Notes: a model not told the origin generated them from the sequence alone. A DNA stretch of 14,891 nucleotides from an uncultured Methanosarcinaceae archaeon (GCA_963721455.1 CAVRJG010000067.1:1-14891), one strand, 5' to 3'; shown: positions 1 to 14,891, numbered from the stretch's first letter. Program-made: numbers and translations.

Positions 1-32
1 ATGTGGCCTACACTTGACCAACGCATTGCTAT

Positions 33-913
33 GAGGCAAAGGAGTTGCTAACTGCGAATTTGAACCTGAAAATGCTGAAAAGCGATGAGAGATACTCATT
101 TTATCAAACTTTTATGGAATATGGTGGAGTCAAACAAAAGTGGGTTTTGTTGTTTTTGCTCACAAGATGAAAGATAAGAAAGAGGGAACTCTCGGAAAAA
201 AGATTGAAAAAGAGATTGAAAAAGCAGAAAAGGCTTTTAAAAAGCTGAAAGGAGAGGACTTTTTCTGCGAAGAGGATGCATTAAAAGCTGCGGAGAAATG
301 GATTCAAGAATTCCCGTCTATTGTGTTTGAAAAAGTAGATTTGAAAGCCATTAAGAAACGTGGAGAAGGTAAAAGAGGCAGAACTTCAAAAGATGAGAAA
401 TTAAATACTTATTACAGGATTGATGGCAGCATAAAGGTTAATAACGCTTTTGTTTTGAAAGAAATGGAGAAAATGGGACTTTTCATTCTTGCAAGTAATG
501 ATATCAGTATTTCTCCTGAAGAGATGCTAAAGTATTACAAAGGACAGGATAACGTAGAAAAAGGATTCAGATTCTTGAAAAGTGATACATTTAGCATATC
601 AAAAGTTTACCTCAAGAATAAAGCAAGAATCGAAGCAGTGACCATGATAATGGTTCTCTGCTTAATGATTTATTCAATAGCAGAATGGAAGCTGAGGACA
701 AAATTAGAGGAACAAAATGAAACTGTTCCAGATCAAAAAGGGAAACCAACAAAAAGACCTACAATGAGATGGATATTTTTCAATTTCCAGGGGATTACAG
801 AACTTATAACTCAGAAAGAAGAGAAAATAGAGTCAGAAATATTGAATATGGAAGAGATTCACTGGAAGATATTGAGTCTCATGGGGGAGAAATATGAAAA
901 TATATATCTCTAA
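33..913 (+). pseudogene. IS1634-family transposase, 5'-truncated and frameshifted
   Basis: The C-terminal part has IS1634-type motifs (FILASND, YYKGQDNVEKGFRFLKS, PDQKGKPTKRPTMRWIF). Transposase-like sequence (EAKELLTANLNLKMLKSDERYSFYQTFMEYGGVKQKWVLL) lies in a different frame from 33 to about 152 and shifts frame in the T-tract near 150-158. The ORF-track GTG start at 140 is therefore an artefact. Confidence 0.85.
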
Positions 914-922
914 TTACGTTAA

Positions 923-937
923 CCTGCCGAATGTAGG
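923..937 (+). mobile_element. Probable right terminal repeat of the IS1634 element
   Basis: CCTGCCGAATGTAGG lies 10 nt after the transposase stop and resembles Methanosarcina IS1634 ends as I recall them. The left end is not in the window. Confidence 0.55.
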
Positions 938-1104
938 TTTCTAAGTTCATCTCAACATATTATCAAAAGCATTTGCCGCATCCGTTATTGATAGCTCAAA
1001 AGTTTTGTTTAAAGCACCAAGAGTACGGGAGAAAATTTGGCATTTCTACAATAACTGAGGCTGTAGAACATGTAATAAAACGGAATTTATAAGGCATCTA
1101 CACA

Positions 1105-1162
1105 TTACCAGAATTTCCACCATCTCTTTTTTTCTCCAGGCCCCTCTATTGCCTTTAGATTA
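1105..1162 (-). repeat. Copy A of the gene 3'-end repeat (NLKAIEGPGEKKRWWKFW*)
   Basis: Near-identical to 1971-2030 and homologous to 1473-1530. Confidence 0.85.
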
Positions 1163-1197
1163 TTCCTCATGCATAAACTGTATAACATATAAACAAT

Positions 1198-1280
1198 TTT
1201 AAATACTAACCTCTCATAAATAACACTTACATTGTATTGAAAACAAAAAAATGGAGAATTAATAATCAATAAAAGGAGGT
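1198..1280 (+). promoter_or_regulatory. TATA-like box and Shine-Dalgarno for the small ORF
   Basis: TTTAAATA at 1198-1205 is preceded by a purine-rich stretch. AGGAGGT at 1274-1280 is 5 nt before the ATG at 1286. Confidence 0.55.
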
Positions 1281-1285
1281 AAATT

Positions 1286-1369
1286 ATGAACGCAAAACTC
1301 AAAGCATTATTATTTGGAGCATTGATGTACGCTTTAACGATTGCTCCAGACGTTGCACATCGTGCATAG
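1286..1369 (+). CDS. 27-aa hydrophobic, signal-peptide-like small protein (MNAKLKALLFGALMYALTIAPDVAHRA)
   Basis: Perfect SD at ideal spacing, upstream TATA box, downstream T-run (about 1408-1421). Basic N-terminus followed by a hydrophobic core. Too short for the ORF track. Confidence 0.6.
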   Translation: MNAKLKALLFGALMYALTIAPDVAHRA

Positions 1370-1472
1370 AATGTGTAAAATAAAAGATTTTTATGGACAT
1401 AATCCACTTTTTTTATTTTTTAATTAATGAATCCCATTAAATCATAAGAAAGCATTTTTCTTGTCCTTTTAT

Positions 1473-1550
1473 TTACCAAAACTTCCAAAACGATTTTTTC
1501 TTTTCTCCATGTGCCTCTATAGCTTTCTGATTGATCAGCGTTTGAACCTG
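1473..1550 (-). repeat. Copy B of the gene 3'-end repeat (QVQTLINQKAIEAHGEKKKSFWKFW*)
   Basis: Minus-strand translation matches the C-terminus encoded at 1971-2046. Homology stops abruptly at 1550. Confidence 0.85.
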
Positions 1551-1712
1551 TTTTTCAAGTGAAAAAATATGGTGTAGTCATACTCCGAATTGATTTTTGA
1601 TGAAAAACATAATGAAAACTTTTGGATATCTTAATACATAATAAAATCGTAATTAATATATAATTATTGTTCGGTAAAGAAATATTTTACGTAGGGATAT
1701 TTTTTGTTTAGA

Positions 1713-1969
1713 GACATTTTTTTGTATAATTAATTTAAAATATATATTGGGAGAATTATATTATTGTAACCTGAAACGAACAGATCAACAAGTCGTCGTA
1801 ACAGCCAAAGCATGTAAGTAAAGAATTGCCTGGAAGATGTTCTAATCCGAATAAATATTGATGGGGTATATTTTCGGATCTACTGTATCGGGGGCTATAG
1901 TAGAAAGAATGTAATTCTTCCAGGCTTTCTTTAATCTTTTAAATCGTTCCTTTTTCTTCTCTTTTTGCA
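1713..1969 (+). ncRNA. Candidate structured ncRNA unit, copy 1 (promoter, three-way junction, T-rich end)
   Basis: Stems 1819-1825/1927-1933, 1828-1837/1916-1925 (perfect 10 bp) and 1838-1843/1906-1911 enclose hairpin 1845-1879 (loop contains GGGG) and hairpin 1880-1903 (loop TCGGGGGC). Homologous to 6825-7054 on the minus strand. Confidence 0.6.
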
Positions 1970-1970
1970 T

Positions 1971-2320
1971 TTACCAGAACTTCCACCATCTCTTTTTTTT
2001 CTCCAGGTGCTTCAATTGCCTTCTGATTAATCAATGTTTGAACCTGCAGGAAATAATTATTATGCATTTGCTTAAGGTCCTCTTTATCCTGGCCTGCCTT
2101 CTCGAGTTCTGCCTTTAGTGTGGAGTTATGCCTTTCTAACTCTTCAGATCTGGCATGCAGGCGCGAGAACTCCCGAGGGTCCGGAGCTCCCAGCAGGATA
2201 TACTTAATCTTTCAATCTCATTTTTTAGGCTCTTATTCTCTGTCTCCAATTGTGTCCGGACTGTCTCCGGATGTCTCCGCTTTGTCTCCAATTGTGTCCG
2301 GAATGTCTCCGCTTTGTGCC
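1971..2320 (-). pseudogene. Frameshifted remnant of a coiled-coil protein gene ending in a WWKFW-type tail (copy C)
   Basis: Reads RTQLETENKSLKNEIERL / frameshift near 2205 / YILLGAPDPREFSRLHARSEELERHNSTLKAELEKAGQDKEDLKQMHNNYFLQVQTLINQKAIEAPGEKK / extra A in the A8 tract / RWWKFW*. No intact 5' end is recognisable. Confidence 0.7.
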
Positions 2321-2321
2321 C
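2241..2321. repeat. Eight TGT(C/G)TCC-type heptamers with 10-11 bp spacing
   Basis: Starts at 2241, 2251, 2262, 2272, 2283, 2293, 2304 and 2315 (the last is TGTGCCC). There is an exact 20-bp repeat at 2241-2260 and 2283-2302. Confidence 0.9.
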
Positions 2322-2599
2322 TGACCAGGGATAATACCAGCGTCGCTTAAATGAGATGCAAAGTAGATAACTTATTCAAGGGAAAAATATTGAAATCAGT
2401 ATCTAGAGGACTAATGTCATCAACATTTAGAAGTTATCATTATCAATTTAATTTTAAATTTTCGAGAAAAATGCTATCGAGAAAAAAATAAAAATGATTC
2501 TTACGTTCACCGGTCGAAAGAATAAACAATATGAGGAGACGGATAGCATGGCTAATTCTCAGTATAAGTTAATTACTTTGCGTCTAGTTTAAGTAACGC

Positions 2600-2718
2600 T
2601 GGTACTGGGCCGACAAGGAAACATTGTAAGCAATAGTACACATCAACTCAAAAACAGAAGAGTTCGAAACAGATCTACCGCATTCGCGGCAGGGTGTTTA
2701 ATGATCGTATAAACACTT
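2600..2718 (+). pseudogene. Degenerate IS1-family transposase N-terminal fragment
   Basis: Aligns with 3549-3667, sharing TCAAAAACAGAAGAGTTCGAAA and GTGTTTAATGATCGTATAAACACTT, with indels and loss of the Cys codons. Confidence 0.8.
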
Positions 2719-2773
2719 TCAGGAGCAAGAAAGAAAAAAGGAATTGGAAGTTATGACCACGTTAGAGAATATG

Positions 2774-3160
2774 TTAACGTCTTCCGCTTCGCCTAATTCG
2801 TTTGGTGGTTGTTTTTACTTTCGGTTTTGGTTTGTTTTCGGCATCTTGACTTACTGAGTTTTTATTTGCTGTGTCGGTCGGGTCTTTTGCGTCAACCTTT
2901 TTAGAGGGGTCTGAGGCATCCGTTTTTGTTGCAGTGTTGGGGGTAATGTAAGATTTTGCAGCCTGGATATTCCGTGTTACGTGCCTGTTCCAGAGACTTG
3001 ACCAGAACATCATTGACCAGAAACCAGAATGCCCGTTCTGACTATTATTAAATGAAGGTGTTGATGTATTGTTATCTTTTGCGGGTTGTTCCTGTCCGAT
3101 GCAACCGCTAAATCCGCTAGTAATTAGCAGCATAACTAATAAAAAACATATTTTTTTCAT
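2774..3160 (-). CDS. Putative lipoprotein, 128 aa, with a low-complexity basic tail
   Basis: MKK, a hydrophobic stretch and lipobox FSGC. Then an aromatic segment (GFWSMMFWSSLW), a T/D/K-rich region and an RRSGRR end. SD-like AAGAGG upstream. Confidence 0.8.
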   Translation of the reverse strand: MKKICFLLVMLLITSGFSGCIGQEQPAKDNNTSTPSFNNSQNGHSGFWSMMFWSSLWNRHVTRNIQAAKSYITPNTATKTDASDPSKKVDAKDPTDTANKNSVSQDAENKPKPKVKTTTKRIRRSGRR

Positions 3161-3202
3161 TAAAAAGCCTCTTGTACTTCAATTGAAGTGTTGAATTTCC
3201 AC

Positions 3203-3236
3203 AAAAAAGATACACAGGTTAAGCCCCTGTGTATCT
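3203..3236 (-). terminator. Perfect 11-bp hairpin followed by a U-tract, upstream of the lipoprotein gene
   Basis: AGATACACAGG (3208-3218) pairs with CCTGTGTATCT (3226-3236) around a 7-nt loop. A T-run follows on the minus strand. Confidence 0.55.
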
Positions 3237-3424
3237 GCCTCCGAATTGGCCGTGAATATCTCAAAGAGTTCTGAGGAGTTTTAGGCATTTTATTCTTTTG
3301 TATTGATTCCCTCATTTGAACCATTTTACTCATTTTTATAAGTTGTCAGCCTGAATTTCCTGTTTTTTTCTTTTTTAAGCTTCGTGTTTGTGTTTTTTTG
3401 CAATTATGCACTTAATGTTATTCA

Positions 3425-4006
3425 GGTGCCCCCATAATATTGAGTTGGTATTATATAATAGTAACAATAATGTGTACTTGATGGGGAAAAGAGGAGCAAA
3501 ACCCAAGTTTACTGACGTTCCATGTCCAAACGAAGCCTGTAAATTTTATGGTATTCCTGGACAAGGAAATATTATAAGCAACGGTACATATCAAATCAAA
3601 AACAGAAGAGTTCGAAAATATATCTGCCGTGAATGCGGCAGAGTGTTTAATGATCGTATAAACACTTATTTCTATAATCTGCGCAAAGATGAATCCGTCA
3701 TCGAATTAGCCCTGAAAATGTCGATGAAAGGAATGTCAATTGAGGGTATTGCTAATGTACTGGAAGTCCAACCGGTCACGGTTAGTAACTGGTTGTTTCG
3801 TGCAGCGAAACAATGTGATATTGTAAATGAAGATAAAATGAATGATCTCAATATTTCCAGGGTTGAGATGGACGAATTGTGGTTAATAATTGAAAAAAAG
3901 TTACGCCAATAACGGAAACTGAAGATGATGGAGCATGGATGTGGGTAAGCTTTGCACCTCAATCCAGACTAATAATTGACTTTAGAATAGGTCCCGGAAA
4001 ACAACG
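3425..4006 (+). mobile_element. Truncated IS1-family element (InsA-like ORF 3481-3912, -1 frameshift into an InsB-like DDE segment)
   Basis: MGKRGAKPKF start, zinc ribbon CPNEAC...CRECG, HTH region and VEMDELW. Slippery A_AAA_AAG at 3894-3900. The -1 frame continues DDGAWMWVSFAPQSRLIIDFRIGPGKQ and then loses similarity near 4006. Probable left IR GGTGCCCCCATAATATTGAGTTGGTATT at 3425-3452. Confidence 0.8.
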
Positions 4007-4445
4007 CGTGTACCATCACTATCCGATAGAAGATTTCCTCTGGGGAAGCCAACTTTTGAAATAATATTTGATAAGAATTCATCTGCCGGAAAACGGTCAA
4101 TACCTGCTAACTCATTTTACTATGTAGAGAGTCAGTTTAATTGCTTCACTCTTATATACAGAGATACCTTTATACATTCTATCACACCTTTTACATTCAA
4201 TTTCTTACTCAACAATAACCGATAACTGCCAGTGCAGCACCTAAAAGAGCTAAGAGAGGAATCGAGCGCAAAAAGGGTTTAAAAAACAGAAGAAAATATA
4301 ACGAGCCGATGGGCTTAAAACTGAAGGAAGAGCAAAAAGAGTTAGATTTGAAAGAGGATTAGAGGAAATTAAAGAAGAAATAAAGAAGAATTAAAGGAAA
4401 GTTAAAAAGAATTAAGGCGCTTCCTGCTTAGATTCGGGTGAAAAT

Positions 4446-6347
4446 ATGGAAAAATACGATTACAGTGAACTTGGGCTGAAAGCCGGGCTTGAAATTCACC
4501 AGCAGCTGGATTCGAAGGAGAAACTTTTCTGCAGGTGTCCGACTCTGATCAGGGATATCGGGGATTCGGACTTAGAGTTTTTCAGGTATCTCAGGGCTAC
4601 GGAAAGTGAGATGGGAGAAAAGGACAGGGCTGCGGTGGAGCAGACCAAAATCCGGAGGAAGTACATCTATAAGGCTTATGACACGACCTGCCTTATCGAA
4701 AACGACGAAGAGCCTCCGAGAGAACTCAATAAGGAAGCCCTGGACATTTCCCTTGGGGTTGCAAAGCTTTTCCGCATGAAACCTGTCGACCAGATGCATG
4801 TTATGAGAAAGATCGTGGTTGACGGGTCGAACACAAGCGGTTTTCAGAGGACTGCTCTTCTTGCAAGCGACGGGTATATTGAGACCTCTGAAGGGCGCTG
4901 CGGGATTGACAGCCTCTGCGTGGAAGAGGAAGCTGCCCAGAAAATCGAGGAGATCGGAGATTCGATCGTGTATTCCCTGGACAGGCTGGGAATCCCGCTT
5001 GTGGAAATTGCAACTGCGCCGGATCTCAAATCCCCTCGCCACGCAAGAGAGGTTGCTGAGCAAATAGGGATGATCCTCAGGTCTACAGGGAAAGTAAAGA
5101 GAGGGCTTGGCACTATCAGGCAGGATGTAAACATCTCGATTGCAGAAGGCGCAAGAGTGGAAATAAAGGGCGTGCAGGCCCTTGACCTCATAGAAGATAT
5201 TGTCCGCAGGGAAGTTGAAAGGCAGCTGAGCCTTCTTTTCATCAGGCAGGAACTTATGGAAAGAAAAGCCTTTGTCTGCGAGGAGATATACGACGTAACA
5301 GGGCTTTTCATAGACACAAAATCCAAAGTCCTGCAAAAAGGCGTGAAAAAAGGTGCAATCCTTGCTGCCCTTCTCAGAAAATTCGAGGGACTTGTAGGCA
5401 AAGAAGTCCAGCCGGGAAGAAGGCTAGGGACCGAATTTTCAGATCGGGCAAAGACTTCTGGCGTCGGAGGGATTTTTCATACTGACGAACTTCCTAATTA
5501 CGGGATAACCGAAAAGGAAGTCCAGGCCGTCAGAGACGCAATAGGTGCATGCCCGGGGGATGCCGTAATAATGGTTGCTGACGAGCCCGAAAAAGCCAGG
5601 CTTGCAATCGAAGCAGTTATCGCAAGGGCAAAAGAGACCCTCGAAGGAATCCCTGAAGAGACTCGAAAAACCCTTCCTGATGGGAACAGTGCCTATATGC
5701 GTCCCCTTCCGGGCGCTGCGAGGATGTACCCTGAAACCGATGTTCCTCAGATCGAAATCTCGCAGGAATACTTCGATTCGATTGAGACTCCCGAACTCCT
5801 GACAGACCGGGCAAAGCGCTTTGCCTCCGAAAGCAGCCTGAATAAAGAGCTTGCAGAAAAGATAGCTTATTCCAGACATCTTCCACTATTTGAAAACCTT
5901 ATCGAGACCTACAGGAAAGATGCAAACGTAAACTCAACCCTGATTTCCAGGACTCTTGTGGGGATCGTTCCGGAAATCCGGAGAAACGGGGTTGAAACGG
6001 ATAACCTTACGGATGAGCATTTCAAAGGACTTTTTGCAGCCATCTCAAACCAGGAAATCGCAAAGGAAGCAATTCAGGACCTTTTGACTGCCCTTGCGAA
6101 AGAACCTGAACTGACAGCCCAGGAAGCGATATCAAAGCTCGGGCTCAGTACCTTTGACCCCGAAGAAGTCGAAAATTTCATCAAAAATATGATCAGGGAA
6201 AAAGGAGACTTCATCAAGGAAAAAGGCCCGGCAGCCCTCGGCCCCCTTATGGGCATTGTCATGAAGGAATACAGGGGCACAGTCGACGGAAAAATCCTGA
6301 GCCAGATGCTTAAAAAAGAACTGGATTGCTTCATCAATCAGGGGTAA
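4446..6347 (+). CDS. gatE: Glu-tRNA(Gln) amidotransferase subunit E
   Basis: Motifs [76 protein letters not shown] and [14 protein letters not shown]. Length 633 aa. Confidence 0.98.
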
Positions 6348-6487
6348 TTCCCTGCCTTATTTTTTCTCTCAATTTTTGGAGCTATCCCACTTTTTACCAC
6401 TTTTTTCCACATCGGCAGGGCTTTCACACCAGCATATTTTATTCAAATTCCACCCAGACTGATTTTTATCCTGCCAGTTTGCGTTTT

Positions 6488-6682
6488 ATAGTGATCACAG
6501 TGCAAATCTAAACTTCATAAACTATCTCCCCTATAATCAAGACCAACAAACAACAGAGGACCCAATTTGAAATCAATAAATGTGAACCTGGAGAGCCACA
6601 ATTACTGAATTGGATCTTTTGAACATATCTGAAATATACATTATATAATTTCTAAGGTAGAAATATTAACTGTGTTCACTAT
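6488..6682. mobile_element. MITE-like element, copy 1 (195 bp)
   Basis: Terminal inverted repeats ATAGTGATCACAGT / ACTGTGTTCACTAT (13/14 match) in a TA context, suggesting IS630 type. Non-coding. Diverged direct repeat of 7085-7278. Confidence 0.75.
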
Positions 6683-6687
6683 AATAG

Positions 6688-6726
6688 CATTAAACCTTTA
6701 ACTATCATACCATTAAACCTTTAACT
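6688..6726. repeat. 16-bp exact direct repeat CATTAAACCTTTAACT x2, period 23
   Basis: Copies at 6688-6703 and 6711-6726. Confidence 0.85.
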
Positions 6727-6824
6727 GTCTAAATAATGAATTTGGCCATAACGTCTATTGTACTTGATTTCATATCTCAAGTGCGTAAGTTACCTAATAA
6801 AAAAGGATAGTAAGTAAATTGAAG

Positions 6825-7054
6825 GCAAAAGTAGTAAGTAAAAACAGTACGATGAATCCCAGAGGTACTGAACCTCTCCTGTATCCCAATACAGTTACTC
6901 CGAAATTATGCTCCCCCAAGCATATTGGTTCGAAGAAGGATCAGCAACCCTTAGAAATGCCTTTAGTAGGGTGGATTACCCCTATTTACTTCCCGATCCC
7001 GCTAGTTACTAATAACAAAAACTATTTTAAATTAATTATTCAAAAAATTTTGTC
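6825..7054 (-). ncRNA. Candidate structured ncRNA unit, copy 2
   Basis: The minus strand reads TTCGAA..TATGCT-TGGGGG-AGCATA..TTCGGA and CTGTAT-TGGG-ATACAG, enclosed by a TGCTGA/TCAGTA outer stem. Shares the promoter-like block and 3' tract with 1713-1969. Confidence 0.6.
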
Positions 7055-7084
7055 CTAATGAAAATTATTACTAGATTAAAAATT

Positions 7085-7278
7085 ATAATGATCACAGTAA
7101 AAATCCAAACTTCCTAAATTATATCTCCTGGAATCAAGACCATCCAGCAACAGAGAACCCAATTTGAAATCAATAAATGTGGACTGGAAGGCCACAATTA
7201 CTGAATTGGATCTTTTGAACATACCTGAATTATACATGATATAATTTATAAAGTAGAAATATTAACTGTGTTCACTAT
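7085..7278. mobile_element. MITE-like element, copy 2 (194 bp)
   Basis: Termini ATAATGATCACAGT / ACTGTGTTCACTAT. Long identical blocks with copy 1, e.g. GCCACAATTACTGAATTGGATCTTTTGAACATA. Confidence 0.75.
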
Positions 7279-7510
7279 CACTGTTCAAGCCATGAACATA
7301 TCAGGTTGAACATCAGGAAAGTCCCATTCGGAGAAAAGTAATAAAACTTTACTCGTGAAATATGAAAGTTAACTTTTTATATTAATTGAGAAAATTCTTA
7401 TTTACAATATAAAAAGTGGTTTAATTAATACTATTTCTTACCGGTAGACGGTAAGAGACATAAAGTCCCTGAGAAGGTTACAAAAACCATAACCTTACGG
7501 AGAAGACCCC

Positions 7511-7894
7511 ATGAAAGTATTGCTTGTAGACGATGACCCCCTATTTTTAGAGTTATCAAAGGCATTCTTAGAAGTCTTCCATGATATAACTTCAGATACT
7601 GTGGACTCTGCAAGGGAAGCCCTCCTGAAGCTGGAGGAAGACTCCTATGATGTGGTAGTTTCGGACTATGATATGCCTTTTATGGATGGCATCACGTTTC
7701 TGAGAACTATCCGTGATAAAAGGATCGACATCCCCTTCATCCTGTTTACGGGAGTAGGCCAAGAAGAAATCATGCACCAGGCAATGGAGAATGGTGCAAA
7801 TTCCTTTATTCAGAAAATCGGAGACCCAAAGACCCAGTATTCCGAACTGTCAAAGAGAATCTGGCAGATTGTCAGCAACGGTGCAGGATGCTAA
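7511..7894 (+). CDS. Single-domain (CheY-like) response regulator
   Basis: KVLLVDDD, phosphoacceptor VVSDYDMPFMDG, PFILFTG and GANSFIQK. Length 127 aa with no output domain. Confidence 0.95.
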   Translation: MKVLLVDDDPLFLELSKAFLEVFHDITSDTVDSAREALLKLEEDSYDVVVSDYDMPFMDGITFLRTIRDKRIDIPFILFTGVGQEEIMHQAMENGANSFIQKIGDPKTQYSELSKRIWQIVSNGAGC

Positions 7895-7989
7895 AAAATA
7901 AGGCAATTTTTAACCTTCCGCTGTATTCTGGCCCAGGTAGCTATGATTTTCACAGAATGAAGATTAAAAAATATTGAGTGCTGACTGCA

Positions 7990-8201
7990 TTACCATGCCG
8001 TTCCTTTATGTTTTACCAGCAAATAGTTTATCGAATCGTTTACCAGCAGCACTAAAATTAAATAATGCCCTCTGATGCCAGGCGTATAATTGAGTTGTAA
8101 AGGCGGAAGGTCAGGAATGCGATATCTATCGGGTCCATATCTGCTTCCTGCGACGCCAGTGCCCCATAAAGTACCACATCTTCTTCCACAAAACCAGTTA
8201 C
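7990..8201 (-). pseudogene. Remnant of a P-type (H+-type) ATPase gene with a large internal deletion
   Basis: 8201-8109 reads VTGFVEEDVVLYGALASQEADMDPIDIAFLT, matching the ALAS..E..DPID.A motif of P3A ATPase N-domains. It joins, in another frame, a hydrophobic C-terminus-like segment IPDLPPL...LILVLLVNDSINYLLVKHKGTAW*. Confidence 0.55.
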
Positions 8202-8261
8202 CGGAAAAATTTTCTGGAATATATTTATCTCCTAGTATATTCATGTTTTTAGGGGGATTTT

Positions 8262-9740
8262 ATGGTTCAAAAGTGCAAGCTGTTTATAGGGGGAAAGTTT
8301 AGAGATTCGTCAACCGGAGAAGCTTTTGATGATGTGAATCCGGCTACTCTGGAAAGCCTGGCCACAGTACAGGTAGCTGGAATCGAGGACGTGGACAGGG
8401 CAGTTGAGGCTGCAGAGGCAGGGTTAAGGATCTGGAGCGAAATTCCGGCTCCTCGGCGGGCCGAGGTACTCTTGAAGGCTGCCCGGATTTTACAGGAAAG
8501 AAAGGAAGAACTTGCTGCCCTTATGACAAAAGAGATGGGAAAGGTGTTGCCCGAGACCAGGGGAGATGTACAGGAAGCTATTGATATCGCACATTACTCC
8601 GCAGGGGAAGGGAGGCGGATGTTTGGAGAAACAACGACTTCCGAATTAAAGGAAAAATTCTGCATGACCGTGCTGAGGCCGATAGGGGTTGTGGGGCTCG
8701 TTACGCCCTGGAACTTTCCCATTGCGATTCCAGCCTGGAAAATCATGCCTGCCCTTATAGCAGGAAACGCAATCGTTTTCAAGCCTTCAAGCGACACGCC
8801 CCTGCTTGCCCTCAAACTCGTAGAAATCCTGGTTGAAGCAGGCCTGCCTCCGGGAGTAATAAACCTGGTAACCGGGCCCGGAGGGACTGTCGGTAAAGCC
8901 ATAGTCCAGCACTCGCACATCAAAGCAATTTCCTTTACAGGCAGCCTTGAAACCGGGAAATGGATAATGGAAGAATGTGCAAAAACCATGAAACGGGTTT
9001 CTCTGGAACTGGGAGGCAAAAACCCTGTAATTGTTATGGATGATGCCGACCTTGAACTGGCTCTCGAAGGCGTGTTATGGGGAGCTTTTGGAACCACCGG
9101 CCAGCGCTGTACTGCTACGAGCAGACTGATTTTGCACGAGAAAATAAAGGACGAATTCATAGAAAGGCTGCTTGCGAAAGCAAAAGCTCTCAGGGTAGGA
9201 GACGGGCTCCTGCCTGAGACGGATGTAGGACCTGTAATTAATAAAGCACAGCTTGAGAAAATCGAAAGGTACGTGAGGATAGGAAAAGAAGAAGGGGCAA
9301 CTCTTCTTTTAGGGGGAAACAGATTAGACCCTGGCCTTCCGGGCTATTTCTTCGAGCCCACGATATTTACGGATGTCAGGCCTGACATGAGGATTGCACA
9401 GGAAGAAATTTTCGGGCCAGTACTCAGTATCCTCACGGTCTCAGGACTTAAAGAAGCAATAGAGGTTGCCAACGATACTAAATACGGGCTTTCTTCGGCA
9501 ATCTACACAGGAAATGTCGGAAACGCTTTCAAGGCGATCGAGAAAATTGAGGCAGGGATCACATACGTTAATGCTCCGACGATAGGTGCCGAGGTTCATC
9601 TTCCATTCGGGGGCGTGAAAGGGACAGGAAACGGTTTTAGAGAAGCAGGGACCGATGCCGTCAAGGAGTTTTCCGAGGTGAAAGCCGTATATATAGACTA
9701 TAGCGGCAGGCTGCAGAAAGCCCAGATAGATTCGGAATGA
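8262..9740 (+). CDS. NAD(P)-dependent aldehyde dehydrogenase (semialdehyde dehydrogenase-like)
   Basis: TPWNFP, SFTGS, catalytic Glu in SLELGGKNP, catalytic Cys in TTGQRCTA, QEEIFGPV and PFGGVKGTG. SD GGGGGA upstream. Confidence 0.97.
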   Translation: MVQKCKLFIGGKFRDSSTGEAFDDVNPATLESLATVQVAGIEDVDRAVEAAEAGLRIWSEIPAPRRAEVLLKAARILQERKEELAALMTKEMGKVLPETRGDVQEAIDIAHYSAGEGRRMFGETTTSELKEKFCMTVLRPIGVVGLVTPWNFPIAIPAWKIMPALIAGNAIVFKPSSDTPLLALKLVEILVEAGLPPGVINLVTGPGGTVGKAIVQHSHIKAISFTGSLETGKWIMEECAKTMKRVSLELGGKNPVIVMDDADLELALEGVLWGAFGTTGQRCTATSRLILHEKIKDEFIERLLAKAKALRVGDGLLPETDVGPVINKAQLEKIERYVRIGKEEGATLLLGGNRLDPGLPGYFFEPTIFTDVRPDMRIAQEEIFGPVLSILTVSGLKEAIEVANDTKYGLSSAIYTGNVGNAFKAIEKIEAGITYVNAPTIGAEVHLPFGGVKGTGNGFREAGTDAVKEFSEVKAVYIDYSGRLQKAQIDSE

Positions 9741-9819
9741 AATCGAGAGTGGGAAGAAGATTGGGGAGGAATTCATTCTGGACCAGGAGAAACCGGAAAA
9801 ATTTGAACCGACGGGAGGG

Positions 9820-11169
9820 ATGGAAAAGCAGGGGGAGAATGAGGCATTAGATCTTGATTTTTTTGAACAGGAAATCGGACTGCTTGATTTTGTAGGCCCG
9901 AAAGCCAGGAAGATTATCGGGAAGGACTGCAATATTATTTCTGCCTGCGAGGCCCGTCCGTATCCCCTGGTTGTGGACAGGGCAAAGGGTTCCGTAATCC
10001 AGGATGTTGACGGAAGAGAATATCTCGACATGGTTGCAGGGATTGCTGTCATGAATGCAGGCTACTCTAACCCTGAGATTAAGGCTGCAATCTCAGCCCA
10101 GCTGGAAAAAATGGTCCACTGCGGATATGGGGATTTTTTTGCCGAGCCCCCTTTGAAGCTTGCAAAAAAGTTGAGAGAGGTCTCAGGTTATTCGAAAGTC
10201 TTTTATTGCAACAGCGGAACCGAAGCCGTGGAAGCTGCAATCAAGCTTGCCTTCTGGAAAACAAAGCGGCAAAACCTTATCTCTTTTTATAATTCCTTTC
10301 ACGGCCGTACCCTGGGTTCCCTCTCCCTAACCTGCTCAAAAGTCAGGCAAAAGGAACATTTCCCTTCGATCCGCACGGTTCATTCCCACTATGCCTACTG
10401 CTACCGCTGTCCCCTGAAACTCGAATACCCTTCCTGCGGTATCGAGTGTGCAAAAGAGATCGAAAACCTTATTTTCAGGCGGGAGCTGAGCCCGGAGGAT
10501 ACTGCTGCCGTTTTCATTGAACCGGTCCAGGGGGAAGGCGGTTATATCGTCCCTCCTCCTGAGTTTCATAAAGAAGTAAGACGGATCTGCACGGATAATG
10601 ATGTTCTCCTCGTAGCCGATGAAGTACAGGCTGGCTGTTTCAGGACAGGCCCCTTCCTTGCCATGAAAAATTTTGAGGTCAGGGCTGATATTTCCTGCCT
10701 TGCAAAAGCCCTTGGAGGAAGCCTCCCGATGGGCGCAATGCTTGCAGACAGCGAGCTTATGGATTGGCCGTCCGGTGTCCACTCAAATACCTTCGGAGGA
10801 AATCTCCTGGCTTCAGCCGCCTCTCTCGCTTCCCTCGAATTCCTGGAAAAGGAAAATACGGAAAATAGAGTAAAAGAACTGGGCTCCCATATGAGGCAGC
10901 GGCTCGGGGAGCTTCAGGAAAACTTCCCATGCATCGGGGATGTACGCGGCATCGGCCTGATGATAGGCGTCGAAATCGTAAAACCTGATAAATCCATAGA
11001 CCCTCTTCGAAGAGATAAAATTCTCAGGGAAGCCTTTAAAGAAAGAATCCTGCTTCTGCCCTGTGGGGATTCCGTAATCCGCTTTTCCCCACCCCTGGTA
11101 ATAACAGACGAAGAAGCCGACATTGGGCTTGAAAAATTTGAAAATGCTCTGAAAAAAGCAGGAAAGTAA
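9820..11169 (+). CDS. Class III PLP-dependent aminotransferase (acetylornithine/GABA aminotransferase family)
   Basis: DVDGREYLD, NSGTEAVEAAIK, FHGRT, EPVQGEGG, ADEVQAG, PLP lysine in CLAKALGG, HSNTFGGN and GDVRGIGLMIG. SD GGAGGG upstream. Confidence 0.96.
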   Translation: MEKQGENEALDLDFFEQEIGLLDFVGPKARKIIGKDCNIISACEARPYPLVVDRAKGSVIQDVDGREYLDMVAGIAVMNAGYSNPEIKAAISAQLEKMVHCGYGDFFAEPPLKLAKKLREVSGYSKVFYCNSGTEAVEAAIKLAFWKTKRQNLISFYNSFHGRTLGSLSLTCSKVRQKEHFPSIRTVHSHYAYCYRCPLKLEYPSCGIECAKEIENLIFRRELSPEDTAAVFIEPVQGEGGYIVPPPEFHKEVRRICTDNDVLLVADEVQAGCFRTGPFLAMKNFEVRADISCLAKALGGSLPMGAMLADSELMDWPSGVHSNTFGGNLLASAASLASLEFLEKENTENRVKELGSHMRQRLGELQENFPCIGDVRGIGLMIGVEIVKPDKSIDPLRRDKILREAFKERILLLPCGDSVIRFSPPLVITDEEADIGLEKFENALKKAGK

Positions 11170-11620
11170 GTCAAGCTGAACAGTAAGGTAAATGTGAGAT
11201 AAAGAGACATGATAAAGTATAACTTTTACTTACTCTGCACCTGCTGGAAAGTTTTGACCGAATATCGACATCGGTATATTTAATAGAGCCCCCTCCGATC
11301 TTTCCTGTCACCCTGCGCAGTAAAGGGCCTTCCGGAAAAAATTAAAAATATTGGAAAAGTCCGAGTCGAACTTATAAAATTTAATTGAGAATGTAAATGA
11401 ATTTTGCGGTATATATGAATAAATTGACGGCTCATGAAGGATGTTTCGGTACAATCGATTCTATAAGACTGGCAAAGGTTTTTAATCAAATATCTCATAT
11501 TTAATCATATGGATTATAAGAACAATGATCGATTTGAGAACGACGGTTCGACTTTGATTGTTTTTATAACTATTATTGCAGTGGCAATAAGTCTCTTAGG
11601 GATAATGGTATGTATCAAGT

Positions 11621-11701
11621 AACCGCTTTCCGCAGATGTACACCCGAAAAATGAATTTCGCACTGAAATACATCTGTGGAGCAGGTTGAATAACTTTTTT
11701 T
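11621..11701 (+). ncRNA. Intergenic long hairpin with a T8 tail, candidate sRNA or terminator
   Basis: TCCGCAGATGTA (11629-11640) pairs with TACATCTGTGGA (11669-11680) with one G-U. Inner CGAAA/TTTCG hairpin and outer AACC/GGTT. TTTTTATAA at about 11561-11569 lies upstream. Confidence 0.4.
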
Positions 11702-11821
11702 CGGATTTTGCTATTAAACATTTATAAACGATACAAAGATGACAGAGTATACACTGGCCTGTTTGAAACAAAAAGAAAAAGTAATCAGGGTCAGCCTGAT
11801 TAAAATACTGCAGATTCTTCT

Positions 11822-12328
11822 TTATTTTCGGTCCTTTTCAGCTTCCTTCAGCCCGTCTTCGGCCTGCCTGAGAGTTACAAGCCTGCTCGCAAGAGGCGCG
11901 ATAGGAAGGTCTGCGCTGAGAGTCCGAGAGCCTATTCTTGCCCCGGCCAGTTTTCTTCCTGCAAGATCGGGTTTTATCTCAAACCCCTTAGGAATCTCAG
12001 TAGTTTCGGATACGGTCTCAGGAAAAGCAGCTTCAATACCCATGCATGCGTTAGAAACGAGTCTCGGAAGAGTTTCAGGACTCAGGCGGGAATGCCCAAG
12101 AGGAGAAAGCCCAAGGTCTTGCTCCGGAGAAAGCCTTCTGTTGAAGTCGGGCAGAATCCCGTTTAACTGGTCAAGGGGAGGTCTTGAAAAAGTCGCGGAT
12201 TCGTAAGTAGGAGTGAGATTTCCTGCAAGTGCTTTTTCACGGTTTTCATGGGCTGCACTGCCGGAAAAATGAGGGGATGAAGTTGAATTCTCAGATTTGC
12301 TGTCATTCATAGCAATAGGGATTGTCAC
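11822..12328 (-). CDS. Hypothetical protein, Ser/Pro-rich, 168 aa
   Basis: Longest ORF of a GC-elevated segment, co-oriented with the TPR gene, with TATAAG about 50 nt upstream. No recognisable motif and the start is uncertain. Confidence 0.55.
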   Translation of the reverse strand: MTIPIAMNDSKSENSTSSPHFSGSAAHENREKALAGNLTPTYESATFSRPPLDQLNGILPDFNRRLSPEQDLGLSPLGHSRLSPETLPRLVSNACMGIEAAFPETVSETTEIPKGFEIKPDLAGRKLAGARIGSRTLSADLPIAPLASRLVTLRQAEDGLKEAEKDRK

Positions 12329-12469
12329 GATGGTATATCAATTATACGAGGGCTTTTTCCTCCTTTTTCAGTCTCTTATACACTTTTTTTAGATCTCCTT
12401 TTTACACTTATCTCAACCCTCTAATTCATGCATGATTTTTTGCCACTGCTCCTTCTTGCACCCAGGTAT

Positions 12470-13312
12470 TCACTCGTTAATCTTCGCTTCGCAAAACTCC
12501 TTTCCCTTTTTGGCAGCCTCGTTTCCCGGGCTGAGTTTCAGAGCCCGTACATAGCACTTGAAAGCCTCTCCGTGTTCAGCAAATTCGCAAAGCAAATCGC
12601 CTCCCTGCAGAAGGGAATCAAGGTGGTCGGGATCACTCTCAAGGGCGTGTTTGTAGGCGTCCAGTGCCTTTTCTTTTTCCCCCAGTTCCAGAAACACATT
12701 GCCTTTCCAGTACCATGTACCGGCATTGTCAGGCCTCATCACAGGGGCTCTATTTTGGGAAAAGAAACTGAACCTTGGGGCTTTGCAGGCCCAGTCAGAC
12801 GCTTTCCGGGGTTCCGCTGCCAGAGCTTCGTCAAAAGTCTCAAGAGCTTTTTCCGGAAGCCCCATCCTGAAATAAACTATCCCCTTGCTGGTCAGGATTT
12901 TTGAGGACCCAGGGTCAAAGAAGAGCGCTTTTTCAAAGGCTTCAAGGGCTTCTTCATTCCTTCCCAGGGCTGAGAGCACAAAACCCCTGTTGGACCATTC
13001 GGTGGGGCTGTCTGGCTTAACTTCAAGGGCAGCATCAACAATCCCCAGGGCTTCTTCATACCTGGCAAGCTTAAAAAGAGACATCCCATAAAAGGACCTG
13101 GCCTCCTGAGCCTTTTCAAGATACTCTTTTCCGCTGTCCTCCTTCCCTTTTTCAAGAAGCAGGTCTGCCATTTTTCTCCAGGCCTCATCCGCTTCCCCAT
13201 ACGCAGCAAGCGCTTCTTCGAACCTGCCCATCTGAAAGGAAATCCCGGCTTTTTTGCAGTTTTCCTCGGCTGACCTGTCAAGCTCTTTGAGTGTATTTGC
13301 CATTTTTGCCAT
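12470..13312 (-). CDS. Tetratricopeptide repeat protein
   Basis: Repeated TPR consensus: WSNRGFVLSALGRNEEALEAFEKAL, KGIVYFRMGLPEKALETFDEAL and WYWKGNVFLELGEKEKALDAYKHAL. Confidence 0.95.
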   Translation of the reverse strand: MAKMANTLKELDRSAEENCKKAGISFQMGRFEEALAAYGEADEAWRKMADLLLEKGKEDSGKEYLEKAQEARSFYGMSLFKLARYEEALGIVDAALEVKPDSPTEWSNRGFVLSALGRNEEALEAFEKALFFDPGSSKILTSKGIVYFRMGLPEKALETFDEALAAEPRKASDWACKAPRFSFFSQNRAPVMRPDNAGTWYWKGNVFLELGEKEKALDAYKHALESDPDHLDSLLQGGDLLCEFAEHGEAFKCYVRALKLSPGNEAAKKGKEFCEAKINE

Positions 13313-13343
13313 TTTTCTGCCTCATATCTACAGCTAGTTGAAA

Positions 13344-13480
13344 AATAATTATTGAATAACTTATTTTTAAGAAATGATTATTAAGCAAATGATATTGAGC
13401 AAATAATTATTGGTAACTGGTTTTGCAGAAATGAATATTGGTAACGATTTTGGAGAATAATTATTGAGCGAATAATTATT
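13344..13480. repeat. Cluster of AATAATTATT palindromes and variants
   Basis: Perfect copies at 13344, 13402, 13456 and 13471. Variants AATGATTATT at 13373 and AATGAATATT at 13430. Confidence 0.75.
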
Positions 13481-13542
13481 AGGTAAGTGTTATTAGAATT
13501 ATTAATTAAAAATGGACAAATGCTTACAAAATATCTTTAGCT

Positions 13543-13630
13543 CTATAATATATTAAAGTTTTATAATGTATTTAAGTTTTATAATATTTTAAGTTTTATT
13601 ATGTATTTAAGTTTTATAATGTATTTAAGT
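13543..13630. repeat. Five tandem ~18-bp repeats (TTATAATGTATTTAAGTT)
   Basis: Units start at 13543, 13561, 13579 (17 bp), 13596 and 13614. Confidence 0.9.
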
Positions 13631-13802
13631 CGTGTCTCATTAGCTGGTTGATATTTCATCTTTGAATACTCCTTGTTCATCTGCACTTGCTTTCTAAGCT
13701 TACTTGTATACAGGAAATTGAGTGCACATAAAGCAGAATATGAAAGTGGAATGCGAATATGTGGATACTCTGAAAAATATCAACTTATTATTGACGGACC
13801 AC
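13629..13802. mobile_element. IS1-family-like MITE or internally deleted IS remnant (174 bp)
   Basis: Imperfect 28-bp terminal IRs (19/28 match, shared GTTGATATTT). The right end resembles the IS1 left end at 3425-3452. Confidence 0.55.
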
Positions 13803-13843
13803 ATTAAGTGCAAAAAAAGTATAAGATAAACATAGGCAAAAAC

Positions 13844-13962
13844 GGCTCTGTAGAAATCCTATCTAAACTTGTTTCCACCAGATTCATTTAACCTAGAAAC
13901 TTGACGCTACAAGCCCATTTGAAAATATTTGGCATATCGTAAATGGAGGATTTCTACGAGCC
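13844..13962. mobile_element. 119-bp MITE-like element
   Basis: IRs GGCTCTGTAGAAATCCT (13844-13860) and AGGATTTCTACGAGCC (13947-13962), differing by a 1-nt indel. IS family unassigned. Confidence 0.7.
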
Positions 13963-14003
13963 TATTTTATTAACTTTTTTTAATAACTTGTTTGCAATTT
14001 TCT

Positions 14004-14486
14004 TCATGAGTTTAAAATCCAAAGACTGTGATTAAGCAGCATTGCGAAACTTACCCACAAGATATAAGGAAGTAATAGATAAGAAGCTGTTTTTGAAATC
14101 TTTCTAAACTGAATTATTGTTAGTAAGATAGCAAACCAGAGCAGAATTATCTCAATAAAAGCATAGTATGGAGACCTTAGACCAAAGAACAGATAGGACC
14201 AGATGATGTTAAGACCTAATTGTATACCAAAAATGAGTAATCCAATTTTCACTTCTCTTTGCTGTACTCCTTTCTCCCAGACCATATAAAGGGAAATTCC
14301 CATAAGCGTATAGAGCAGAATCCAGACAGGAGAAAAGACCCATGATGGAGGGCTGAAAAACGGCTTCTCAAGTAAAGGAAACTAGTTTTCAACTGAGGAG
14401 GCTGTAAATACCGCGCCAATTGCTCCTGCAAGCTGGCAAAGCAATATCGAGACCACAAGCTTAAAGAAGTTTATCTTTTGAGACAT
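14004..14486 (-). CDS. tspO: TspO/MBR tryptophan-rich sensory protein with an in-frame TAG at codon 35 (pseudogene or amber readthrough)
   Basis: From ATG 14486: MSQKINFFKLVVSILLCQLAGAIGAVFTASSVEN*FPLLEKPFFSPPSWVFSPVWILLYTLMGIS...LNIIWSYLFFG...LLLPYILWVSFAMLLN. 160 codons in a single frame. TAG at 14384-14382. Confidence 0.9.
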
Positions 14487-14588
14487 GTAAGACACAGGAA
14501 TATTTAGTACTTCACTATATTAACTTTGAGGTCAAAAAGGAGCTTAATTTTTCGGTTTTTGGGTGACTTCCAGTCGGTCCATTTTGGT

Positions 14589-14891
14589 TTACTTCTCACC
14601 CTTTTGTACGCTCTGTGCCTTGTTGTAACTTTCTATCACCTCCCGATAAGGCGGAATGATGTTATCGACCATGATCTGGGCAAATTCCATCGCATCAGGG
14701 CGGTTCCATGTGCCCATTAACTCACAGAGGACGGCGTACGTGTCGATCGGAATTGCACCGGCCTGGGAAATACGGGCGACGGTCAGATCAGTCGCCATCG
14801 TCGACCAGTTACCAGATGCATCAACGATGCAAAAGACCTTATATCCGGCGACGAGGGCACTAAGGGTGGGGAATGCCATACAAACACTAGT
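14589..14891 (-). CDS. Isochorismatase-family cysteine hydrolase (YcaC-like), 5' part outside the window
   Basis: The frame is open to the window edge: [27 protein letters not shown], with the catalytic Cys in TSVC, and ELMGTWNRP. Confidence 0.9.

Follow-up and report, generated by a model that had tools for sequence, protein, structure and literature searches.

A candidate family of multi-copy small RNA genes in Methanosarcina with a three-way junction and ribosome-binding-site-like loops

Two homologous units on opposite strands of a 14,891-nt stretch of DNA from an uncultured Methanosarcinaceae archaeon (hereafter the window, meaning the whole stretch that was analysed) are very probably members of a real, selected family of structured small RNAs. 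The best explanation we have for this family is a set of Methanosarcina-specific, multi-copy small RNA genes comparable to 'sibling sRNAs'. Its unusual feature is a pair of nearly invariant loops that resemble ribosome-binding sites (RBS), carried on a covarying three-way junction that is absent from Rfam.

The two units and their relatives

When both regions were read and aligned, the four shared elements that the initial annotation had placed at 1713-1969 on the plus strand (unit A) and 7054-6825 on the minus strand (unit B) were all present at those positions. The 25-mer at 1718-1742 (+) is identical to that at 7047-7023 (-) in 24 of 25 positions, and the two units have in common TTATT(A)GTAAC, an outer stem around two G-loop hairpins and an ATCGT..TTTTT..CTTTTGC tail. 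The ATCGT/CTTTTGC tail is common to units A and B, and across the family only the T-runs are conserved. The window also contains an inverted-repeat pair, 1681-1749 and 7016-7084, which corresponds to the promoter regions of the two oppositely oriented units.

A BLAST comparison of unit A with unit B gave a match confined to the promoter region (62 nt, 75.8%), and the RNA body of either unit was not recovered when the genome was searched with the other unit as query. Because the BLAST likeness was limited to the promoter region, the relationship was tested independently with a covariance model, R2, the seed of which consisted of 25 homologs from other loci and genomes and left out the window units and the A-type copies. 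In a search of the whole window with filters off, R2 matched unit B with 89.4 bits (E = 9.2e-24) and unit A with 57.2 bits (E = 1.5e-14), and the third-ranked match in the window scored 9.7 bits (E = 0.7). The likeness of units A and B is thereby confirmed not to be due to chance.

We used a further covariance model, R1, to search the genome to which the window belongs (73 contigs, 3.94 Mb, 98.5% complete). Twelve matches were found, with E values from 3e-29 to 2.8e-7, among them the cores of unit A (98.5 bits) and unit B (103.6 bits). Both of the units first proposed are thus real, but two is an undercount. Beyond the window, three copies lie on contig C39 in tandem at a spacing of ~510-660 bp, and one copy each lies on C41, C45, C46, C53, C60, C72 and C12, the last of which has lost hairpin 1. 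Homology between copies is bounded, running from ~45-65 nt upstream of the promoter element to ~200-240 nt downstream of it.

The neighbours of the copies include gatE, a response regulator, an aldehyde dehydrogenase and a DDE transposase (Pfam), along with further ORFs, and comparison of the DNA and of the proteins up to 2.5 kb on either side of the 12 copies found no neighbour common to the loci. Unit A lies directly against a convergent gene remnant, and unit B faces a convergent gatE. The proposal that the units ride in mobile contexts holds in part: the window does contain a DDE transposase and decayed gene fragments, but other copies lie beside ordinary genes, several are syntenic across species, and neither terminal inverted repeats nor conserved neighbours accompany them. 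Terminal inverted repeats framing the units, as in a MITE, were looked for and not found, and the inverted pairs that were found are internal helices.

The distribution of the family was examined in samples of related genomes. Each of the 36 other genomes in a first draw from the window's genus had matches (1-23 per genome), as did all 19 in a second draw that overlaps the first, so that over both draws 55/55 sampled genome rows were positive, counts that describe samples of kin. All six genomes of a sister genus (g25) also had a match. None was found among the 95 genomes searched from 14 other genera of the same family or the 24 searched from other families of the order, where absence means not found in those searched. 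A strict degenerate pattern run against one genome per species for 185,579 species matched 71 stretches, the titles of which name Methanosarcina, unclassified Methanosarcinaceae, Methanosarcinales and Methanobacteriota bins, and an untitled metagenome chromosome; no other genus is named among the titles of these 71 matches. In a check for a viral origin, the same kind of strict pattern had no exact match in IMG/VR.

Some copies occupy syntenic positions in different species, and the subtypes of tandem arrays stand in the same order across species. One orthologous copy, of the C45 type, which has no T5 terminator, lies directly upstream of a conserved 46-aa zinc-ribbon ORF (MKHLKTCPKC), with a ribosome-binding site between the element and the ORF (homologs L035, L054, L058, L074, L076 and L069); at this locus the arrangement is consistent with a leader role. 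In one genome of the genus, 99% complete, the only match is a weak one (E = 8.7e-5), and this near-absence implies that the family is dispensable or replaceable.

The family had not been recognised as a named one, and the comparison with Rfam bears this out: cmscan of the whole window on both strands against Rfam 15 gave no match at E<=1 among 4227 families, a scope that includes hammerhead, C/D and H/ACA sRNAs, riboswitches and HEARO/omega RNAs. ARAGORN found no tRNA or tmRNA genes in the window. A hammerhead was considered and rejected, as the core reads CUGAUCC rather than CUGAUGA, is not conserved in A-type copies and has no Rfam match. K-turn, C/D box and H/ACA readings made by eye likewise had no Rfam match.

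Fold, conserved loops and 5' domain

The core of the RNA is a three-way junction in which a 9-bp outer stem, extended by a conserved CUG/CAG, encloses hairpin 1 (two 7-bp segments) and hairpin 2 (6-8 bp). In unit A the core lies at 1816-1930 (+). The strands of its outer stem P1, 1828-1837 and 1916-1925, are inverted-repeat partners of 10 nt with 100% complementarity, and the P1 columns covary. In the minimum free energy (MFE) fold of unit A, hairpin 1 spans 1845-1879 (arms 1845-1857 and 1867-1879, GGGG at 1863-1866) and comprises helices 2 and 3, and hairpin 2 spans 1880-1903 (GGGGG at 1890-1894) and forms helix 4. The core of unit B lies at 6852-6968 (-), with hairpin 1 at 6898-6935 (loop UUGGGGGAG, G-run 6917-6913) and hairpin 2 at 6879-6895. 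The loop of this second hairpin is shortened: it contains GGG at 6887-6885, and two loop positions are missing in the model alignment.

RNAalifold applied to the 12 genomic copies predicted 29 pairs and showed compensatory changes in 12 of these. When 46 homologs were aligned to the model, standard pairs occupied 96.3% of the 1322 cells at these 29 pairs, compared with 34.8-58.0% in slid controls in which partners were moved by 1-3 columns. Changes on both sides were seen in 17 of the 29 pairs (seven, four, three and three in the four helices, with helix 1, or P1, at 7/9) versus 4-9 in slid controls and 8.6 in shuffles, although such pair counts lean towards structure because the homologs are kin and were aligned by fitting them to the model. 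None of 500 shuffles reached values as high as those observed. Single-sequence folds gained only modestly over shuffles (z = -2.20 and -2.21), and the structural support therefore derives from the comparative data and not from single-sequence folding. The aligned sequences give good support to the view that the fold of the family is under selection. What the initial annotation had seen in two copies, a scaffold conserved by pairing despite differing stem sequences, is therefore present across the family as a three-way junction with covariation.

The comparative data also settle the strand. G-U cells greatly outnumber A-C cells (233 versus 22), an excess that identifies the promoter strand as the one that folds, and pairing amounts to 96.3% on the promoter strand versus 80.3% on the opposite strand. 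The suggestion that G-U pairs favour the G-loop strand was therefore correct.

The most conserved positions in the family are unpaired. The two hairpin loops are nearly invariant (UUGGGGGA), their columns reading UUGG-GGGAG in loop 1 and UUGGGGGA in loop 2, and their G columns are kept in 41-46 of the 46 homologs while the stems vary (45-46 of 46 for hairpin 2). Also conserved are AAAGAAU before the outer stem and CUGAUCCU after it. The RNAs are G-rich (~0.28 G versus 0.16 C), with a median of three runs of four or more G per RNA (range 1-5), a modest excess over the mean of 1.92 in dinucleotide shuffles, and no run of four or more C occurs in any of 41 homologs. A G-quadruplex built from four G-runs was considered and set aside, one spacer being ~65 nt long and the hairpins being covarying.

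The 5' domain was expected to be variable, and it does differ between subtypes. It is purine-rich, largely unpaired and variable in length, and it contains one to several UGGGG motifs, the number of which differs between copies. The 5' domains can be grouped into subtypes that are each kept from species to species, and the B-type domain resembles a single motif repeated with variable spacers. The 5' domain of unit A has neither GGAG nor G-rich motifs. Since unit A is without these motifs and loop 2 of unit B is shortened, both window copies may, judging by their sequences, be weaker or decaying members of the family.

Gene layout and predicted transcripts

A conserved sequence of ~45-70 nt precedes the promoter element in the copies. 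It contains three T6-type tracts ~17-18 nt apart and is followed by TTTTTTGTATAATTAATTTAAAATA, which by analogy we infer to be an archaeal BRE/TATA promoter, a reading that rests on established archaeal promoter architecture. In alignments with the other copies, this upstream region corresponds to 1673-1717 (+) in unit A, directly 5' of the promoter element, and to 7048-7092 (-) in unit B. The BRE/TATA-like element itself lies at 1718-1742 (+) in unit A, where it reads TTTTTTGTATAATTAATTTAAAATA and has exact copies upstream of other genomic members, and at 7023-7047 (-) in unit B. We assessed promoters and terminators in 46 homologs from 30 genomes. The 17-nt promoter core was present with <=3 mismatches upstream of 41 of them, so the shared promoter noted in two copies extends, as an archaeal-type element, to most of the family.

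In 38 of 41 homologs GGAG occurs ~23 nt past the TATA element and, from its position in the sequence, is likely to mark the start of the RNA; unit A is one of the three without it. At the other end, a T5 run lies <=90 nt downstream in 34 of the 46 homologs and is missing from 12, in one of which the region is masked as N. The predicted product is an RNA of ~160-190 nt that usually ends at an oligo-T run. For unit A it would extend from 1766, ~23 nt after the TATA element, to 1955, at the end of a T5 run (1951-1955); a T4 run precedes this at 1937-1940 and a second T5 run follows at 1962-1966. For unit B it would start near 7000 with GCGGGAUCGGG and end at 6840, in the T5 run 6844-6840.

A promoter and a terminator for the individual copy, as in sibling sRNAs, can thus be recognised in the sequence, and the RNAs of the family are probably transcribed independently. 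Among the 8 of 12 copies listed, no same-strand ORF is consistently downstream, and no start codon or conserved ORF after the G motifs was seen in the copy alignments. A small ORF in the 5' domain was rejected because its reading frame differs between copies. The upstream border of the unit resembles the 3' end of the RNA (TGGGCTT...TTTTTAC) in only 20 of 41 homologs.

Two metatranscriptomes shared words with the window (0.09 and 0.05 of its words). Their contigs over 1500-7400 cover mostly gatE and leave the RNA body of unit A uncovered, a gap that is no argument against expression. Short contigs from one run overlap 6905-6950 in unit B and have loose ends that are sequences of other family members. 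As RNA libraries can carry DNA, these contigs over the unit B core are a weak hint of transcription at most.

Possible functions and relation to known RNAs

In the window's genome the loop motif has the behaviour of a Shine-Dalgarno sequence. Of 1175 GGGGGA sites, 75 (6.4%) had an ATG 3-9 nt downstream together with an ORF of >=80 aa, a proportion similar to those for GGAGGT (5.6%) and AGGAGG (5.0%), whereas the controls CCCCCA, TCCCCC, GCAGCA and GAAGAA gave 1.4-2.0%. The 3' end of the 16S rRNA in this genome reads GGAUCACCUCCU, and the calculated energy of pairing with it was -8.4 kcal/mol for both loops, -11.4 for GGAGGU and -0.9 to -2.7 for controls, although the loop-16S interaction amounts to 5 bp and any G-run would give the same. 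The genome contains 107 TTGGGGGA sites, mostly in coding or ribosome-binding-site contexts.

Given this likeness to Shine-Dalgarno sequences, each RNA would display two to six RBS-like motifs (the 5' GGAG, the UGGGG motifs and the two loops), and we propose that the RNA is a trans-acting, multivalent mimic of ribosome-binding sites. Transcription from its own BRE/TATA-type promoter, preceded by T-tracts, to an oligo-T terminator would yield the ~160-190-nt RNA, which would then act in trans by pairing its G-runs with pyrimidine-rich RNA. One candidate partner is the 16S rRNA of 30S subunits, at its anti-Shine-Dalgarno 3' end, and another is a regulatory sRNA of the kind described in M. mazei, at its anti-RBS loops; both the action in trans and the partner are inferred. 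When intergenic hairpins with C-rich loops were sought as possible partners, 33 scattered candidates came up, two of them antisense to the family itself, and they included no repeated family. Our tentative reading, with the odds somewhat against it, is of a multivalent decoy or sponge whose G-runs would pair with an RNA rich in pyrimidines. Its most far-reaching form is rather speculative: up to two dozen dedicated RBS-mimic genes would titrate free 30S subunits or anti-RBS sRNA loops, and copy number together with a shared, co-regulated promoter would set the global capacity for translation initiation.

Among the functions suggested by the initial annotation, a sponge or protein-binding RNA fits best. 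An antitoxin is not supported, because a conserved neighbour is absent, and a guide-like RNA is disfavoured by the conservation of the 5' domain within subtypes and by the lack of an associated nuclease or recombinase gene.

The partner might instead be a protein, with the identical UUGGGGGA loops, whose geometry the three-way junction would fix, and the UGGGG motifs binding a Methanosarcina-specific and possibly dimeric RNA-binding protein. The logic would be analogous to that by which CsrB and RsmZ titrate CsrA, with another motif and another protein. Loops of the same sequence that are conserved in 41-46 of 46 homologs on covarying stems suit such a scaffold, as do a G-motif number that varies between copies, as in multi-site sponges, and a high and variable copy number (1-23 per genome), and the 46-aa zinc-ribbon protein encoded beside one orthologous copy is a possible candidate partner. 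However, most copies have no linked candidate protein and no conserved neighbours, and CsrA itself (PF02599) had no match in this 98.5%-complete genome, although the same search detected it in three control genomes. We know of no archaeal protein with G5-loop specificity, and we regard a protein sponge as possible but doubtful. Somewhat less probable still are classical base-pairing sRNAs, in which the junction would stabilise the RNA or bind a chaperone, pairing with C/U-rich mRNA sites would be seeded by the G-loops or the subtype-specific 5' domains, and each subtype would have targets of its own. The order promoter, RNA, U-tail is what such genes would have, 5' subtypes are conserved across species with their order kept in tandem arrays, and M. 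mazei sRNAs are described as pairing at ribosome-binding sites (PMC3510493, PMC5867862). Yet sequences complementary to the G-runs are uncommon and show no enrichment ahead of start codons (TCCCCC/CCCCCA at 1.4-1.7%, which is background), and the B-type 5' domain, with its repeated motif and variable spacers, does not look like a unique seed.

The remaining two readings deny the family a role in trans, and both appear very improbable. A cis-acting leader (riboswitch or attenuator) for a downstream gene would account for the one orthologous locus directly upstream of a ribosome-binding site and the zinc-ribbon ORF, and for the 12 of 46 homologs in which no T5 run follows within 90 nt (in one of these the sequence is masked as N). 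It is hard to reconcile with the T5 run that 34 of 46 homologs have shortly past the outer stem, the tandem arrays, the convergent gene remnant that unit A abuts and the convergent gatE that unit B faces, the lack of a consistent same-strand downstream ORF among the copies listed, the unrelated neighbours and the absence of Rfam riboswitch matches. The other of these readings, that of a selfish or neutral repeat, MITE-like or a product of recombination, would make the fold incidental and the family devoid of cellular function. Such a repeat might be expected from a copy number that varies from 1 to 23, from copies near transposases, integrase fragments and decayed genes, and from the loss of hairpin 1 in the C12 copy and the divergent 5' domain of unit A. 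It would leave unexplained the both-side changes in four helices around invariant loops, the presence of the family in every sampled genome of two genera, and the syntenic copies and subtype order kept across species, and no terminal inverted repeats mark the borders of the units.

Among known systems, the family is closest in logic to the CsrB/RsmZ-type sponges and to bacterial sibling trans-acting sRNAs, such as Qrr1-5, OmrA/B and the copies of CsrB/CsrC; duplication of csrB has reportedly been the subject of one study. As in the sibling sRNAs, several homologous genes occur per genome (12 here and 1-23 in relatives), each with, judging by sequence, its own promoter and terminator and sometimes in tandem, and a structural module is common to the members while other parts vary. 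The Methanosarcina family differs in being archaeal, in having a BRE/TATA promoter and up to 23 copies, and in being built on a three-way junction with two identical G5 loops, without a known chaperone or target. With the CsrB/RsmZ sponges it shares the multivalent display of a short, G-rich, RBS-like motif in loops and single-stranded stretches, in numbers that vary. In contrast to those sponges, its motif is UGGGG(G)A (loops UUGGGGGA) and not GGA in AxGGAx, its fold is a three-way junction and not a string of hairpins, a CsrA gene was not found in the genome, and there is no sequence or Rfam match. Because motif, fold and the missing partner protein all differ, the family is not a member of the CsrB/RsmZ class and the likeness is one of logic only. 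Unlike the omega RNA of IscB/TnpB and the bridge RNA of IS110, which are encoded beside their effector gene, the family has no conserved neighbour within 2.5 kb on either side of the 12 copies.

Closer relatives in taxonomic terms are the M. mazei sRNA154, sRNA162 and sRNA41. These are likewise described as intergenic, structured, confined to Methanosarcina and active at ribosome-binding sites (PMC3510493, PMC5867862); sRNA154 is reported to have anti-RBS sequences in a loop, and sRNA41 to repress translation (both PMC5867862). Compared by description, they are single genes with pyrimidine-rich anti-RBS loops, whereas the family reported here is multi-copy and RBS-like in sense. That its loops are RBS-like and not anti-RBS points to a decoy whose target would be ribosomes, sRNAs or a protein. 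In Haloferax volcanii, non-coding sRNAs with ribosome occupancy are described (PMC12482152). They resemble the present family in being archaeal and lacking coding potential; no sequence relation is expected, and ribosome association of the Methanosarcina family is a hypothesis.

Of the 199 intergenic sRNAs catalogued in M. mazei, 21% are conserved in three species (PMC5867862, Table 1 and text). No multi-copy Methanosarcina sRNA family was found described in passages from PMC4152357, PMC3177094, PMC3510493, PMC5867862, bioRxiv 10.1101/2025.10.28.685009, PMC11456600 and PMC12482152; some copies may already be numbered among the catalogued M. mazei sRNAs (Jager et al. 2009).

Among methanogens, Methanosarcina is the principal genetic model, and roles are known for only a few of its sRNAs. 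Even if no function is assigned, the covariance model would allow better annotation of Methanosarcina genomes and metagenome bins and provide a marker for the genus. If expressed, the family would probably be among the more abundant non-coding RNAs of Methanosarcina cells. Its RBS-like loops, set against the anti-RBS loops of the characterised Methanosarcina sRNAs, suggest a testable layer of translational control and, if the RBS-mimic reading is true in its most far-reaching form, the family would be an archaeal counterpart, at the RNA level, of sponge RNAs, with the ribosome and not a protein as its target.

Tandem arrays and the upstream border of the units

Three family members lie in tandem on another contig of the window's own genome (C39:139146-140432, minus strand), and the same arrangement is found at three other loci holding homologs (L072, L073 and L077), with a spacing of approximately 350-660 bp in these arrays. 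The members within an array differ in the subtype of their 5' domain, and the order of these subtypes is similar between different species.

Ahead of the promoter, the conserved sequence opens with TGGGCTT...TTTTTTAC, which is similar to the 3' end and terminator of the RNA itself (GGGCTTCTTCTTAC...TTTTTAC). This border is seen in the window at 1673-1700 on the side of unit A and at 7092-7065 on the side of unit B, and the resemblance is present in 20 of 41 homologs. It would fit either a spread of family members from tandem arrays or an upstream terminator that insulates the RNA gene.

Surroundings of the two units and other repeats in the window

Unit B is bracketed by a direct repeat of ~197 nt (6486-6682 and 7083-7278; 85-93% identity). 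The upstream copy carries a 53-aa ORF (7076-7237, minus strand) with an AT-rich upstream region of its own, and the corresponding ORF in the downstream copy is broken, with 28 aa left. This repeat pair looks like a local duplication enclosing the RNA gene. A 23-nt unit (TAAAGGTTTAATGG... on the minus strand) is repeated 2.1 times at 6678-6726, approximately 110 nt 3' of unit B, and a similar doublet lies immediately 3' of the family copy on C60, another contig of the same genome.

Near unit A, the only clearly mobile gene is a 257-aa ORF at 140-913, which matches the C-terminal part of the DDE_Tnp_1 transposase domain (Pfam, E = 2e-05). The 3'-terminal part of a small gene on the minus strand, whose product ends in ...GEKKRWWKFW*, is present three times in the window: in a 100-aa ORF at 1105-1407 (minus strand), which is the sole intact copy, in a fragment at 1473-1536, and in a frame-shifted copy at 1971-2067 that adjoins the 3' tail of unit A at 1971.

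Elsewhere in the window, a ~107-nt repeat (83-90% identity) occurs as an isolated fragment at 2612-2718 and again at 3560-3667, inside a 174-aa ORF (3388-3912) whose weak HTH matches all fall under the Pfam cut-offs. A 21-nt unit with an 11-nt sub-period is repeated 3.4 times amid decayed gene fragments (2240-2311), and AT-rich intergenic tandem arrays occupy 13343-13630 (period 14, 4.8 copies; period 18, 4.9 copies, 88% matches).

A family copy next to a zinc-ribbon ORF

One orthologous RNA copy, located in the window's own genome on contig C45 (locus L035, 1669-1809), is also present at L054, L058, L069, L074 and L076. It lacks the T5 terminator, and ~60 nt past it lie a ribosome-binding site and then a conserved 46-aa zinc-ribbon ORF (MKHLKTCPKC...). 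This copy may have a leader role, or the 46-aa zinc-ribbon protein may be a partner of the RNA.
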